In this document: positions 1 to 64,000 of the stretch, in pieces | How positions within the stretch are numbered: position 1 is the stretch's first letter | How the letters are laid out: each line of letters begins with the position of its first letter | Origin: an uncultured Solirubrobacterales bacterium | GTDB lineage: Bacteria; Actinomycetota; Thermoleophilia; Solirubrobacterales; 70-9 | Direction of reading: 5' to 3' | Length of the DNA: 64,000 nt | NCBI GenBank assembly: GCA_963841525.1 | Contig: CAWJDA010000023.1 | Location: 76,563-140,562, forward strand | Made by a program: the position numbers and the translations under genes | Notes under the pieces: model-generated | What the model was told of the DNA's origin: nothing | The model's database searches: none | Seen by the model: the letters and a program-made list of their open reading frames with translations, nothing else

Positions 1-292
1 GCGGGTCGTCGACGTGCCCGCGGTCCATGTAGAGCGAGTCGCACATCTCCCAGAACGCACCCTGCCGGCCGGACGCCTCGGCCGCGGCGTGCAGGGCGGG
101 TGCGCGCGGGTGCTTCGAGGCCATCGGGAAGTGCCTGAAGCAGAGTCGCAGCGGCAGCTCGCGCAGCCGCGCCCAGCCCGCGGCGCAGTAGGGACACCCG
201 AAGTCCGCGTAGACGATCGCCTCCACCCCATTGCCGGTGACATGGTCGTCCGGGCCGACGGGCGGTACGGCTGCACTGGTCAACTCGCTCAT
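1..292 (-). CDS. DsbA-family thioredoxin-fold protein (3' end off the window)
   Basis: Own translation from ATG at 292..290: MSELTSAAVPPVGPDDHVTGNGVEAIVYADFGCPYCAAGWARLRELPLRLCFRHFPMASKHPRAPALHAAAEASGRQGAFWEMCDSLYMDRGHVDDP. It carries a CPYC redox motif. Absent from the ORF track because it runs off the edge. Confidence 0.75.
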   Translation of the reverse strand, partial: MSELTSAAVPPVGPDDHVTGNGVEAIVYADFGCPYCAAGWARLRELPLRLCFRHFPMASKHPRAPALHAAAEASGRQGAFWEMCDSLYMDRGHVDDP

Positions 293-316
293 CGCCACGA
301 CGGTATCTTGCGACGG

Positions 317-1096
317 GTGGAAGGTCTCGTCGGGGAGAGGACGATCCGCGCCGGCCTCTGCGCGTCCGGAGTCGCTGCACTCGTGCTGGCGCTCGGGTTC
401 TTCCAGTCTGCTCACTGGGCCACCGACCTCTGGCCCTGGCCCGACACGCCGCTCTCGTTCATCTTCATCGCGTCGATCCTGGCGGCGATCGCTCTGCCGG
501 CGCTCTGGATCGGGGTGAGCGGCGAGCTCGCGGCGATCCAGGCCGGCGGCCTCGAGCTCTCGATCACCTATGGCGCGATCTTCGTCTATCTGCTCACCCT
601 GGCCGGCGACCCAGGGCAGCCGGCCCTTGGCCCCTACCTGGTCGCCTTCGGCGCGGCGGCGCTCTCCAGCCTCGTTGTCTTCCTCTGGAGCCGCCGGATC
701 CCGTGGCGCGACCGGCGCCCGATGCCATCGGTGGTCCGAGGCTCCTTCGCCTTCTTGGCTCTGGTGCTGGTCGCGGCGGGAACCGCCCTCGCCTTCGGCG
801 CCGACATCTTCCCCTGGGAACTGCGCTCGGAGACCTCGGTGATCTTCGGCTTCATCTACCTCGGCGCGGCGGTCTATTTCCTCTACGGCTTCGTCCAGCC
901 TCGCTGGTCGAACGCGGCCGGCCAGCTGATCGGCTTTCTCGCCTACGACATCGTCCTGATCGGCCCGTTCGTGGACCGCTTCGACGAGGTCACCGGCCGC
1001 CAACTGCTCAGCCTGATCATCTATTCGGCGGTCCTCGTCTTCAGCGGCGCACTCGCCTTCTACTACCTGTTCGTCAGCGACGAGACCCGGCTCTAG
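317..1096 (+). CDS. polytopic membrane protein, function unknown
   Basis: Part of ORF 14..1096 with several hydrophobic helices (LVLALGFF, FIFIASILAAIALPALWIG, IFVYLLTLAG and others). The upstream part of the ORF overlaps the divergent dsbA-like gene. In-frame TTG 308 or GTG 317 are the plausible starts. Confidence 0.6.
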   Translation: MEGLVGERTIRAGLCASGVAALVLALGFFQSAHWATDLWPWPDTPLSFIFIASILAAIALPALWIGVSGELAAIQAGGLELSITYGAIFVYLLTLAGDPGQPALGPYLVAFGAAALSSLVVFLWSRRIPWRDRRPMPSVVRGSFAFLALVLVAAGTALAFGADIFPWELRSETSVIFGFIYLGAAVYFLYGFVQPRWSNAAGQLIGFLAYDIVLIGPFVDRFDEVTGRQLLSLIIYSAVLVFSGALAFYYLFVSDETRL

Positions 1097-1212
1097 AGGC
1101 GACCCGCATCGCCACGCACGGAGCGACGCACGCAGGGAAAAGAGAGAAAAAAAAAGCGCACAGACACGCAGGCGACTCACGCAGGCTCGGCTCGTCGCGC
1201 ATCGCTGAGCCG

Positions 1213-1880
1213 GAAAAAAAAGAAAGAAAAGAAAAAGAAGAAAGAAAAGAAGAAAAAGAAGAAAAAGAAAAGTGAGAAAAGGAAGGAAAAGAAAAGGGAA
1301 AAGAAGAAGAAGAAAAAAGAGAAAGGAGAGAAGAGAGAGGAAGAGAGAAGGGAAGAAAAGAAAGAAGAAGGAGAGAGAGAAAGAGAGAAAGAGAAGAAGG
1401 AAAAGAGGATGAGAGAAAGAGAGAAAGAAAGAGAAGAAGAAGAGAAAGAGGGAGAGGAGGAGGAGAGGGGACGCGACTCGAGCCGCTCGCTCTCCACTAG
1501 CCGAGGAAGGAAAAGAGGGAGGAAAGGGGGAGGAGAAAAGAGAGAGACGAGCAGAGAGAGGGAGAGAAAAGAGAGAGAGGAGAGGAGGGGAGCGCGGAGG
1601 AGACGGGAGAGAAGGGGGGGAAAGGGGAGGAGAAAGGGAAGAGGGAGAGGTGAAAGGGGAGGAGGGAGAGGGAGAGAAGGGAGAGAGGGAGGGAGGGGAG
1701 AGGGAGGGGGGGGAGGGGGGAGAGAGGGAGGGGGGGGGGGAGAGAGGGAGAGGGGGGGGGGGGGGGGGGGGGGGAGAGGGGAGAGGGGGGGGAGGGGGAG
1801 AGAGAGGGAGAGGGCGACGGGGGGTACGGGGGGGGGGGAGAGGGTGGGGGGGGAGGGGGAGGTGAGAGAGAGCGGGAGGT
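1213..1880. repeat. aperiodic homopurine/homopyrimidine low-complexity tract, A-rich grading to G-rich
   Basis: The plus strand is almost only A/G. One short mixed island (1471-1502) interrupts it, and a second (1145-1212) lies just upstream. There is a 23-G run at 1752-1774 and an 11-G run at 1730-1740. No repeat unit is visible. Confidence 0.95.
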
Positions 1881-1899
1881 ATAGGGGGATGGAGCGGGA

Positions 1900-2359
1900 G
1901 AAGGTGCTCCATAGCCGAGAGCGCGTCGAAGATCAGGTTCGCGCCCGGGATCTCGCCCGGGTTCGGCGCGGCGTACGACCACTTCACCTCGCCGTGATCG
2001 ATCAGCACCAGCGAGCGGTTGGCGTGGCCGACGGCGTCGATCCAGGCGCCGTAGGCGCGGGAGACCTCGCCCTTCGGGTTGAAGTCGGCCAGCAGCGGCA
2101 TGGTCAGGTTGAGCTGCTCGCGAAAGGCCCGGTGCGAGTAGCTCGAGTCCACGCTGATCCCGACCAGCGTCGCGCCCTTCGACTCGATCTCGGGCAGGAC
2201 CTCCTGGTAGAGGCTGAGCTGACCGGTGCACACCGGGCTGAAGTCGAGCGGATAGAACGCGATCATCAGCTTGCGATCGAGGAAGTCGCCGAGCGCGACC
2301 GGGTTTCCGTCCTGATCGGGCAGCGAGAAGTCGGGTGCGCTCGTGCCGGCCTCGATCAT
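1900..2359 (-). CDS. peroxiredoxin (AhpC/TSA, Bcp/PrxQ-like); 3' end undefined because no stop codon follows
   Basis: Own translation from ATG 2359: MIEAGTSAPDFSLPDQDGNPVALGDFLDRKLMIAFYPLDFSPVCTGQLSLYQEVLPEIESKGATLVGISVDSSYSHRAFREQLNLTMPLLADFNPKGEVSRAYGAWIDAVGHANRSLVLIDHGEVKWSYAAPNPGEIPGANLIFDALSA. The frame then runs into the polypyrimidine strand. The ORF is not in the supplied track. Confidence 0.75.
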
Positions 2360-2373
2360 GTCGCTCGCCGGCG

Positions 2374-2643
2374 CTAGCGCCGCAGGCCCAGCTCAGCGAC
2401 CAGCGAGCGGTAGCGCTCCAGGTCGCTGCTCTCCAGGTAGCGAAGGATGCGGCGGCGCTTGCCGACCATCTTCAGGAGGCCACGGCGCGAATGGTGGTCC
2501 TTGCTGTGGGTGCGCAGGTGCTCGGTGAGCTCGTTGATCCGCTCCGTGAGCAGCGCGACCTGCACCTCGGCGGACCCGGTGTCCTCGCCCGACCGGCCGT
2601 ACTTCCCGATCAGCTCCTGCTTTCGGTCCTTGGTCAGCGGCAT
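2374..2643 (-). CDS. rpsO: 30S ribosomal protein S15
   Basis: [57 protein letters not shown]..., 89 aa, ATG at 2643. The upstream part of ORF 2374..3057 overlaps ribF and is not coding. Confidence 0.95.
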
Positions 2644-2663
2644 CGACGCAACAGGGTAGCGAT

Positions 2664-3560
2664 CTACCGCTTGCCCCTGTCCTCGTACTTCGCGAGGATC
2701 TCCCCCGCCTCGGCGACGTCCCTGTTCATCTGCGCGATCAGGTCCTCGACGCTCGGGAAGCGCCGCTCGCCGCGCAGCCGGCTGACGAAGGCGACACGCA
2801 GGTTCTGCCCGTAGAGGTCGCCGTCGAAGTCGATCAGGAAGGACTCGATCAGCAGTCCCCTGCCCGTCTCGAAGGTCGGCCTCACCCCCACGTTGACCGC
2901 CGCCGGGTGGCCGTTGGCGAAAGCGGCGTAGACGCCGTGGCCCGGCACGACCAGGCGATCGTCGGGAACGAGGTTCGCCGTGGGGAAGCCGAGCTCGCGG
3001 CCGCGGCGATCGCCCTCCACGACCTCGCCCTCCACCATGAACGGGGCTCCCAGGCACCGCATCGCCGCATCGACCTCTCCGGCGGCGACCAGGGCCCGAA
3101 TCCGGCTCGAGGAGACCGTCTCGCCGTCGACCTCGATCAGGGGCACGATGCGGGTCTCGAAGTCCTCGCGCTCGGCGAGCATCTGCGGCGTCCCCTTGGC
3201 TCTTGTCCCGAAGCGGAAGTTCTCCCCCACCGAGACTTTGCCGGCCCCGAGCTGCTCGACCAGGATCCGCGAGATGAACTCCTCGGCGGGGATCTTCATG
3301 AACTCCTTGTCGAACGGGATCACCACCAGCTCGTCGACCCCGAGCCCGTCGATCACGTCGCGCTTCACGTCGAAGGGCATGATCAGCTTCGGCGCCGCCT
3401 CTGGGTTGATCACGCTGAGCGGATGCGGGTCGAAGGTGAGCACGGTGTCCGCCTCGTCGATCACCGCCTGGTGACCCTTGTGAACGCCGTCGAAGACGCC
3501 GATCGCCACGTGGCGGTCGCGCGGTTCGGCGTCGGGGAGCTTTGTCACCTTGATGGTCAA
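2664..3560 (-). CDS. ribF: bifunctional riboflavin kinase / FMN adenylyltransferase
   Basis: 298 aa ORF with typical RibF N-terminus ([16 protein letters not shown]) and kinase half (GFPTANL). Sits in the conserved truB-ribF-rpsO context. Confidence 0.95.
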
Positions 3561-4362
3561 GTCAGGACAACCTCGGGTTGCAGATTCTCTCCATCCACGC
3601 GCGCGACCGCGATCAGCCTCCCCTCGTATGTGAGACGCACGTGCCTCGGGGGCACGTCGAACGGCTCCTCCACGGGGCGACCATGTCCCACACGGTCCGC
3701 CTCATCGTGGTCAAGCAGCCGCTCGGGGAGAAACTCCATCAATCGCTCGACGGAAACCTCCTCGCGGCCGCCGTCCGGCACTAGGAGGTCTCCGATCGCC
3801 GTCCGCCGCAGAGACTCGCAGTAGGCGTCCTCGAGCGTCTCCACCAACGTCCGGATATAGGTGCCCGACGAGCACTCGATCTCGAAGGTCGCGCGCTCCG
3901 CCATCCCGCTCGATCAGCTCCGCCCGGTAGACGTTCACCCGCCGAATGGGGGTCTCGACCGACTCGCCGCGGTGCGCCTTCCGATAGAGCCGCTCGCCAT
4001 CGACCTTGACCGCCGAGGTCATCGGCACGCGCTGTTCGATCTCCCCGGTCGGCAGCTCGAGCCGGTCGGGGATTCGGCCGGTCTCGGTGAGCTCGCCGTC
4101 GGGATCACCGGTGGACGAGCGCCAGCCGAGCCTCGCCGTGGCCCGATAGGTCTTCGGCAGCTCGAGCAGATAGCGCTGCAGTCGGGTCGCGCGGCCCAGC
4201 AGCGCGACCAGCAGGCCGGTGGCGAACGGGTCGAGGGTGCCGGCGTGGCCGATCTTGCCCCCGAACTGCCGCCGGAGCTCTGGCGACCACGTCGTGCGAG
4301 GTCACCCCGGCAGGCTTGTCGACCAGCAGCCCCCGGGCAGGGGTCGGCTCCCCCTCCGACAT
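3557..4362 (-). pseudogene. truB: tRNA pseudouridine(55) synthase TruB, split over three frames by two apparent +1 shifts
   Basis: N-terminus in ORF 4105..4362 (GLLVDKPAGVTSHDVVAR). The middle section begins in an unlisted reading frame (LRRQFGGKIGHAGTLDPFATGLLV) and continues into ORF 3711..4028 (SAVKVDGERLYRKAHRGE). C-terminus in ORF 3557..3904 (ERATFEIECSSGTYIRTLVE). Shifts lie near 4278-4282 and 3895-3905. Confidence 0.85.
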
Positions 4363-4365
4363 GCC

Positions 4366-5370
4366 TCAGCTGTCGAGCTGCGAGGCGATCTCCCCGATCA
4401 GGAACTCGGTGACCTGCTCGTAGGGGAGATCGGTGCCGAAACCGGCGGCGCGACGATGGCCACCGCCCCCGTGGACTCGAGCGATCGCCGAGACGTCGAC
4501 ACGCCCGTCGGTCGAGCGCATGCTCACCTTGCGGTCGGCACGGCCGCTCTCGGCCTGATCGCGGACGACAGCCGCAACCAGGGTCCCGTCGATGGTCCGG
4601 AGGTGGTCGATTACCCCCTCTGTGAGCGCCTCGCTGGCGCCGGTCGCCGCGTAGTCGTCAGCGGAGATGTAGGTGATCGCGAGCCGGCCCTCATCGAGCA
4701 GCTCAATCTGGTCGAGGGCGCGGGCGAGCAGCCTGAGCTTCTCGATCGGCGCGTGCTCGTAGAGGCGGCGATATACCTCGTTGACCTCCACCCCGGCCTC
4801 GATCACCCCGGCGGCCATGCGGTGAGAGCGCGCATCCGTGTTCTCGTACATGAACTTGCCGGTGTCGGTGACGAGGGCGACGTAGAGCGCGTTGGCGATC
4901 TCAGGAGTCAGCTCGACGCCGAGCAGCCCGGCGATGTCGTAGAGGATCTCCGCGGTGCAAGAGGCGTCGACGTCGACCAGGTTGACGGTGCCGAAGCGGG
5001 TGTTGTCGTGGTGGTGATCGATGTTGATCACCTTGGTCCCGTCGGTGCGCAGGAAGTCGACGGGCATGCGGTCGATGTTCCCGCAGTCCAGGAAGATGAC
5101 GACGCGATCGTGGATGTCCGCCGGCGGCTCGTGGAAGACCTCCTCCAGCGGCAGGAACCGGTATTCGACCGGAAGCGGGAACTCCTTCGCGGCCAGGAAC
5201 ATCACCGAGTCCTTGCCGAGCGCCTCGAGGATCCGCTGGGTGGCGAGCAGCGAGCCGAGCGCGTCGCCGTCCGGGTTCTCGTGGGTCGTCAGGATGAAGC
5301 GCTCACCTGCCCGGATCTCCTCTACGACGAGGTCGAGGTCGCTGGTCAAGAGCCCGGTAGCTTCCGTCAT
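4366..5370 (-). CDS. nrnA: DHH/DHHA1 phosphoesterase, NrnA-like oligoribonuclease / pAp phosphatase
   Basis: 334 aa with HENPDGDALGS, DHHH and GGGH motifs. Conserved position between rbfA and truB. Confidence 0.85.
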   Translation of the reverse strand: MTEATGLLTSDLDLVVEEIRAGERFILTTHENPDGDALGSLLATQRILEALGKDSVMFLAAKEFPLPVEYRFLPLEEVFHEPPADIHDRVVIFLDCGNIDRMPVDFLRTDGTKVINIDHHHDNTRFGTVNLVDVDASCTAEILYDIAGLLGVELTPEIANALYVALVTDTGKFMYENTDARSHRMAAGVIEAGVEVNEVYRRLYEHAPIEKLRLLARALDQIELLDEGRLAITYISADDYAATGASEALTEGVIDHLRTIDGTLVAAVVRDQAESGRADRKVSMRSTDGRVDVSAIARVHGGGGHRRAAGFGTDLPYEQVTEFLIGEIASQLDS

Positions 5371-5702
5371 TCGTCGTCCAGAAGACGGGAGATGCGGGCG
5401 CCGCGATCGACGCTCTCGTCGTATTCGAAGGTCAGGGTCGGGGTTCGCTTCAGGCGCATGCCGCTCGCGATCTTGCTCTGCAGGACTCCATGGGAGGAAC
5501 GCAGGCCGGCGAGCGAGCTCTCGCGCTCCTCGGGGGAGCCGAGCACGCTGACGTAGACGCGCGCAGCGCGCAGGTCGGGAGAGGTGTCAACTTCGGTCAC
5601 GGTCACGAATCCGATTCGCGGGTCCTTGAGCTCCGTCGTGATCGCATCGCCGAGGATCTCGCGAATCGCCTCATTGACGCGCCGCATCCGGGCGGTCCCC
5701 AT
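5367..5702 (-). CDS. rbfA: ribosome-binding factor A
   Basis: MGTARMRRVNEAIREILGDAITTELKDPRIGFVTVTEVDTSPDLRAARVYVSV. ATG at 5702 preferred over the ORF-track start at 5732. Confidence 0.9.
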   Translation of the reverse strand: MGTARMRRVNEAIREILGDAITTELKDPRIGFVTVTEVDTSPDLRAARVYVSVLGSPEERESSLAGLRSSHGVLQSKIASGMRLKRTPTLTFEYDESVDRGARISRLLDDE

Positions 5703-5877
5703 CGCTGGGCGACGATAACAGCAGATGCTCAAACAAACCCAAGTGCGCTAACAGAACGGACACGGCCGGGTTGCGAAGATCACAAGCTGCCCGATGTCGC
5801 TCTCACAACGGGCGGCCAGACGGCATCTGCGGATTGGTGATCGATCCCGGAGAGGGAATTTCTTGAGCTTCACCTCA

Positions 5878-6177
5878 TCAGTCGCGGATGTCGCGCAGGC
5901 TGAGCAGATCGCGCTCGACCGAACATCCGTCCGGGCAGCGGCTCTCGACGAAGCGAACCAGGCCGTCGGCGCGGTCGGAGACCCGTCCGTCGCCGACGAG
6001 CGCGCAGAGCAGCGTCGAGCGCTGCCATTTGTCGTGACCCTCGATCTCGGCCACCGAAGCCCCGAATCGCTGCCGGATCCCGTCCTTCAGCGACTTGAGG
6101 AGCTTCCGCTTGCCCTTCAGGTCCTGAACCTCGCCGAAGTGAAGACGGATCTCGATCAGCTCGACGAACGCCGTCAC
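5878..6177 (-). CDS. DUF503 family protein (YlxP-like)
   Basis: 99 aa, MTAFVELIEIRLHFGEVQDLKGKRKLLKSL. Typical small gene between infB and rbfA. Confidence 0.8.
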   Translation of the reverse strand: MTAFVELIEIRLHFGEVQDLKGKRKLLKSLKDGIRQRFGASVAEIEGHDKWQRSTLLCALVGDGRVSDRADGLVRFVESRCPDGCSVERDLLSLRDIRD

Positions 6178-6199
6178 GCGCCGAGGCTAGCGCCGGCGT

Positions 6200-8460
6200 C
6201 TACTCCAGGGTCTGCTCGACCTGCCGCGTCTCGAAGAACTCGAGGACGTCGCCCTCCTTGATGTCGGCGAAGCCGTCCAGCACGATGCCGCACTCCTGGC
6301 CCTCGTCGACCTCCTGGACGTCGTCCTTGAAGCGCCGCAGCGAGCCGACCTTGCCCGACCAGATGATGGTGCCGTCGCGGACGAGGCGAACGCTGGCGGT
6401 GCGAGTGACCTTGCCGTCCGTGACGAGGCAGCCGGCGATCGTGCCGACCCGCGAGGCCTTGAAGGTCTGCTTGACCTCGGCCTGGCCGAGCGCCTCCTCG
6501 ACCTCCTCCGGCTCGAGCAGGCCCTCCATCGCCGCGCGCAGCTCTTCCGTGACCTTGTAGATCACCGTGTAGGTGCGGATGTCGACGCCCTCCTGCTCGG
6601 CCGCGCGGCGCGCCTCGGCAAGGGGCCGCACGTTGAAGCCGATGATCACGGCGTCGGAGGCGGCCGCCAGCATGACGTCGGACTCGTTGATGCCGCCGGT
6701 CTGCGCGTGGATAACGTTGACGGGGACCTGCTCCTGCGGCAGCTTCGCGATCTCGTCCTGGAGCGCCTCCAGCGATCCCGAGACGTCGGCCTTGAGCACG
6801 ATGTTGAGCTCGTTGAGCTGGCCTGCGCTGGCCCTCTGGAAGACCTCCTCGAGGGTGACCTTACGGGCCTGGCGGCGGGCGAGCTGCTCGGTCTTCAGGC
6901 GGGTCTCGCGCTCCTGGGCGAGCTGGCGTGCCTTGCGCTCGTTCTCCACCACCTGGATGTGCTCGCCGGCCTCGCTCACTCCGTCGAACCCGAGGACCTC
7001 CACGGGCGTCCCGGGAGTGGCCTCGTCCACGCGCTCGCCCTTGTCGTCGAGCATCGCGCGGACCTTGCCCCAGACCGGACCGGCGACCACCGCATCGCCC
7101 ACGTGGAGGGTGCCCCGCTGAACCAGGACGCCGGTGACTGGACCGCGGCCAGGGTCGAGTTCTGCCTCGACCACCGCGCCGGAGGCGGGAGCGTCGGGGT
7201 TCGCGCCCAGCTCCTCGAGGTCGGTGACCAGCAGGATCATCTCGAGCAGGTTGTCTAGGCCGTCCTTGGTCTTCGCCGAGACGTCCGCATAGACGGTGTC
7301 CCCGCCCCACTCCTCGGGGTTGAGGTCCTGCTGCGCAAGCTCCGTGCGGACGCGATTCGGGTCGGCGCCCTCCTTGTCGATCTTGTTGACGGCGACCAGG
7401 ATCGGGACGCCGGCTGCCCGGGCGTGGTCGATCGCCTCGACGGTCTGCGGCATGACGCCGTCGTCGGCGGCGACGACGATCACGGCAACGTCGGTGACCG
7501 AGGCACCCCTGGCGCGCATGGCGGTGAATGCCTCGTGGCCCGGCGTGTCCAGGAAGGTGAGCGTCTTGCCGTCGTGAGCGACCTGGTAGGCGCCGATGTG
7601 CTGGGTGATCCCACCCGCCTCGCCGGCGGCGACCTGGGTCTGACGGATCGCATCGAGCAGCGAGGTCTTGCCGTGGTCGACGTGGCCCATCACGGTGACC
7701 ACCGGGGGCCGTTCGACCAGATCGGCCTGGTCGTCCTCTTCGGCGACGGGCTCCTCTACCTCCTCATCGGCCGTGGTGACGATCTCGACCTTGCGGTCGA
7801 ACTGCTTGGCGATCGACTCGACGGACTCGTCGGTAAGGGTCTGGGTGAGGGTCGCCATCTCCCCCTCCTTCATCAGAGCCTTGATCACCTCGGCGGCGGA
7901 GAGGCCGAGGCTCTCGGCGACCTCGCGAACGGTCGCCCCCGAGTTCACCTTGATCGGCGGCTGCTCCTCAGGCTGCTTCAGCTCCTTGTCACTGGGCTCC
8001 TCGAGCAGGGGGCGGCGACGTCGACCGCCGCGACGGCGCGGCGGTCGAGGCGGCGGCTGGGTCTTGGCGATGTGGTCACGACGCGCGGCCTGTGAGTCGA
8101 TCACGACGCGGCGGCGTCTCTTGGCCGGGCCCTTCTTGGCCGCAGCGGATGTGCCGTCTCCGGTCGCCGTCGGCGGGTTTTTGGCCTTTGTCCTGGTGCC
8201 TTCGAGGCCCCGTCGCTCTTCGTCTTCGCGGTGGCGGCCTGCTCAGCGGCCTTTGCCGCCGGCTTCGCCTTCGTGGCGGTGGCGGACGAGCCGGAGGAGG
8301 CGCCATCGCCGGAGCCCTTCAGGGCGGCCAGTGCGTCCGACTCCTCGACGCTCGACTGGGCGGCCTTCGCCTCGATCCCGGCAGCGTTGAGCGCCGCAAG
8401 GAGCTCCTTGCTGGTCAGGCCCTGGGCCTTCGCTATCTCGTGTACTCGCTTCTTCGCCAT
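6200..8460 (-). CDS. infB: translation initiation factor IF-2, with one apparent frameshift in the N-terminal low-complexity region
   Basis: ORF 6200..8104 has the GTPase core ([29 protein letters not shown]). ORF 8101..8460 has the IF-2 N-terminus ([21 protein letters not shown]). The main frame reads upstream as [34 protein letters not shown]. The join lies near 8185-8200. Confidence 0.9.
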
Positions 8461-8703
8461 CTCCTACTCGGTCTTCTGCTCCTCGCCGGCGGTCACCGGG
8501 GCCTCCTCGGCCTCGGGCTCAGCGCCGTCCTCGGATGTCTCGGTCTGCTCGCCGCGCCCGCTTTCGCCCTCGGTCTCGGGCTCGAGGTTCTGCTCGGGGC
8601 CCTCGGCCTCCTCGTCGGCGTCCGGCGCCTCGGCGGTTGGGTCTCTTCCTCAGCGGCAGCCTCTTCCTCCGCCTCCGGAGCCGCATCCTCGGGCGGGGAA
8701 TCT

Positions 8704-10209
8704 TCATCCTGAGCTTCGTCGGGTGAGCTCCTCCTCGCTCCTCCTCTTCCTCGGCGGTCGGCCTCGCTCCTCCGCCCCGGCACTCTCGTCGAACTGGCTC
8801 TCGGCCTTCTCGACGATCGCCTTGACGGCCGCCTCATCCGCGGCGGTGGCGGACAGGGTCGCGACCTCGTCGTCGCTCAGCGGGCTCAGCACCGCCACCT
8901 GGTTTGTGCTGAAGCGGGCCAGCGCCTGGTGCTGCGGCAGGCCGCAGAACTGGGAGCCCTGCAGGGCGGCATTCGGGCAGCGGCGGCCGGTGGTCATCAC
9001 GGCCATGCAGCGGCCGTCGGCTGCCTCCTCGCCCTCGTACTCGATGTCCTCCTCCTGCTGGGCGAACTCGGTCTCCGAGGTGATGTCCACCTTCCAGCCG
9101 GTCAGGCGCGCCGCGAGACGGGCGTTCTGGCCGTCCCGCCCGATCGCCAGCGAGAGCTGGTCGTCCGGGACGATCACCGTCGCCTCCTTGGTCTCGTCGT
9201 CGACGAGCACCTCGCGCACCCGCGCCGGAGAGAGAGCCTTGGCCACGAAGCGGGCCGGCTCGTCGTTGTAAGGAATGATGTCGATCTTCTCGCCGCGCAA
9301 CTCGGATACGACCATGCGCACCCGGGAGCCACGCGGCCCAACGCAGGCGCCGACGGGATCCACGCCATCGGCGTGCGAGATCACGGCGATCTTCGAGCGC
9401 CAGCCCGGCTCCCGGGCGACACCCGTGATCTCGACCAGCTTGTCGGCGATTTCGGGGACCTCGAGCTCGAAGAGCTTCTTGATCAGTTCGGGATTGCGGC
9501 GGGAGACGACGATGCTCGGGCCCTTGGTGTCGGCCGAGACGTCGGTGATCACCGCCTTGACTCGCATACCGTGGTCGTAGCGCTCGTTGTAGACCTGTTC
9601 GGAACGCGGCAACAGAGCCTCGACCCGCTCGCGGAGTTGAACCAGCGTGTAGCGGTTGTCGGACTGCTGGATGATCCCGGTGACCAGCTCGCCGACGCGG
9701 TCCTTGTACTCCTCGAACATCATGCCCCGCTCGGCCTCGCGGATCCGCTGCAGGATCACCTGCTTCGCAGTCTGGGCAGCGATGCGGCCGAAGTCGTCCG
9801 GCGTCACGTCCCGGGTCTCGATCTGGTCCATATAGGGCTCGAGGCGCTCTGGCTCGAGCTCCTCCTCCTCGGCCTCGCGGCGCTCGCCGGTCTCGGGATC
9901 CACCGCCGGGCCGGTGGCCTGGATCTCGGGCACGGGCTCGCCGGCCGCTTCCGCGGCCTCGGCGGCCTGCAGCTGCTCCTCGAACTGCTCGTCGAGCAGG
10001 CGCTTCTCGAGGTCCTCCGGCACGAGCAGCTCGTAGACGCGGAAGTCGGCGCTCGAATGGTCGAGCTCGACCTTCGCGTACTTGGCGGCGCCCGGTGTCT
10101 TCTTGTAGGCGGAGAGCAGCGCGTCCTGAAGGGCGTCCATCAGGGTGTCAGCCGCGATCCCCTTCTCCTGTTCGAGCATCCTGACGGCGTCGACGATCTC
10201 CTGGGTCAT
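8704..10209 (-). CDS. nusA: transcription termination/antitermination factor NusA
   Basis: 501 aa with NusA N-terminal, S1 and KH regions (VTGIIQQSDNRYTLVQL, ARLTGWKVDI). An acidic tail may continue to 8464 in shifted frames. Confidence 0.95.
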   Translation of the reverse strand: MTQEIVDAVRMLEQEKGIAADTLMDALQDALLSAYKKTPGAAKYAKVELDHSSADFRVYELLVPEDLEKRLLDEQFEEQLQAAEAAEAAGEPVPEIQATGPAVDPETGERREAEEEELEPERLEPYMDQIETRDVTPDDFGRIAAQTAKQVILQRIREAERGMMFEEYKDRVGELVTGIIQQSDNRYTLVQLRERVEALLPRSEQVYNERYDHGMRVKAVITDVSADTKGPSIVVSRRNPELIKKLFELEVPEIADKLVEITGVAREPGWRSKIAVISHADGVDPVGACVGPRGSRVRMVVSELRGEKIDIIPYNDEPARFVAKALSPARVREVLVDDETKEATVIVPDDQLSLAIGRDGQNARLAARLTGWKVDITSETEFAQQEEDIEYEGEEAADGRCMAVMTTGRRCPNAALQGSQFCGLPQHQALARFSTNQVAVLSPLSDDEVATLSATAADEAAVKAIVEKAESQFDESAGAEERGRPPRKRRSEEELTRRSSG

Positions 10210-10652
10210 CTCACCCCTCCGTTCGCGTTGGGCAGCAGGTTCGAGCGCCGGACCGCGGCGAGCGGGATCTCGACCGCTCCCTCCGCCGCCTCGACACTGA
10301 CCCGCTTCTCGTCAGCATCGGCCAGACGCCCGGTGAAGGAGCGCCTTCCCTGGATCTCCTCGTTCGTCCGCACGCGAACCGTCCTGCCCAGAAAGCGCCG
10401 AAAGTGCTCCGGCTTGGTCAGCGGCCGCTCGGGCCCGGGAGACGAGACCTCCAGCGACCAATCCTCGAGCAGGTCGCGGAGGTGCCCGGTGACCCGCTCG
10501 CAGAGTGCGATGTCAACGCCGTCGGGGCTGTCGATCACGAGCCGCAGCCGCTCGGTGGCGGGCCGCTCGAGCGCGAGCAGCTCGACGTCCGGCTCCTGGT
10601 CATGAAGCCGGGTCTCAACGGTCTCTTGTATCTGTAGGAGCTCTCTGTCCAT
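10206..10652 (-). CDS. rimP: ribosome maturation factor RimP
   Basis: 148 aa, LEVSSPGPERPLTKPEHFRRFLGRTVRV. Start-stop overlap with nusA. Confidence 0.9.
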   Translation of the reverse strand: MDRELLQIQETVETRLHDQEPDVELLALERPATERLRLVIDSPDGVDIALCERVTGHLRDLLEDWSLEVSSPGPERPLTKPEHFRRFLGRTVRVRTNEEIQGRRSFTGRLADADEKRVSVEAAEGAVEIPLAAVRRSNLLPNANGGVR

Positions 10653-10682
10653 TCAGTCCGGTTCTGTCGTGTTCGCGGGCCC

Positions 10683-10710
10683 AAAAAAAGGCGGGCGCTC
10701 GCCCACCTTT
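10683..10710 (-). terminator. candidate intrinsic terminator/attenuator in the rimP-nusA-infB leader
   Basis: Minus strand reads AAAGGTGGGCGAGCGCCCGCCTTTTTTTGG, a GC-rich hairpin plus a T7 run about 30 nt upstream of the rimP start. Confidence 0.45.
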
Positions 10711-10747
10711 CGACACGCGGTTCGGTGCGAAAAAAGGTTCCTCGGCG

Positions 10748-10775
10748 AGTATAGCCCCGTGCCTGAGGCGCGCAA
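10748..10775 (-). promoter_or_regulatory. candidate sigma-70-type promoter for the rimP operon
   Basis: Minus strand has TTGCGC (10775..10770), a 16 nt spacer, then TATACT (10753..10748). Confidence 0.35.
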
Positions 10776-10819
10776 CGGCCGTTGAAACCGGGGCAATCGC
10801 GGCTCCGCGGAGTGGCGTT

Positions 10820-10858
10820 TTGGCGACTTATTGTCGCTATCCGCCACTAAGTCGCCAA
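10820..10858. repeat. 39 bp imperfect palindrome, copy 1 (solo)
   Basis: TTGGCGACTTATTGTCGCTATCCGCCACTAAGTCGCCAA. About 30 of 39 positions match the copies at 47544 and 48429. Confidence 0.7.
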
Positions 10859-10889
10859 CTGCTGCCAGGTCGCCCCGCGCCGACGCTCA

Positions 10890-10919
10890 AACCGCCGCTT
10901 TGCATGGAAAGCGGCGGTT
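10890..10919. repeat. REP-like palindrome, copy a
   Basis: AACCGCCGCTTTGCATGGAAAGCGGCGGTT, with 12 bp arms. Confidence 0.75.
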
Positions 10920-10967
10920 CGATGGGCGCTCTCGCTCGTCGCGCAGCGCTGGCAGCCGGGGATAGCC

Positions 10968-11804
10968 TTGCTCTCGCAGGCCCGGCGGAAGATACTGCGA
11001 GCGATGTCGCAGGAGAATTATCTGCTCGCCAAGCAACCCTCGGAGTTGGAGCGCCTGCGGCTGCAGTCGCGCGTGTGGGAGCCCACCGGGCGGGAACTTC
11101 TCTCGAAGCTCGGCGACGGATCCGGCCGACGCGCCCTGGACGTCGGCTGCGGAGCGATGGGCTGGCTTCGGATCCTCAGCGAGTGGGTCGGGCCCTCCGG
11201 CGCGACCGTAGGCACCGACATAGACGAGAGCCTGCTCAATGCCGCTCGTTCCTTTCTGGAGGACGAAGGAATCTCCAACGCAGAACTCGTCGTCGATGAC
11301 TTGTTCGAGAGCAAGCTGGAGCCGCGATCTTTCGACCTCGTCCATGCCCGCTACGTGATCGCTCCGCTCGGGCGCGGCAGTGAGCAGGTGGCCTCGTACC
11401 GGCGGCTGGTGAAGCCCACGGGATCATTGGTCCTGGAGGAGTGGGACCTCGGCTCGTGGCACTTCAATCCCCCTGCCCCCGCGGCCGAGCGGCTGATCCG
11501 ATTGCTGTCCGAGATCTTTGGCGCCCTAGGCGGCGAGGCGGGCCGCGGACTTCCGGAACTGCTCGGCCAGATTGGTATTGAGGAGCCAGAGATAGAAGCG
11601 CACGTCATCGCGCTCAAACCAGGCCACCCCTATCTGCGTCTGCCGCTTCAGTTCAGCGTCGCGCTCGAGTCGCGGCTGCTTGAGAGATTGAGCGAGGACG
11701 AGCTCGCCTCGCTACGCCTCGAGGCTGAGACCGAGTTGGCCGAGCCAGGCAGATGGGGCACGACCTTCACCCTGATCCAGAGTTGGGGCAGACTCGAAGG
11801 CTGA
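10968..11804 (+). CDS. class I SAM-dependent methyltransferase
   Basis: 278 aa with ALDVGCGAMGWL (motif I) and VGTDIDESLL. The start could be the later MSQENY. Confidence 0.85.
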   Translation: MLSQARRKILRAMSQENYLLAKQPSELERLRLQSRVWEPTGRELLSKLGDGSGRRALDVGCGAMGWLRILSEWVGPSGATVGTDIDESLLNAARSFLEDEGISNAELVVDDLFESKLEPRSFDLVHARYVIAPLGRGSEQVASYRRLVKPTGSLVLEEWDLGSWHFNPPAPAAERLIRLLSEIFGALGGEAGRGLPELLGQIGIEEPEIEAHVIALKPGHPYLRLPLQFSVALESRLLERLSEDELASLRLEAETELAEPGRWGTTFTLIQSWGRLEG

Positions 11805-11906
11805 GAGGTAGCGGCCCTAAGGCGGCCTGATCGAGGAGATGGCGCGGGCCTGGGTCCAACAGCCGACGATGTCGCGCATCGTAGAAGCAGCCGCTCTTGA
11901 CGAGAA

Positions 11907-11933
11907 GCGGCGCTTTGCATGGAAAAGCGGCAC
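11907..11933. repeat. REP-like palindrome, copy b
   Basis: GCGGCGCTTTGCATGGAAAAGCGGCAC. Its internal ATG is the ORF-track start of the next ORF. Confidence 0.65.
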
Positions 11934-11957
11934 TCCGTCGAGAGATACTGCGCGGCG

Positions 11958-12353
11958 ATGTCGGAGAACGTGGAACTCGTGAAGCGCTCGATCGCCGCCT
12001 ATAGCGGGCGCGACTTCGAGGCGATACGGGGAATGAGCCACCCCGATCTGCAATTGGATTGGTCCGCGTCCCGCGGGCTGGAGGCCGGCGTCTATCAAGG
12101 AGTGGAAGCAGTCATAGGCTTCTACCGGAACTTCCTCGACACATTCGAGAAGATTGCTATCGAGCCGGACCGCTTCATCGAGTCCGGTGATTCGGTCGTC
12201 GTTCCCAACACCGCTTATCTCCGTGGGCGGGATGGCATCAAAACCATCGCTAGGAGCACCTTCGTCTTCGAGGTCCGCGGCGACCGCATCACCCGCATTC
12301 GCCTTTACCAGGAAACGCAGGAAGCCCTCGAAGCCGTGGGGCTGACGGAGTAA
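11958..12353 (+). CDS. SnoaL/NTF2-like fold protein
   Basis: MSENVELVKRSIAAYSGRDFEAIRGMSHPDLQLDWSASRG...RITRIRLYQETQEALEAVGL. Start moved to MSENV, away from the ATG inside the repeat. Confidence 0.75.
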   Translation: MSENVELVKRSIAAYSGRDFEAIRGMSHPDLQLDWSASRGLEAGVYQGVEAVIGFYRNFLDTFEKIAIEPDRFIESGDSVVVPNTAYLRGRDGIKTIARSTFVFEVRGDRITRIRLYQETQEALEAVGLTE

Positions 12354-12373
12354 GCCGGGGACGGCCGGGACGA

Positions 12374-12398
12374 AAACCGCCGCTTTGGACGAAAAGCA
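12374..12398. repeat. REP-like palindrome, degenerate copy c
   Basis: AAACCGCCGCTTTGGACGAAAAGCA. Confidence 0.5.
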
Positions 12399-12462
12399 CT
12401 AACCAGAGAGCGCTGAGTCGGGTTCGGAGGAGAGATGCTCCTCGTCCGAATCGGCGGTGGGG

Positions 12463-12866
12463 CTACTCAGGCCATCCCGCGGCCTCGAGGGCGTCGGCCC
12501 GTTCACTGAACATCTCGACGCGCACCGTCCGCCCATCTCGCAGGGTGAAGATCAGATAGCGGTACTGCTCGACGCTCACCTTGCTCTCGGTGCCGATCCC
12601 CCATTCGCGGATGGCGGCGAAAACCCGGTCTTCGCCGGCATCCCGTAGATCGATGACATCGAAGTGCCAGTCCCGCCACGAATCGGCCCAGGCGCGGAGA
12701 AACTCGCCCACCTCGGCCCCTCGGTAGAGGCGCTTCTCCGGCCATCCAGCGACTCCGGCCATTCCCACTCAATGGAGGGATCGAACATGGTTTGGGCGCC
12801 GTTTGGATCGCCGCCACTCGTCGCGACGAGTCCGCGACGCACGAGCTCGACGTTCTCCTCCGACAT
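12463..12866 (-). pseudogene. SnoaL/NTF2-like paralog disrupted by a 17 nt insertion
   Basis: N-terminus MSEENVELVRRGLVATSGGDPNGAQTMFDPSIEWEWPE (frame of ORF 12576..12956). C-terminus KRLYRGAEVGEFLRAWADSWRDWHFDVIDL... (ORF 12463..12768). Removing 17 nt restores IEWEWPEKRLYRG. Confidence 0.75.
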
Positions 12867-12888
12867 CGCCCACCGGCCGGTCGTGTTG

Positions 12889-13326
12889 CTACTCGGCGAC
12901 CGTCTCGCCAGAGCCGCCCAACTCTTCGGGGAAGTCCTTGAGCTTGGGGAGGCCATCTTTCATGGGCATCACGGTCGACTCGTAATTGACGTGCACCTCG
13001 GGTGTGAACGGAAATGAAGGGATCGTCGCCACGTAGACGTCGACCAAGCCCCACTGCGGGTGGCGCGTCAGCAGATGGCCGCCGCACTCCTTGCACCACT
13101 GCCGATAGCTCCGCTCGTTCTGGTTGTACTCGCCGATTTGGTCTTCTCCCTGGGTCACCTTGACCGCCTCGGGCTTCCACAGCGTGAAAGCGTTGACCGG
13201 GCCGGCGGACCAGCTCCTACAAGCGGCGCAATGGCAGTAGCCAGCGCCCTCAGGATCGCCGCTGACTTCAATCCTCACAGCGCCGCAGTAGCACTGCCCT
13301 TCGAAAGTCTTTTCATCCGGGCTCAT
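12889..13326 (-). CDS. GFA family protein (glutathione-dependent formaldehyde-activating-like, Cys-rich Zn site)
   Basis: MSPDEKTFEGQCYCGAVRIEVSGDPEGAGYCHCAACRSWSAGP...WCKECGGHL. Confidence 0.85.
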   Translation of the reverse strand: MSPDEKTFEGQCYCGAVRIEVSGDPEGAGYCHCAACRSWSAGPVNAFTLWKPEAVKVTQGEDQIGEYNQNERSYRQWCKECGGHLLTRHPQWGLVDVYVATIPSFPFTPEVHVNYESTVMPMKDGLPKLKDFPEELGGSGETVAE

Positions 13327-13386
13327 CAGTTCTCCCTTCGCTCGAGGTCTGGTCGCGACATCACCCACGCAGTATCTCGCTCAAAG

Positions 13387-13410
13387 CACCGCTTTCCATG
13401 CAAAGCAGCG
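13387..13410. repeat. REP-like palindrome, copy d (opposite orientation)
   Basis: CACCGCTTTCCATGCAAAGCAGCG. Its core is the reverse complement of copies a and b. Confidence 0.65.
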
Positions 13411-13476
13411 TCTTTCACGGCCCCACGGAGCCGGCAAAAGCGGCACTTCGCACGGTCATTGGGATACTGGCCACGC

Positions 13477-14175
13477 ATGCCGGAAGGACTCTCGCCCCAG
13501 GAGGTCGGCAAGGAGATCAGTGAGCACGCCGGGTCCAGCCACAATGGCGAGGCTCAGAAGGGTCAGGGCAGGAGGATCTCGATCATCGAGGCTGTCCTGC
13601 TCTCGATCGTGGCGCTGATGGCCGCGTGGTCCGGCTACGCGGCCGCGAAGTGGAGCACGGAGTCGCGGGTCAAACTTGCCGAGGCCTCGACCGTGCGCTC
13701 GGAGGCCAATCGGGCCAACCTCCAGGCTCTGAGCGTGCGCAACTTCGACTCATCGACCTTCGAAGCCTGGTTCGCCGCATACACGGCGCACAACAAGCAC
13801 GCAACGCTGATCGCGGAGCGCCGCTTCCGGCCTCAGTTCCGCGTCGCCTTCGATGCTTGGCGGGCCACACATCCCGAGACCAATCCCAACGCGCCGAAGG
13901 GCCCCACCTACATGCCTCAGTACCACCAGCCGGGGCTCAGGCGGTCGGCAGAGCTTGACGATCAGGCGACCGGGGACTTCAACTCCGGCTCTGCGGCTGG
14001 GGAAACCTCCGACAAGTACGTGCGAGTGACGGTCTTCCTCGCGAGCGTCCTCTTTCTCATCGGAATCAGCACCCAGTTTCCGGTGCGCGGCGTCCGGTAC
14101 GCGCTCGTCGGATTCGGGGCTGCGCTGCTCGTTCTCTCGCTGGTGCAGCTGACCCAGATCGCGAGCCCCCCTTGA
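13477..14175 (+). CDS. membrane protein (DUF4337-like)
   Basis: Starts at MPEGLSPQEVGKEISEHAGS inside ORF 13060..14175. It has an N-proximal TM segment, a central helical region and C-terminal TM segments. Confidence 0.6.
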   Translation: MPEGLSPQEVGKEISEHAGSSHNGEAQKGQGRRISIIEAVLLSIVALMAAWSGYAAAKWSTESRVKLAEASTVRSEANRANLQALSVRNFDSSTFEAWFAAYTAHNKHATLIAERRFRPQFRVAFDAWRATHPETNPNAPKGPTYMPQYHQPGLRRSAELDDQATGDFNSGSAAGETSDKYVRVTVFLASVLFLIGISTQFPVRGVRYALVGFGAALLVLSLVQLTQIASPP

Positions 14176-14194
14176 TCGGCGTCCCGGGCTCCGA

Positions 14195-14611
14195 CTAGAT
14201 CTCCAACATGACCGTGACGGGGCCGTCGTTGACCAAAGCGACGCCCATGCAGGCGCCGAAGACACCCTTCTCGGCGCCAGCCCGCTCGCAGAAACGGTCG
14301 TAGAGCGGCTCAGCCTGCTCGCCCGGAGCCGCCTGGACGTAGCTGGGACGATTGCCTTTCTTCGTGTCGCCGTAGAGCGTGAACTGGCTGACGCAGAGGA
14401 TCTCGCGGTCGCCGAGCGGCTCGTTCATCGTGCCGTCAGCGTCGTCGAAGATGCGCAGCGCCCGCACCTTTTCGGCGAGCCGGTCGGCCTCGGCCTCGGT
14501 GTCCTCCCGCGAGACTCCGAGCAGGACGAGCAGCCCCGGGCCGATCTGCGCCACCCTCTCCCCCTCGACTTCGACTGCCGCCTGGCTGACGCGCTGGACG
14601 AGGGCCCTCAT
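14195..14611 (-). CDS. dtd: D-aminoacyl-tRNA deacylase
   Basis: 138 aa, [18 protein letters not shown]...[21 protein letters not shown]. Confidence 0.95.
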
Positions 14612-15480
14612 GCCCCTCTGCCGGCCCGCTCGGCGACGATCTCGAGCACCCGCAGCGCGATCGGCGGCACCCTGCCCTCAGGGTCGCATTCCGGGTCGTA
14701 AGCGGTGAGCGAGACCGCTCGAACCGGGCGGGTCTCGAGCAGCGAGCGAACCTGGGAGGTGAGCTGCGCCGCGCGGAGGCCGTCGGGGACGCTGTAGATG
14801 TTGACGCGCGCCTCCTCGGAGTCGAGCACGTCGAGATCCAGGTGTAGATAGAGGCCGGTCGGCGGCGGATCCATGTCGTCCGCCGCCCGGGCGACCGCGT
14901 CGTCCGAGTTGACCTCCCGCGGCGGCAGGTGGTGGACCGACGAGGAGTCCAGTCGGAGCTGCTCCATCGGGTCGAAGTCGCGAGCCCCGGCGAGCACAAC
15001 GGCGGTCTCGGGAACAGTCCTGATCTCCCTGCCGTTGATCATCGTCCGCCAGGCTCCGCCGGTGAGGATCGCCAGCGGCATGCCGTCGAAGTAGCCGTCG
15101 ATGGTCGACTCAGGGGTGTTGAAGTCGCCGTGCGCGTCGAACCAGACGACCCCGGGCGATCTCTCCCCCATGCCGGTGACCACGCCGATGCCTGCGAAGC
15201 AGCTGCCCGAGAGCAGGACGGGGAAGGCTCCATCGTCGATCGCATTGCGGACGCCGTCGGCCACGAGGCCGATCAGCTCGAATGCTGCTTTGGCCTCGCT
15301 GGCGCCGCTCCGGTCTCGGCCGTCGTCCTTCAGCTCGATCATCTCGACGCTGACCTCGGCGCCATGGCTGCTCAAGGCCTTCTGTGCGCCGGCCTCGATC
15401 AACCGCTCCGGTCCGCGCCCGACTCCCATGCGCAGTGCGCCGACCTCGTAGGGAACGGCCAGAAGCCGGATCTCGGTCAT
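14608..15480 (-). CDS. arginase/agmatinase/formimidoylglutamase family hydrolase
   Basis: 290 aa with [21 protein letters not shown] and [11 protein letters not shown] motifs. Confidence 0.85.
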
Positions 15481-15490
15481 ACCGTCGCCG

Positions 15491-15859
15491 CTAGGTGCCG
15501 GCGGCCAGGCGCTCTCTATATATGCGGTAGTCCCGCCGCTCGGGCCTCAGATTCGACGCCAGCGCCAGGTGGTGTCGTGCACGCCGCGTCTCCCCGGTCT
15601 TGGTGAGGGCGCGGCCGAGACAGAAGTGCGCGTAGTCGTTGACCGGGTGGGTCTCCACCACGGCCTCGAACTCGGTCGCCGCCTCGGCGTAGTGGCGCGT
15701 CCGGAAGAGGGCGCGGCCGAGCGCCTCGCGCACCGAGCTCTTCTCCGGCGCCTGCCGCGCCGCCTCCTTGAGCGGCACCGTGGCCTCCTCGAAGTCGCCG
15801 TCCTCGAGCAGCTCCATGCCTCGCCGGTAGAGGGAGTACAGCGACTCGCTCTGGGTCAT
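15491..15859 (-). CDS. TPR-repeat protein
   Basis: 122 aa of helical TPR-like repeats (YAEAATEFEAVVETHP, FCLGRALTKTGETRRA). Confidence 0.7.
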   Translation of the reverse strand: MTQSESLYSLYRRGMELLEDGDFEEATVPLKEAARQAPEKSSVREALGRALFRTRHYAEAATEFEAVVETHPVNDYAHFCLGRALTKTGETRRARHHLALASNLRPERRDYRIYRERLAAGT

Positions 15860-15948
15860 GCACTCAGTGTAGAAGCAGCCACGGCTTCGCCATCAACGGC
15901 GTCCGCTGACACCGCCGCCGCATGAAGCGCGAGCGCCGCCGAGGATTC

Positions 15949-17211
15949 TCAGTCGTGCGGCTTCGACCTGCTCGCGGAGGATTCGGCCCGCAGCGCATCG
16001 ACCCGGTCGAGGATCGCGTCGGCCACCGTCTCCTTGGAGGCGAGCGGCACCTGATGCTCCCCGGATCGGTCCACGATCATGACCTCGTTCTCCGTGCTCT
16101 CGAAGCCGATCTCGGAGCGCGAGACGTCGTTGAGGACGATCGCGTCCGCGCCCTTGCGCTCGAGCTTCTCTCGGGCCCGTTTCAGTCCTGCGCCTGTTTC
16201 CGCTGCAAATCCGATGATCGTCTGGACACCGCGGCGCCTGGCACTGAGCGAGGCGAGGATGTCCTCGGTCTCCTCGAGGTCGAGCTCGAACCCACCGCTG
16301 CCCTCGCGGTGAATCTTCTCGCCCGCGGCCCGCTTCGGCCGGAAGTCGGCGGGCGCGGCGGCCATGACCAGGACGTCGGCTGAGTCGAACTCATGCTGAA
16401 GCGCGCTCGCCAGCTCGGCCGCAGTCTCGACATCGACCCGGCGCACGCCGGGCGGCGCCGGCAGGGAGACGTTGGCCGCGATCAGGGTGACCTCGGCGCC
16501 GCGGCGGGCGGCACGCTCGGCGAGGGCGAGCCCCATGCGCCCCGAGGAGCGATTGCCAATGAAACGGACAGGGTCGATCGGCTCACGGGTTCCGCCCGCC
16601 GAGACCAGCACGCGCAGGCCGTCCCAGGGGCCGATCGGGCCTGGCGCGACCTGCTCGATCGCGTCGAGGAGCGTCCGCGGCTCGGGCAGCCTGCCCACCC
16701 CGTGCTCCCCCCGGGAGGCGAGCGCGCCCTCCTCCGGCTCGATCACGGTGATGCCCCGCTGGCGGATCGCCGCCAGGTTGGCCTGGGTCGCGGCGTCTCG
16801 GAACATCCGGTCGTTCATCGCCGGCGCGACCAGCCGCGGCGCCTCGCAGGCCAGGAACGAGGTGGTGAGCATCGAGTCGGCGATCCCGGCGGCGAGCTTC
16901 GCGACGGTGTTTGCCGAGGCGGGCGCGATCAGGTAGGCGTCCGCGTTGGCTACCACCTCGAGGTGACCGATCGGGTCGTGCTCGGGGACGGGATCGCCCG
17001 GGAAGGCTCCGCGCGCCGGGTCGCGCTCGAACTCATCTGTGAGGACGGGCGCGCCGACGATCCCCTCGAAGGACGCGGCACCGATGAACCTCTGCGCCGT
17101 CGGCGTCATCACGACGCGGACTGCGTGCCCCTCCTTCGTGGCGAGGCGAGCCAGCTCCAGCGACTTGTAGGCGGAGATACCGCCGCTCACCCCGAGCAGG
17201 ATGCGGGCCAT
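15949..17211 (-). CDS. coaBC: bifunctional phosphopantothenoylcysteine decarboxylase / phosphopantothenate-cysteine ligase
   Basis: 420 aa, MARILLGVSGGISAYKSLELAR...PIDPVRFIGNRSSGRMG. Confidence 0.95.
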   Translation of the reverse strand: MARILLGVSGGISAYKSLELARLATKEGHAVRVVMTPTAQRFIGAASFEGIVGAPVLTDEFERDPARGAFPGDPVPEHDPIGHLEVVANADAYLIAPASANTVAKLAAGIADSMLTTSFLACEAPRLVAPAMNDRMFRDAATQANLAAIRQRGITVIEPEEGALASRGEHGVGRLPEPRTLLDAIEQVAPGPIGPWDGLRVLVSAGGTREPIDPVRFIGNRSSGRMGLALAERAARRGAEVTLIAANVSLPAPPGVRRVDVETAAELASALQHEFDSADVLVMAAAPADFRPKRAAGEKIHREGSGGFELDLEETEDILASLSARRRGVQTIIGFAAETGAGLKRAREKLERKGADAIVLNDVSRSEIGFESTENEVMIVDRSGEHQVPLASKETVADAILDRVDALRAESSASRSKPHD

Positions 17212-17229
17212 TCCAGCCCTCCTTGGAAG

Positions 17230-17466
17230 CTAGGCCTTGTACTCGTACTTGAGCTTGCCCTGGGCCGTCTCCTCCAGGGCGATGGTCAGGTAGTTCCCGC
17301 TGGGAACCTCGACCATCGGCGGTGTGTACTCGCCGTACGCTCCCTCCGAGAGGGAGTGGTAATAGGCGTTGATCTGGCGGGCCCGCTTCGCCGCGACCAG
17401 CACGGCGGCGTAGTGGGTGTCTGTGTGCTCGAGAAGCTTGTCGACTCTGGGTCGGATGATTGACAT
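17230..17466 (-). CDS. rpoZ: DNA-directed RNA polymerase subunit omega
   Basis: MSIIRPRVDKLLEHTDTHYAAVLVAAKRARQIN. ATG 17466 lies 8 nt after the gmk stop. Confidence 0.9.
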   Translation of the reverse strand: MSIIRPRVDKLLEHTDTHYAAVLVAAKRARQINAYYHSLSEGAYGEYTPPMVEVPSGNYLTIALEETAQGKLKYEYKA

Positions 17467-17473
17467 GGGCTGA

Positions 17474-18034
17474 TCAGTGTAGGGATAGCTCGTCACGGAC
17501 GAGCTTCTCCAGCTCGTCGGCGGCTTTCTGCACCTCGTCGTTCACGATCACGTGCGGGAACTCGTCCCTCGCCGCCAACTCGGTGTCGGCGGTCCTCAGG
17601 CGCTCTTCGATCGCCTTGTCCGAGTCCGTGCCTCTGCGCTCGAGGCGCTCCCGCAAGACAGTCGGATCGGGGGGCGCGATGAAGATCTGGACCGCCTCGG
17701 GCATCGCCTCTCTCACCTGGCGTGCGCCCTGCAACTCGATCTCGAGGACGACCGACTGGCCCTCCGCAAGCCGGCGCTCCACCTCCTGACTGAGCGTCCC
17801 GTAACGGTTCCCGCTGTAGGTCGCGCTCTCGAGGAAGTCACCATCCTTGATCCGATGTTCGAACTCCGCCGCGTTCAGGAAGTGGTAATCGCGGCCGTCC
17901 TCCTCCCCGGTCCGTGGCTCGCGGGTGGTTGCAGAGACGGATAGCTCGAGCTCGGGAACACGCTCGAGCAACCGCTCGATCAGCGTTCCCTTTCCGACCC
18001 CGGACGGACCGGTGATGACGAAGACCTTGCCCAC
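17474..18034 (-). CDS. gmk: guanylate kinase
   Basis: 186 aa, VITGPSGVGKGTL and SATTREPRTGEEDGRDYHF. Confidence 0.95.
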   Translation of the reverse strand: MGKVFVITGPSGVGKGTLIERLLERVPELELSVSATTREPRTGEEDGRDYHFLNAAEFEHRIKDGDFLESATYSGNRYGTLSQEVERRLAEGQSVVLEIELQGARQVREAMPEAVQIFIAPPDPTVLRERLERRGTDSDKAIEERLRTADTELAARDEFPHVIVNDEVQKAADELEKLVRDELSLH

Positions 18035-18088
18035 GTCGGGAAGATCATGACCGCCGGGACGGCCACGAAAAGGCCCGGAAATGCCCCG

Positions 18089-18421
18089 CTACTTGCGCAG
18101 CTGTGCGACGAGTTCGGCGCGCTGGCGCTCGGAGAGGCCGCCGATGGTCTTCGACGGCGAGATCCGGCACTGATTGAGTATCCGATTGGTCTTGACCCGC
18201 CCGTACTTGGGCACGGCCATCAGCATGTCGATGACCTTGGCGGTCTGGACGTACTCGGGCGGATCCATGAGCAGCGTCTGGATCTTGACCTTGTTGCCCT
18301 TGAGATCGCGCTTCAGCTGGGCCCGCTTCGATCGGATGTCGTTGGCCCTCTTCAGAGCCTCCATCCGCTGGTCCAGTGATCTCTCGGGGGCGGCGTTGGA
18401 AGACTGGACCGGGGCCTGCAT
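18089..18421 (-). CDS. mihF: actinobacterial integration host factor MihF
   Basis: 110 aa, RMEALKRANDIRSKRAQLKRDLK...VIDMLMAVPKYGRVK. Conserved position upstream of gmk. Confidence 0.85.
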   Translation of the reverse strand: MQAPVQSSNAAPERSLDQRMEALKRANDIRSKRAQLKRDLKGNKVKIQTLLMDPPEYVQTAKVIDMLMAVPKYGRVKTNRILNQCRISPSKTIGGLSERQRAELVAQLRK

Positions 18422-18492
18422 CGGGGCGGCAGTATATCCGCGGCCGCGAGGAGCGGAAAGGGGTATCTGGGGTTTGTGAAAAAAACCCCCGT

Positions 18493-19368
18493 CTAACCGG
18501 AGATCCGTGCGAGCTCTCCCCCCAACTCGGCCGCGATCCGCGACCCGGCGGCCGGGTCACGGAAGCTCTCCGTGCCGACGGCAACGATCGCCGCGCCCGC
18601 CCGGAGCATCTCGGCGGCGTCTCGGCCGGTCGAGACACCACCCATCGCCACCACCGGGATCGAGACGGCCTCCGCCACGGCGTGGATCTGGGCCAGCGCG
18701 ACGGCCCGGATCGCCGGGCCCGAGAGGCCGCCGCTCCCCCCGCCCAGCCAGCGATCGCCCGAATCCGGGTCAAAGGCGACCGCCCGCAGCGTGTTGATCA
18801 GCGAGACGGCGTCCGCACCGCCCTGATCGGCCGCCTCTGCCACCGGAACCGGGTCCGCGATGTTCGGCGTTAGCTTCACAAGCAGGGGTTTTTCGCTCAG
18901 CGACCGCAGCCGCCGCAGCAAAGAATGCGCCTCCTCCGGCGACTCACCCACGATCAGGCCGGACTTCACGTTCGGGCAGGAGACGTTGAGCTCGAGGGCG
19001 GCGACCTCCGCTCGGCCGGCCACCCCCTCCACCAGGCGGGCGAACTCATCGTGGCTCGTCCCCATCACCGAGACGATCAGCGGGACCGGGAGCTCGGCGA
19101 GCTGCGGCAGGTCATGCTCCAGAAAGCCGTCGAGGCCCTTGTTCGGCAGCCCGATCGAGTTGATCAGGCCGGACGGCGTCTCCCAGAGGCGAGGCGGCGG
19201 GTTGCCGGCGCGCGGCTCGGGGGTGATCGTCTTGGAGACGAAGGCCGAGAACGGAAACTGGTCGAGCAGCTCGGCGCCGAAGGCACCGCGGGCCGCGATC
19301 GCGTCGAAGGTGCCCGAGCCGTTGATCACCGGGTGGCGGAGCTCGAGACCGCAGAACTCGACCATCAA
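18493..19368 (-). CDS. pyrD: dihydroorotate dehydrogenase, class 1B catalytic subunit
   Basis: 291 aa, NGSGTFD, LELNVSCPNV and LSGPAIRAVAL. Confidence 0.9.
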   Translation of the reverse strand: MMVEFCGLELRHPVINGSGTFDAIAARGAFGAELLDQFPFSAFVSKTITPEPRAGNPPPRLWETPSGLINSIGLPNKGLDGFLEHDLPQLAELPVPLIVSVMGTSHDEFARLVEGVAGRAEVAALELNVSCPNVKSGLIVGESPEEAHSLLRRLRSLSEKPLLVKLTPNIADPVPVAEAADQGGADAVSLINTLRAVAFDPDSGDRWLGGGSGGLSGPAIRAVALAQIHAVAEAVSIPVVAMGGVSTGRDAAEMLRAGAAIVAVGTESFRDPAAGSRIAAELGGELARISG

Positions 19369-20275
19369 TGACCCGACCCAGGCACGAGCGCGGTCTCGAT
19401 CTCATCTCCCCGCACCACCGGTCCGTCCACGCAGAGGCGCATGTATCCGCCCTCATTCAGCGGGATCGCGCAGCCGAAGCAAGCGCCGAAGCCGCAGGCC
19501 ATGGGCGCCTCCAGGGCAAGCTCGCAGGCGACCTCGCGGTCGGCGCACATCGTGCGCACCGCCTCGAGCATCGCCGGCGGCCCGCAGGCGTAGACGGCGG
19601 CGCTGCGGGCGTCATCGCCCTCGAGCAGGACGGCCAGGAGGTCGGTGACATAGCCGCGGTGCCCCGTGTGACCGTCCTCGCTCGCCAGCCGTACCTCGCT
19701 GCAGATGCGAGGGCGCTCCGCAGGCGAAGCCGAGGAGCGACCCGTTTCGAAGAGCTCGAGGCCGCCGGAGTTGGCGCGGTCCCGGAAGCCCAGCAGAACA
19801 CGCGCCGGGATCCCGGCGGCGAGCAGCTGACGCCGCCAGATAGCCAGCGGTGCGACTCCGATTCCGCCCCCGACGAGGATCGCCCCGGCAGCGTCCTCCG
19901 CCAGGGCCGGTGGTGCGGAGAACGGTCGTCCCAGCGGGCCGTTGATCCACAGCCCCTCGCCCGGCTCGAGCCCGGCGAGCCGCGAGGTGCCCGGGCCGAC
20001 CGCCTGGACGAGGAAATCGAGCCTCACGCCGCCGTCGGTGCGCTCCGCGTCGGCGACCGAGAAGGCGCGTGCCAGGTACGGGCGACCCTCCTCCCCGCCC
20101 CACCCGGAGTCCGCGGCGAGCATGTAGAACTGGCCGGCAGCGGGCAGCGGGCCCGCCGGATCGAGCGTGGAGAAGATCCGGTAGCCGCCGGAGAGGAGGT
20201 TGCGGGTCACCTCGCAGAGTCGGCGACCGAAGGGGGCGACCCCTCGCTCCCCCAGGCCGCGGGCCTCGCTTGCCT

Positions 20276-20279
<4 letters not shown>
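19365..20279 (-). CDS. pyrK: dihydroorotate dehydrogenase electron-transfer subunit
   Basis: 304 aa with an FAD/NAD-binding fold and a C-terminal CGFGACFGC 2Fe-2S motif. Overlaps carB and pyrD. Confidence 0.9.
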
Positions 20280-23423
<3,144 letters not shown>

Positions 23424-23440
<17 letters not shown>

Positions 23441-23876
23441 CCTGCATCTCCTTGGCCGCGTTGAGTGCCTCCTCGTGCGATCCGAAGGCGGTGAGCCGGA
23501 TGACCAACCCGTCTCGGAACTCGTAGATGAGCCCCAGGTCTTGGCCGACCGGCACGGCACTCCCTCGCCCGACGCCCTCGAGCCGGGTGAAGACGACGAT
23601 CAAATCGTCACTCAGGGGTTCATATTCCTCCGGTGCGTAGCGAACCGCGCCCAGCATGTCGCTGAGCTCTTCGAAGAAGCGCCGGAGCCCTTCGTGACCG
23701 TGATAGGTGCGGTGCTCGACCTCCCGAGCAAGCCATGGCGAAAACTCGACCTGTGGGTCGAAGATCTCTGGAATGAGCGCGAGAGCCCCCTCGAGGTCGG
23801 TCCCCGTCTTGTAGGCGTCAAGCGTGTGCGCGTACCAACGCCGGAGGGTCTCGAGATTGCCCTCGGCGGCAGTCAC
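23424..23876 (-). CDS. SnoaL/NTF2-like protein inserted between carA and carB
   Basis: 150 aa, [19 protein letters not shown]...[24 protein letters not shown]. Overlaps both neighbours. Confidence 0.7.
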
Positions 23877-24982
23877 TGGGCGAGCTCCAGGAACCGGTCG
23901 AAGAGGTAGCGGGCGTCGTGCGGCCCGGGGCCGGCCTCGGGGTGGTATTGAACGGTGCAGCCGGGGACGTCCTTGAGGACCAGTCCCTCGACCGTGCGGT
24001 CATAGAGGTTGAGGTGGGAGAGCTCGGCCTCGCCGAAGTCAGTCTGCCAGCGAACGGGCTCGTCGCCTGGGATCGTCCGGTCGCCGCCCGGGCCGAGCAC
24101 CGCGAAGCCGTGGTTCTGGGAGGTGATGTCGATCCGGCCCGTCTCCAGGTCCTTGACCGGGTGATTGGCGCCGCGGTGGCCGAAGGGGAGCTTGAAGGTC
24201 TCGAGCCCCATCGCTCGACAGAGCAGCTGGTGGCCCAGGCAGATCCCGACCACGGGCTTCTTCCCGACGACGCCGCGGACGTTCTCGACGACGTAGTCGA
24301 GGGCGGCGGGGTCGCCCGGGCCGTTGGCGAGGAAGACCAGGTCCGGGTCCCGGGCGAGGACGTCCTCTGCGGAGGTGTCGCAGGGAAGGAGTGTGACCGC
24401 GCACCCGCGCTCCTTGAGCTGCCTGATGATCGAGAGCTTGATTCCAGTGTCGATGCCGACCACGTGCGGGCCGTCGCCGTCGATCTCGACCGGCTCTGAG
24501 GGCGTCACCGTCCGGGCGAAGTCCGCGCCGTCCATCGACGGCTCGGCCTCGACGCGCTCGCGTGCCTCCGATTCCGACAGCTCGGCGGGGAAGATGCCGC
24601 CTCGCATCGCGCCGCGATCACGGATGTGGCGGACGAGGGCGCGGGTGTCGAGGCCGCCGATCGCCGGCGCGCCGCAGTCGCGCAGCCAGTCGAGCCAGCC
24701 GCCCTCGGCGCTGGCCGCGTCCTCGCCGTTCTTCCCCTCGCGCATGATCACCCCGCGAGCGTGAACCCGGTCGGACTCCATCGCGTCGGCTGAGACTCCG
24801 TAGTTGCCGATCAGCGGATAGGTGAAGGTGATGATCTGGCCGGCGTAGGAGGGGTCGGTGACGGCCTCCTGATAGCCGGTCATCGAGGTGTTGAAGACGA
24901 CTTCTCCGGTGACCTCGCCGCCGGACGCGAGCAGCTCGCCGTCGAACCGCGTCCCGTCCTCCAGGAGAACGAATCCGCTCAC
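23873..24982 (-). CDS. carA: carbamoyl-phosphate synthase small (glutaminase) subunit
   Basis: 369 aa, VFNTSMTGYQE, GICLGHQLL and the HGFAV region. Confidence 0.95.
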   Translation of the reverse strand: MSGFVLLEDGTRFDGELLASGGEVTGEVVFNTSMTGYQEAVTDPSYAGQIITFTYPLIGNYGVSADAMESDRVHARGVIMREGKNGEDAASAEGGWLDWLRDCGAPAIGGLDTRALVRHIRDRGAMRGGIFPAELSESEARERVEAEPSMDGADFARTVTPSEPVEIDGDGPHVVGIDTGIKLSIIRQLKERGCAVTLLPCDTSAEDVLARDPDLVFLANGPGDPAALDYVVENVRGVVGKKPVVGICLGHQLLCRAMGLETFKLPFGHRGANHPVKDLETGRIDITSQNHGFAVLGPGGDRTIPGDEPVRWQTDFGEAELSHLNLYDRTVEGLVLKDVPGCTVQYHPEAGPGPHDARYLFDRFLELAQ

Positions 24983-25559
24983 GCGACCTTCGCCTTCCGC
25001 TCGGTCCCCGGATTCGGGGCGTAGTCGAGGATCAGCTTCTGTACCCGCTTGAACTCGTCGGTGCCCGCCCCGCCGAGCAGCTCGAAGAGCGCGGCCTCGA
25101 CGCTGGTCAGAATCGCGCCCGCCCGCTCCATCTTGTGCAGTCCGACGCGCTTGTTCTCCTCGGTGCGTGAGCCGACTCCGTCGAGCGGGACCTGGACCTC
25201 CACATCTGCCTCGAGCAGGTCAATCGCGGTCTGGCTGACGCAGACGTGGGTCTCGATCCCGCAGACGAGCGCCTGATCGCGGCCGCCGAGGTCGAACCCA
25301 TCGGCCTCGGCCGCTGAGAAGCGGACCTTCTCTAGCGGTTCGGTCCCCTCCGGCAATTGCTCCGCCACCTCGGACGCGGTCTCCCCCAGGCCCTTCGGGT
25401 ATTGCTCGGTGATCACGATCGGAACGCCGAGCACCTCGGCTCCCTCGATCAGGGTCGCGGTCGCCTTCGCGACCCGCTCGAAGTCTGGGATCGCCCTGCG
25501 AAAGCCTTCCTGGACGTCGACGATCACCAGCGTGGTCCGATCCGGCTTCAGCTTGCCGG

Positions 25560-25563
<4 letters not shown>
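24979..25563 (-). CDS. isochorismatase-family (cysteine) hydrolase
   Basis: 194 aa, TTLVIVDVQEGF and LVCGIETHVCVSQTAIDL. Confidence 0.85.
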
Positions 25564-26935
<1,372 letters not shown>

Positions 26936-26939
<4 letters not shown>

Positions 26940-27895
26940 GCCGGCTGTCCGATCGTCGGCGTGTCGGCGGGCGCCGAGCCGCGCTCCGGCCGGGCCCGAT
27001 CGCTGCCCGCGAGCAGCTCGTAGAGGATCGCCATCCGCACGACCAGGCCGCTCTCGACCTGGGAGGTGATCAGGGACTGCGGTGAGTCGATCACCTCGGG
27101 GGAGAGCTCCACGCCGCGATTGACCGGCCCGGGATGCATGAGGAGCTGGCGCGGCCCGAGCCGCCTCGAGTCGATCTGGTAGCGCGCCGCGTACTCCCGA
27201 AGCGAGGGGACGAAGCTCTCGCTCATCCGCTCGCGCTGCATGCGGAGCGCGTACACGACATCGGCCTTGCCGAGGTCGTTGAGATCGAAGGACACCTCGC
27301 AGCCGAGCGCCTCGATCCCGCGCGGCATCAGCGTGGGCGGGCCGCAGAGCGTCACCTTCGCCCCCATCGTCTGGAAGGCGATCAGACAGGACCGGGCAAC
27401 CCGGCTGTGCAGGACGTCGCCGACGATCCAGATGTTGGTTCCCTCCAGGGAGTCCAGCCGCTGGCGGAGCGTGAAGACGTCGAGCAGGGCCTGCGTCGGG
27501 TGCTCGTGCTTTCCGTCGCCGGCGTTGATCACTGAGGCCTCGGTCCAGCGGGCCACCAGGCCGGCTGCGCCCGCGTGAGGCGAGCGGATCACGATCGCGG
27601 CCGGGTCGTAGGCGGAGAGGGTCGCGACCGTGTCCTTGAGCGACTCGCCCTTGTCGACGGAGGAACCGGCGGACTTCACGCTGACCACGTCGGCGGAAAG
27701 CCGCTTGGCCGCCAGCTCGAAGGAGGAGAGCGTCCGCGTGCTGGCCTCGTAGAAGAGATTGACGATGGTGCGGCCCCGCAGCGTCGGGACCTTCTTGATG
27801 TCGCGGCGGCCGACCTCGGCGAAGCTCTGGGCGCGCTCCAGGATCCGCTCTATCTCCTCGCGCGAGAGCCCCTCCACTCCGAGCAGGTGCTTCAT
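26936..27895 (-). CDS. pyrB: aspartate carbamoyltransferase catalytic subunit
   Basis: 319 aa, FYEASTRTLSSFE, HPTQALLD and LMHPGPVNRGVE. Confidence 0.95.
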
Positions 27896-28458
27896 GACTC
27901 CTCCTTCGTCACAACCTTCGCGGGTGTGATGGCGATCTCGTCCGTGCCGTCGACCTCCTCGAGACGGACGTTCACCCGTTCCCCCGGCGCGGTCGGCAGG
28001 TTCTTGCCGACGTAGTCGGGGCGGATCGGGAGCTCGCGGTGGCCGCGGTCCGCGAGGACTGCGAGCTGCACCCGCGCCGGGCGTCCGTAGTCGAAGAGCG
28101 CGTCGATCGCCGCGCGGACCGTGCGGCCCGTGTAGAGCACATCGTCGACCAGGACGATCGTGCGGCCGGCCAGGTCGAAGTCGAGATGGGAGTCGTGGAC
28201 GACGGGGGCGTCACGGGGCTCGCGGCGCTCGATGTCGTCGCGGTAGAAGGAGATGTCGAGGTCGCCGAGAGGCACATCGGCACCGGAGAGCTCGCCGACG
28301 AGCGCATGGAGGCGGCGGCAGATGACGGCGCCGCGCGTGTGGATGCCGACCAGCGCCAACCGGTCCGAGTCCTGGTTCTTCTCGACGATCTCGTGGGCGA
28401 TACGGACAAGCTTCCGCCGTAGATCGTCGTGATCGAGCACGACCTTTTCGTCGCTCAC
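27892..28458 (-). CDS. pyrR: bifunctional pyr operon regulator / uracil phosphoribosyltransferase PyrR
   Basis: VSDEKVVLDHDDLRRKLVRIAHEIVEKN...IVLVDDVLYTGRTVRAA. GTG 28458 is preceded by GGAAGGAG. Confidence 0.9.
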   Translation of the reverse strand: MSDEKVVLDHDDLRRKLVRIAHEIVEKNQDSDRLALVGIHTRGAVICRRLHALVGELSGADVPLGDLDISFYRDDIERREPRDAPVVHDSHLDFDLAGRTIVLVDDVLYTGRTVRAAIDALFDYGRPARVQLAVLADRGHRELPIRPDYVGKNLPTAPGERVNVRLEEVDGTDEIAITPAKVVTKEES

Positions 28459-28465
28459 TTCTCTG

Positions 28466-28492
28466 CTCCTTCCCGGCCTCACGGGACCGTGG
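28466..28492 (-). promoter_or_regulatory. candidate PyrR-binding hairpin overlapping the pyrR ribosome-binding site
   Basis: Minus strand GGTCCCGTGAGGCCGGGAAGGAGC. The stem is TCCCG/CGGGA with loop TGAGGC, resembling the UCC.GAGAGG-type PyrR loop, and the 3' arm runs into the SD. Confidence 0.4.
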
Positions 28493-28595
28493 TTAAAGGG
28501 GCTTGCGCGGCCAGCGTAGCAGCGGGTCTGGCGGAAACGTTCGCCCTCGAAGAAGAATTGCAGGGAGATGCGCGCTATTTGGAGAGACGCGCCGG

Positions 28596-29579
28596 CTAGT
28601 CGCCAGCAGGAGCGGCCTCGGCCCGAGGTTCCGGACGCTGCCTCGCACCCTCCTGGATCAGCTCGGGCTCGCCGCGCTCCGGGAAGGGAATCTCGACCAG
28701 GTCGAAATCGCGCGGCGCCACCGTGTTCGGAAATGCCTCACGTGCCTCGGCGAGGACCGCCGAGACGTTGTATCGGGAGGAGACGTGGACGATCGCCAGC
28801 ATGCCGACCTCCGCGTCGGCGGCGAGCTGCGCGGCGTCGCGCGCGGTCGAGTGGCCCGTCTCCGCCGCGCGAGCGGACTCCTCGACCGCAAAGGTCCCGT
28901 CGTGCACCAGCAGCTGGGCGACGTGCGCCGCGATCCGAGTCATCTCGCAGGGCACGGTGTCGCCGGTGATCACCACCTTGCGGCCCAGACGCGGGTCGCC
29001 CATCACCTGGTCCGGACGCACCTCGGAGCCGTCCACGGCGATCGTCTCGCCTCGCTGCAAGCGGCCGAAGTCGCGGTCGTCCGCGATGCCCAGCCCACGG
29101 GCTGCATCGACGTCGAAGCGCCCAGGGCGCTCGGGCTCGACGTACGCGTAGCCGAGCGCCTTCACACGGTGCTCGACCCCGAAGGCGCGCATCTCGAACC
29201 CGTCGTGCTCGATCCCCTCCCCCGGCCCGAGCTCGACCAGCTCGACCTCGTATCGGAGCTTTCCGAAGATCCGCCGGAGCGCCGCGAACAGGCCGTGCAG
29301 CCCAACCGGCCCGACGATCCGGAGCGGAGCTTGCCGCTCCATCAGGTCATAGGTCTTCAGCAGCCCCGGCAGGCCCAGGTAGTGGTCTGCGTGGAAATGC
29401 GTGACGTAGATGCCGTCCACCTGAACGAGCCCGGTCGAGTTGATCATCTGGCGCTGCGCGCCTTCGCCGCAGTCGATCAGGATCCGTTCCCCACCCGCCC
29501 GGATCAACACGCACGCGGTAGCCCTCCGCGCCGAGGGCACGGAGCCGCCGGTGCCGAGGAAGACGACGGAAAGATCCAT
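28596..29579 (-). CDS. rnz: ribonuclease Z (MBL fold)
   Basis: From ATG 29579: MDLSVVFLGTGGSVPSARRATACVLIRAGGERILIDCGEGAQRQ...VTHFHADHYLGLPGLL. Confidence 0.85.
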   Translation of the reverse strand: MDLSVVFLGTGGSVPSARRATACVLIRAGGERILIDCGEGAQRQMINSTGLVQVDGIYVTHFHADHYLGLPGLLKTYDLMERQAPLRIVGPVGLHGLFAALRRIFGKLRYEVELVELGPGEGIEHDGFEMRAFGVEHRVKALGYAYVEPERPGRFDVDAARGLGIADDRDFGRLQRGETIAVDGSEVRPDQVMGDPRLGRKVVITGDTVPCEMTRIAAHVAQLLVHDGTFAVEESARAAETGHSTARDAAQLAADAEVGMLAIVHVSSRYNVSAVLAEAREAFPNTVAPRDFDLVEIPFPERGEPELIQEGARQRPEPRAEAAPAGD

Positions 29580-29632
29580 GACGCGCGAAGCGTAGAAGCG
29601 AGCGGCCCACCGAGCGGGCGCGTCCGCCCGGC

Positions 29633-30100
29633 CTAGGCAATTTGCGTGGCGAGTCCGGGCGACTGACCGCCCCGGACAACGGCGGCTAGATCGTCGGGCG
29701 TCCAACGACTGAGTTCATAATCACGCGCATAGCGAACCCTGAGGCGCTGATTGTTTTGAGTTGGCTTGAGCCGTAGACGACCTTCGAATCCCGCCATCTC
29801 ACGGACGGGCACGAGATAGACCGTGGAATTCCAGGGCGCAAGAACCCCAAAGATGTCCGCCAACCCGAGATAGGAAAGGCGCCCGCGGCCGTGATCCGTC
29901 ATTCGGCTGTTGAAGACGAGGCAGCCGGGCGCTTCCCGGGCGGTCTTGCACTGGACCCGCAGAAATTCTCCGCCGGGTAGGCGAACCACTAGGTCATAGG
30001 GCTGACCCTCCCCAAACGGAACCAGAACATCGAATCCCCGCCCAACGAACGCACTCAGAATCGCTGCTTCGGCGGCGTTCCCCTTCGCCAGCGTTTCCAT
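29633..30100 (-). CDS. PD-(D/E)XK endonuclease-like protein (group-I-intron-associated type)
   Basis: 155 aa, KGNAAEAAILSAFVGRGFDVLVPFGEGQPYDLVVRLPGGEFLRVQCKTA. Family assignment is by motif recall only. Confidence 0.55.
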   Translation of the reverse strand: METLAKGNAAEAAILSAFVGRGFDVLVPFGEGQPYDLVVRLPGGEFLRVQCKTAREAPGCLVFNSRMTDHGRGRLSYLGLADIFGVLAPWNSTVYLVPVREMAGFEGRLRLKPTQNNQRLRVRYARDYELSRWTPDDLAAVVRGGQSPGLATQIA

Positions 30101-30181
30101 CCCACTGAAAGTACGACGACGGTCGGACGAACATACGTTCGTATGGCACGGCCGCCTTTCGGGTTAAGGTGATCAGGTCCC

Positions 30182-30255
30182 GCGCCCGTAGCTCAGCTGG
30201 ATAGAGCGTCGCCCTCCGGAGGCGAAGGCCGCAGGTTCGAATCCTGCCGGGCGCG
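30182..30255 (+). tRNA. tRNA-Arg (anticodon CCG), no encoded CCA
   Basis: GCGCCCG TA GCTC AGCTGGATA GAGC G TCGCC CTCCGGA GGCGA AGGCC GCAGG TTCGAAT CCTGC CGGGCGC G. Cloverleaf folded by hand. Confidence 0.95.
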
Positions 30256-30263
30256 TCTTGGAG

Positions 30264-30857
30264 TCAGCGCGGTTCGCGCCACATCGTGGTGACGACGTGC
30301 CGCTCGTCAGGGGTCCAGAACTCGGTGCGCGGCTCGAACCCTTGCCGCTCGTACCGCGGGTTGTTGTCCGGGTTGGTCGACTCCAGGTAAACGGGCTTCC
30401 CCTCCCGGTCCGCCTCGGCAGCCACCTCCGCGAGCAGGCCCATCCCGAGCCCCCGCCCACGGCTGGCCGGGTGGGTGCCGAGGAAGCTGACGTAGTAGAA
30501 GGGCGGGCCTTCCGGGACGGCGGCCTCGAAGCGCTCGATCGTCTGCATGACCGCGTCCGCATGCTGGCCGAGAGCGCTGTTCAGGAAGGGCTCGATCCTC
30601 GCCTCGGTCTCCTCGGTCAGCTCAGGCTTTCCGGGGTCGGTGTAGACGATCGCGGCCGAGGCGCGATCGTCGGCGATCAGGACCGACCCGTTCGGCAGCG
30701 AGCTCTCAACGTAGAAGCCGAACATCGTCGCCTGCTGTCCTCGACGCGCCTCGGGATCCGGGAAGGCCCACGACCAGAGCGGGTCGTCGTAGAACGCGGC
30801 GCTGATGGTTCCGACGACTGCGGCGTAGTCGGCCTCGGTCGCGACCCTGGCAGCCAT
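30264..30857 (-). CDS. GNAT family N-acetyltransferase
   Basis: 197 aa, VSFLGTHPASRGRGLGMGLLAEV...ESTNPDNNPRYERQGF. Confidence 0.85.
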   Translation of the reverse strand: MAARVATEADYAAVVGTISAAFYDDPLWSWAFPDPEARRGQQATMFGFYVESSLPNGSVLIADDRASAAIVYTDPGKPELTEETEARIEPFLNSALGQHADAVMQTIERFEAAVPEGPPFYYVSFLGTHPASRGRGLGMGLLAEVAAEADREGKPVYLESTNPDNNPRYERQGFEPRTEFWTPDERHVVTTMWREPR

Positions 30858-30876
30858 CCACCGCCCATCCTGGCAG

Positions 30877-31338
30877 TCAGACGATGCAGACGTTCCCCAC
30901 GCGCAGCTCGACGGCGGTGAAGTGGTGCCTGCGGACGGTCGCCTCCTTGCTGTCGCCCATCCAGCAGTTGGGCGGCATCACGAGCGGTCCGTTCACCAGG
31001 GGCTGGGGAGTGAGCTCGTTGATCGCTGCGCTCACCTGGTAGTGACCGCGCGGAAGGCGATAGCGGAACCGCCCGTCGGTAGGTTGGCTTGACGTCATGA
31101 CGGCGGCGTCAACGATGCGGGTCACGGTGACCGTCAACCCGGCACCGGTGTAGAGCGGCGCCGGCGGTGGGGGCTCGGCACAGGCGCCGTTGCAGGTCGT
31201 GTTGAGGACGACACCCACGATCCCCGAGGGCTTGTGGCGGTGATGTTTCTTCGCCTGGGCGGCGGCGGGAAGGCAAGCCAAAACGATGGCGACCGCCAGG
31301 AGAACCAGAAGTCCTTTTCTCATCGCCCCTCCTTTCAT
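30877..31338 (-). CDS. secreted hypothetical protein
   Basis: Signal peptide MRKGLLVLLAVAIVLACLPAAAQA, then a beta-rich domain with Cys pairs. Confidence 0.6.
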   Translation of the reverse strand: MKGGAMRKGLLVLLAVAIVLACLPAAAQAKKHHRHKPSGIVGVVLNTTCNGACAEPPPPAPLYTGAGLTVTVTRIVDAAVMTSSQPTDGRFRYRLPRGHYQVSAAINELTPQPLVNGPLVMPPNCWMGDSKEATVRRHHFTAVELRVGNVCIV

Positions 31339-31380
31339 TCGTTGATACCCCGGCCCGAACTCTTGAATCGGGCTCGCGCC

Positions 31381-33846
31381 CTAGCGCCGCCTGCAGAGGG
31401 CGCGGTCGAGCACCATGAGGTTGGTGACCTTCCCGGGCGACCGGAAACGCACGCGGAGGACGCCCTTCTTGGCCGCCCAGGCCTGGCGCCCGATCGATCG
31501 GCCATCGACCCTGACCTCGCACGGCCTGAGCCTGTGGCGCAGCGTGCTCAGCGAGGCGTCCAGCACGATCCGGTGCCTCCTCGCCCGCCTGATCGTCAGC
31601 TCCCACGAGTGCTTGCGCTCCTTCGAGCGCAGCCCTCCGTTCTCGCCGAAGGGAGATCTCGACCTTCCGCGGGGGAAGGCGATCAGATGGAGCCGGTTCC
31701 GGACGTCGTCCAACCCCACCGTCGAGGCCGAGCCATAGCCGGAGAGGGTGTGAACCGTGGGCGGCAGCAACGGCAGGATCGCTCCCGCCCGTACCATCAG
31801 CGGCAGCTGGTCGAGTGGCGCGGGCACGCTGACGGTCCGTCCGCCCTTCAGGGTCTGGGCGCGCCGCAGGCGCAGCGCGCCGTTCGCCCCCTGGTAGGTG
31901 AGAGCACGCCAGAAGTCGATCCAATGCCCGCTCGGCAGATAGACGTCCCGCCCAGTCTGCCCAGGCTGGTGCACCGGTGCCGCCAGCAGATCCGGGCCGA
32001 ACAGGAACTCGTCCTCCTCACCTGAGGCCGTGGCGTCCCGGGGGTAGACCAGCGCCAGGTCCCGCATCAGGGGCAGCCCGGTACGCCGGTAGCTCGCATC
32101 CGCCGCCACCAGGTACGGGTAGAGCTGGGTACGCAGCTTCGCGTAGCGGCGCCAGATCGGCAGGATCGGCGGGTCCGTGACCTGTGGCCTCGCGTACTGA
32201 GTGAGCTTGAACCCATTGGCCTCGGTGCGCATCACGCCCGAGACGGCCCCGAACTCGATCCAGCGATCGAGCATCTCGGGGGTCAGCTGTCCGGCGAACA
32301 CGCTGAAGTAGCCGCCGATGTCGGAGCCCCAGCGCGAGATTCCCGACGTCCCCAGCGAGAGCGCCTGCTTGATCGCCGAGTCGAGCCCGTCGTAGCCCCA
32401 GTCCGTCGTGGGATCACCACCCCAGACGATCTGGGCGCAGCGTTGCGTCCCGGTCCAGCCGGAGCGCACGAATGGCGCCAGCGGGTGCGGCGCCCCGTGC
32501 GCGTAGTCGTAGGTGGCGCAGTGGTAGGTGGTCGGATACCGGTTGTGCATCTGTGTACCCGGTGTCCCGTCCGCGGACTTCGCGTCCAGCGGCGTGTACT
32601 CCCCGAAGTCCTCCATCCAACCGTCGTAGCCATGGCCCACGGCCTCACCGACCAGACGGTCCCAGAAGGCTTGCGTTCCGGGCGCGGTGAAGTCGAACTG
32701 GGAGACCGGGCTGAACAGGTTCCCGGTGTTCAGGTTGTAGACGTACGGCGCATTGGCCGCGTTTGTGTTCAGCACGCCCGCCGCGACGGCCTGGGAGTAG
32801 GCGGGCTGATAGCTCGTGCAGATCATCGGGTTGAAGTAGGCGGTGATCGCGTAGCCGAGGTCGTGGAACCCCTCCGTGAATGGCGGTTGCTGGGACTCGA
32901 CGCCCTGCTGGGCTCCGCAGGGCAGATAGTGGAGGTAGGTGTTGACCGCCGAGCCGGGCACGTCGGCGGCGCGCAGTGCCCTCGCCTGGCCGAGCTGGTC
33001 CGAAGCGGTCGGCTGATACCAGGGGCCGAAGACCCAGGGCGCGGCCGGGGCGGGCTGGCGGCCTGTGATCTCGGTGAGGCGGCGCAGGGCGTCGGCCGGC
33101 TCGGGGCCGGCGACGAAGCGAAGGCTCAGTTTCGTCGCCTGCACCTCGACGCTCCAGGCGGACGGGTCCGAGTTGCCAAGGCGGAAGTAGCTCGTCTCGT
33201 CGTTGCCGAGCAGAACCCCGTAGCCGTCGGTGGAGAGCAGCCACGGGACCGGGAAGTAGGTGGCGTCATCGCGCGGGTGCCACCCCTGTGGCGGGATGAA
33301 CGCGCCGATCAGCGCCCTGTCGGCGGGCGCGTAGGGACCGTCCGAGACGTAGTCCTCGACCTCATTGCCGCGCTGATCGACGGCGTTGGAGCGCTCTCCG
33401 AAGCCGAGGAAACGCTCACCCGGCCGCGAGTCGAAACCGATCCCGATGGCGGTGACCCCCGCTGTCGGGCCGGTGACCGATGCGGTCAGCCGGATCACCC
33501 CCTCGCGGTCCGGCTCGAGGCCGACCCGGATCCCACGGGTCGGATCGGTGGTCTCCAGCTGCGCGACGTAGCTGGCGCCCTCCATGCCGCCGGAGATGAC
33601 GCGGGTGGCATGGGACCAGCCCGTTGGGGTGCTGAAGCCGAGCGTACCGGTCGGCCCACCTCCCAGGCCGGGGTTCTCGCTGAGGACGGTGTGGCCCGAT
33701 CGGTCCGTAATCGTCAGATGCCAGGGGTCCGGCTCGACGGCGGCCTGCAGCGGGCCCGAGGACACATCTCCGAACGCCGAGGCGGTTGGAATGAGAAGAG
33801 TCAGTGCAAACGCGGCGGAGAGCCAGAGCCCCCGCCAGGACCGCAT
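31381..33846 (-). CDS. glycoside hydrolase family 31 (alpha-glucosidase/xylosidase-like), secreted
   Basis: 821 aa with a signal peptide, GYDGWMEDFGEYTP and SGWTGTQRCAQIVWGGD motifs. Confidence 0.85.
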   Translation of the reverse strand: MRSWRGLWLSAAFALTLLIPTASAFGDVSSGPLQAAVEPDPWHLTITDRSGHTVLSENPGLGGGPTGTLGFSTPTGWSHATRVISGGMEGASYVAQLETTDPTRGIRVGLEPDREGVIRLTASVTGPTAGVTAIGIGFDSRPGERFLGFGERSNAVDQRGNEVEDYVSDGPYAPADRALIGAFIPPQGWHPRDDATYFPVPWLLSTDGYGVLLGNDETSYFRLGNSDPSAWSVEVQATKLSLRFVAGPEPADALRRLTEITGRQPAPAAPWVFGPWYQPTASDQLGQARALRAADVPGSAVNTYLHYLPCGAQQGVESQQPPFTEGFHDLGYAITAYFNPMICTSYQPAYSQAVAAGVLNTNAANAPYVYNLNTGNLFSPVSQFDFTAPGTQAFWDRLVGEAVGHGYDGWMEDFGEYTPLDAKSADGTPGTQMHNRYPTTYHCATYDYAHGAPHPLAPFVRSGWTGTQRCAQIVWGGDPTTDWGYDGLDSAIKQALSLGTSGISRWGSDIGGYFSVFAGQLTPEMLDRWIEFGAVSGVMRTEANGFKLTQYARPQVTDPPILPIWRRYAKLRTQLYPYLVAADASYRRTGLPLMRDLALVYPRDATASGEEDEFLFGPDLLAAPVHQPGQTGRDVYLPSGHWIDFWRALTYQGANGALRLRRAQTLKGGRTVSVPAPLDQLPLMVRAGAILPLLPPTVHTLSGYGSASTVGLDDVRNRLHLIAFPRGRSRSPFGENGGLRSKERKHSWELTIRRARRHRIVLDASLSTLRHRLRPCEVRVDGRSIGRQAWAAKKGVLRVRFRSPGKVTNLMVLDRALCRRR

Positions 33847-33859
33847 CGGGCGATGTGCC

Positions 33860-34132
33860 TCAGCCGCCGGCCACCGCGGGCAGGATCGTCACCTCGTCGC
33901 CATCGTTCACGGCGGTGTCGAGGCCGTCCTGGAAGCGGATGTCCTCACCGGAGACGTAGACGTTGACGAAGCGGCGCAGGTCCCCGTCCTGGGTGATCCG
34001 CTCGCGAAGGCCGTCGTGCTGGTCGAAGACGGCGTCCAGCGCCTCGCCGACGGTCGATCCCTCGACCTCGAGCTCACCCTCGCCCCCGGTGGCCGCGCGC
34101 AGCTGGGCTGGAATCTTCACCGTGATGCTCAT
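33860..34132 (-). CDS. MoaD/ThiS-family sulfur-carrier protein with C-terminal GG
   Basis: 90 aa, MSITVKIPAQLRAATGG...DGDEVTILPAVAGG then stop. Confidence 0.85.
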   Translation of the reverse strand: MSITVKIPAQLRAATGGEGELEVEGSTVGEALDAVFDQHDGLRERITQDGDLRRFVNVYVSGEDIRFQDGLDTAVNDGDEVTILPAVAGG

Positions 34133-34176
34133 CGTGCGGCGGAGATCTTAGTCATCGCTCCACCCTGGCCGCATTG

Positions 34177-35409
34177 CTACGCGGAGGCAACCACGCCATC
34201 GAACTCGGCATCGAACGCATCGAGCGTGGGCTCGATCTCGTGCATCACGAAGGACTCGCGCACCGCGTCGAGCGTCTTCAGCCCCTCGCCGGTGATGTAG
34301 GCGACCACTCGCTCGTTCGAGCCGATCCGGCCGGCCTCGGCGAGCTTCGTGAGTACGCCGATCGTGACGCCTCCGGCGGTCTCCGTGAAGACGCCCGTTG
34401 TCTCCGCCAGCAGCCGGATCCCCTGGCGGATCTCGTCGTCGGTCACCGACTCGATCACACCGTCGGTCTCGCGGGCCAGCTCGAGCGCGTAAGGGCCGTC
34501 GGCCGGATCGCCGATCGCGAGGCTCTTGGCGATCGTGTCGGGCCGCTGCGGCTTGCAGACGTCCCAGCCCTCGGCGAATGCGGTAGCCACCGGCGAGCAG
34601 CCTTCTGCCTGCGCACCCGAGAAGACGGGCAGCTCACCCTGCACGAGTCCCAGTTCGAGCCAGTCGCGCATGCCCTTGGCGAGCTTCGTGAACATGGACC
34701 CGGAGGCGATCGGCGCCACCACCCGGTCCGGAAGGCTCCACCCCAGTTGCTCGATGGTCTCGAACGCCAGCGTCTTCGACCCCTCCGAGTAGTACGGGCG
34801 CAGGTTGACGTTGACGAAGGCCCAGGGGTGGGTCTGGCTGAGCTCGGTGCAGAGCCGGTTGACGTCGTCGTAGGTGCCGCGGATGCCGACCAGGTTGGTC
34901 CCGTAGATGCCGGTGGCGAGCAGCTTCTGCTCCTCGAGGTCGTAAGGGACGAACACGTAGGAGTCGAGGCCGGCGGCCGCCGAGTGCGCCGCTACTGCGT
35001 TCGCGAGATTGCCGGTCGAGGCGCAGGCGACGGTCTCGAAGCCGAGCTCCTTCGCCTTCGCGACCGCGACTGCGACCACGCGATCCTTGAAGGAGTGCGT
35101 GGGGTTCGCGGCGTCGTTCTTGATCCAGAGCTCGCCCAGGCCGAGCCGCTCGGCCAGCCGGTCGGCGCGGATCAGGGGCGTCAGCCCCGGCTCGAGCGGA
35201 TCGCCGGGCCGCCCATCGAACGGCAGGAAGTCCGAGTAGCGCCAGATCCCCCGCGACCCCGCCTGGATCTTCCGCCGCGCCTCGTCGGGATCGAGGCCCA
35301 AGAGGTCATAGGCGACCTCGAGCGGCCCGAAACACTGCTCGCAGACGAAACGAGCATCGAGCGGGTAGTTCTCCCCGCACTCCTTGCATCTCAGTGATTG
35401 AACTGCCAT
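34177..35409 (-). CDS. threonine-synthase-like PLP enzyme with N-terminal Zn ribbon (candidate sulfur-carrier-dependent homocysteine synthase)
   Basis: From ATG 35409 (SD GAGGAG): MAVQSLRCKECGENYPLDARFVCEQCFGPLEV...NPTHSFKDRV (PLP lysine). The ORF-track start 35580 lies inside the riboswitch. Confidence 0.85.
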   Translation of the reverse strand: MAVQSLRCKECGENYPLDARFVCEQCFGPLEVAYDLLGLDPDEARRKIQAGSRGIWRYSDFLPFDGRPGDPLEPGLTPLIRADRLAERLGLGELWIKNDAANPTHSFKDRVVAVAVAKAKELGFETVACASTGNLANAVAAHSAAAGLDSYVFVPYDLEEQKLLATGIYGTNLVGIRGTYDDVNRLCTELSQTHPWAFVNVNLRPYYSEGSKTLAFETIEQLGWSLPDRVVAPIASGSMFTKLAKGMRDWLELGLVQGELPVFSGAQAEGCSPVATAFAEGWDVCKPQRPDTIAKSLAIGDPADGPYALELARETDGVIESVTDDEIRQGIRLLAETTGVFTETAGGVTIGVLTKLAEAGRIGSNERVVAYITGEGLKTLDAVRESFVMHEIEPTLDAFDAEFDGVVASA

Positions 35410-35422
35410 CGGCTCCTCTACG

Positions 35423-35598
35423 AAAAAACCTCCGGCCGGGCTCGATGTGGGCGGAGGTTCCGTGAGGAGCGCTCTTCCCACATCTTCCAGGCTCTGACCA
35501 GAAACACCTGCTGGAGTTGGCACCTTCCTCGGACTGAGTCCGAGGGGGTTGCCGGGGCTTCTTCGGGCCAGTCCCTCCACCCCTCTTGATGTGGTGAG
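35423..35598 (-). promoter_or_regulatory. SAM-I (S-box) riboswitch with intrinsic terminator
   Basis: Minus strand CCACATCAAGAGGGGTGGAGGGACTGGCCCGAAGAAGCCCCGGCAACC...GAGGAAGGTGCCAACTCCAGCAGG...GGAAGATGTGG. The terminator follows: AACCTCCGCCCACATCGAGCCCGGCCGGAGGTTTTTT. CCCACATC can pair with the P1 3' strand as an antiterminator. A possible extended -10 TGCTATATT lies at 35611-35619. Confidence 0.85.
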
Positions 35599-35790
35599 TA
35601 TGTGCAGGGAAATATAGCAACGGCCGCTCCGTCAATTGCCGGCTGCTCCGCTTCGCGTCCGCGCCGCATATACATGCGCAATCCGGGCACCGATGTGCGC
35701 CCGCAACCCGCCCGCCGCAGTACAGTGGATTGACCATGGAAATGGAAGCGACGATGATCCGAGGGCGCTCCGCGAGGAGCAAGCCGTCTG

Positions 35791-36807
35791 ATGGAGCTCC
35801 GGAAGATGCCGAACCTCCCTCGCCCCAGACTGCGCAGGACCCGCGCCGGCGAGCTCGTCGCGCCGCTTCCGCCTGAGCCTCAGGCGCCGAAGGTCGAGGA
35901 GATCGCCGCGGAGGGCCTCCGCTGGGTGAAGATCGACCAGGCGGGCGCGCCGGAGCAGGCCTGGCTCGAGGAGAACTTCGACTTCCACGCCCTGGACTAC
36001 GAGGACGTGCTCTCCCGCAACCAGCGGCCGAAGATCGACGTCTACGACGAGTACCTGTTCATCGTCCTGCAGTTCCCGATCTTCGATCGCACCGCCCGTC
36101 GCCTCGGCGCGGGCGAGCTCGACCTCTTCGTGGGGCCCGGATTCCTGATCACGATCCCCAACCAGCCGCTGCAACCCGTCGAGTACCTGTTCGAGCGCTG
36201 CCGCCAAAAGGAGGAGATGCGCGAGCAGCTCTTCTCCCGCGGCTCCGGCTACCTGCTCTATCGGATCGTCGATGACGGCTTCGACTACTGCTTCCCGATG
36301 CTGCGGAAGATCGGCAACAAGCTCGACGTGCTCGAGGAGGAGATCTTCGAGGGCCGCTCAGAGGAGATCGTGCGCGACATCTCCAACGTCAAGCAGGAGA
36401 TCATCAACTTCCGCAAGGTGATCAGGCCGCAGCGCCCGGTGCTCCGCGACCTCGAGAAGGTGAAGCAGCGCTACCTGGCGCCCGACATGGACCTCGAGAT
36501 CTACTTCGACGACATCGTCGACGCCCAGGAGCGCATCTGGGACATGCTCGAGAACTACAAGGAGGTCGTGGAGGCGCTCGAGGACACCAACGAATCGGTG
36601 ATCTCCCACCGCGTCAACGACATCCTTCGCGTCCTCACCTCGATCAGCGTCATCGTGCTGCCGCTGACCCTGCTGGCGAGCATCTGGGGCATGAACGTGC
36701 GCGTTCCGGGCGAGCAGAACATGACCGCCTTCTGGGTGATCGCGGGAGTGATGGTCGTGCTGCTGGTCGGCATGGTGGCCTTCTTCCGCAAGCGCGGCTG
36801 GCTGTAG
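35791..36807 (+). CDS. corA: CorA-family magnesium/cobalt transporter
   Basis: 338 aa with two C-terminal TM segments and the GMN motif (ASIWGMNVRVPG). Confidence 0.9.
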   Translation: MELRKMPNLPRPRLRRTRAGELVAPLPPEPQAPKVEEIAAEGLRWVKIDQAGAPEQAWLEENFDFHALDYEDVLSRNQRPKIDVYDEYLFIVLQFPIFDRTARRLGAGELDLFVGPGFLITIPNQPLQPVEYLFERCRQKEEMREQLFSRGSGYLLYRIVDDGFDYCFPMLRKIGNKLDVLEEEIFEGRSEEIVRDISNVKQEIINFRKVIRPQRPVLRDLEKVKQRYLAPDMDLEIYFDDIVDAQERIWDMLENYKEVVEALEDTNESVISHRVNDILRVLTSISVIVLPLTLLASIWGMNVRVPGEQNMTAFWVIAGVMVVLLVGMVAFFRKRGWL

Positions 36808-36824
36808 CTACATACGATTCGGCC

Positions 36825-37316
36825 GTGCCGACTCAGCGAATCTGGGCGCCCTGGCGCCTCGAGTACGTGAAGGACGCCTCCAAGGACAAAGAGAGCGAGT
36901 GCATCTTCTGCGCGGCCCTCGCCGCGGACGACGATGAGGCGTACCTGATCGTCCATCGTGGCGAGAGCTGCTTCGTGATCCTCAACAAATACCCGTACAC
37001 GAACGGGCACCTGATGGTCGCCCCTTATCAGCACCTCTCCACGCTGCAGGCCCTCGACGCCGAGACGACCACCGAGATGATGGCCCTCGCCAAGCGCGGC
37101 ATGACCGCGCTCGAGGCGAGCTATGCGCCGCACGGCTACAACGTCGGCGTCAATCAGGGCCGCGTCGCCGGCGCCGGGGTCGAGCACCACATCCACATGC
37201 ACGTCGTCCCCCGCTGGGGAGGCGACACGAACTTCATGCCCGTCCTCGGCGACACCCGGGTGATGAACGAGACCCTCGAAGACAGCTACGCGACCGTGCG
37301 CGAGGCCTTCGGCTGA
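36825..37316 (+). CDS. HIT family protein (Ap4A phosphorylase / GalT-like branch)
   Basis: 163 aa, YPYTNGHLMV and VEHHIHMHVVPRW. Confidence 0.85.
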   Translation: MPTQRIWAPWRLEYVKDASKDKESECIFCAALAADDDEAYLIVHRGESCFVILNKYPYTNGHLMVAPYQHLSTLQALDAETTTEMMALAKRGMTALEASYAPHGYNVGVNQGRVAGAGVEHHIHMHVVPRWGGDTNFMPVLGDTRVMNETLEDSYATVREAFG

Positions 37317-37318
37317 CG

Positions 37319-38695
37319 ATGGCGATCACCGCCCCACCGCCCGGCATCTTCAAGGCCTACGACATCCGCGGCATCTACGGCGAGGAACTCGACGCCGCGA
37401 CCGCTCATCTGATCGGTCGCGCCTTCGCCCGGGTGCTGGCCAGGCTTCGGGACAAGGAGGCCTCCGAGCTCCGCATCGGCCTGGGCCGCGACATGCGTCT
37501 GAGCGGTCCGGAGATGGCCGCCGGTGTCCGGCAGGGACTGGTCGAGGAGGGCGTCACGGTGATCGATGCCGGGCAGGTGGCGACGGAGATGACCTATTAC
37601 CTGGTCGGCTCACGCGAGCTCGACGGCGGGGCCATGGTGACTGCCTCGCACAACCCGAAGAAGTACACCGGGGTGAAATTGCTGAGAGAGGGCGCGCTCG
37701 CCCTGTCTGGCGACGCCGGCATCCAGGACGTCCGCGCCGAGATCGAGGCCGGCCTGACCGAGCCGCACGGCGGCGGCTCGGTCGAGGAAGTCGACGTCTA
37801 CCCCGACTTTCATGAGCATATGCTCTCCCTGATCGACCCTGAGACGATCGGCCCGCTGCGCATCCTGGCCGACGGCAGCGACGGGATGGCCGGCCCGATG
37901 GTCGGACCCCTGCTCGATCAGCTGAACCTCGAGGTCACCACCAGCCGCTGGGAGCCGAACGGCGACTTCCCCGAGGCCGGGCCCAACCCATTCCTCGAGG
38001 AGAACCGCCGCATGCTGGTCGAGCAGGTGAAGAAGGAGGGCGTCGACCTGGCGATCGCCTGGGACGGCGACGCCGACCGCTGCTTCTTCATCGACAGTGA
38101 GGGCAACTTCTGTGACGGCGATTTCGTCTGCGCGCTGCTCGCGCGGGCTGCGCTCGCCAAGCAGCCGGGCTCGACCGTCCTCTACGACCCGCGCTCGAGC
38201 CGGGCGGTCCCCGACATCGTCGCCGCGGCGGGCGGGAAATCGGATCTGAGCCGCGTCGGGCACGCGTTCTTCAAGGTCCGGATGCGCGAGACCGGCGCGA
38301 TCTTCGGCGGTGAGGTCTCCGGCCACTACTACTTCCGCGACTTCTACTGCGCGGACTCGGGAACGATCCCGGCGCTACTCATGCTGGAGCTGATCTCTCG
38401 TGAGGGCCGCTCGCTGCACGATCTGATGGCGGAGTTCCGGTCCCGCTACTTCATCTCCGGCGAGATCAACTCCGAGGTGGCCGACCAGGAAGGCAAGATG
38501 CGCGAGATCGCCGAGCGCTACTCCGACGGCGAGATCACGCACCTCGACGGCGTCTCCGTCGACTATCCGGACTGGCACTTCAACGTGCGCCCCTCGAACA
38601 CCGAGCCTCTTCTGCGCCTCAACCTCGAGTCGCTGGTCTCCCCGGAGGACATGGAGGCCAAGCGCGACGAGGTTCTGGGGCTGATCAGGTCGTGA
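37319..38695 (+). CDS. phosphomannomutase/phosphoglucomutase
   Basis: 458 aa, MVTASHNPKKYTG, AWDGDADRC and GGEVSGHYYF. Confidence 0.9.
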   Translation: MAITAPPPGIFKAYDIRGIYGEELDAATAHLIGRAFARVLARLRDKEASELRIGLGRDMRLSGPEMAAGVRQGLVEEGVTVIDAGQVATEMTYYLVGSRELDGGAMVTASHNPKKYTGVKLLREGALALSGDAGIQDVRAEIEAGLTEPHGGGSVEEVDVYPDFHEHMLSLIDPETIGPLRILADGSDGMAGPMVGPLLDQLNLEVTTSRWEPNGDFPEAGPNPFLEENRRMLVEQVKKEGVDLAIAWDGDADRCFFIDSEGNFCDGDFVCALLARAALAKQPGSTVLYDPRSSRAVPDIVAAAGGKSDLSRVGHAFFKVRMRETGAIFGGEVSGHYYFRDFYCADSGTIPALLMLELISREGRSLHDLMAEFRSRYFISGEINSEVADQEGKMREIAERYSDGEITHLDGVSVDYPDWHFNVRPSNTEPLLRLNLESLVSPEDMEAKRDEVLGLIRS

Positions 38696-39762
38696 GCGAT
38701 GACGTCTCGCCGGCAATTTGGCAGCAGATAGCCGACGCGGGCATTCGCGTTCTTCGGATCCCCACCCCCTTCCAGGTCGGCCGGGTCAACACCTACCTGC
38801 TCGAGGACGTGCCGCTAACGCTGGTCGATTCGGGCCCCAACTCCGGCAAGGCGCTCGACGAGCTGGAGCGCCAGTTGGATGCCCTCGGCCATCGGATCGA
38901 GGACCTCGAGCTGGTGATCGTCACTCACCAGCACATCGACCACCTCGGGCTGGTCGACATCGTCGCCAACCGCTCTGGCGCCGAGGTGGCGGCAATCGAC
39001 GTGGCGGTTCCCTTCCTCGAGAACTTCGGCGACGACGCCGAACGAGACGACGAGGAGGCGGCCGCCCTGATGCGAAGACACGGGATTTCCGAAGAGGTGG
39101 TCAGGGCGCTGCTCCAGGTGACCGGCAGCTTCCGCGCCTGGGGGTCGAAGATCAAGGTGAGCCGCCCGCTGCGCGACGGTGAGCTGATCAATCTCCGCGA
39201 TCGAAAGCTCGAGGTCCAGCACCGTCCGGGACACAGCCCCTCGGACACCGTCTTCTGGGACGAGGACCGCCGCATCCTGCTCGCCGCCGACCACCTGATC
39301 AGGCACATCTCCTCGAACCCATTGATCTCGAGGCCTCTGGACGGCTCGGCCCAGCGAACGCAGGCCCTGGTCACCTACCTCGAGTCGCTGAAGAGGACGC
39401 GAGAGCTGCCGGCGGAGATCGTGCTCGCCGGGCACGGCGAGCCCATCACCGACCACGTCGCTCTGATCGACTCGCGCTTCGCGATGCACCAGCGGCGGGC
39501 GGAGAAGCTCTACGGGCTGATCTCCGAGCAGTCGCGGACTGGGCACGAGATCGCCCAGGCGATCTGGGGCGACGTGGCGGTGACGCAGGCCTTCCTGACG
39601 CTGTCGGAGGTGATCGGGCATGTCGACCTGCTCGTCAACGCGGGGTACGTCCGGGAGATCGAGTCCGGAGAGGTCGTCCGCTATGAGGCGACTTCGGACA
39701 CTCCGGCGGACCGGCTCGGCGACCTGATCCCGGGCGGTAACCCGGTCGTAGCCGAGGGTTAG
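38692..39762 (+). CDS. MBL-fold metallo-hydrolase
   Basis: 356 aa, VIVTHQHIDHLG. Start overlaps the upstream stop. Confidence 0.8.
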   Translation: MSDDVSPAIWQQIADAGIRVLRIPTPFQVGRVNTYLLEDVPLTLVDSGPNSGKALDELERQLDALGHRIEDLELVIVTHQHIDHLGLVDIVANRSGAEVAAIDVAVPFLENFGDDAERDDEEAAALMRRHGISEEVVRALLQVTGSFRAWGSKIKVSRPLRDGELINLRDRKLEVQHRPGHSPSDTVFWDEDRRILLAADHLIRHISSNPLISRPLDGSAQRTQALVTYLESLKRTRELPAEIVLAGHGEPITDHVALIDSRFAMHQRRAEKLYGLISEQSRTGHEIAQAIWGDVAVTQAFLTLSEVIGHVDLLVNAGYVREIESGEVVRYEATSDTPADRLGDLIPGGNPVVAEG

Positions 39763-39770
39763 AAGACACC

Positions 39771-40784
39771 GTGCCGCCGACGATGGCCCCTGCCCAGCGA
39801 GACCCCGCGCCGGCGGCCCGCGCTGTCCCGCTCGCCCCCAACGCGGACCGCAAGAGGATGCTGATCATCGTCAACCCGTACGCCACCACGGTGTCGGACC
39901 GGCTCAAGAACCTGGTGGTCTATGCGCTTCAGGCCCGCTACGACGTCGAGGCCGTCGACACCGAGGCCGCGGAGCACGCGATCGAGATCGGCCGGGAGGC
40001 TCGCCACGGCGGCTATGACATCGTCGTCGCCTTCGGTGGAGACGGAACCCTCAACGAGGTCGCCAACGGGCTTGCCGGGACCGACGTCCCGGTCTCCGTG
40101 CTCCCCGGCGGATCCACGAACGTGGTCTGCCGGACGCTCGGCATCCCGAACGACGTGGTCGACGCCACCGAGCACCTGATCGGCCTCGCCGACGACTTCC
40201 GGCCCCGCAAGATCGACCTCGGCCGCTGCAACGGCCGCCACTTCGTCTTCGCCTGCGGCGTCGGGCTTGATGCCACGGTCGTCAAGCGCGTCGACGCCCA
40301 TCCCCGCCTCAAGGCCCGCGCGCGGCAGTGGTACTACACCTGGGCCGCGATCTCCGGCTTCTACCGGCACTACCTGCGCAACCCGGTGCGGCTCGAACTC
40401 GAGGTCGCCGGGGAGAAGCACGCGGGGGTCACCGCGATCGCACAGAACTCCGATCCCTTCACCTACTTCAGCAACATCCCGATCCGGATCTGCGAGGACG
40501 TCGGCCTCGACGACGGCACGCTCTCGATGGCCCTGCTCCATCGCGCCAAGCAGCGCGACATGCTGCCGATCGCGGCCCGGGTGCTGAGTCATAGCCTCCA
40601 CGCCACCAGGCACCGCCAGATCGACGAGTTCGACCTGGTCAGGAAGGCCATGGTCCGCTCGATCTCCGTGGACGAGGAGGGACAGCCGCGGCCCTTCCCC
40701 GTCCAGATCGACGGGGACTACCTGGGCGAGTACACCGAGCTGCGCTTCAGGGTCTACCCCAGCGCCCTCACGATCGTCGCTTAG
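39771..40784 (+). CDS. diacylglycerol/lipid kinase family protein
   Basis: 337 aa, RMLIIVNPYA and VVAFGGDGTLNEV. Confidence 0.85.
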   Translation: MPPTMAPAQRDPAPAARAVPLAPNADRKRMLIIVNPYATTVSDRLKNLVVYALQARYDVEAVDTEAAEHAIEIGREARHGGYDIVVAFGGDGTLNEVANGLAGTDVPVSVLPGGSTNVVCRTLGIPNDVVDATEHLIGLADDFRPRKIDLGRCNGRHFVFACGVGLDATVVKRVDAHPRLKARARQWYYTWAAISGFYRHYLRNPVRLELEVAGEKHAGVTAIAQNSDPFTYFSNIPIRICEDVGLDDGTLSMALLHRAKQRDMLPIAARVLSHSLHATRHRQIDEFDLVRKAMVRSISVDEEGQPRPFPVQIDGDYLGEYTELRFRVYPSALTIVA

Positions 40785-40821
40785 CGGCCGCTCGTGGCCG
40801 CGATTGATGGCGAAGCCGTCC

Positions 40822-41262
40822 CTACTTGTGCCGGGCCGTGAAGTTTGTCTTCGTCTTGCCCTGCGCGCACAGGTCCTGCGCGAAGAAGTTGTACACCGCG
40901 TATCCCTCGACCTCGTTCGAGCTCACGAAACGGCCGTGGATCTTGTCCACCTTTGTGCCGAAGAAGGTCTGTTTGAAGGTGAATGAGCGGCCCTTGCGGC
41001 GGGTCGTCACGGGGCCCTCCTGGGTGAACACCGGCGTGGAGATGCAGAGCCCGAAGGCTACGGACGGCTCGGTGGTCAGCGTCACCTTCCCCTTCTTCAC
41101 GCTGAACTGGATCTGGTTGAAGGGCGAGTTGACGACTGCCTGTGCCGTCTTCCCGCTGTAACTCCCGGATTTGATCCCCGCCCCTGCGCTCGCGGACCCG
41201 GGCGCGATCACCACGAGGGCGGCGAGCAGGGCGAGGGCCAGCACGACCATCCGGCGGTTCAC
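40822..41262 (-). CDS. secreted hypothetical protein
   Basis: 146 aa with signal peptide MNRRMVVLALALLAALVVIAPGSASA. Confidence 0.6.
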   Translation of the reverse strand: MNRRMVVLALALLAALVVIAPGSASAGAGIKSGSYSGKTAQAVVNSPFNQIQFSVKKGKVTLTTEPSVAFGLCISTPVFTQEGPVTTRRKGRSFTFKQTFFGTKVDKIHGRFVSSNEVEGYAVYNFFAQDLCAQGKTKTNFTARHK

Positions 41263-41281
41263 CGTCGCCTGCTCCTGCGGT

Positions 41282-41776
41282 ATGCCCTCACTGGGGTCAG
41301 CTCTCCTCTCCGGCTCCCCACGCTCTGACAGTATCGCGAACCTGGCCGCCCAGGACCCTAACTGCCGCTTCTGTCAGATCATCGCCGGGGACGAGTCCGC
41401 CCACCTGGTCCTCGAGGATGAGCACTCGATCGCCTTCCTCGACAATCGCCCGCTCTTCCCCGGGCACTCACTGCTCGTGCCGCGTGACCACCACGAGACG
41501 CTCGGCGACCTACCCGACGAGCTGGTCGGCCCGCTCTTCGAGAGCGCCAGGCTGCTCTCGGTAGCCGTGCCGAAGGCGATGAGGAAGCCGGGATCGTTCG
41601 TGGCGCTCAACAACGTGGTGAGCCAGAGCGTTCCGCACCTGCATGTCCACGTGGTCCCGCGCAAGCCGAAGGACGGACTGCGGGGCTTCTTCTGGCCGCG
41701 GACGAAGTACGACTCGGAGGATCAGATGCGCGAGGTCGCCGAGCGCGTCCGGCGGGCGGTCGACCGGGCTACTTGA
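41282..41776 (+). CDS. HIT family hydrolase
   Basis: CRFCQIIAG...SVPHLHVHVVPRK. The start is uncertain, and ATG 41282 was chosen. Confidence 0.8.
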   Translation: MPSLGSALLSGSPRSDSIANLAAQDPNCRFCQIIAGDESAHLVLEDEHSIAFLDNRPLFPGHSLLVPRDHHETLGDLPDELVGPLFESARLLSVAVPKAMRKPGSFVALNNVVSQSVPHLHVHVVPRKPKDGLRGFFWPRTKYDSEDQMREVAERVRRAVDRAT

Positions 41777-42449
41777 GGTTCGCGTTCGCCTTGGCGGGCG
41801 CGCCGAAGGGGATGTCGGCGGTGACCGAGACCTTCGCCGAGCTCTTCTTGCTCAGCTTGCTCTTGCCCGACTTGCTGAGCTTCACCTTCACGGTCTGGGC
41901 TCCGGCGGCCAGGGTGGCGGTCGTCTTGCCGATGGTGGCCTTGCCGAGCTTGGCCGTGACGGTGGCGCCGTTGACCTGCGTACTGGCTGTGACCGCGAGC
42001 AGGAGACCCTTCTTGACGGCCTTGGAGATCGTCTTCGTGCGCACCTTGGCTGTCGCTGACGGCCGCGCCTGCGGAGTGCCGTTTGGATCGACCACCAGCG
42101 TCGCCTGCATGGTGACCGGGTGGATCGTGCAGAAGAACTTGTACGTACCCGCGCTCAGGTACTGGGTGCCCTGGACGCCGGTGGTCCCGCCGGGGATCGT
42201 CGGGGTGCGGAACAGCGCTCCCCCGTCAGGGCCTTTCTGGTGGGCCGTGACGTTGTGGGTGTTCCCGGTTACCTGGAACGGGACGATTTCGCCCTGGTCG
42301 GCGTGGTAAGTCGGGAACGGTGCCCCGTCCCCTCCGGTGAAGGTGTCGTCGATCTGGCCGACGATCGGCTGGGAGGCCGCCAAGGCGATCCCACCGGCGA
42401 ACAACACTCCGGCGACGATCAATCCCGCGACGAGTCCCAGCCGCTTCAT
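41769..42449 (-). CDS. cupredoxin-like (plastocyanin/azurin family) copper protein with K/T/A-rich C-terminal tail
   Basis: MKRLGLVAGLIVAGVLFAGG anchor, HNV...FFCTIHPVTM copper-ligand pattern. Confidence 0.75.
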   Translation of the reverse strand: MKRLGLVAGLIVAGVLFAGGIALAASQPIVGQIDDTFTGGDGAPFPTYHADQGEIVPFQVTGNTHNVTAHQKGPDGGALFRTPTIPGGTTGVQGTQYLSAGTYKFFCTIHPVTMQATLVVDPNGTPQARPSATAKVRTKTISKAVKKGLLLAVTASTQVNGATVTAKLGKATIGKTTATLAAGAQTVKVKLSKSGKSKLSKKSSAKVSVTADIPFGAPAKANANLK

Positions 42450-42526
42450 TCCGTCCCTGGACTTCACCACCACGTTGATTTATACGACAGATTCGCCCGG
42501 CGGGATTGCCCGAATGCGGAACGGGA

Positions 42527-44887
42527 TCAGGCGGTCGGGGTGACGCGGTAGGCGTCGAAGACCGACTCGACGTTCCGCAGGCGCGAGATGCACTGCTTGA
42601 GCTGCTCGGTGTCCCCCACCTCCAGGACGAAGCGGTTCTTCACCATCGGGTGCTTGGTCGCGCAGCGAGCCTCCAGGATGTTCAGGCCGGCCTCCGCGAA
42701 GGTCCTGGAGAGATCCTCGAGGAGGCGGGTTCGGTCCCACGCATCGACCTGGAGCTCCACCCGATACGAGGACTCGTTGTCGCCGTCCCAATTGACCTCG
42801 GTGAAGCGCTCGGGCGCCTTCTTCAGCGCCGCCACGTTGCGGCAATCCTCCCGGTGCACGGTGATGCCCCGGCCCAGCGAGACGTAACCGACGATCTGGT
42901 CGCCGGGGACCGGGCGGCAGCACTTGGCGAGGCGGACCGCCACCTGCTCCACGCCCTTCACCTTGATCCCGAAGCTGGTGGCCTCCCTGGTGCGGCGCCG
43001 CGCATCGTCGGTCCCCTTGATCAGGCCCTCGGCCGGCTCCTCCTCCACGGCCTCGCCGCGCTTGAGACGCTGCATCACCTTGTTGGTGACGACCTTCGTC
43101 GAGATCTTCGACTGGCCCAGGGCGATGTAGAAGTCGTCCGCCTTGCGGAAGCCCATCTCGCGGATCACGTCGACGAGCAGCGGCGAGCCGGCGAGCTTCT
43201 GGTAAGGGAGGCTGCGCTTCTTGAACGCCTGAGCGAGCTGGTCGCGCCCCTCGTGCTCGGCGTCCTCTCGGCCCTCGCGGGAGAACCAGGCGCGGATCTT
43301 GTTGCGGGCGCGCGTCGTCCGGACGAGCTTGAGCCAGTCCCGCGAGGGGCCACGGCCCTGCTTGGCGGTGAGCACCTCGACGATGTCGCCGCTGCGCAGC
43401 TGGTAGTGGAGCGGGACGATCTTGCCATTCACCTTTGCCCCGACGCAACGGTGGCCGACGTCGGTGTGGATCGAGTAGGCGAAGTCCAGGGGCGTCGAGC
43501 CGGCCGCCAGGTTCTTGACCTCGCCCTTCGGCGTGAAGACGAAGACCTCGTCCTCGAAGAGGTCGACCTTGAGCGCTTCCAGGAAGGCCTTCGGGCCCTG
43601 ATCCTGCTCGTTCTCGATCAGCTGCCGGAGCCAGGTCATCTTCTCCTTGCCGCCGTCGCCCGAGGAGGCGCCCTCCTTGTAGATCACGTGGGCGGCGATC
43701 CCGTACTCGGCGAGCTCGTGCATCTCCGGTGTCCGGATCTGGATCTCGAGGGGGCGGCCCTCGGGCCCGATCACGGTGGTGTGTAGCGCCTGGTAGGCGT
43801 TCGCCTTGGGCATCGCGACGAAGTCCTTGAAGCGGCCCGGCAGCGGCTTCCAGAGGGAGTGCACGATTCCGATGGCGCCGTAGCAGTCCTTGACGGACCC
43901 GACCAGGACGCGCATCGCGGTCAGGTCGAAGATCTCGTTGAACTCGCGGCCCTTGCGGGTCATCTTCGTGTAAATGGAGTAGAAGTGCTTGGCCCGGCCT
44001 GAGATCTGGGCGTCGATGCCGACCTTCTTCAGCTCCTTGGCCAGGAACTCGCCCGCCTCCTCGACGTAGCGCTCGCGTTCGGCGCGCTGCTGCGCGACCA
44101 GCTCCTTGATCTCGTCGTAGCGCCGCGGGTGGAGCGTCGCGAAGGAGAGGTCCTCGAGCTCCCACTTGATCGCGTGGATCCCGAGACGGTGCGCGAGCGG
44201 GGCGAAGATCTCGAGCGTCTCGCGCGCCTTCTCCTGCTGCTTCTGCTTGGGAAGCGCGCCGATGGTGCGCATGTTGTGAAGGCGGTCGGCCAGCTTGATC
44301 AGGATCACCCTGACGTCGGTGGCCATCGCGACCATCATCTTGCGGTAGTTCTCGGCCTGCCTCTCGTCGCGGCTCTTGAAGGTGATCTCGGTGAGCTTGG
44401 TGACTCCGTCGACGAGCTGGGCGATCTCGTCGCCGAAGTCGTCGCGCACATGGTCGAGGCTGGCGCTGGTGTCCTCGACCGTGTCGTGGAGGAGGGCGGC
44501 GCAGAGGGTCGCGGTGTCGAGGCGAAGGCCCGCGCAGATCCGCGCCACGCCGAGGGGATGGGTGATGAAATCCTCGCCGGACTTGCGCTCCTGGCCGGCG
44601 TGGCTCTCACAGGCGAAGGCGAAGGCGCGCTCGAGCTCCTGGCGGTCGATGGGCTCGACCTCCTCGGATTTGTGCTCCTCGATGACCGCGAAAAGGTCGC
44701 CGAGCAGAGCGCGCTGGTCGGCGGTCAGCTCGCGCGTGATCGCGTCCGCACGAGGAGTGCTCGAGCGCCCGGCGGGCTCCCCGACGCGAGTGTGACCGCG
44801 GCGATCGCCGTCGCGCAGGCGCTGGCGGTCGCCGGGCGCCTTGCCCTTCTCGGTGTTCGCTACGCCTGTGCTCTGCTTCGCAGGAAT
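42527..44887 (-). CDS. relA: RelA/SpoT-family (p)ppGpp synthetase/hydrolase; start uncertain
   Basis: HD domain (HAGQERKSGEDFITHPLGVA, LLHDTVEDT), synthetase, TGS and ACT regions. There is no ATG/GTG/TTG between the recJ stop and the HD domain. The 5' end given is an in-frame ATT 7 nt after AGGAGG, and the first canonical in-frame start is GTG 45001. Confidence 0.85.
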   Translation of the reverse strand: MPAKQSTGVANTEKGKAPGDRQRLRDGDRRGHTRVGEPAGRSSTPRADAITRELTADQRALLGDLFAVIEEHKSEEVEPIDRQELERAFAFACESHAGQERKSGEDFITHPLGVARICAGLRLDTATLCAALLHDTVEDTSASLDHVRDDFGDEIAQLVDGVTKLTEITFKSRDERQAENYRKMMVAMATDVRVILIKLADRLHNMRTIGALPKQKQQEKARETLEIFAPLAHRLGIHAIKWELEDLSFATLHPRRYDEIKELVAQQRAERERYVEEAGEFLAKELKKVGIDAQISGRAKHFYSIYTKMTRKGREFNEIFDLTAMRVLVGSVKDCYGAIGIVHSLWKPLPGRFKDFVAMPKANAYQALHTTVIGPEGRPLEIQIRTPEMHELAEYGIAAHVIYKEGASSGDGGKEKMTWLRQLIENEQDQGPKAFLEALKVDLFEDEVFVFTPKGEVKNLAAGSTPLDFAYSIHTDVGHRCVGAKVNGKIVPLHYQLRSGDIVEVLTAKQGRGPSRDWLKLVRTTRARNKIRAWFSREGREDAEHEGRDQLAQAFKKRSLPYQKLAGSPLLVDVIREMGFRKADDFYIALGQSKISTKVVTNKVMQRLKRGEAVEEEPAEGLIKGTDDARRRTREATSFGIKVKGVEQVAVRLAKCCRPVPGDQIVGYVSLGRGITVHREDCRNVAALKKAPERFTEVNWDGDNESSYRVELQVDAWDRTRLLEDLSRTFAEAGLNILEARCATKHPMVKNRFVLEVGDTEQLKQCISRLRNVESVFDAYRVTPTA

Positions 44888-47472
44888 CGGATCGCCTCCT
44901 GGTGTCTGGCGAGACAGTCCGCGTAGGCCCTGGATCGCCTCAGATCGGTCCTCTCCGAGGATAAGACGCGCAGAGAGTCGGCGCCGCGATCGGGCCGCCA
45001 CTCGCAGAGGCCGATCTCGCAGAGAACACGCACGCAGCGAGCGGCGGTCTCGGGCGTCCTCGGGTAGTCGGAGGCTCCTTCGAGGGTCCTGCGGAGGGCG
45101 GCTCCCTCCGCCTCTCCCCCGGCCTCGGAGAGCGCGCGCCAGATCTCGGCGATCGAGCCGCGCAGCTCCCACTCCCGGACGAGCAGCCGCTCGGTCAGCT
45201 CGAGCTCGGGCGGGCCCCAGGCGAGGTGGAGATAGCCGGCGCCCGTCAGGGCCAGGCCCTCGAGCGGCTCGCTCGGCGGCGGATCGATCACCACCACGTG
45301 GTTGAAGAGGGGCGGGGCGTCCGGTCGTCGCGCGATCGCGGTCCAGTCGACCAACACGAGGCCTGCTCCGGGGGCCTTGCGCAGGGTCGCGTTGAGGGAC
45401 TCGCCTCCACAGCGGCAGCAGGCGATCCGGGGCAATGCCGCGCCGAAGCGGCGCGGGTCAGCGGCGGAGGAGGCGAGCTTCGCGCGGCGGGCGGCGTCGG
45501 CGCAGATCGCGAGGACCGATTCGCCGCTCGAGATCAGCTCCGCCAGTGAGGCGACGGCCGCGCCGCCGCGGCGATCGACCAGCTGGCGCCGGGGTCCGCC
45601 CGCCGTCCTTACGTCGAGCAGGGCTCCGGGGCGGCCATCGGCGACCCTCGCCAGCTCGTAGTCGAGCCGGGCCCACCATTCGTCGTCCTGGGCCGGGCAA
45701 CCGTCGCCGCAGGGGCGGGAAGCCGGCTCCGCGTCGGCCTGCTCGAGCGGGTAGAGCTCGCGGACGATGACCCTCGGCTGTTCGGCGCCGTTCCAGCGGT
45801 CGACCTCGAGTTCGATCGAGAGATCAAGGGCCTGGTCCTCGCTGCGCGTGATCTGCCCGTTGATGCCGAAGGCCACGCCGGCCGCTCGCCCGGCCCCGCT
45901 CTCGAGCTGGAAGCGGGAGTGCTTGCCCTCCTCGCCAAGAGGACGCACCTCGCGCAGGCGGCCCGAGGGAACGAGCAGGCGCGGTCCCGGGTTCCCCACG
46001 CCGAAGGGGCCCAGGGTCTCGAGCTGTCGCGCGAGGTCCATGCCGATGCCGTCGCGACCGACCCCGACGAGGGCATCGAGGTGGTCCGTCCGGACCAGGT
46101 CGGCGGGATCGATGTTCGCCGCCGCGTGCGCGATGAACGCCTCCCGGAAGGCGTCAAGCCGATCGACCTCCAGCTCGAGGCCGGCCGCGGCACGATGGCC
46201 GCCGTAGCGGCCGAGGTGCTCGGAGGTGGCTTCGAGCGCCGCGACGAGGTCGAAACCGGGGATGCTGCGGGCGGAGCCCTTGGCCCGGGCGCCGTCGATC
46301 GAGAGCAGGATGGTGGGGCGGAAGTGGCGCTCCACCATCCGCGAGGCTGCGATGCCCACCACGCCTGGATGCCATCCCTCCCCGGTCAGGATCAAGGCGG
46401 GTGCGTCGGCCTGCTCCGGAGGCAGGGCGGCCCGGGCGCGCTCGGCGCCCTCCACCACCTTCTGCTCGGCCCAGCGGCGTTCCCCGTTGGCCAGGTCGAG
46501 CTCCTGCGCGATCGCGTTCGCGCGGTCGCGGTCGTCGGTGAGCATCAGCTCGACACCCGCGTCGGCCCGATAGAGGCGTCCGGCCGCGTTGATCCGGGGG
46601 GCCAGGCGGAATCCCAGAGCACCCGCGTCGACGGTCTGCGGATCCACGGAGGCAGCGGCCATCAGGGCGCGCAGCCCGACCCGCGCATCGTCGCGCATCA
46701 GTCGCAGCCCCTCTCGAACGAGGCGACGGTTCTCCCCGACCAGGGGGACCATGTCGGCGACGGTCGCGAGGGCGACCATGTCCAGATCGCGGTCGCAGGG
46801 GTGGCGGCGGCCGCCGACGGTCTCGACCGCCCCGCGACCCGCTGCGTCACACAGGGCGATGGCGAGCTTGTGGGCGACGCCGGCGGCGCAGAGCCCCTCG
46901 AAGGGGTAATTCGAGACGACGGGATGGATCACCGGGCACTCGGGGAGCTGCTCGCCCGGGAGGTGATGGTCGGTGACGACGGCCTGGATTCCGGCGGCGC
47001 GAGCGGCGGCCACCTCCTCCACGGAGCCGATCCCGCAGTCGACCGTGATCACGAGGTCCGTCCCTCGGCGCTGGAGCTGCTCCACGCTCGACATCGTCAG
47101 CCCGTAGCCGTCCGCGAGGCGGTCGGGGATCAGCCAGTCGCAGGTGGCGCCGAGCGAGCGGAGCGTCGAGACCATGATCGCGGTCGAGCAGACTCCGTCG
47201 ACGTCGTAGTCGCCGTGGATGGTGATTCGGCCGCCGCCGCGCACGACCGGGAGAATCAACTCGCAGACCTCGTCCATCCCGCGGAACTCGGTGGGCTCGT
47301 GGGACTCGCGGGCCTCGAGGAAGCGCCTGGCCGCGTCAACCGTGCGATAGCCGCGGCGGACCAGCGTCACGGCGACCGGCTCGGCCAGCTCCAGCTCCGC
47401 GGCGAGGCGGCGAACCTCTCCGTAGTCGTAGGGGTCCGCCTGAAAGGCGCGAGCGGGTCCAGGCGAGGCCAT
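44860..47472 (-). CDS. recJ: single-stranded-DNA-specific exonuclease RecJ with about 300 aa C-terminal extension
   Basis: 870 aa, ITIHGDYDVDGVCS, VVTDHHLPG and GGHRAAAGL. The sequence after about residue 560 has no motif I recognise. Confidence 0.9.
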   Translation of the reverse strand: MASPGPARAFQADPYDYGEVRRLAAELELAEPVAVTLVRRGYRTVDAARRFLEARESHEPTEFRGMDEVCELILPVVRGGGRITIHGDYDVDGVCSTAIMVSTLRSLGATCDWLIPDRLADGYGLTMSSVEQLQRRGTDLVITVDCGIGSVEEVAAARAAGIQAVVTDHHLPGEQLPECPVIHPVVSNYPFEGLCAAGVAHKLAIALCDAAGRGAVETVGGRRHPCDRDLDMVALATVADMVPLVGENRRLVREGLRLMRDDARVGLRALMAAASVDPQTVDAGALGFRLAPRINAAGRLYRADAGVELMLTDDRDRANAIAQELDLANGERRWAEQKVVEGAERARAALPPEQADAPALILTGEGWHPGVVGIAASRMVERHFRPTILLSIDGARAKGSARSIPGFDLVAALEATSEHLGRYGGHRAAAGLELEVDRLDAFREAFIAHAAANIDPADLVRTDHLDALVGVGRDGIGMDLARQLETLGPFGVGNPGPRLLVPSGRLREVRPLGEEGKHSRFQLESGAGRAAGVAFGINGQITRSEDQALDLSIELEVDRWNGAEQPRVIVRELYPLEQADAEPASRPCGDGCPAQDDEWWARLDYELARVADGRPGALLDVRTAGGPRRQLVDRRGGAAVASLAELISSGESVLAICADAARRAKLASSAADPRRFGAALPRIACCRCGGESLNATLRKAPGAGLVLVDWTAIARRPDAPPLFNHVVVIDPPPSEPLEGLALTGAGYLHLAWGPPELELTERLLVREWELRGSIAEIWRALSEAGGEAEGAALRRTLEGASDYPRTPETAARCVRVLCEIGLCEWRPDRGADSLRVLSSERTDLRRSRAYADCLARHQEAIRFLRSRAQA

Positions 47473-47543
47473 CCCGCCAACTTAAGTTCGCCCCCCGACG
47501 GAATCTCCGGCCCGAGCCGCGAGAGCCCTCGGGTAAGGGTGGA

Positions 47544-47581
47544 TTGGCGAGTTCTTGTCGCATAGCGCCAAGAAGTCGCCA
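47544..47581. repeat. 39 bp imperfect palindrome, copy A (immediately 3' of the DUF559 gene stop)
   Basis: TTGGCGAGTTCTTGTCGCATAGCGCCAAGAAGTCGCCA. One mismatch to copy B over 38 nt. Confidence 0.85.
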
Positions 47582-47584
47582 GCC

Positions 47585-48448
47585 CTAGCGGCGCAGCAAC
47601 GTCCGGATCGTTCGTGCCAACGCAGTCGCTTCGGCCTCGACCTGCCTCCAGGTAAAGCGCAGCACGTCGTGGCCGAGCAGCATCAGGCGAGCATCCCGCG
47701 CGCGGTCCTCCTCGAAGGCGGACCGAGTGCGGTGCGACTCCCAGCCGTCCACCTCGACCACAAGACCCTGAGCGCGCCACAGGAAGTCGACCTCATATCG
47801 GTCGATTCGCACGTTCACCTCCGGCTGAGGAAGGCGGTGGCGCCGACAGAGGGCCAGGAAGAGAGCCTCGAGTTCGGTGCGCGTGCGGTCCACATTGGGG
47901 CGGTCCCCGATCGCGAGCGTGAGGTACTCGGCCTCACGAAGCGCCGAAGCGAGCTTCGTGCCAGGAAGAACATGGCGTAGATCTTCCAGCGTGCGCCCCG
48001 GCGTCGTGACGGGAATGCCCTGGCGGATCGTGCAGTGGGCCGGGGAAAGGGTGAGTGACCGGTGCAGTCGAATCCCCCGGCGCCTTGCCCGGCCACCATC
48101 GCCAGGGACGGTCACATCGATCAGGCCGCCGCCCGAACGGTCCTGACCGTGCGGCGGGACCGCAAGGATCCTCCACAGCCCGGCCGCGCTGCGATGGCTG
48201 AGGACCGCTCCCGCTCCATAGGCAAGCACCGCCGCCATCCACCTGCCCTCATTGCTGATGTTGGGATGCCCTACCGCATAGATGCCGCGATGCATACGGT
48301 GAAGGTGGCCGGCCGCGGCGCGGCGCTTAACTGCGCTCGGATCGAGTCCGCAAGCGTTCAACTGCGGCAATGAAATGACGCCGTGCTGGCGAGCGGCGAT
48401 ACGGGCCACGGCGGCATCCCGACGTTGGTTGGCGAGTTCTTGTCGCAT
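47585..48448 (-). CDS. AbiEi_4-like wHTH + DUF559 (Vsr-like endonuclease fold) protein
   Basis: 287 aa, MRQELANQRRDAAVARIAARQHGVISLPQL...GIYAVGH, C-terminus EVDFLWRAQGLVVEVDGWESH...DARLMLLGHDVLRFTW. Confidence 0.8.
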   Translation of the reverse strand: MRQELANQRRDAAVARIAARQHGVISLPQLNACGLDPSAVKRRAAAGHLHRMHRGIYAVGHPNISNEGRWMAAVLAYGAGAVLSHRSAAGLWRILAVPPHGQDRSGGGLIDVTVPGDGGRARRRGIRLHRSLTLSPAHCTIRQGIPVTTPGRTLEDLRHVLPGTKLASALREAEYLTLAIGDRPNVDRTRTELEALFLALCRRHRLPQPEVNVRIDRYEVDFLWRAQGLVVEVDGWESHRTRSAFEEDRARDARLMLLGHDVLRFTWRQVEAEATALARTIRTLLRR

Positions 48449-48467
48449 ATCGCCAAGAAGTCGCCAA
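48429..48467. repeat. 39 bp imperfect palindrome, copy B (contains the DUF559 gene start codon)
   Basis: TTGGCGAGTTCTTGTCGCATATCGCCAAGAAGTCGCCAA. Arms are TTGGCGAsTTCTTG / CAAGAAsTCGCCAA, and the ATG lies at 48448..48446. Confidence 0.85.
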
Positions 48468-48558
48468 CTCCCCCGAACTCGCCCCCCTTCATCGCCGGTT
48501 TGGGGCCCGCGACCCCGGCGGTGCCCCCTTCATCGCCGGTTTTCGGCCCGGCGCGGCG

Positions 48559-48831
48559 CTAGATGTGCTCCGCCTCCACGCCCGAGCGCACGCCGATCGC
48601 GTAAACGATCGCGAGTCCGATCACGCAGCCCGGCACGGCGTAGAGGGCGGTCGCGAGATCGGTGTCCCCCACCCCCTTGCCGAGCGCGATCTGGGCGATC
48701 GCTCCGCTGACCATCGCGCCGGCCGCCGAGCCCAGGAAGGCGCCCACGATGCCGCCCCAGAAGCGGTCGGGGACGAACACCGTGAAGTGCCAGAGCGCTA
48801 CGCCCATCGTGAACCAGACCAGCACCGACAT
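48559..48831 (-). CDS. GlsB/YeaQ/YmgE-family small membrane protein
   Basis: 90 aa, Gly-rich TM helices (GGIVGAFLGSAAGAMVSG). Confidence 0.85.
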   Translation of the reverse strand: MSVLVWFTMGVALWHFTVFVPDRFWGGIVGAFLGSAAGAMVSGAIAQIALGKGVGDTDLATALYAVPGCVIGLAIVYAIGVRSGVEAEHI

Positions 48832-51830
48832 CAGCGATTCCTCCCGTGCTTGCGGCGCCGCTTGCGCCCTCCGCCCTGCTGCTCTCGCACCTTGCGGAGT
48901 GCCGCGGCGCTCGCCTCGCTGAGCTCGGGCCCTTTCTGCTCAGCCCCCCCGTTGCCGCCGGCAGCCGCATCACCGTCACCGCTCGTTCGACCCTCATTGC
49001 CAGCGCCGTCCGGTGCTCCATCGCCGCCGTCGCGTCCGGGCGCGCCGACGGGCGCCGGCGGCTCGGGCCTAGAGGGGGCCGAAGGCCGCGGTGCCTGAGC
49101 CGGCGGCGGCTCGACCGGTGCGGACGGCTCCGGGACGATCCCCGGCACCTCCGAGCGGCTCGGTGCGGGCGCAACCGGCACGGGCGTCTCGGCCTGGACG
49201 GGCTCCTCGGGGCCGCCCTCGGTGCGGGCTACCACGTTGTCCTCCGGGAAGGCGGGGACGCGGCCCATCTGCTCCTCGATCCGCTCGCGTCGGCGCCGAT
49301 AGGCGGGCTCGCGCTCCTTCCAATGGGTGAGCACCGGCGTGGCGATGAAGATCGACGAGTACGTACCGGAGGCGAGCCCGACCATCATCGCGAAGGCGAA
49401 GTCCTTCAGGGTCGCGCCGCCGAAGATGAACAGCACCGTGACCAGGAAGACGCTCGACAGACCGGTGATCAGCGACCGGGTCAGAACCTCGCTCATCGAG
49501 CGGTTGGTGATCTGGGAGAAGGTCGCGCGCGGCAATCGCGGCACGTTCTCGCGCACCCGGTCGAACACGATGACCGTGTCGTAGAGCGAGTACCCGAGGA
49601 TCGTCAGGAACGCGGCGACGGTACCGCTGGTCACCTCCCTCCCCGTCAGCGAATAGACGCCTCCCGTGATCAGGACGTCGTGGATCACGGCGATGATCAC
49701 CGGCACGGCGTACTTCGGCTCGAATCTGAAGGCGACGTAGCCGAAGATCACCAGCAGCGAGAAGATGATCGCCTCGATCGCGCTCCTGGCCACCTGCTGG
49801 CCGAAGGTCGGTCCGACCGTGGTGGCGTTGAAGCCGTTCGGGACGATCCCGTACTTCGACTGGAGCGCCGGCTGGATCCCCTGGACCTCGTCGGGGCTCG
49901 CCTTCGAGTCGATCTCGAAGGTGTTGGTGCCGAGCTGCTTGTTGTGGGCCTTGGTGATCTCGGCGTCGTTGATGCCGGCCGACTCGACCACCGTCCGGAC
50001 GTCGTCGACGGTCGCCGCCTTCTGCAGCCCGACCGTGATTCGGCTGCCGCCCTTGAAGTCGATGCCGAGGTTGAGCTGCTTGGTCGCGAACGACGCCGTC
50101 CCGATCAGCAGGATGACGCCGGAGAGCGTGAAGAAGTACTTGCTCGCCCGGCTGAAGTCGAAGTGCCACTCGTGATGCTTCTCGCGCGCCCCGAGGGCCG
50201 CCGGGGAGCGCATGACCCGCGCGCGACCGAACAGGCCGAGGAATGCCTGGGTGAAGACCACCGCCGTGAACAGGGAGGCGATCGTGCCGACGCCCAGGGT
50301 GAACGCGAAGCCCTTGACATTGGCGGTCGCCAGCGCGAACAGGATGAACGCCGTGATCAGCGTGATCACGTTCGCGTCGATGATCGTGGCGATGCCGCGG
50401 CGATAGCCGGCGGCGATCGCGCTCAGCATCGATTTGCCGCCCCTCGCCTCTTCCTTGATGCGCTCGAAGATGACGATGTTGGCGTCGGCCGCCACCCCGA
50501 TAGTCAGGATCAACCCCGCGATGCCAGGGAGCGTCAGGGTGATCGGGATCAGCTTGATCAGTGCGAAGAAGAGCAGCCCGTAGATCGCGAGCCCGACCAC
50601 CGCGACGAAGCCGAGGAAGCGGTAGTAGGCGAGCAGGAAGAGGCAGACCAGGATCAGGCCGACGATCCCGGCCTTCAGACCCTGGTTGAGCGCCTGCTGC
50701 CCGAGCGTCGCGGAGACCGTGGAGCTCGAGATCTGCACGAGGTCGACGGGCAGCGCACCGATCTGGAGGATCTGGGCCAGATCCTGGGACTCCTGCTGCG
50801 AGAGGCCGTTGATCTCGGCGCCGGTGCGGCCGTCGATCCCGTTCGGGTTGTCGACGAAGTTGACGATCGGGCGTGACTTGATCGCCTGGTCGAGCACGAC
50901 CGCGAAATGGCCGGAGTACTGATCGGCGACCTGGGAGTTGCCCGCTACCCCCGGAGGCGCATTCTGTAGCCCTCGCTGTGCGATCTGCTTGGTGACGTCG
51001 GAGAACTCCTGCCGCCCGGTGTCGGTGAAGCTGAAGGTGACGTCGGGGTTGTTGAACTGGTCGAAGTTCGGCTTCGGGTCGGTGATGTCGGTGCCCGAGA
51101 GCGCCGGCCGGTCCCTGATCACGAACCACGAGGCGGAGTTCTTGCCCGCGACGGTGTCCGGCGGCGCCGACTCCCCCTGAGCGGGCTCCTTCTCGACCAC
51201 GAGCGTGCCCTGGGGGACCGTGAGGATCTGGGTGTTGGGCGGCTGCTTCTGACCCGGCAGGTCGGCGAACAGGTCCCGCGTGTTATCGGCCGGCCCGGCG
51301 ATGTAGGCGTGGGTCTGCGAGTTGAAGAGGTAGTACTGCGGCCCGTTGGTCGTGCACTTGTTCTGGAAGCATTCGGGCTTCTGCTGGGAGGCGACCTTGA
51401 CGGCGTCGTAGTAGCGCGGGAAGGATGCCTCCCCGGGCGGCACGTTGGTGGTCACCGGGTTGGGGATGACGTTCGGCTCCCAGTCGTAGAAGTGGAGCTG
51501 CGCCGTCTGCCCGACCTGCTGGCTCGCGCTGGCCGCGTTGCTGACGTCAGGGAGCCCCACCCTGATGGAGTCCGAGCCGATCCGCGAGATCTCGGGCTCC
51601 GACACGCCGAAGGCGTCGGTCCGCTTGCGGATGATCTCGATCGCCCGGTCCATGTCGGACCCGTTGATCGACGGGTTCTGCGGCGTCGGCCGCGCCTGGA
51701 AGATCAGCTCGGTGCCGCCCTTGAGGTCGAGGCCGAGAGTCGTCTTCTTGGTCGCCACGACGATCCCCGACGCAACGATCAGGAGCGCCACGAAGGCGAG
51801 GATGAAGAGGTTGCGGCGGCGGTTGCTCAC
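48831..51830 (-). CDS. secDF: fused protein-export membrane protein SecDF
   Basis: 999 aa with a SecD periplasmic domain and 12 TM segments, then SecF (LNLGIDFKGG). It has a long P/G/A/R-rich C-terminal tail. Confidence 0.95.
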   Translation of the reverse strand: MSNRRRNLFILAFVALLIVASGIVVATKKTTLGLDLKGGTELIFQARPTPQNPSINGSDMDRAIEIIRKRTDAFGVSEPEISRIGSDSIRVGLPDVSNAASASQQVGQTAQLHFYDWEPNVIPNPVTTNVPPGEASFPRYYDAVKVASQQKPECFQNKCTTNGPQYYLFNSQTHAYIAGPADNTRDLFADLPGQKQPPNTQILTVPQGTLVVEKEPAQGESAPPDTVAGKNSASWFVIRDRPALSGTDITDPKPNFDQFNNPDVTFSFTDTGRQEFSDVTKQIAQRGLQNAPPGVAGNSQVADQYSGHFAVVLDQAIKSRPIVNFVDNPNGIDGRTGAEINGLSQQESQDLAQILQIGALPVDLVQISSSTVSATLGQQALNQGLKAGIVGLILVCLFLLAYYRFLGFVAVVGLAIYGLLFFALIKLIPITLTLPGIAGLILTIGVAADANIVIFERIKEEARGGKSMLSAIAAGYRRGIATIIDANVITLITAFILFALATANVKGFAFTLGVGTIASLFTAVVFTQAFLGLFGRARVMRSPAALGAREKHHEWHFDFSRASKYFFTLSGVILLIGTASFATKQLNLGIDFKGGSRITVGLQKAATVDDVRTVVESAGINDAEITKAHNKQLGTNTFEIDSKASPDEVQGIQPALQSKYGIVPNGFNATTVGPTFGQQVARSAIEAIIFSLLVIFGYVAFRFEPKYAVPVIIAVIHDVLITGGVYSLTGREVTSGTVAAFLTILGYSLYDTVIVFDRVRENVPRLPRATFSQITNRSMSEVLTRSLITGLSSVFLVTVLFIFGGATLKDFAFAMMVGLASGTYSSIFIATPVLTHWKEREPAYRRRRERIEEQMGRVPAFPEDNVVARTEGGPEEPVQAETPVPVAPAPSRSEVPGIVPEPSAPVEPPPAQAPRPSAPSRPEPPAPVGAPGRDGGDGAPDGAGNEGRTSGDGDAAAGGNGGAEQKGPELSEASAAALRKVREQQGGGRKRRRKHGRNR

Positions 51831-51934
51831 GGTTTTGAAAGGGTCACGCTAGCGGTCTCAGGCGTGATCTCCGGCCCCCATTGCAACACAGCAAGGGGCG
51901 TAGGAATTCGGCAGCCACTAAGGCGGCGCCGCAT

Positions 51935-52420
51935 CTACTCGGGCGTCAGGACGAGAAGTAGGCCGCCGTCGTCGTCATAGGCGGGGAACAGATCCGCCAC
52001 CGCCTCGGTCGGGAGATCGCCCTCCGCCTTCACCGCCACCCGCTTTCCCAGCGAGCGCACGCCCCACTCGAGCGTCGTCTCGATCGGATCCGTCTCGCCG
52101 TTGCCGTCTGAATCTGCGGTCTCCTTTCCGTCGCCCTGGTCGATCCACTCCAGGCCGAGCACGTCTCGAACCGGGCGGCCGATCACCTGCTCGTCCTTCA
52201 GCCCGGTGAGCTCGAAGGCGCCCTTGCCCAGGTCGAGGACCCTGGCCTGCTGATCGAGCGTGAAGAACGCCGCCCCAGGCGCCGGCATGTAGTCGTCCAG
52301 CAGCTCGAAGAGGAAGCCGAAGCCGCACTTGGAGCAGCCCTTGGGGCGCATCGAGAAGCCTGCGGTGCGCTCCCCGCTCAGCTCGCGGTTTCCACAGTTC
52401 GGACAGATGAAGTACGGCAT
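51935..52420 (-). CDS. Zn-ribbon protein with PAS-like C-terminal region, function unknown
   Basis: MPYFICPNCGN...CSKCGFGF, then FTLDQQARVLDLGKGAFELTGLKDEQVIGRPV. Confidence 0.55.
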   Translation of the reverse strand: MPYFICPNCGNRELSGERTAGFSMRPKGCSKCGFGFLFELLDDYMPAPGAAFFTLDQQARVLDLGKGAFELTGLKDEQVIGRPVRDVLGLEWIDQGDGKETADSDGNGETDPIETTLEWGVRSLGKRVAVKAEGDLPTEAVADLFPAYDDDGGLLLVLTPE

Positions 52421-52472
52421 GCGTGTCCCAAGGCTAGCCAACCGATCCCGGCGACCGATCGGTTGACGGCGC

Positions 52473-53540
52473 CTAAAACAGGCTCGCCATGCCCTCTGGG
52501 ACCGGCAACCCGAGGTGCTCGTAGGCCCTCTCGGTGAGCACCCTGCCGCGCGGGGTTCGCTTCACAAGTCCCTGCTGAAGGAGGTACGGCTCGAAGACGT
52601 CCTCGATCGTGTCCGCTTCCTCCCCGACTGCGACCGAGAGGGTCGAGAGACCGACCGGCCCGCCACCGAATTTGCTGGCCATCAGCTCGAGCAGTTGCCG
52701 GTCGTGCCGGTCGAGCCCGGCACGGTCCACCTCGAGCATCTCCAGCGCATCCGAGGCGAGTTCGCCGTCGATCTTGCCGCGGTCCTTGACCTCGGCGAAG
52801 TCACGGACCCGCCGGAGCAGGCGGTTCGCGACCCTGGGCGTTCCGCGCGCGCGGGATGCGATCTCCTCCGCACCGTCCGGGCCCACCTCAATGCCGAGGA
52901 TGCCGGCGGACCGCAGAACGATCTGGCGCAGGTCGTCGGGGGCGTAGTGCTCGAGTCGGTGGCTGACGCCGAAGCGGTCGCGGAGCGGCGTCGTCAACAG
53001 CCCGGTCCTCGTCGTCGCGCCGATCAGCGTGAAGGGCGGCAGGTCGAGGGTGACGGTGCGCGCGCCCGCGCCCTGGCCGAGGACCACCGGCAGGCGCCCG
53101 TCCTCCATCGCCGGGTAGAGGGTCTCCTCCACCGCCCTGCCGAGGCGATGGATCTCGTCGATGAAGAAGGCGCTGCCCGGCTCGAGCGAGGTGAGGAAGG
53201 CGGCGATGTCGGCCTTGCGCTCGAGGGCTGGGCCGGCGGTCTGGACCATCGGCACGTTCAGCTCCGCGGCGATGATGTAGGCGAGCGAGGTCTTGCCGAG
53301 GCCCGGCGGGCCGGCGAGTAGCACATGGTCGAGCGCCTCGCCTCGGCGGCGAGCCGCCTCGATGAAGATGCCGAGCTGTTCGGTGACCTGCACCTGGTTG
53401 ACGAAGTCCTCCAGCTTCGGCGGCCGAAGCGAGCGGTCGAAGTCGTCGTCCGGGCCGGCGGCGCGAGCGTCGTGGATGACGATCTCTTCCTCGTCGTCGA
53501 TCCCCGGCGTCCGGATCCCCTTCCCCGGCTCGACGCTCAT
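52473..53540 (-). CDS. ruvB: Holliday junction branch-migration helicase RuvB
   Basis: 355 aa, [14 protein letters not shown] and FIDEIHRL. Confidence 0.95.
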
Positions 53541-54136
53541 GCTGCCTTCGCCCCCGCGGCGCTGCGCAGCGCCGACTCGACGATTTCCTCGGGCCTCTCG
53601 CCCTCAGCGCCGGAGAGGAGCTTCTCCGCCTCGGGCAGCGTGTAGCCGAGGTTGAGCAGGCCCTCGCGCGCCAGCGAGCGCGGGTCCTCCTCCCCCGGGG
53701 CCAGTGCCACGCCATCGGCGTCGCCCTCGATTTCCCCGGCCACCTTCTCGCGAAGCTCGACGATGATCCGCTCGGCCGTACGCTTGCCGACGCCCGGGAC
53801 CGCCTGGAATCGCTTCGCGTCCCCGGCCGCGATCGCACGCAGCAGCTCCCGCACGGACCCGCCGGAGAGTACGGCCATCGCGACCTTGGGTCCGACGCCT
53901 CCGACGGAGATCAGGTGCAGGAAGAGGTCGCGCTCCTCCTCACTGGCAAAGCCGTAGAGGCTGAGCGAGTCCTCGCGCGCCACCAGATGCGCATGGAGCG
54001 AAGCGGGCTTGCCGCGTGCGGGGACCGCCTTGAGCGTCTCGGCCGAGACGGCAAGGCGATAGCCGACCCCGGCGGCGTCGAGGACGACGTAGTCGGGGCG
54101 GCGAACGAGAACCTCTCCGCTGACGGAGGCGATCAT
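53537..54136 (-). CDS. ruvA: Holliday junction DNA helicase RuvA
   Basis: 199 aa, [28 protein letters not shown] and [12 protein letters not shown]. Confidence 0.95.
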
Positions 54137-54169
54137 GCCGACTGATTCTGGGTGCGCAATCGGATGCCT

Positions 54170-54721
54170 TCAGCCCGCAAGGCGCTGGCGCGTGGTGAGC
54201 GCCGACCGCGTCCCCAACCTCGGCCGCCCGAAGTCCGAGAAGGCCTTGCGCGCCCCGGCGGTCCCGACGTGGCAGATCGCCACGGCGAATGCGTCGGCCG
54301 CGTGATCCGGCGCCGGCGGTTCCGGCAGATCGAGCAGGCTGGCGACCATCCGCTGCACCTGCCCCTTGTCCGCCGAGCCCGAGCCGCAGACCGCCTTCTT
54401 CACGGCCTGGGGCGTGTAGTCGAAGCAGGGCAGCGCGTGCCTGCCGGCAGCCACCAGCGTCGCGCCCCGCGCCTCTCCGACGCTCAGCGCGGAGGCCACG
54501 TTCTTGCCGAAGTAGAGCTCCTCGAGCGCCATGGCCTTCGGCTCGTGCCAGCGGATCAGCTCCCCGAGGGTGTCGTGGAGGCGGACCAGCCGCTGCTCGG
54601 CGGAGAGATCGGAGGGGATCTCGATCACGCCCCCGTCCAGCGCGACCATTCGCTCACCGGAGGTACGGACCACTCCGAATCCGGTGTTGGCGATACCCGG
54701 ATCGATACCGATGACGATCAC
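54170..54721 (-). CDS. ruvC: crossover junction endodeoxyribonuclease RuvC
   Basis: 183 aa, MIVIGIDPGIANTGFGVV and DAADAFAVAICH. Confidence 0.95.
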   Translation of the reverse strand: MIVIGIDPGIANTGFGVVRTSGERMVALDGGVIEIPSDLSAEQRLVRLHDTLGELIRWHEPKAMALEELYFGKNVASALSVGEARGATLVAAGRHALPCFDYTPQAVKKAVCGSGSADKGQVQRMVASLLDLPEPPAPDHAADAFAVAICHVGTAGARKAFSDFGRPRLGTRSALTTRQRLAG

Positions 54722-54772
54722 GCTCTTCCATTCTCACTCGCCCCCCGGATGTCCTCCAAGAAGAAGTAGCCG

Positions 54773-55528
54773 CTAGCTCGCCGCCGCGGCCTTCTCCAGG
54801 ATCTCCTCCGGCACGTCGAAGTTCGCGTGCACCGAGTCGACGTCGTCGTGCTCCTCGAGGGCGTCCATGAGACGGAGCAGGGCAGGCGCGTCCGACTCCC
54901 CCACTTCGACTGCGCTCTTCGGCTCCATCGAGAGCTCGGCCGACTGGACCTCGACCCCCGCCTCATCCAGCGCGGAGCGGACGGCCGCCAGGTCCGAGGC
55001 GGCGGTGATGACCTTGAGCAGGTCCCCGTCCTCCGAGACATCCTCGGCGCCGGCGTCGATCGCCGGCATCAGGTCGTCCTCGCTGTAGCGCTCACCGTCG
55101 ACGAGGATGACGCCGCGATTCTCGAACTGCCAGGCGACCGAGCCCGGTTCGCCGAGGCTGCCGCCGTGCCGCTCGAAGGCGTGGCGGATCTCCGAGCCGG
55201 TGCGATTTCGATTGTCGGTCAGCGCCTCGACCAGGATCGCGGCGCCCCCGGGGCCGTAGCCCTCATAGGTGACGCTCTCGATCGCGGCGGCGTCGGCGCC
55301 CTCGCCGGTCCCGCGGTCGATGGCGCGCTGAATGTTGTCCTTGGGCATCGAGGCATCGCGGGCCTTCTGCACGGCCAGGCCGAGCGCGGGGTTCGCGTCG
55401 ATGTTGCCGCCCCCATCGCGGGCGGCGACCGTGATCGCGCGCGCCAGCTTCGTGAAGAGTTTGCCGCGCTTGGCGTCCGCGGCGCCCTTCTTGTGCTTGA
55501 TCGACGACCACTTCGAGTGACCCGACAT
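54773..55528 (-). CDS. YebC/PmpR family DNA-binding transcriptional regulator
   Basis: 251 aa, MSGHSKWSSIKHKKGAADAKRGKLFTKL. Confidence 0.9.
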   Translation of the reverse strand: MSGHSKWSSIKHKKGAADAKRGKLFTKLARAITVAARDGGGNIDANPALGLAVQKARDASMPKDNIQRAIDRGTGEGADAAAIESVTYEGYGPGGAAILVEALTDNRNRTGSEIRHAFERHGGSLGEPGSVAWQFENRGVILVDGERYSEDDLMPAIDAGAEDVSEDGDLLKVITAASDLAAVRSALDEAGVEVQSAELSMEPKSAVEVGESDAPALLRLMDALEEHDDVDSVHANFDVPEEILEKAAAAS

Positions 55529-55604
55529 GACGTCGATTCTAGGACGGACCCACCAAGCAAACGGGGCGCCCTCCGGCGCCCCGTCCCCCCCGTTCGACCG
55601 ACCG

Positions 55605-56219
55605 CTACTTCGGGTTGGTCGCCGTCAAGCTCAACTTGAAGCAGTCGAGGGTGCCGGTGCCGTGCAGGTTGTTGTCGTCCATCACCAGCAGGGACCAGAC
55701 GGCGTTGGTCGCCTTCTTGTCGCCCAGGCCATTGACCAAATTGAGGCTCTCCTGTGGCGCGAAGAACCCGACGAAGGGAGCGTTCAGGCCGGGCGTCGCG
55801 ATCGAGGTCGGCGTCTGGCTGTCGAAGGTGGTTAGCCCACCCGAGCAGCCGGCGAAACCGTTCCCGTAGTTGTTGCCGTTTCCGCCGACGTCATGCGAGA
55901 GGTTGACGACCCCTCGCGGCGTAGCGAGATAGATCTCGAGGTCACTGGCGAACGGGTGCGAGATCCGCACACCCACGTTCACATCCTTGATCTTGCCACG
56001 CGGATTGAGGCCCTTGACCGCGACCGGATCACGCACGAGCTGGATGGCAGCGCCACCGCCATCCGGGATGTTGAGCGCCACTCCGCCGGACGGCGCTCCC
56101 ACCCCCACGGTGTAGGTCTTGTTGATGACCTTTTTCCTGGCCTGCGCGGCCGGTGCAGCCAGAACGAGACCGAGGCTCAGAGCCGCGACGGCCACCAAGC
56201 CCAGCTTGCGTCCGAACAT
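55605..56219 (-). CDS. secreted protein with proprotein-convertase P-domain-like fold
   Basis: Signal peptide, then IKDVNVGVRISHPFASDLEIYLATPRG...WSLLVMDDNNLHGTGTLDCFKLSL. Confidence 0.6.
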   Translation of the reverse strand: MFGRKLGLVAVAALSLGLVLAAPAAQARKKVINKTYTVGVGAPSGGVALNIPDGGGAAIQLVRDPVAVKGLNPRGKIKDVNVGVRISHPFASDLEIYLATPRGVVNLSHDVGGNGNNYGNGFAGCSGGLTTFDSQTPTSIATPGLNAPFVGFFAPQESLNLVNGLGDKKATNAVWSLLVMDDNNLHGTGTLDCFKLSLTATNPK

Positions 56220-56336
56220 GCTGTCCCTCCTTGCGGTGTGACTTCGCGCCTTGGTTATGAAGGGCCCGTTCTCCCATCGGGCGCCTACCGTTTCTGCTGG
56301 CTAGAACCCGGTTTGAGTCCGAGGGTTGCGGAGCGG

Positions 56337-57440
56337 TTAGACCACGAAGGCGCCGTCGCGCTGGAGCGGCTCGCCGTCGACCTCGATCTGGCCGCCCTGG
56401 CGCAGGTCGCAGATCATGTCCCAGTGGATCGCCGACTCGTTGACGCCGCCGGTCTCGGGATATGAGCGGCCCACGGCGAGGTGGACCGTGCCGCCGATCT
56501 TCTCGTCGAGCAGGATCTCGCCGGTCCCGGCGGTGATCCCGTAATTGGTGCCGATGCCGAGCTCGCCGAGGCGGCGAGCGCCCTCGTCGGTGTCAAGCAT
56601 CTCGATCAGGAACTCCTCCCCCTTCTCTGCGGCCGCGTCGACGACCTTGCCGCCAGCGAAGCGGAACCGGACCCCGGCGACCTCGCGTCCCGCATAGGTG
56701 GCGGGAAGGTGGAAGCGGATCTCACCCTCCGCGGAGTCCTCGACGGGGCCGGTGAAGAACTCGCCGTCGGGCATGTTGTGCTTGCCGTCCGCGGCGATGA
56801 AGGTGCGGTCGTCGATCCCGAGCCGCAGGTCGGTGCCGTCGCCCGTCACGTGCACCTCGGAGCGTCCCTGGATCCAGTCCGCCAGCCGCTTGGTCTCTTC
56901 GGACGTCCGCACCCAGGCGCCGACCGGGTCCTCGTCCGTCGCCAGGCAGGCGCCGTAGTAGAAGTCCTCGTAAGCGGCGAGACTCATCCCGGCCTCGGAT
57001 GCATAGGCGTGGGTCGGGAAGAGGGTGAGCGCCCAGCGGTAGGTCCCCTCCGCGCTCCGCTCCATCGCCCTCTTCATCAGCTTCTGGGTCGCCGCCTGCC
57101 GCGTGGCCTGGCGCTCGGGTGGGACCTCGGAGAGGGCGCGCGTGTTCTGGGTCGCCATCACCGCAATCCGCACGTCGGCATTTTCGACGGCCCACTCGGC
57201 GAGCGGTGAGATCCATTGCAGCTGCTCGTCGGAGGCGAGCTCGAAGTAGGAGGCCGACTGGCCCTCCATCGCCATGTGCACGATGGGGTTGCCGCCGGCC
57301 CGGAGCACCTCCTCATAGATCGCCTGCAGAAGGGGCTCGGCCGCCGACTCGCCCTCGATCGTGCAGACGTCGCCGTTCGAGACCCTGGTCGAGTAGCGAA
57401 CGAGGATCTGGGCGAGCGCCGTTACCCGAGGGTCCCTCAT
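56337..57440 (-). CDS. M29-family aminopeptidase (AmpS/PepS-like)
   Basis: 367 aa, MRDPRVTALAQILVRYS...LGELGIGTNYGI...HLAVGRSYPETGG. Confidence 0.85.
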   Translation of the reverse strand: MRDPRVTALAQILVRYSTRVSNGDVCTIEGESAAEPLLQAIYEEVLRAGGNPIVHMAMEGQSASYFELASDEQLQWISPLAEWAVENADVRIAVMATQNTRALSEVPPERQATRQAATQKLMKRAMERSAEGTYRWALTLFPTHAYASEAGMSLAAYEDFYYGACLATDEDPVGAWVRTSEETKRLADWIQGRSEVHVTGDGTDLRLGIDDRTFIAADGKHNMPDGEFFTGPVEDSAEGEIRFHLPATYAGREVAGVRFRFAGGKVVDAAAEKGEEFLIEMLDTDEGARRLGELGIGTNYGITAGTGEILLDEKIGGTVHLAVGRSYPETGGVNESAIHWDMICDLRQGGQIEVDGEPLQRDGAFVV

Positions 57441-57449
57441 ACCGACAAC

Positions 57450-58040
57450 CTAGCGACGAGCCGGATCTCCGGTCCGCGCCGCCGTGCACATTGCCATGAA
57501 GGCGGCGTGCAAGCGGCTGTCATCGGTGAGCTCGGCATGGAAGGCGACGGCCAGCACGTTCCCGTCGCGGACTGCGACCGGGTGGCCGTCCAGTTCGGCC
57601 AAGACCTCGACGCCGGGACCCTGCTCCTCGACCCAGGGCGCGCGGATGAAGACCGCTCGCAGGGGCTCCTCGCCGAGCCCCTTGACGCGCAGGTCCTCCT
57701 CGAAGCTCTGCAACTGCCGGCCGAAGGCGTTGCGGCGGCAGAGGTAATCCGCCAACCCCAGGTGAGCGCGGTCGCAGACGATCATCCCGGCGCAGCTCCC
57801 GAAGATGGGGCCGCCCGCGCGTTGATAGGAGCGAATCGCCTCGTCCAGGCCCTCGCGCTCCATCCCCATCGAGATCGTCGTCGACTCACCGCCCGGGATG
57901 ACCAGGCCGTCGAGGCGCTCCAGCGCCGACGGGGTTCGCACCTCGCTCACCTCGGCCCCGAGCGACTCCAGCGCCAGGCGGTGGGCCTCGAAGTCCCCCT
58001 GGATGGCGAGGACGCCGATGCGCAGCGGGGGACGGCTCAA
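57450..58040 (-). CDS. pdxT: pyridoxal 5'-phosphate synthase glutaminase subunit PdxT
   Basis: From TTG 58040 (MSRPPLRIGVLAIQGDFEAH...LVIPGGESTT). The ORF-track start 58112 lies inside pdxS. Confidence 0.9.
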   Translation of the reverse strand: MSRPPLRIGVLAIQGDFEAHRLALESLGAEVSEVRTPSALERLDGLVIPGGESTTISMGMEREGLDEAIRSYQRAGGPIFGSCAGMIVCDRAHLGLADYLCRRNAFGRQLQSFEEDLRVKGLGEEPLRAVFIRAPWVEEQGPGVEVLAELDGHPVAVRDGNVLAVAFHAELTDDSRLHAAFMAMCTAARTGDPARR

Positions 58041-58041
58041 A

Positions 58042-58929
58042 TCAACTGCCGCGGCCTTGGAGCAGGCCGCCGTCGGCGGCGAGGGCTTCGATCTCGAGGC
58101 CGGGCATCGCATCGCCGAGCTCCATCGACGCCTGGGCGACGCGCTCGGGGTCGTTGAAGTGCGTGGTGGCCTCGACGATCGCGCGAGCCCGGCGGGCGGG
58201 ATCCTCGCTCTTGAAGATCCCGGAGCCGACGAAGTTGCCCTCGGCGCCGAGCTGCATCATCAACGCGGCATCGGCCGGGGTGGCAATCCCGCCCGCGCAG
58301 AAGAGCGGGACCGGCAGCCAGCCGCGTTCGGCGACGCTCTGGGCCACGTCGAGCGGCGCCCGGTGCTCCTTCGCGGCGCCGGCGAGCTGCTCCGGGCGCA
58401 GTGAGGCGAGCTGTTTGATGCCATCGGTGATCTCACGCATGTGGCGGACGGCTTCGACGATGTTCCCGGTCCCCGCCTCGCCCTTCGACCGGATCATCGC
58501 GGCGCCCTCACCGATCCGCCGCAGCGCCTCGCCGAGGTTGGTGGCGCCGCAGACGAACGGCACCTCGAAGGCGAACTTGTCGATGTGGTTGGACTCGTCG
58601 GCGGGGGTCAGCACCTCCGACTCGTCCACGTAGTCGACCTCGAGGGACTGGAGCACCTGGGCCTCCGCGAAGTGGCCGATCCGCGCTTTCGCCATCACCG
58701 GGATCGTCACCGCCTCCTGGATCTCCTTGATCACCGCGGGGTTGGACATCCGCGCGACGCCGCCCTGGGCACGAATGTCGGCCGGCACCCGCTCCAACGC
58801 CATCACCGCGCAGGCGCCCGCGTCCTCGGCGATCTTCGCCTGCCCGGCGTTGGTGACGTCCATGATCACCCCGCCCTTGAGCATCTCGGCGAGGCCCGTC
58901 TTGACGCGGAATGTCGCTCGCTCGGCCAT
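58042..58929 (-). CDS. pdxS: pyridoxal 5'-phosphate synthase lyase subunit PdxS
   Basis: 295 aa, [24 protein letters not shown] and [19 protein letters not shown]. Confidence 0.95.
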
Positions 58930-59186
58930 GGAACCGAATAGTAGAAGGCGGCCGCCGCGACCAACCTGACGCCCCTGATGAAGCCCCTGATGAAGACCGG
59001 TTGCGACGTTTGCCTCGTTGATGGGAGGGCAAACTTCTCTCTACCTCACCCCTGGGGGGGTAGGAGGTGGATGGGATGAGGAGGCGTTACTACTGACTTG
59101 GGATCCTCCCCCGGATCCCGGTATCGGCTGCAGGTCCGGATCGCCCCCCGGGCCTGCGGCCTCATGTCCAAAGACAGTTCGCAGAC

Positions 59187-60056
59187 CTACTTCAGCTTGA
59201 AGGCCCGGATGCGGTCGCGGTGGGCGGCCTCGTCGCGCGAGTAGACCCCGTGCGCGAGCGCCTGAACCAGGCCCATCAGCGCCGCGTTCGAGCGGATGTA
59301 GGACGGGCCATTCGAGGAGTAGTAGAGGACCAGCTCCGAGTGCTCCGCGACGTCCGAGAGCGTCGAGTCGGTGATCGAAATCGTGCGGGCTCGACGGTGC
59401 CGGGCGAGCTTGAGCGCCCTGAGGATGAGCGGATGCGCGCGCCCTGCTGTGAGCACCACCAGCAGGGTGTCCTCGTTCATCCGCGAGAGCTTCTGGATGT
59501 TGTCCTGGCTCGGCGAGGGGACGATCTCCGCACGCACGTCGAGCAGGCCGAGCAGGTGGCGCAGGTAGCTGGCGAAGAAGGCCATCTGCTCGACGCCCAC
59601 GATCAACACGCGCCTGGAGGTGGCGAGAGCCGAGACCGAGGCCTCGATCTGCTCGCGGGTCAGGTTTCGCGCCGTCTCCTCGATGTTCGAGTAGTCGGCA
59701 CCGAGCGAGGCCTCGAACTCCGAGTGATCGAAGTTGAAGAGGGCCGCCGCGCCGCTGCCACCGTTGCCGTTCGGCTTGCCCTCGGAGACCTTGAGCCGGT
59801 ACTCCTCGATCGCCGCCTGCTGCAGCTCGGGGTAGCCGTCGAAGCCGAGCGCCTGCGAGAAGCGAACGACCGTGGAAGAGGAGGTGTTGGCGCGGCGGGC
59901 GAGCTCCTCGGCGGTCTGGAAGGCCGCCTCGTCGAGGTGGTCGACGATGTAGCGGGCCACGTCCTTCTGGGAGCGCGAGAAGTCGTCGAAGCGCTCGGTG
60001 ATGAAGTCCGAGAGGCTCTTGCGAGCAGGATGGGTCTTGGTCGCGGTCCGTGCCAC
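59187..60056 (-). CDS. MurR/RpiR family transcriptional regulator (HTH + SIS)
   Basis: From GTG 60056: VARTATKTHPARKSLSDFITERFDDFSRSQKDVARYIVDH...TSSSTVVRFSQALGFDGY, with a SIS half downstream. Confidence 0.8.
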   Translation of the reverse strand: MARTATKTHPARKSLSDFITERFDDFSRSQKDVARYIVDHLDEAAFQTAEELARRANTSSSTVVRFSQALGFDGYPELQQAAIEEYRLKVSEGKPNGNGGSGAAALFNFDHSEFEASLGADYSNIEETARNLTREQIEASVSALATSRRVLIVGVEQMAFFASYLRHLLGLLDVRAEIVPSPSQDNIQKLSRMNEDTLLVVLTAGRAHPLILRALKLARHRRARTISITDSTLSDVAEHSELVLYYSSNGPSYIRSNAALMGLVQALAHGVYSRDEAAHRDRIRAFKLK

Positions 60057-60164
60057 GCGCGCTGATTTCGCTGCCCAGCCGGGTTTCCCTGCTTGCTTCC
60101 CCGTGAATGTGCTTGGATCGTCGCCGTGAGCCTCGACGGGCAGCTGCGGAGGACGAACCGGAAC

Positions 60165-60515
60165 ATGATCGCCTTCGACCTGATCCTTGGGTCGAGCGCG
60201 CTGCTCGCGCCCGCTCAGACGCTGCATGTGCTCGGCCACGATGAGCCCTCGGACGACGCCAGAGAGCTGTTTCGCCGCTGCGGCCCGATCTGGCTCACCT
60301 TCGCGGCGGCCCACCTGGTCGCCTACCGGCGCAACCGCGCCAAGGATTGGTGGGCGCTCTCCTGGCTTCGCGGCACCGAGCTCGCCACCGACATCCTCTG
60401 GGCCCGCTCGCCTGCGTTCTCCAGGCCGGGCGCTCGCGCCGGGCTCTGGCTCGCCGGACTCGGCAACCTGGCGATGACCGCCGGCTTCGGCTATCTGGCG
60501 CGGGCCGAGTCCTAG
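60165..60515 (+). CDS. small membrane protein, function unknown
   Basis: MIAFDLILGSSALLAPAQTL...GLWLAGLGNLAMTAGFGYL. Divergent from the RpiR-like gene. Confidence 0.5.
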   Translation: MIAFDLILGSSALLAPAQTLHVLGHDEPSDDARELFRRCGPIWLTFAAAHLVAYRRNRAKDWWALSWLRGTELATDILWARSPAFSRPGARAGLWLAGLGNLAMTAGFGYLARAES

Positions 60516-61006
60516 GCGGACCCGGGGCTCGCGCCGCAGACGTTGAAGCCAACAGCACGGGCCAGCCTCTGACGCTGCGGTGCGCTCTGCACGACGGCCG
60601 CCTGCGCTGCGCCGTAGCTGGCGGAGTCCTGGTTCTCGGCCGCGTCCTCCCCCTTCTGCAGCTGGTCGACCGCTTGATCCCGGGCGCTCAGATAGCTGTC
60701 GAGCCGGGCCTTGAGCTCGTCGGGCGGCTGCAGATCCGCGAGCCTGGAGTTGGCGCTCTCGACGGTCTTGAGCAGCTCCTTCGTCTGGTCAGCCGCGTCC
60801 GAAGCGTTGGCTGGCGGGTGCGCCTGGATCTGATTGAAACCACTCTGCTCCTGACGGCAGATTTGATCGCCTTTCTGGACCAGCTCGGCCGGACTCACCT
60901 GCTGCGCGCCCCCACCGCAACCCCCCGCCAGCGAACCGATCGCAACGGCTGGAATCGCGAGAAGAATTCGGTTGACGCGGAGCATTGAAAACACGACTCT
61001 AGCCAC
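60512..61006 (-). CDS. putative lipoprotein
   Basis: Lipobox-like SLAGGC after a hydrophobic leader. The start could be ATG 60985. Confidence 0.6.
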   Translation of the reverse strand: MARVVFSMLRVNRILLAIPAVAIGSLAGGCGGGAQQVSPAELVQKGDQICRQEQSGFNQIQAHPPANASDAADQTKELLKTVESANSRLADLQPPDELKARLDSYLSARDQAVDQLQKGEDAAENQDSASYGAAQAAVVQSAPQRQRLARAVGFNVCGASPGSA

Positions 61007-61310
61007 GGCCGGAGCGCCTGCTTCAATAGGACCTACCAGAGAAAGGAGGTGGTCCTAACTTTGAATTCCATGCTTGACGGGACTCTGGAGGTGCAGGGCC
61101 GCTAGGCCCGGGCGCTGACGACCAACCGCCCTGGTTGATCGGCTTCGCCATCGGCGGCGGCCACAAACCCCGCCGCCGGACACAGGGGACCGAGGGATGG
61201 CAACGCGGCCATCCGGCGGAATCCAACCCGGGCACCGGCGAGCGAAGGGAGGTGGGAGCCGTCCCGCCCCACCGTCAATCCCAAGCCCGTTTCAGAACCG
61301 CGTTAGACGA

Positions 61311-61350
61311 GCGAAGGGCCGCCTCCCAGAGGCGGCCCTTCGCGTTTTCG
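61311..61350 (+). terminator. strong GC-rich hairpin, candidate (bidirectional) intrinsic terminator
   Basis: GCGAAGGGCCGCCTC CCA GAGGCGGCCCTTCGC GTTTTCG, with 15 bp perfect arms. Confidence 0.6.
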
Positions 61351-61410
61351 TGCTCGTGAACTAGCCGCCCAGTGTTGCTCACGGGTCGTGACGAGCTTGT
61401 TGACGTCGAC

Positions 61411-61764
61411 TCAGAACAGGCCTATGCCCAGGCTGACGACGATTGCGCCGATCGTCCCGAAGGTGCTGAGCCGGGCGAGGAAATGCTGGAAGGGCCCGTG
61501 GTAGTCGACGCTCTCGAAGAAGAGGATCCCGACCACGTGCGCCATGTTGATCAACAGGACCCCGGTGGCGATCAGGATCCGCGCGATGGTGACAGCCCCG
61601 TAGTGGCCGTGCTCCCCGCTGGCGCTGATGACGGCTATCAGGATCACCGCGACGGTTCCAAGCGCCGCGATGATGATGCTGATCAGGTCCTCCCGGCTGA
61701 GCGGCGGCATGTTCGCGGACGCACGCCACTCGCGCTCATGAAGCTGTGGATCGGTCTGGGCCAT
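61411..61764 (-). CDS. small membrane protein, function unknown
   Basis: 117 aa with three predicted TM helices. Confidence 0.55.
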   Translation of the reverse strand: MAQTDPQLHEREWRASANMPPLSREDLISIIIAALGTVAVILIAVISASGEHGHYGAVTIARILIATGVLLINMAHVVGILFFESVDYHGPFQHFLARLSTFGTIGAIVVSLGIGLF

Positions 61765-61916
61765 GGACTTCCTCCTGTGTGGATTTATCGACCCCTCACA
61801 GGCGGAATACCCGCGAATCCGCCCACTGAAGCGGGCCCGATAATTCGCCTTGCGAGGTGTCCATTTCGCGCCCCCTCGTTCGTCCTAAAGGCGCAAACCC
61901 CGAACAGGAGGACCAA

Positions 61917-62276
61917 ATGAAGTACGTGCTGTTGATCCATCAGGGGAACACCTCGGTCCCCGGCACCGATGCCTGGGAGGAGCTCTCGGAGGATGAGCAG
62001 AAGCAGGTTTACGCCGATTACGCGGCCATCAACCAGACTCCCGGCGTCACCCCGAATGACGTGCGGCTCGGCCCACCTGAGGCCGCGACCACCGTCCGGG
62101 TGGAGGACGACAAGACGCTGACCACGGACGGGCCCTTCGTCTCCGTCAAGGAGGCGCTCGGCGGCTGGCTCACCTACGAGGCCGACGATCTCGACGCCGC
62201 GATCGAGCTCGCGACGCGCATCCCTGCCGCGAGGATGGGAGGCGCAATCGAGATCCGGCCGGTCGTGGGGGGATAG
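61917..62276 (+). CDS. YciI-like / DGPF-domain protein
   Basis: From ATG 61917 (SD AGGAGG): [10 protein letters not shown]...[17 protein letters not shown]... Confidence 0.85.
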
Positions 62277-62278
62277 CG

Positions 62279-63446
62279 ATCCTCGAGCAGGTCTTCCGCG
62301 ACGAGTGGGGGCGCGTCCTCGCCAGCCTGATCGGCTTCCTCGGCAGCTTCGAGCTGGCCGAGGAGGCCGCTCAGGAGGCGTTCGCGATCGCCGCCGAACG
62401 CTGGCCGCGCGACGGCACTCCCGACAACCCGCGCGCCTGGCTCGTGACGACGGCGCGGAACCGGGCGATCGACCGGATCCGGCGGGATCGCACGCTCGCC
62501 GAGAAGACCAAGCTGCTCGACGTCCCGGAGGCGGTGGAGGACGAGATGGATGAGACGACGATCCCAGACGAGCGACTGGAGCTCCTCTTCACCTGTTGCC
62601 ATCCGGCGCTGGCTCTCGAGGCTCAGGTCGCCCTCACACTGCGGACGCTGGGCGGGCTCAGCACCGAGGAGATCGCCCGCGCCTTCCTCGTCCCCGAGCC
62701 GACGATGGCCAAGCGACTGGTCCGGGCCAAGCGCAAGATCGAGGAGGCCGGAATTCCCTTCCGGGTGCCCCCACCCCATCTTCTGCCCGACCGGCTCGCG
62801 GCGGTCCTGGCGGTCGTCTATCTGATCTTCAACGAGGGCTACGGCGGACGCGGGGAGCTGGCGGAGGAGGCGATCCGGCTCGGTCGGGCCCTCGCCGAGC
62901 TGATGCCCGACGAGCCCGAGGTGCACGGCCTGCTGGCGCTGATGCTCGTCAACGACGCGCGGCGCGAGGCCAGGTTCGACGATCAGACGGTGGTGCTGCT
63001 CCGCAACCAGGACCGCTCGCTCTGGGACCGCGCCCAGATCGAGCAGGCGAAGGCGACGCTCGACCGCGCGCTCGCCCTTGGCGGACGCGGCCCCTACGTG
63101 GTCCAGGCCGCGATCGCCGTCCTGCACACCGACGAGCCCCAGGATTGGTCCGAGATCGCGGCCCTCTACAGCGAGCTCGAAGGCCTGACCGGCTCGCCGG
63201 TCGTCGAGCTCAACCGCGCCGCCGCCATCGCCGAAGCCGGCGATCCCGAGGCCGCTCTCGAGCTGGTGGACCGGCCTCGAACTCGACCGCTACCACTACC
63301 TGCACGCCACCCGGGCGGAGCTGCTGCGCCGGCTCGACCGCCTCGAGGAGTCCATCGCGGCCTATGACCGCGCTCTGGAGCTCGTTCACTCCGATGCGGA
63401 ACGCCGCTTCCTGGAGCGCCGGCTCGCGAGCCTCAGAGCCCGGTAA
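62279..63446 (+). CDS. ECF sigma factor with long TPR-like C-terminal extension (ECF42-like); no canonical start and one apparent frameshift
   Basis: Reads [69 protein letters not shown]...[28 protein letters not shown]. After an extra C near 63271 the true frame gives [36 protein letters not shown]...ASLRAR, stopping at 63444-63446. Confidence 0.8.
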
Positions 63447-64000
63447 CGGCCTTCATCCGCCCCTTCTCGACGGCAGCCTCGAACTCCTTGAAGTCGCTCT
63501 CGTTCTGCTCGGCGTATGCCTCTGCGAACTCGCCCATCGCCCCGTCGAACTGCTCACCCTTGCCGAGGTAGGAGGCGATCGCGATCCGATCGCCTGAACG
63601 GGCGTGGGCGTGAGCCAGCGTCCAGCCGCAGAGCCGACCATAGAGACCCATCGTCGTCGGGGTCATCTTCTCGATCTCAGCGGACCCCTTGCCGTCCCAG
63701 AGCTGGCGGACGTAGAAGTCGCGGGTCACCCCGTCGGGATCCGTGCCCGAGAGCCAACCCAGGAAGATGTCGCTCGCGGCCTGCATCAGTCGCTGGCCCT
63801 CGACCACGCGCCTGCCGTGTTGCCTGAACTTGCTCTTCCCGGTGAAACCCTCAAGCACGGAAGCCTCTGCCTCCTTCACCTGAAGGAAGAGCGGGTCGCC
63901 CGAGTCCCTGCCGAGGAACAGAACGATCCAGGCGCGCGTCCCCACGCTGCCGACGCCGACCACCTTGCGGGCGGCGTGCACGTACCGGTAGCCCTCTACG
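63433..64000 (-). CDS. DUF2252 domain protein (5' end off the window)
   Basis: KVVGVGSVGTRAWIVLFLGRDSGDPLFLQVKEAEASVLE...FYVRQLWDGKGS. The frame stays open to the window edge. Confidence 0.8.
   Translation of the reverse strand, partial: VEGYRYVHAARKVVGVGSVGTRAWIVLFLGRDSGDPLFLQVKEAEASVLEGFTGKSKFRQHGRRVVEGQRLMQAASDIFLGWLSGTDPDGVTRDFYVRQLWDGKGSAEIEKMTPTTMGLYGRLCGWTLAHAHARSGDRIAIASYLGKGEQFDGAMGEFAEAYAEQNESDFKEFEAAVEKGRMKAVTGL

Follow-up and report, generated by a model that had tools for sequence, protein, structure and literature searches.

A 237-aa membrane-protein gene and a peroxiredoxin gene (prx) converge, in the window (the whole 64,000-nucleotide stretch of DNA analysed here), on a tract whose plus strand consists almost entirely of A and G. 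The question raised by this locus is whether such a tract belongs to the genome of this soil bacterium or was produced during sequencing and assembly. The neighbourhood itself is ordinary in its gene content. To the right of the tract the minus strand carries prx (AhpC/TSA family), followed by rpsO and ribF, and the prx of related genomes carries the Pfam domains PF00578/PF08534. The membrane protein was found by exact match in 31 blocks of a gene collection, always beside dsbA and prx. The layout of the junction is given in Table 1.

Table 1. Layout of the junction between the membrane-protein gene and the peroxiredoxin gene, in positions of the window.
Feature	Positions	Strand	Remarks
Membrane-protein gene, 237 aa, no Pfam family	383..1096	+	TAG at 1094-1096; left flank, intact
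Pass 1, spacer bases 1-40, up to ...ACGCACGCAGG (reference position 77)	1097..1136		From alignment to the native spacer
Filler 1, 28 nt (A 18, G 7, C 3), A9 run included	1137..1164		Without counterpart in any relative
Pass 2, noisy direct copy of the spacer (reference 69-108), CACGCAGGCGACTCA...AGCCGGA, with several inserted bases	1165..1214		
Filler 2, about 257 nt of A-rich purine, no repeat unit	1215..1472		
Pass 3, near-exact direct copy of the spacer (reference 76-106), GCGACTC(G)AGCCGCTCGCTCTCCACTAGCCG	1473..1503		
Filler 3, 403 nt, purine of mixed and later of G-dominated composition (A 119, G 266, C 10, T 8)	1504..1906		
Pass 4 over the spacer end (reference 94 onward), then the peroxiredoxin gene (AhpC/TSA family)	1907..2362	-	

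When its limits are set by comparison with relatives, the tract extends from 1137 to 1906 (770 bp) and its plus strand is about 95% purine. The earlier note, made from the letters of the sequence, was right to report a homopurine tract between convergent genes and placed it correctly, the limits given there being 1131 and 1900. Pyrimidines occur in two islands (1157-1211 and 1472-1502) and as about 20 scattered singles, and each of the three filler pieces is 89-99% purine. In 100-nt windows from position 2101 on, purines make up a fraction of 0.28-0.68 (mean 0.49, sd 0.05), no such window outside the tract region reaching 0.85 purine or pyrimidine, and all the homopolymers of at least 8 nt found within the 64 kb are confined to the tract region. 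The purine bias of the tract is far beyond chance. Its longest G homopolymers are a G11 at 1730-1740, a G23 at 1752-1774 and a second G11 at 1828-1838, accompanied by shorter runs of G8 at 1706-1713, 1785-1792 and 1846-1853; the A runs are an A9 at 1147-1155 and an A8 at 1214-1221. In bins of 50 nt the composition moves from A 32-34 and G 12-15 at 1201-1300 to A 7 and G 43 at 1751-1800. Across the three purine pieces G/(A+G) takes the values 0.28, 0.37 and 0.69 (Spearman 0.38, p = 7e-24), and it also climbs inside each of the two long pieces. The A-to-G gradient that had been described from the sequence was thus borne out, as were the exact positions of the first G11 and of the G23 and the statement that nothing else in the window resembles the tract.

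The texture of the tract is not that of a repeat. Tandem Repeats Finder (TRF) returned 17 overlapping rows with periods of 1-110 and 61-80% matches, among which no consistent repeat unit could be recognized, and a search for hidden periodicity by TRF and autocorrelation revealed only short-range A/G alternation and no unit. A microsatellite or other tandem-repeat array was ruled out, no head-to-tail unit being definable, and a CRISPR array was likewise ruled out, since what is repeated is only the spacer native to this intergenic region, in partial copies that overlap; the earlier description of the tract as neither of the two is therefore correct. The A/G alternations number 370, against 282 +/- 14 expected, with a lag-1 autocorrelation of -0.26. 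This excess of transitions is far too large for independent draws along a gradient, as in a naive synthetic insert, and that simple model was rejected.

Six canonical G-quadruplex motifs are present in the tract (1605-1853), compared with none on the same strand of the other 62 kb, and all six lie in filler 3 together with the G23 and both G11 runs. The longest mirror arm measures 17 nt; block shuffles give 14.9 +/- 2.9, with 23% of them reaching 17 nt, and the mirror symmetry of the tract is not above that of composition-matched shuffles. No Rfam covariance model matched positions 1-3000 of the window at E <= 1, and no promoter-like site was found. The only terminator-like match is a weak one at 1156-1169 of the minus strand, which is below the shuffle expectation. 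Two ORFs that lie within the tract or extend across it gave no record in exact protein look-ups. Moreover, a 42-nt junction pattern, used to look for a second copy of the tract, had no match in GTDB genome contigs or in JGI metagenome contigs.

Aligned to the intergenic spacer of the relatives, the two mixed islands are extra, partly garbled direct copies of this native spacer and not foreign sequence. The spacer is read four times in direct orientation, in overlapping passes that cover the reference up to position 77, positions 69-108, positions 76-106 and position 94 onward, and the copies are separated by A/G filler of the lengths given in Table 1. Pass 2 has a local alignment score of 37 in the plus orientation vs 19 for its reverse complement. 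Pass 3 matches the spacer at 30 of 31 positions, with one inserted G, and holds an intact native prx stop codon (CTA at 1497-1499 of the plus strand) that is detached from prx. Fold-back re-reads, in which the copies would be reverse complements, were rejected, reverse scores being 17-19 compared with 37-128 for the direct orientation. The second filler is made up of A 161, G 93, C 1 and T 2 over 1216-1472. Apart from two 1-nt deletions no native bases are lost at the locus. The tract junction is marked by k-mers such as GGACGCGACTCGAGCCGCTCGCTCTCCACTAGCCGAGGAAGG, and the native junction reads CTCTCCACTAGCCGGAGAGCGCG. The earlier note had pointed out the two islands and a hairpin of the form CGGCTC...GAGCCG, and both are present, the hairpin at about 1189-1211 inside the noisy pass 2; what had been overlooked is that the islands repeat parts of the native 61-bp spacer. 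The fold of the hairpin in pass 2 is not better than that of shuffles (z = -0.73). The hairpin of the native spacer was also considered as an unusual structure, and this was rejected with a z-score of only -1.66.

The same locus was collected from relatives, 20 loci by exact-protein look-ups (S15 and the membrane protein) and 16 more by a scan of the GTDB species representatives. Among them, 21 loci are conspecific and come from at least 18 independent assemblies, namely 12 long-read-style assemblies from ENA, whose contigs bear names of the form contig_N, six short-read assemblies from Logan and the GTDB representative. The species representative is the nanopore MAG MFD00822.bin.2.133, an uncultured Solirubrobacterales bacterium of the Microflora Danica project, and it is the closest of the GTDB loci; most of the related genomes are Microflora Danica MAGs as well. 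The 21 conspecific loci are 97.4-99.7% identical to the window over positions 1-1136 and from 1907 onward, and positions 1137-1906 correspond in them to only 17 bp. The native spacer between the membrane-protein gene and prx measures 61 bp in the conspecifics or is nearly absent, the latter being a deletion allele found in three short-read (Logan) contigs. The purine tract is absent from all 21 conspecific loci, and none of the 36 related loci contains a 60-nt window in which purines or pyrimidines make up at least 88%. A complete prx was called in 19 of the 21 conspecific loci, with a length of 149 aa (150 aa in the deletion allele) and a normal stop; the 149-aa protein ends in ...DALSG or ...DALSD. 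Of the remaining two loci, one is cut off by the end of its contig within the native spacer and the other is too noisy for prx to be called. Two related species carry ordinary genes at this junction, namely one MBL-fold-like and one carboxyltransferase-like ORF, which were assigned only by the motifs visible in them.

We consider this absence from the relatives, as read from aligned sequences, to be the decisive evidence on the tract. The suspicion of an artefact that was raised earlier agrees with it, 19 of the 21 conspecific loci having a short ordinary spacer together with a prx stop. Very probably the two convergent genes, for the membrane protein and the peroxiredoxin, are in truth separated by an ordinary spacer of 61 bp. 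The tract, in turn, is in all likelihood a long-read sequencing or assembly artefact, that is an aberrant nanopore read or a phantom sequence of the assembler, and not genomic DNA.

The distribution of errors around the tract can be compared with that in the rest of the window. A comparison of 1,330 nt of flank (601-1136 and 1907-2700) with 15-19 relatives gave eight differences private to the window, none of them farther than 32 nt from the tract. Four of them are in pass 1, at 1105, 1110, 1111 and 1123, and the others fall at 1912-1916; in 601-1104 there are none. The differences on the right include two private 1-nt deletions in prx, which change CACTAG to CATAG (1911/1912) and CCGGAG to CCGAG (1916/1917). 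By these two deletions the stop codon of prx is lost and its frame enters the tract, where it is free of stops at least to window position 1100, as pure C/T on the minus strand cannot encode a stop. A missing prx stop had been suspected in the earlier note, and rightly. Frameshifting indels are also found elsewhere in the window. Two private +1 insertions, at 3898 and 4281, break truB into three frames, each fragment having 96-100% amino acid identity to the intact TruB (267 aa) found in relatives, and the N-terminal region of infB has private indels of -5, -8 and -1. These private indels in truB and infB indicate that the consensus of the window is imperfect. In addition, L012, a sister contig of the same ENA series, reaches only 94% identity and shows 28 gaps in 1.7 kb, so that contigs close to raw reads in quality do occur in such material.

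The source of the window is most likely a nanopore-only metagenome assembly made with Flye and one round of Medaka, as for the Microflora Danica MAGs. For the long-read MAGs of that project, R10.4.1 nanopore reads were assembled by Flye 2.9.2 (--meta, --nano-hq) and polished once with Medaka, short reads having no part in the polishing (PMC12313526). It has been reported that metaFlye and other long-read metagenome assemblers emit regions with one or zero supporting reads, as well as false duplications (bioRxiv 10.1101/2025.04.22.649783). At the present locus the draft contig may have taken over a stretch of one or a few aberrant reads, or the assembler may have stitched reads wrongly. The signal in that stretch would have decayed into A/G-only base calls with a composition drifting from A to G, and the same 40 nt or so of the spacer would have been emitted four overlapping times. 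The continuous A-to-G drift over the three fillers points to one time-ordered process, in a single read, rather than to three separate insertions. Other reads, being without the 770-nt insert, could not have aligned across it, and polishing would consequently have left the insert untouched. The poorly polished ends of their alignments could then have kept errors of the raw-read type in the last 10-30 nt of the flanks, the two deletions at the prx stop included. The junk may have been born in basecalling, for instance at a stalled or blocked pore, or as phantom sequence of the assembler. Direct-orientation re-reading of 40 nt is, to our knowledge, not a textbook failure mode of nanopore sequencing, and our literature search found no description of an A/G-only, gradient-bearing and stuttering pattern in nanopore data. 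In the R9.4.1 pore A and G are reported to be the two bases with the lowest signal (PMC8486125), an ordering given for R9.4.1 and not for R10.4.1; on that ordering, A/G-only calls would fit a low and slowly sinking current.

The nearest published likeness is with the phantom or one-read-supported sequences described by Trigodet et al. (bioRxiv 10.1101/2025.04.22.649783). As in those cases, the tract is internal to a long contig, is absent from the real sequence of the population, contains a short false local duplication, disrupts a gene and is adjoined by consensus errors. The cases of Trigodet et al. differ in having been demonstrated by read mapping on PacBio HiFi data, whereas the present evidence is the comparison of sequences and the data are likely nanopore; moreover, a composition of A and G only, with a gradient, is not described there.

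If the tract is instead taken at face value, it would be a strain-private insertion, a real and recent homopurine-homopyrimidine tract of one lineage which may have originated by runaway slippage, by expansion of purine-rich sequence or by a break repair that copied the spacer repeatedly and added purine filler. The perfectly syntenic flanks with their partial direct copies form a pattern that templated-insertion repair can produce, the site is naturally variable (the deletion allele in three short-read assemblies, the extra genes in two related species) and, if real, the insertion would bring six canonical G-quadruplex motifs into a strand that has none in its other 62 kb. This explanation is nonetheless unlikely, given that no relative has a seed of a purine repeat at the site, that slippage would have had no repeat unit to act on, that the tract does not exceed block shuffles in mirror symmetry and that a monotonic A-to-G gradient over three separate fillers is without an obvious mutational cause. 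It would also cost a conserved peroxiredoxin its stop codon through two 1-nt deletions, and it has to be set against the confinement of the private differences to the edges and the frameshift errors in truB and infB of the same window. A break in the hairpin-bearing spacer, repaired by a polymerase through repeated re-copying of about 40 nt of flank, with hundreds of untemplated purines added in between, would likewise give real DNA in one strain. This course of events is very unlikely, and we know of no bacterial process that adds 260-400 nt of untemplated purines. Were the break-repair reading true, a high-G+C actinobacterium would possess a 0.77-kb tract prone to H-DNA and G-quadruplex formation and a peroxiredoxin fused to a Pro/Ser/Leu/Phe-rich tail. 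Natural homopurine-homopyrimidine (H-DNA) tracts and G-quadruplex clusters are best known from eukaryotic genomes. The tract resembles them in that purines make up nearly all of one strand for hundreds of bases, with many G-runs. It differs from them by the lack of a mirror-repeat excess and of an orthologue in the 36 related loci, by the destruction of a stop codon and by its place in a bacterial genome of 68% G+C, nothing else in the window resembling it. The proposal of a genuine H-DNA or G-quadruplex tract, which the earlier note had offered beside that of an artefact, is not supported: the tract is absent in every relative, its mirror symmetry is that of shuffles and it abolishes a conserved stop.

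Artefacts of other kinds were weighed as well. In two-colour Illumina chemistry G is a dark call and A a call with both channels lit, and fading or mixed clusters would give A/G-only calls that drift to G; dark-cycle (poly-G) reads, or other short-read junk, might have been assembled or used in polishing. Long internal poly-G tracts are indeed frequent in a few JGI datasets. JGI metagenome contigs were scanned for 80 purines followed by G14 and by another 80 purines, and at least 120 contigs match. Among the matches listed, 97 of 120 come from Ga0179593 (61), Ga0179591 (19) and the Ga0137405-420 series (17), and of the tracts of at least 150 nt, again among the matches listed, 107 of 130 are internal to their contig and 108 of 130 have a G content above 85%. 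Such a concentration in few datasets points to a technical and not a biological origin; the literature search turned up no paper that mentions the identifiers of these datasets. These JGI tracts are like the present one in placing hundreds of purine-only bases amid normal-looking sequence and in being strongly dataset-specific, and some have A/G-mixed tails of the same texture (for example contig L069 at 2420-2640). They differ in being mostly pure G, in lacking a drift from A to G across several hundred bases and in the absence of flank re-reads, and on this comparison they are an analogy to the tract and not the same artefact. A short-read origin of the tract appears most improbable: the gradient spans about 650 nt, which is several short-read lengths, with no repeat unit to assemble on, and the tract is mixed A/G (G/(A+G) of 0.28-0.69 by piece) and not near-pure G. 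Furthermore, a long-read assembly is indicated by the errors of indel type that occur in truB, infB and the tract flanks and by the contig_N names of the conspecifics, and the short-read assemblies of this species have the native spacer. Plain poly-G read-through, one form in which the artefact had been imagined earlier, for this reason fits less well, read-through contigs from JGI being near-pure G. A simple synthetic insert, also named earlier, fits less well too. A sequence added after assembly, deliberately or by accident (synthetic or planted, or an editing or scaffolding artefact), would agree with the uniqueness of the tract in the window, its sharp bounds and its artificial-looking composition, and RibF, a DHH protein and two other proteins of the window have no exact record in the collections searched. 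Such an addition is scarcely credible, however, as three garbled partial copies of the local spacer and errors confined to the adjoining 10-30 nt of flank would not be expected from it, and the alternation of A and G departs from a gradient of simple independent draws.

The long-read artefact, which we prefer, matters for the quality of the data. The locus would be an example of the kilobase-scale junk that is possible in contigs of nanopore-only MAGs. Junk of this sort can give rise to false ORFs, erase a true stop codon and lead motif scanners to report a hotspot of G-quadruplex or H-DNA formation. Similar cases may be flagged by a signature made up of partial flank re-reads, errors clustered at the edges and compositional drift, and a check against conspecific contigs settles such findings quickly. 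For the biology of this bacterium the tract would be of no importance, the locus being that of an ordinary 61-bp spacer.

Near-pure poly-G extending over hundreds of bases was found inside metagenome contigs from JGI (L037-L156), some of which also carry poly-A or A/G junk. Among the matches listed, the 120 JGI contigs contain 130 purine tracts of 150 nt or longer, and in 108 of these G exceeds 85%. These contigs belong overwhelmingly to datasets Ga0179593, Ga0179591 and Ga0137405-420, a concentration that marks the tracts as an artefact of particular datasets among the publicly available metagenome assemblies.

The conspecific contig L012 (ERZ25039462 contig_6419, 328 kb) is of raw-read-like quality at the locus itself, with 94% identity and 28 gaps over 1.7 kb; prx was not called and ribF and rpsO were called as a fusion. 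Despite this noise the native 61-bp spacer between the membrane-protein gene and prx is retained. In the window the truB gene (3557-4362, minus strand) is split over three reading frames by two +1 insertions private to the window, at 3898 and 4281. In conspecific contigs TruB is intact, at 267 aa, and each fragment shares 96-100% amino acid identity with it. The insertions are most probably long-read indel errors that escaped correction, and not the mark of a pseudogene. The region encoding the N-terminus of infB (8166-8197 and 8639, minus strand) has private deletions of 5 nt at 8166, 8 nt at 8181 and 1 nt at 8639 relative to the conspecific loci L002, L003 and L009. The longest in-frame infB ORF of the window is 634 aa (6200-8104), while IF2 has 757 aa in L002 and L009. 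Moreover, L003 has a 5-nt deletion of its own (8193-8197) and is also split, into 130 and 634 aa. Either errors recur in this stretch, or it is a genuine hotspot of indels.

Seven conspecific contigs (L001, L004-L008 and L010) cease to resemble the window shortly beyond ribF; there, other genes, such as one for a 788-aa Big_5/cadherin-like protein, stand in place of truB; in L007 truB is found about 3.9 kb farther off. The ribF/truB junction (window ~3560-3595) is a strain-variable insertion site. In addition, an intergenic segment of about 74 nt (window 5788-5861) is missing in L002 and L003 and partial in L009; going by gene order in relatives, it appears to lie between rbfA and the DUF503 gene.

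The junction of the membrane-protein gene and prx is occupied by one extra ordinary gene in each of two related Solirubrobacterales species.

Extra ORFs at the membrane-gene/prx junction in related species (names assigned from visible motifs)
Locus	Position	Strand	Length	Feature
L022	4714-5565	-	283 aa	HxHxDH metallo-beta-lactamase-type motif
L023	4717-6285	+	522 aa	carboxyltransferase-like

Within the species, the short-read Logan contigs L017, L019 and L020 carry a natural deletion allele of the spacer, CTCTAG-CAA-CCGGAGAG (matching window 1097-1916), in which prx encodes 150 aa and shares 4 nt with the end of the membrane-protein gene. Another conspecific contig, L014 (ERZ25039580 contig_51072, 5,750 bp), ends within the native spacer (...CTCTCCACTAGCCGGAGA), 2-4 nt from where the extra partial spacer copies 2 and 3 of the window give way to filler. 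At this same point the deletion allele comes back together with the spacer allele. This end may reflect a break of the assembly graph caused by strain mixture, or a property of the site that disturbs reads. The existence of the deletion allele indicates that the 61-bp spacer is dispensable and polymorphic in the population.

What the first reader, a model, noticed from the sequence alone, without database searches (positions are those of the whole stretch)
33860..35598. SAM-I riboswitch controls a ThrC-like enzyme plus a MoaD/ThiS-like GG carrier: candidate thiocarboxylate-dependent homocysteine synthesis
Seen in sequence: a textbook SAM-I aptamer (ATCAAGAG..GAGGGA.TGGCCC..GAAGCC..GGCAACC ... 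AAGGTGCCAA.TCC.GC ... GGAAGATGTGG) with a terminator/antiterminator platform lies directly 5' of the gene annotated by similarity as threonine synthase. A 90 aa beta-grasp carrier ending in GG follows after a 44 nt gap. Established: SAM-I riboswitches repress methionine/cysteine/SAM genes, not threonine genes. PLP enzymes paired with thiocarboxylated MoaD/ThiS-like carriers make cysteine in Mycobacterium tuberculosis (CysO/CysM). A ThrC-homolog plus sulfur-carrier route from O-phosphohomoserine to homocysteine has, to my recollection, been described in Streptomyces (MetM/MetO). Inference: this pair is a methionine-branch homocysteine synthase module, and the default label threonine synthase is probably wrong. 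No adenylating (MoeZ/ThiF-like) or JAMM partner is in the window.
Basis: partly seen in the sequence, partly recalled or inferred. Interest (0 to 1): 0.65.

Follow-up and report, generated by a model that had tools for sequence, protein, structure and literature searches.

The report
SAM-riboswitch-controlled MetM/MetO homocysteine synthase pair
A SAM-sensing RNA switch sits in front of a threonine-synthase look-alike and a small sulfur-carrier protein; together they match the MetM/MetO route to homocysteine described in Streptomyces in 2024, so this is a mislabelled but already known kind of methionine pathway, here in an uncultured soil actinobacterium.

Summary
A full-length SAM-I aptamer (RF00162, 86 bits, E 5e-19) lies at 35477-35595 (-). 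It is followed by an antiterminator/terminator platform, a 410-aa ThrC-like PLP enzyme (34177-35409), a 44-nt gap and a 90-aa ThiS/MoaD-type carrier ending in GG (33860-34132).

MetM/MetO of Streptomyces albulus (Hasebe 2024) converts O-phosphohomoserine to homocysteine with a thiocarboxylated carrier. Its metM gene is reported to carry a SAM riboswitch.

- **Riboswitch:** found upstream of the ThrC-like gene in 62 of 62 related Actinomycetota loci.
- **Carrier:** directly downstream in 76 of 80 related loci.
- **Identity:** 53-59% to riboswitch- or carrier-linked homologues from Actinomycetes and cyanobacteria, but only 34-38% to canonical ThrC.
- **Sequence signature:** 21 positions are invariant in canonical ThrC and differently invariant here.

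**Limits:**
- The S. albulus sequences could not be fetched.
- No MoeZ or Mec partner lies in the window.
- A second, canonical thrC in this genome could not be checked.

Verdict: a new member of a known kind, with low to moderate interest. Its main value is correcting the labels "threonine synthase" and "SAMP1".

The parts
35477..35595 (-). SAM-I (S-box) riboswitch aptamer, full length
   Evidence: RF00162, 86.2 bits vs gathering score 44.4, E 5.2e-19, model positions 1-108/108. The same family is found upstream of the orthologous gene in 62/62 Actinomycetota loci (regex; Rfam). Compensatory changes in P2 and P3 are seen across 26 relatives.
35444..35484 (-). Antiterminator: the P1 3' strand GAUGUGGG (35484-35477) pairs with CCCACAUC (35451-35444)
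   Evidence: This is the minimum-energy structure (-25.5 kcal/mol) of the sub-sequence from the P1 3' strand to the U-tract. It encloses the terminator's 5' arm, so the two folds are mutually exclusive (inference).
35423..35457 (-). Intrinsic terminator: hairpin CCUCCGCC...GGCCGGAGG (35457-35429) plus U6 (35428-35423)
   Evidence: Sequence. It is present in the MFE fold of the whole leader together with a closed P1 (z = -2.8). A hairpin plus a T-run of at least 4 is found in 43 of 63 leaders analysed: the window plus related loci.
35412..35470 (-). Anti-SD GCUCCUC (35470-35464) and Shine-Dalgarno GAGGAGC (35418-35412), paired in the SAM-bound fold
   Evidence: The outer stem of the terminator hairpin in the MFE fold pairs these two segments. 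A second, translational layer of repression is inferred, not shown.
34177..35409 (-). metM-like gene: 410-aa ThrC-family fold-type II PLP enzyme, proposed MetO-thiocarboxylate-dependent homocysteine synthase
   Evidence: PF00291 7e-69; TIGR00260 278.6 bits. It is 53-59% identical to riboswitch- or carrier-linked homologues and 34-38% to canonical ThrC. It carries the 21-position signature that differs from canonical ThrC.
35332..35388 (-). N-terminal four-cysteine zinc-ribbon-like motif (C8, C11, C23, C26)
   Evidence: C8, C23 and C26 are invariant and C11 is at least 90% conserved in 16 diverse relatives. There is a weak Pfam NinF match, 26.6 bits, below its cutoff. The motif is absent from B. 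subtilis, Aquifex, Thermus and M. tuberculosis ThrC structures, whose matches start at query residue 55-57.
35086..35088 (-). Codon of Lys108, the predicted PLP Schiff-base lysine (motif SFKDR)
   Evidence: Invariant in alignment A1. It aligns to the SFKDR motif of solved ThrCs. The catalytic role is assigned by homology.
34696..35079 (-). Stretch holding the 11 sequence-motif positions that differ from canonical ThrC (V111 V112 L135 A136 N202 R204 Y207 S211 A235 S236 S238)
   Evidence: The string VVLANRYSASS is identical in the 13 Thermoleophilia, cyanobacterial and Nonomuraea homologues and differs in one residue in Micromonospora. Canonical ThrCs have GMTSSNRQGNG in 4 of 5, with one residue different in S. 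viridifaciens.
34133..34176 (-). 44-nt spacer between metM-like and metO-like genes
   Evidence: Sequence. No terminator-like site was found there. Soil metatranscriptome contigs of close relatives span the junction.
33860..34132 (-). metO-like gene: 90-aa ThiS/MoaD-type beta-grasp sulfur carrier ending in Gly-Gly (GG codons 33863-33868)
   Evidence: PF02597 2e-17. Closest solved relatives are 4N6E_B (1.3e-25) and M. tuberculosis CysO 3DWG_C (5.6e-22), ahead of MoaD and SAMP1. An orthologue lies directly downstream of the ThrC-like gene in 76/80 loci.

Best explanation
This is a SAM-repressed two-gene operon for making homocysteine from O-phosphohomoserine with protein-bound sulfur. It is a MetM/MetO module of the type described in Streptomyces albulus.

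Regulation:
- When SAM is abundant it binds the SAM-I aptamer and locks helix P1. The downstream terminator hairpin and U-tract then form, transcription stops before the genes, and the ribosome-binding site is also paired with an upstream anti-SD.
- When SAM is scarce, the 3' strand of P1 pairs with CCCACAUC instead. This antiterminator prevents the terminator, and both genes are transcribed.

Chemistry (inferred from the published system):
- The 90-aa carrier (MetO-like) is adenylated and thiocarboxylated at its C-terminal Gly-Gly by a MoeZ-type enzyme encoded elsewhere.
- The ThrC-like PLP enzyme (MetM-like) eliminates phosphate from O-phosphohomoserine and adds the carrier's thiocarboxylate sulfur at C-gamma, where threonine synthase would add water at C-beta.
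- Homocysteine is released, possibly through a carrier-homocysteine adduct cut by a Mec-type JAMM hydrolase.
- Homocysteine then feeds methionine and SAM synthesis, which closes the feedback loop.

Shown here by computation: the aptamer, the alternative leader folds, the two protein families, the conserved cassette, and the sequence separation from canonical ThrC. Inferred from the literature: the substrate, the chemistry and the partners.
For: - **Aptamer and platform:**
- **Switch logic:** it is an OFF switch. That fits a methionine-branch gene. It does not fit a threonine-branch gene, because high SAM should favour threonine synthesis at the O-phosphohomoserine branch point (established knowledge of the pathway).
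- **Literature:** MetM/MetO/MoeZ/Mec pathway and the misannotation of MetM as ThrC. SAM riboswitch upstream of S. albulus metM, and a cyanobacterial homologue 51.6% identical to MetM with a MetO-like neighbour at 47%. B. subtilis ThrC is only 33% identical to MetM.
- **Conservation, riboswitch:** of 80 loci from one genome per species, all 62 Actinomycetota loci carry SAM-I directly upstream.
- **Conservation, carrier:** 76/80 loci have the carrier directly downstream; 2 of the other 4 are contig ends.
- **Same cassette in Actinomycetes:** Nonomuraea has riboswitch, enzyme and carrier. Micromonospora has riboswitch and enzyme.
- **Variable downstream genes:** GH31 here, sugar nucleotidyltransferase/epimerase in others. 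The conserved unit is therefore riboswitch-metM-metO.
- **Identity:** 53-59% to these homologues, 34-38% to canonical ThrC from hom/thrB contexts. The canonical ThrCs form a 98.5%-bootstrap clade that excludes the window protein.
- **Signature:** 21 positions are invariant in five canonical ThrCs and differently invariant in the riboswitch/carrier-linked group across three lineages.
- **Carrier type:** closest to CysO-type amino-acid-biosynthesis carriers, not MoaD.
- **Coexistence with real ThrC:** Nonomuraea has a canonical thrC-thrB as well as the cassette, so the cassette is not that genome's threonine synthase.
- **Transcription:** soil metatranscriptome contigs of about 90%-identical relatives cover the leader and span the metM-metO junction.
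Against: - The S. albulus MetM and MetO sequences and the Hasebe paper could not be obtained. Orthology to the characterised enzyme is therefore indirect.
- In the NJ tree the clade joining the window with the cyanobacterial and Actinomycetes homologues has only 30% bootstrap support. The root (E. coli ThrC) is a long branch.
- The signature positions were defined with the window in the set.
- The one homologue of this clade with reported enzymology outside Streptomyces (Microcystis 'ThrC') showed threonine synthase and deaminase activities in vitro. Its high expression did not raise methionine levels.
- No MoeZ/ThiF, rhodanese or JAMM gene lies in the 64-kb window. No JAMM gene was found next to the cassette in the relatives sampled, including those whose carrier carries 1-2 residues after GG.
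- Whether this genome has a separate thrC, thrB, or a conventional metX/metY route is unknown.
Confidence: 0.8

Rival explanations
1. The enzyme is a genuine, or bifunctional, threonine synthase, and the SAM riboswitch merely tunes flux at the O-phosphohomoserine branch point. The carrier gene next to it is functionally unrelated.
For: The protein passes NCBIfam's threonine synthase equivalog TIGR00260 (278.6 bits vs 167.1). Every database name is 'threonine synthase'. The Microcystis homologue was reported to make threonine weakly and to deaminate threonine in vitro. A second thrC in this genome could not be demonstrated.
Against: - The SAM-OFF logic is the wrong sign for a threonine gene.
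- The carrier is adjacent in 76/80 loci across two phyla.
- 21 positions invariant in canonical ThrC are all replaced.
- Identity to canonical ThrC is only 34-38%.
- No hom or thrB gene is in the window.
- Nonomuraea keeps a canonical thrC-thrB beside the cassette.
Confidence: 0.07
2. The pair makes a different sulfur compound by the same carrier chemistry. Examples are cysteine from O-phosphoserine (a CysM/CysO analogue) or a thio-amino acid for a secondary metabolite.
For: The carrier's closest solved relatives are CysO-type proteins. SAM-I riboswitches also control some cysteine and sulfur genes (established knowledge). The ThrC family includes O-phosphoserine users such as cysteate synthase, matched weakly here (TIGR03844, 79 bits). 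The substrate cannot be read from the sequence.
Against: - The characterised relative of this architecture makes homocysteine from O-phosphohomoserine.
- The cysteate synthase score is far below its cutoff (79 vs 325).
- The cassette sits among housekeeping genes, not in a biosynthetic cluster.
- It is conserved across a whole class, as expected for primary metabolism.
Confidence: 0.08
3. The small protein is a MoaD (molybdopterin synthase subunit) or a SAMP-like protein modifier, and its position beside the ThrC-like gene is incidental.
For: NCBIfam SAMP1 (77.5 bits vs cutoff 60) and the archaeal MoaD subfamily (58.4 vs 49.5) both pass their cutoffs. MoaD and SAMP1 structures are detectable relatives.
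Against: - The bacterial moaD equivalog fails (18.7 vs 66.15).
- No MoaE or other molybdopterin gene is in the window or next to the cassette in the relatives sampled.
- The adjacency is conserved in 76/80 loci.
- CysO-type carriers score 10-13 orders of magnitude better than MoaD.
Confidence: 0.03

Closest known systems
MetM/MetO of Streptomyces albulus (Hasebe et al. 2024, Appl Environ Microbiol 90:e01247-24; known here only through)
   Same: A ThrC-homologous PLP enzyme paired with a small ThiS/MoaD-type carrier. A SAM riboswitch lies upstream of metM. MoeZ and Mec are encoded elsewhere. Databases routinely label the enzyme 'threonine synthase'.
   Different: The host is an uncultured soil Solirubrobacterales bacterium (class Thermoleophilia), not Streptomyces. 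The carrier ends directly in Gly-Gly. Identity to S. albulus MetM could not be measured; it is about 53-54% to the Actinomycetes homologues I could fetch. No activity data exist for this lineage.
CysM/CysO/Mec/MoeZ cysteine pathway of Mycobacterium tuberculosis (CysO-CysM complex, PDB 3DWG)
   Same: A thiocarboxylated beta-grasp carrier donates sulfur to a PLP enzyme acting on an O-phospho amino acid. The window carrier matches CysO at E 5.6e-22 over its full length.
   Different: CysM belongs to the CysK/CysM branch and uses O-phosphoserine. The window enzyme belongs to the ThrC branch. No mec gene is adjacent here. The details of the M. tuberculosis pathway are from my own knowledge.
HcyS/HcyF/HcyD/MetY protein-thiocarboxylate homocysteine pathway of Wolinella succinogenes (Krishnamoorthy and Begley 2011; from my own knowledge, not checked here)
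   Same: Homocysteine sulfur comes from a carrier-protein thiocarboxylate.
   Different: That PLP enzyme is a MetY-type (fold-type I) O-acetylhomoserine sulfhydrylase. Its carrier needs C-terminal trimming, and the partners are clustered with it.
Canonical threonine synthase (B. subtilis 6CGQ, Aquifex 2ZSJ, Thermus 1UIM, M. tuberculosis 2D1F)
   Same: Same fold family and PLP-lysine motif SFKDR. These are the best solved-structure matches, E 5e-58 to 8e-44. Presumably the same substrate, O-phosphohomoserine.
   Different: Only 34-38% identity. The window protein has an extra N-terminal four-cysteine motif. It differs at 21 positions that are invariant in canonical ThrC, including the motifs DRGM, STGNTS, SxNPYR and GNAGN. 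There is no hom/thrB context. It is controlled by SAM.
Microcystis aeruginosa PCC 7806 'ThrC' (PMC12172450)
   Same: It belongs to the cyanobacterial branch, whose members are 58-59% identical to the window protein and share the same 11-residue motif string. It has a MetO-like neighbour.
   Different: Cyanobacterial loci lack the SAM-I riboswitch: 0 of 5 by Rfam and 0 of 18 by motif. The paper assigns threonine synthase/deaminase moonlighting rather than homocysteine synthesis.
Classical S-box (SAM-I) leaders of Bacillus methionine genes
   Same: Same aptamer family, with a terminator/antiterminator OFF switch that uses the 3' strand of P1.
   Different: High-GC actinobacterial host. The predicted fold adds SD sequestration. 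In relatives the platform varies between terminator and translational types, and some aptamers lack P4.

Membership tests
SAM-I riboswitch (Rfam RF00162) | Covariance-model score above the curated gathering threshold over the whole model | tested here: met
   86.2 bits vs 44.4, E 5.2e-19, model positions 1-108/108, not truncated.
SAM-I riboswitch (Rfam RF00162) | Expression platform in which the P1 3' strand alternates between P1 and an antiterminator that excludes a terminator | tested here: met
   The terminator plus U6 appears in the MFE of the full leader. The antiterminator is the MFE (-25.5 kcal/mol) of the sub-sequence. This is a prediction only.
SAM-I riboswitch (Rfam RF00162) | Conserved position upstream of orthologous genes, with base-pair covariation | tested here: met
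   62/62 Actinomycetota loci plus Micromonospora and Nonomuraea. Six predicted pairs show compensatory changes.
SAM-I riboswitch (Rfam RF00162) | Binds SAM and represses expression | not testable with these tools
   Needs in-line probing and in vitro transcription.
MetM (MetO-thiocarboxylate-dependent homocysteine synthase) | ThrC-homologous fold-type II PLP enzyme with the PLP lysine | tested here: met
   PF00291 7e-69. K108 lies in the invariant SFKDR motif.
MetM (MetO-thiocarboxylate-dependent homocysteine synthase) | Closer to characterised S. albulus MetM than to canonical ThrC | tested here: inconclusive
   The S. albulus sequence was not obtainable. Indirect evidence: 53-54% identity to riboswitch-linked Actinomycetes homologues, 58-59% to the cyanobacterial branch (one member of which is published as 51.6% identical to MetM), and 34-38% to canonical ThrC.
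MetM (MetO-thiocarboxylate-dependent homocysteine synthase) | Adjacent metO sulfur-carrier gene | tested here: met
   A 44-nt gap in the window. The carrier is directly downstream in 76/80 loci.
MetM (MetO-thiocarboxylate-dependent homocysteine synthase) | SAM riboswitch upstream (reported for S. albulus metM) | tested here: met
MetM (MetO-thiocarboxylate-dependent homocysteine synthase) | MoeZ (carrier activation) and Mec (JAMM hydrolase) present in the genome | not testable with these tools
   Neither is in the 64-kb window.
MetM (MetO-thiocarboxylate-dependent homocysteine synthase) | Coexists with a separate canonical thrC | not testable with these tools
   Not checkable for this genome. 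It is met in the proxy genome Nonomuraea gerenzanensis.
MetM (MetO-thiocarboxylate-dependent homocysteine synthase) | Converts O-phosphohomoserine plus MetO-COSH to homocysteine | not testable with these tools
   Needs an enzyme assay or complementation.
MetO / CysO-type sulfur carrier | ThiS/MoaD beta-grasp family, about 90 aa, C-terminal Gly-Gly | tested here: met
   PF02597 2e-17. The protein ends in VAGG. Best solved relatives are 4N6E_B and CysO 3DWG_C.
Canonical threonine synthase (ThrC) | Passes the curated equivalog HMM | tested here: met
   TIGR00260 278.6 bits vs 167.1. This explains the default label.
Canonical threonine synthase (ThrC) | Invariant motifs KDRGM, STGNTS, SxNP[YF]R, GNAGN. 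By my recollection of the Thermus enzyme these line the substrate-phosphate pocket; that was not verified here. | tested here: not met
   All are replaced: KDRVV, STGNLA, NLRPYY, ASGS. The window has 0 of 21 canonical states.
Canonical threonine synthase (ThrC) | hom/thrB genomic context, or regulation related to threonine or isoleucine | tested here: not met
   No hom or thrB gene is in the window. The gene is controlled by a SAM riboswitch.
MoaD (molybdopterin synthase small subunit) | Passes the moaD equivalog and lies with moaE or other molybdopterin genes | tested here: not met
   TIGR01682 18.7 bits vs 66.15. No MoaE gene is in the window or among the downstream neighbours scanned in 8 related loci.

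The most novel reading that the evidence does not exclude
The riboswitch-metM-metO cassette may be the standard, perhaps the only, route to homocysteine across the whole class Thermoleophilia. It would share with cyanobacteria and Actinomycetes a ThrC-derived subfamily that has no solved structure. In this reading the canonical phosphate pocket has been rebuilt (VVLANRYSASS in place of GMTSSNRQGNG), and a four-cysteine N-terminal motif has been added that might dock the carrier. The rebuilt pocket would then be what switches the chemistry from beta-addition of water to gamma-addition of a thiocarboxylate.
Probability: 0.3. Interest if true: 0.4.

Novelty: new member of a known kind. Interest (0 to 1): 0.25.

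Why it matters
**Annotation.** The enzyme passes NCBI's threonine synthase equivalog and the carrier passes the archaeal SAMP1 equivalog. Pipelines will therefore keep mislabelling both. Every one of the named database relatives is called 'threonine synthase'.

**Metabolic reconstruction.** Models of abundant, uncultured soil Solirubrobacterales would wrongly show a methionine gap or a duplicated threonine step.

**Distribution.** The survey extends the MetM/MetO route, described in Streptomyces, to the whole class Thermoleophilia.

**Practical discriminator.** The 21-position sequence signature, together with the riboswitch and carrier context, separates MetM-type enzymes from true ThrC.

Tried and rejected
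- **Hasebe et al. 2024.** Tried to read it (PMC11497804); not held.
- **Papers on ThrC phosphate-pocket residues.** Tried PMC3024773 and PMC7050208, plus searches; not held. The pocket assignment therefore rests on my memory.
- **Exact window protein in public assemblies.** Not on record. I used the 95%-identical P0003 instead.
- **Streptomyces MetM.** The protein search seeded with a Micromonosporaceae homologue returned only Micromonosporaceae. The plasmid collection holds only the Nonomuraea copy.
- **Solved structures.** No MetM-type entry exists; only canonical ThrCs match.
- **Promoter scan.** No minus-strand sigma-70-like site was found. The only terminator-like hit (35634-35618) lies upstream of the aptamer in the divergent intergenic region, and I treat it as chance. 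TATATT at 35616-35611 is a possible -10 element, but the TTGACG before it is only 13 nt away, so I make no promoter claim.
- **JAMM or ThiF genes downstream of carriers** (especially those with extra residues after GG). Ten ORFs from eight related loci gave only sugar nucleotidyltransferase and epimerase genes, plus one ORF with no family match.
- **First NJ bootstrap script.** It timed out and was rerun with a faster distance method.
- **GH31 gene as part of the system.** Rejected, because it is replaced by other genes in more distant relatives.
- **MoaD/SAMP reading of the carrier.** Rejected on scores and context.
Full report
**What is in the sequence**

On the minus strand, Rfam's SAM-I model (RF00162) matches 35595..35477 over its whole length at 86.2 bits. 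The gathering score is 44.4 and the E-value is 5.2e-19. The only other Rfam hit in the window is a tRNA.

Downstream of the aptamer the leader reads GAUGUGGG (the P1 3' strand), an anti-SD GCUCCUC, a hairpin CCUCCGCC...GGCCGGAGG, U6, the ribosome-binding site GAGGAGC, and then ATG at 35409.

The whole leader folds with a closed P1 plus the terminator hairpin. The outer stem of that hairpin also pairs the anti-SD with the SD (-86.5 kcal/mol, z = -2.8). Folded alone, the stretch from the P1 3' strand to the U-tract adopts GAUGUGGG:CCCACAUC as its minimum-energy structure (-25.5 kcal/mol). This helix encloses the terminator's 5' arm, so it acts as an antiterminator. The design is the textbook S-box OFF switch.

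The ORF that follows (34177-35409, 410 aa) is a fold-type II PLP enzyme (PF00291, 7e-69). It passes NCBIfam's threonine synthase equivalog (TIGR00260, 278.6 vs 167.1 bits).

After 44 nt comes a 90-aa ThiS-family protein ending in VAGG (33860-34132; PF02597, 2e-17).

**Surroundings**

The window is high-GC (68%). It comes from an uncultured soil Solirubrobacterales bacterium: the closest database proteins, at 95-99% identity, are from such MAGs, and the DNA is found in soil metagenomes.

I used Pfam scans of 40 window ORFs and the precomputed calls of a syntenic 95%-identical locus. The genes found are housekeeping ones: ribF, infB, nusA, rimP, dtd, coaBC, gmk, the pyr/car operon, a GH31 glycosidase, corA, HIT, phosphomannomutase, relA, recJ, secDF, ruvABC and pdxST.

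There is no ThiF/MoeZ, rhodanese, JAMM, MoaE, hom, thrB or metX/metY in the window.

**What is known**

Two papers in the library cite Hasebe et al. 2024.

[quoted passage not shown] A Microcystis paper states that S. albulus metM has an upstream SAM riboswitch. It reports that the Microcystis ThrC-like protein is 51.6% identical to MetM, and that its neighbour is 47% identical to MetO.

A third preprint gives B. subtilis ThrC as 33% identical to MetM.

The original paper is not held. I could not obtain the S. albulus sequences by any route.

**Comparative evidence**

A scan of one genome per species returned 80 loci. Sixty-two are Actinomycetota, nearly all of them Solirubrobacterales, Conexibacter or Miltoncostaeaceae, with best-segment identity of 61-91%. 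Eighteen are cyanobacteria at 59-61%.

- **Carrier:** an orthologue lies directly downstream of the ThrC-like gene in 76 of 80 loci. Two of the four exceptions are contig ends.
- **Riboswitch:** a SAM-I aptamer lies directly upstream in all 62 Actinomycetota loci. Fifty-one were found by a 40-nt core motif and the other 11 by Rfam at 64-88 bits.
- **Cyanobacteria:** none of the five loci tested by Rfam has the riboswitch, and none of the 18 has the motif. This agrees with the published remark about Microcystis.
- **Class Actinomycetes:** Nonomuraea gerenzanensis has riboswitch, enzyme and carrier. Micromonospora coriariae has riboswitch and enzyme but no adjacent carrier.
- **Downstream genes:** these vary (GH31 here, sugar nucleotidyltransferase and epimerase elsewhere). 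The conserved unit is the three-part cassette.

**Is the enzyme a threonine synthase?**

Global identity to canonical ThrCs is 34-38%. The comparison set was Priestia in a hom-thrC-thrB operon, Nonomuraea thrC followed by thrB, and Streptomyces viridifaciens. Identity to the cassette-linked homologues is 53-79%.

In an NJ tree the canonical enzymes form a 98.5%-bootstrap clade that excludes the window protein. The clade uniting the window with the cyanobacterial and Actinomycetes homologues has weak support (30%) and the root is unreliable. I therefore rely more on the signature analysis.

Twenty-one alignment positions are invariant in five canonical ThrCs, including the B. subtilis and Aquifex crystal-structure sequences. 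At each of these positions the 14 cassette-linked proteins share a different residue (at least 13 of 14) across three lineages.

Eleven of the positions fall in four motifs:

| Canonical ThrC | Cassette-linked group |
|---|---|
| KDRGM | KDRVV |
| STGNTS | STGNLA |
| SVNPYR | NLRPYY |
| GNAGN | ASGS |

This gives the string VVLANRYSASS against GMTSSNRQGNG.

By my recollection of the Thermus thermophilus ThrC structures and the 'product-assisted catalysis' work, several of the canonical residues hold the substrate phosphate, which steers water to C-beta. If so, a rebuilt pocket is what a change from beta- to gamma-replacement would need. I could not verify those residue roles with the tools. 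This step is inference.

The proteins also share an N-terminal four-cysteine motif that is absent from solved bacterial ThrCs. Haloarchaeal plasmid thrC genes align from the same N-terminal residues (query residue 2-5) without having the signature. The motif is therefore probably not diagnostic of MetM.

**The carrier**

Its best solved relatives are a 90-aa 'ThiS/MoaD family protein' (4N6E_B, 1.3e-25) and M. tuberculosis CysO (3DWG_C, 5.6e-22). These are 10 or more orders of magnitude ahead of MoaD and SAMP1.

I recall 4N6E as the Amycolatopsis BexX-CysO complex. The tool gives only the generic name.

The bacterial moaD equivalog fails. Oddly, the archaeal SAMP1 equivalog passes, which would produce a second misannotation.

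**Mechanism**

Shown by computation:
- the sensor;
- the two mutually exclusive leader folds;
- the two protein families;
- their conserved coupling.

Inferred from the published system: low SAM allows read-through. MetO is thiocarboxylated by an unlinked MoeZ. MetM replaces the phosphate of O-phosphohomoserine with that sulfur. Homocysteine is released, perhaps with the help of a Mec-type hydrolase.

Soil metatranscriptome contigs from about 90%-identical relatives cover the leader, and some span the metM-metO junction. This is consistent with one transcript. DNA carry-over cannot be excluded.

**Caveats**

- Orthology to the characterised enzyme is indirect.
- The Microcystis homologue was reported to act on threonine in vitro and not to raise methionine levels.
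- The rest of this genome cannot be searched for a second thrC, thrB, moeZ, mec or metX/metY. Nonomuraea serves only as a proxy for coexistence with a true thrC.

**Verdict**

The system is a new member, in class Thermoleophilia, of a kind published in 2024 and already built into a pathway-annotation tool. Its interest is mainly in annotation and in the pathway's distribution.

Noticed in passing
window 31381-33846 (-): An 821-aa secreted GH31 glycoside hydrolase gene starts 13 nt after the carrier's stop codon, on the same strand and with no terminator between them. It may be read through from the SAM-controlled operon. The arrangement is kept in 95%-identical relatives (L001-L003) but is replaced by nucleotidyltransferase/epimerase genes in more distant ones.
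   Followed up: partly
L006, L014, L016, L020, L021, L027, L032, L042, L045, L047 (carrier C-termini): Ten of 74 complete carriers carry one or two extra residues after Gly-Gly (R, C, S, A, E or AR). These would need proteolytic trimming before activation. No JAMM protease gene was found among the downstream ORFs I scanned in six of these loci (L006, L014, L016, L020, L021, L027); the other four were not scanned.
   Followed up: partly
L048:3947-5509: In one Solirubrobacteraceae MAG the ThrC-like gene and the carrier gene lie in a single open frame with no stop codon between them. This is either a natural enzyme-carrier fusion or an assembly indel; the C-terminal residues of the enzyme part look atypical.
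   Followed up: partly
L029, L030, L032, L033, L036, L039, L043, L059, L084, L085 (leaders): The expression platform is not conserved. About a third of related leaders have no T-run and look translational, with hairpins or the P1 3' strand abutting the SD. Several aptamers (for example L030, L033, L036, L039, L059) lack the P4 stem yet still score 64-70 bits on RF00162.
   Followed up: partly
L084 (Micromonospora coriariae LT607412.1, 3162614-3179900): A riboswitch-controlled MetM-like gene has no carrier gene within 8 kb. In this family the carrier must be unlinked or shared.
   Followed up: partly
window 33860-34132 (-): This bacterial carrier passes the NCBIfam equivalog for archaeal 'ubiquitin-like small modifier protein 1' (SAMP1, 77.5 vs 60 bits). 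Annotation pipelines may give it that misleading name.
   Followed up: no
window 29633-31338: tRNA-Arg(CCG) lies at 30181-30257 (+). It is flanked by a PD-(D/E)XK endonuclease gene (29633-30100), a GNAT acetyltransferase (30264-30857) and a small secreted protein (30877-31338). The 95%-identical relatives have different genes here (a metallo-beta-lactamase-fold protein and a 147-aa ORF). This suggests a small variable island at the tRNA.
   Followed up: no
window 47585-48448 (-): A gene with AbiEi antitoxin-like and DUF559 (endonuclease-like) domains lies between recJ and secDF.
   Followed up: no
NZ_LT559118.1 (L085, L089): The 11.85-Mb Nonomuraea gerenzanensis record in the plasmid collection is evidently the chromosome, labelled 'plasmid I', with only 10 annotated features. 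It was useful as a whole-genome proxy.
   Followed up: no
L087 and hits H2-H21: Many haloarchaeal megaplasmids carry a 'thrC' whose match to the window protein starts at query residue 2-5, which suggests the same N-terminal four-cysteine extension. The one copy I aligned (Salinigranum, L087) has neither the canonical ThrC states nor the MetM-type states at the 21 signature positions (4/21 each). Their activity is unclear.
   Followed up: no
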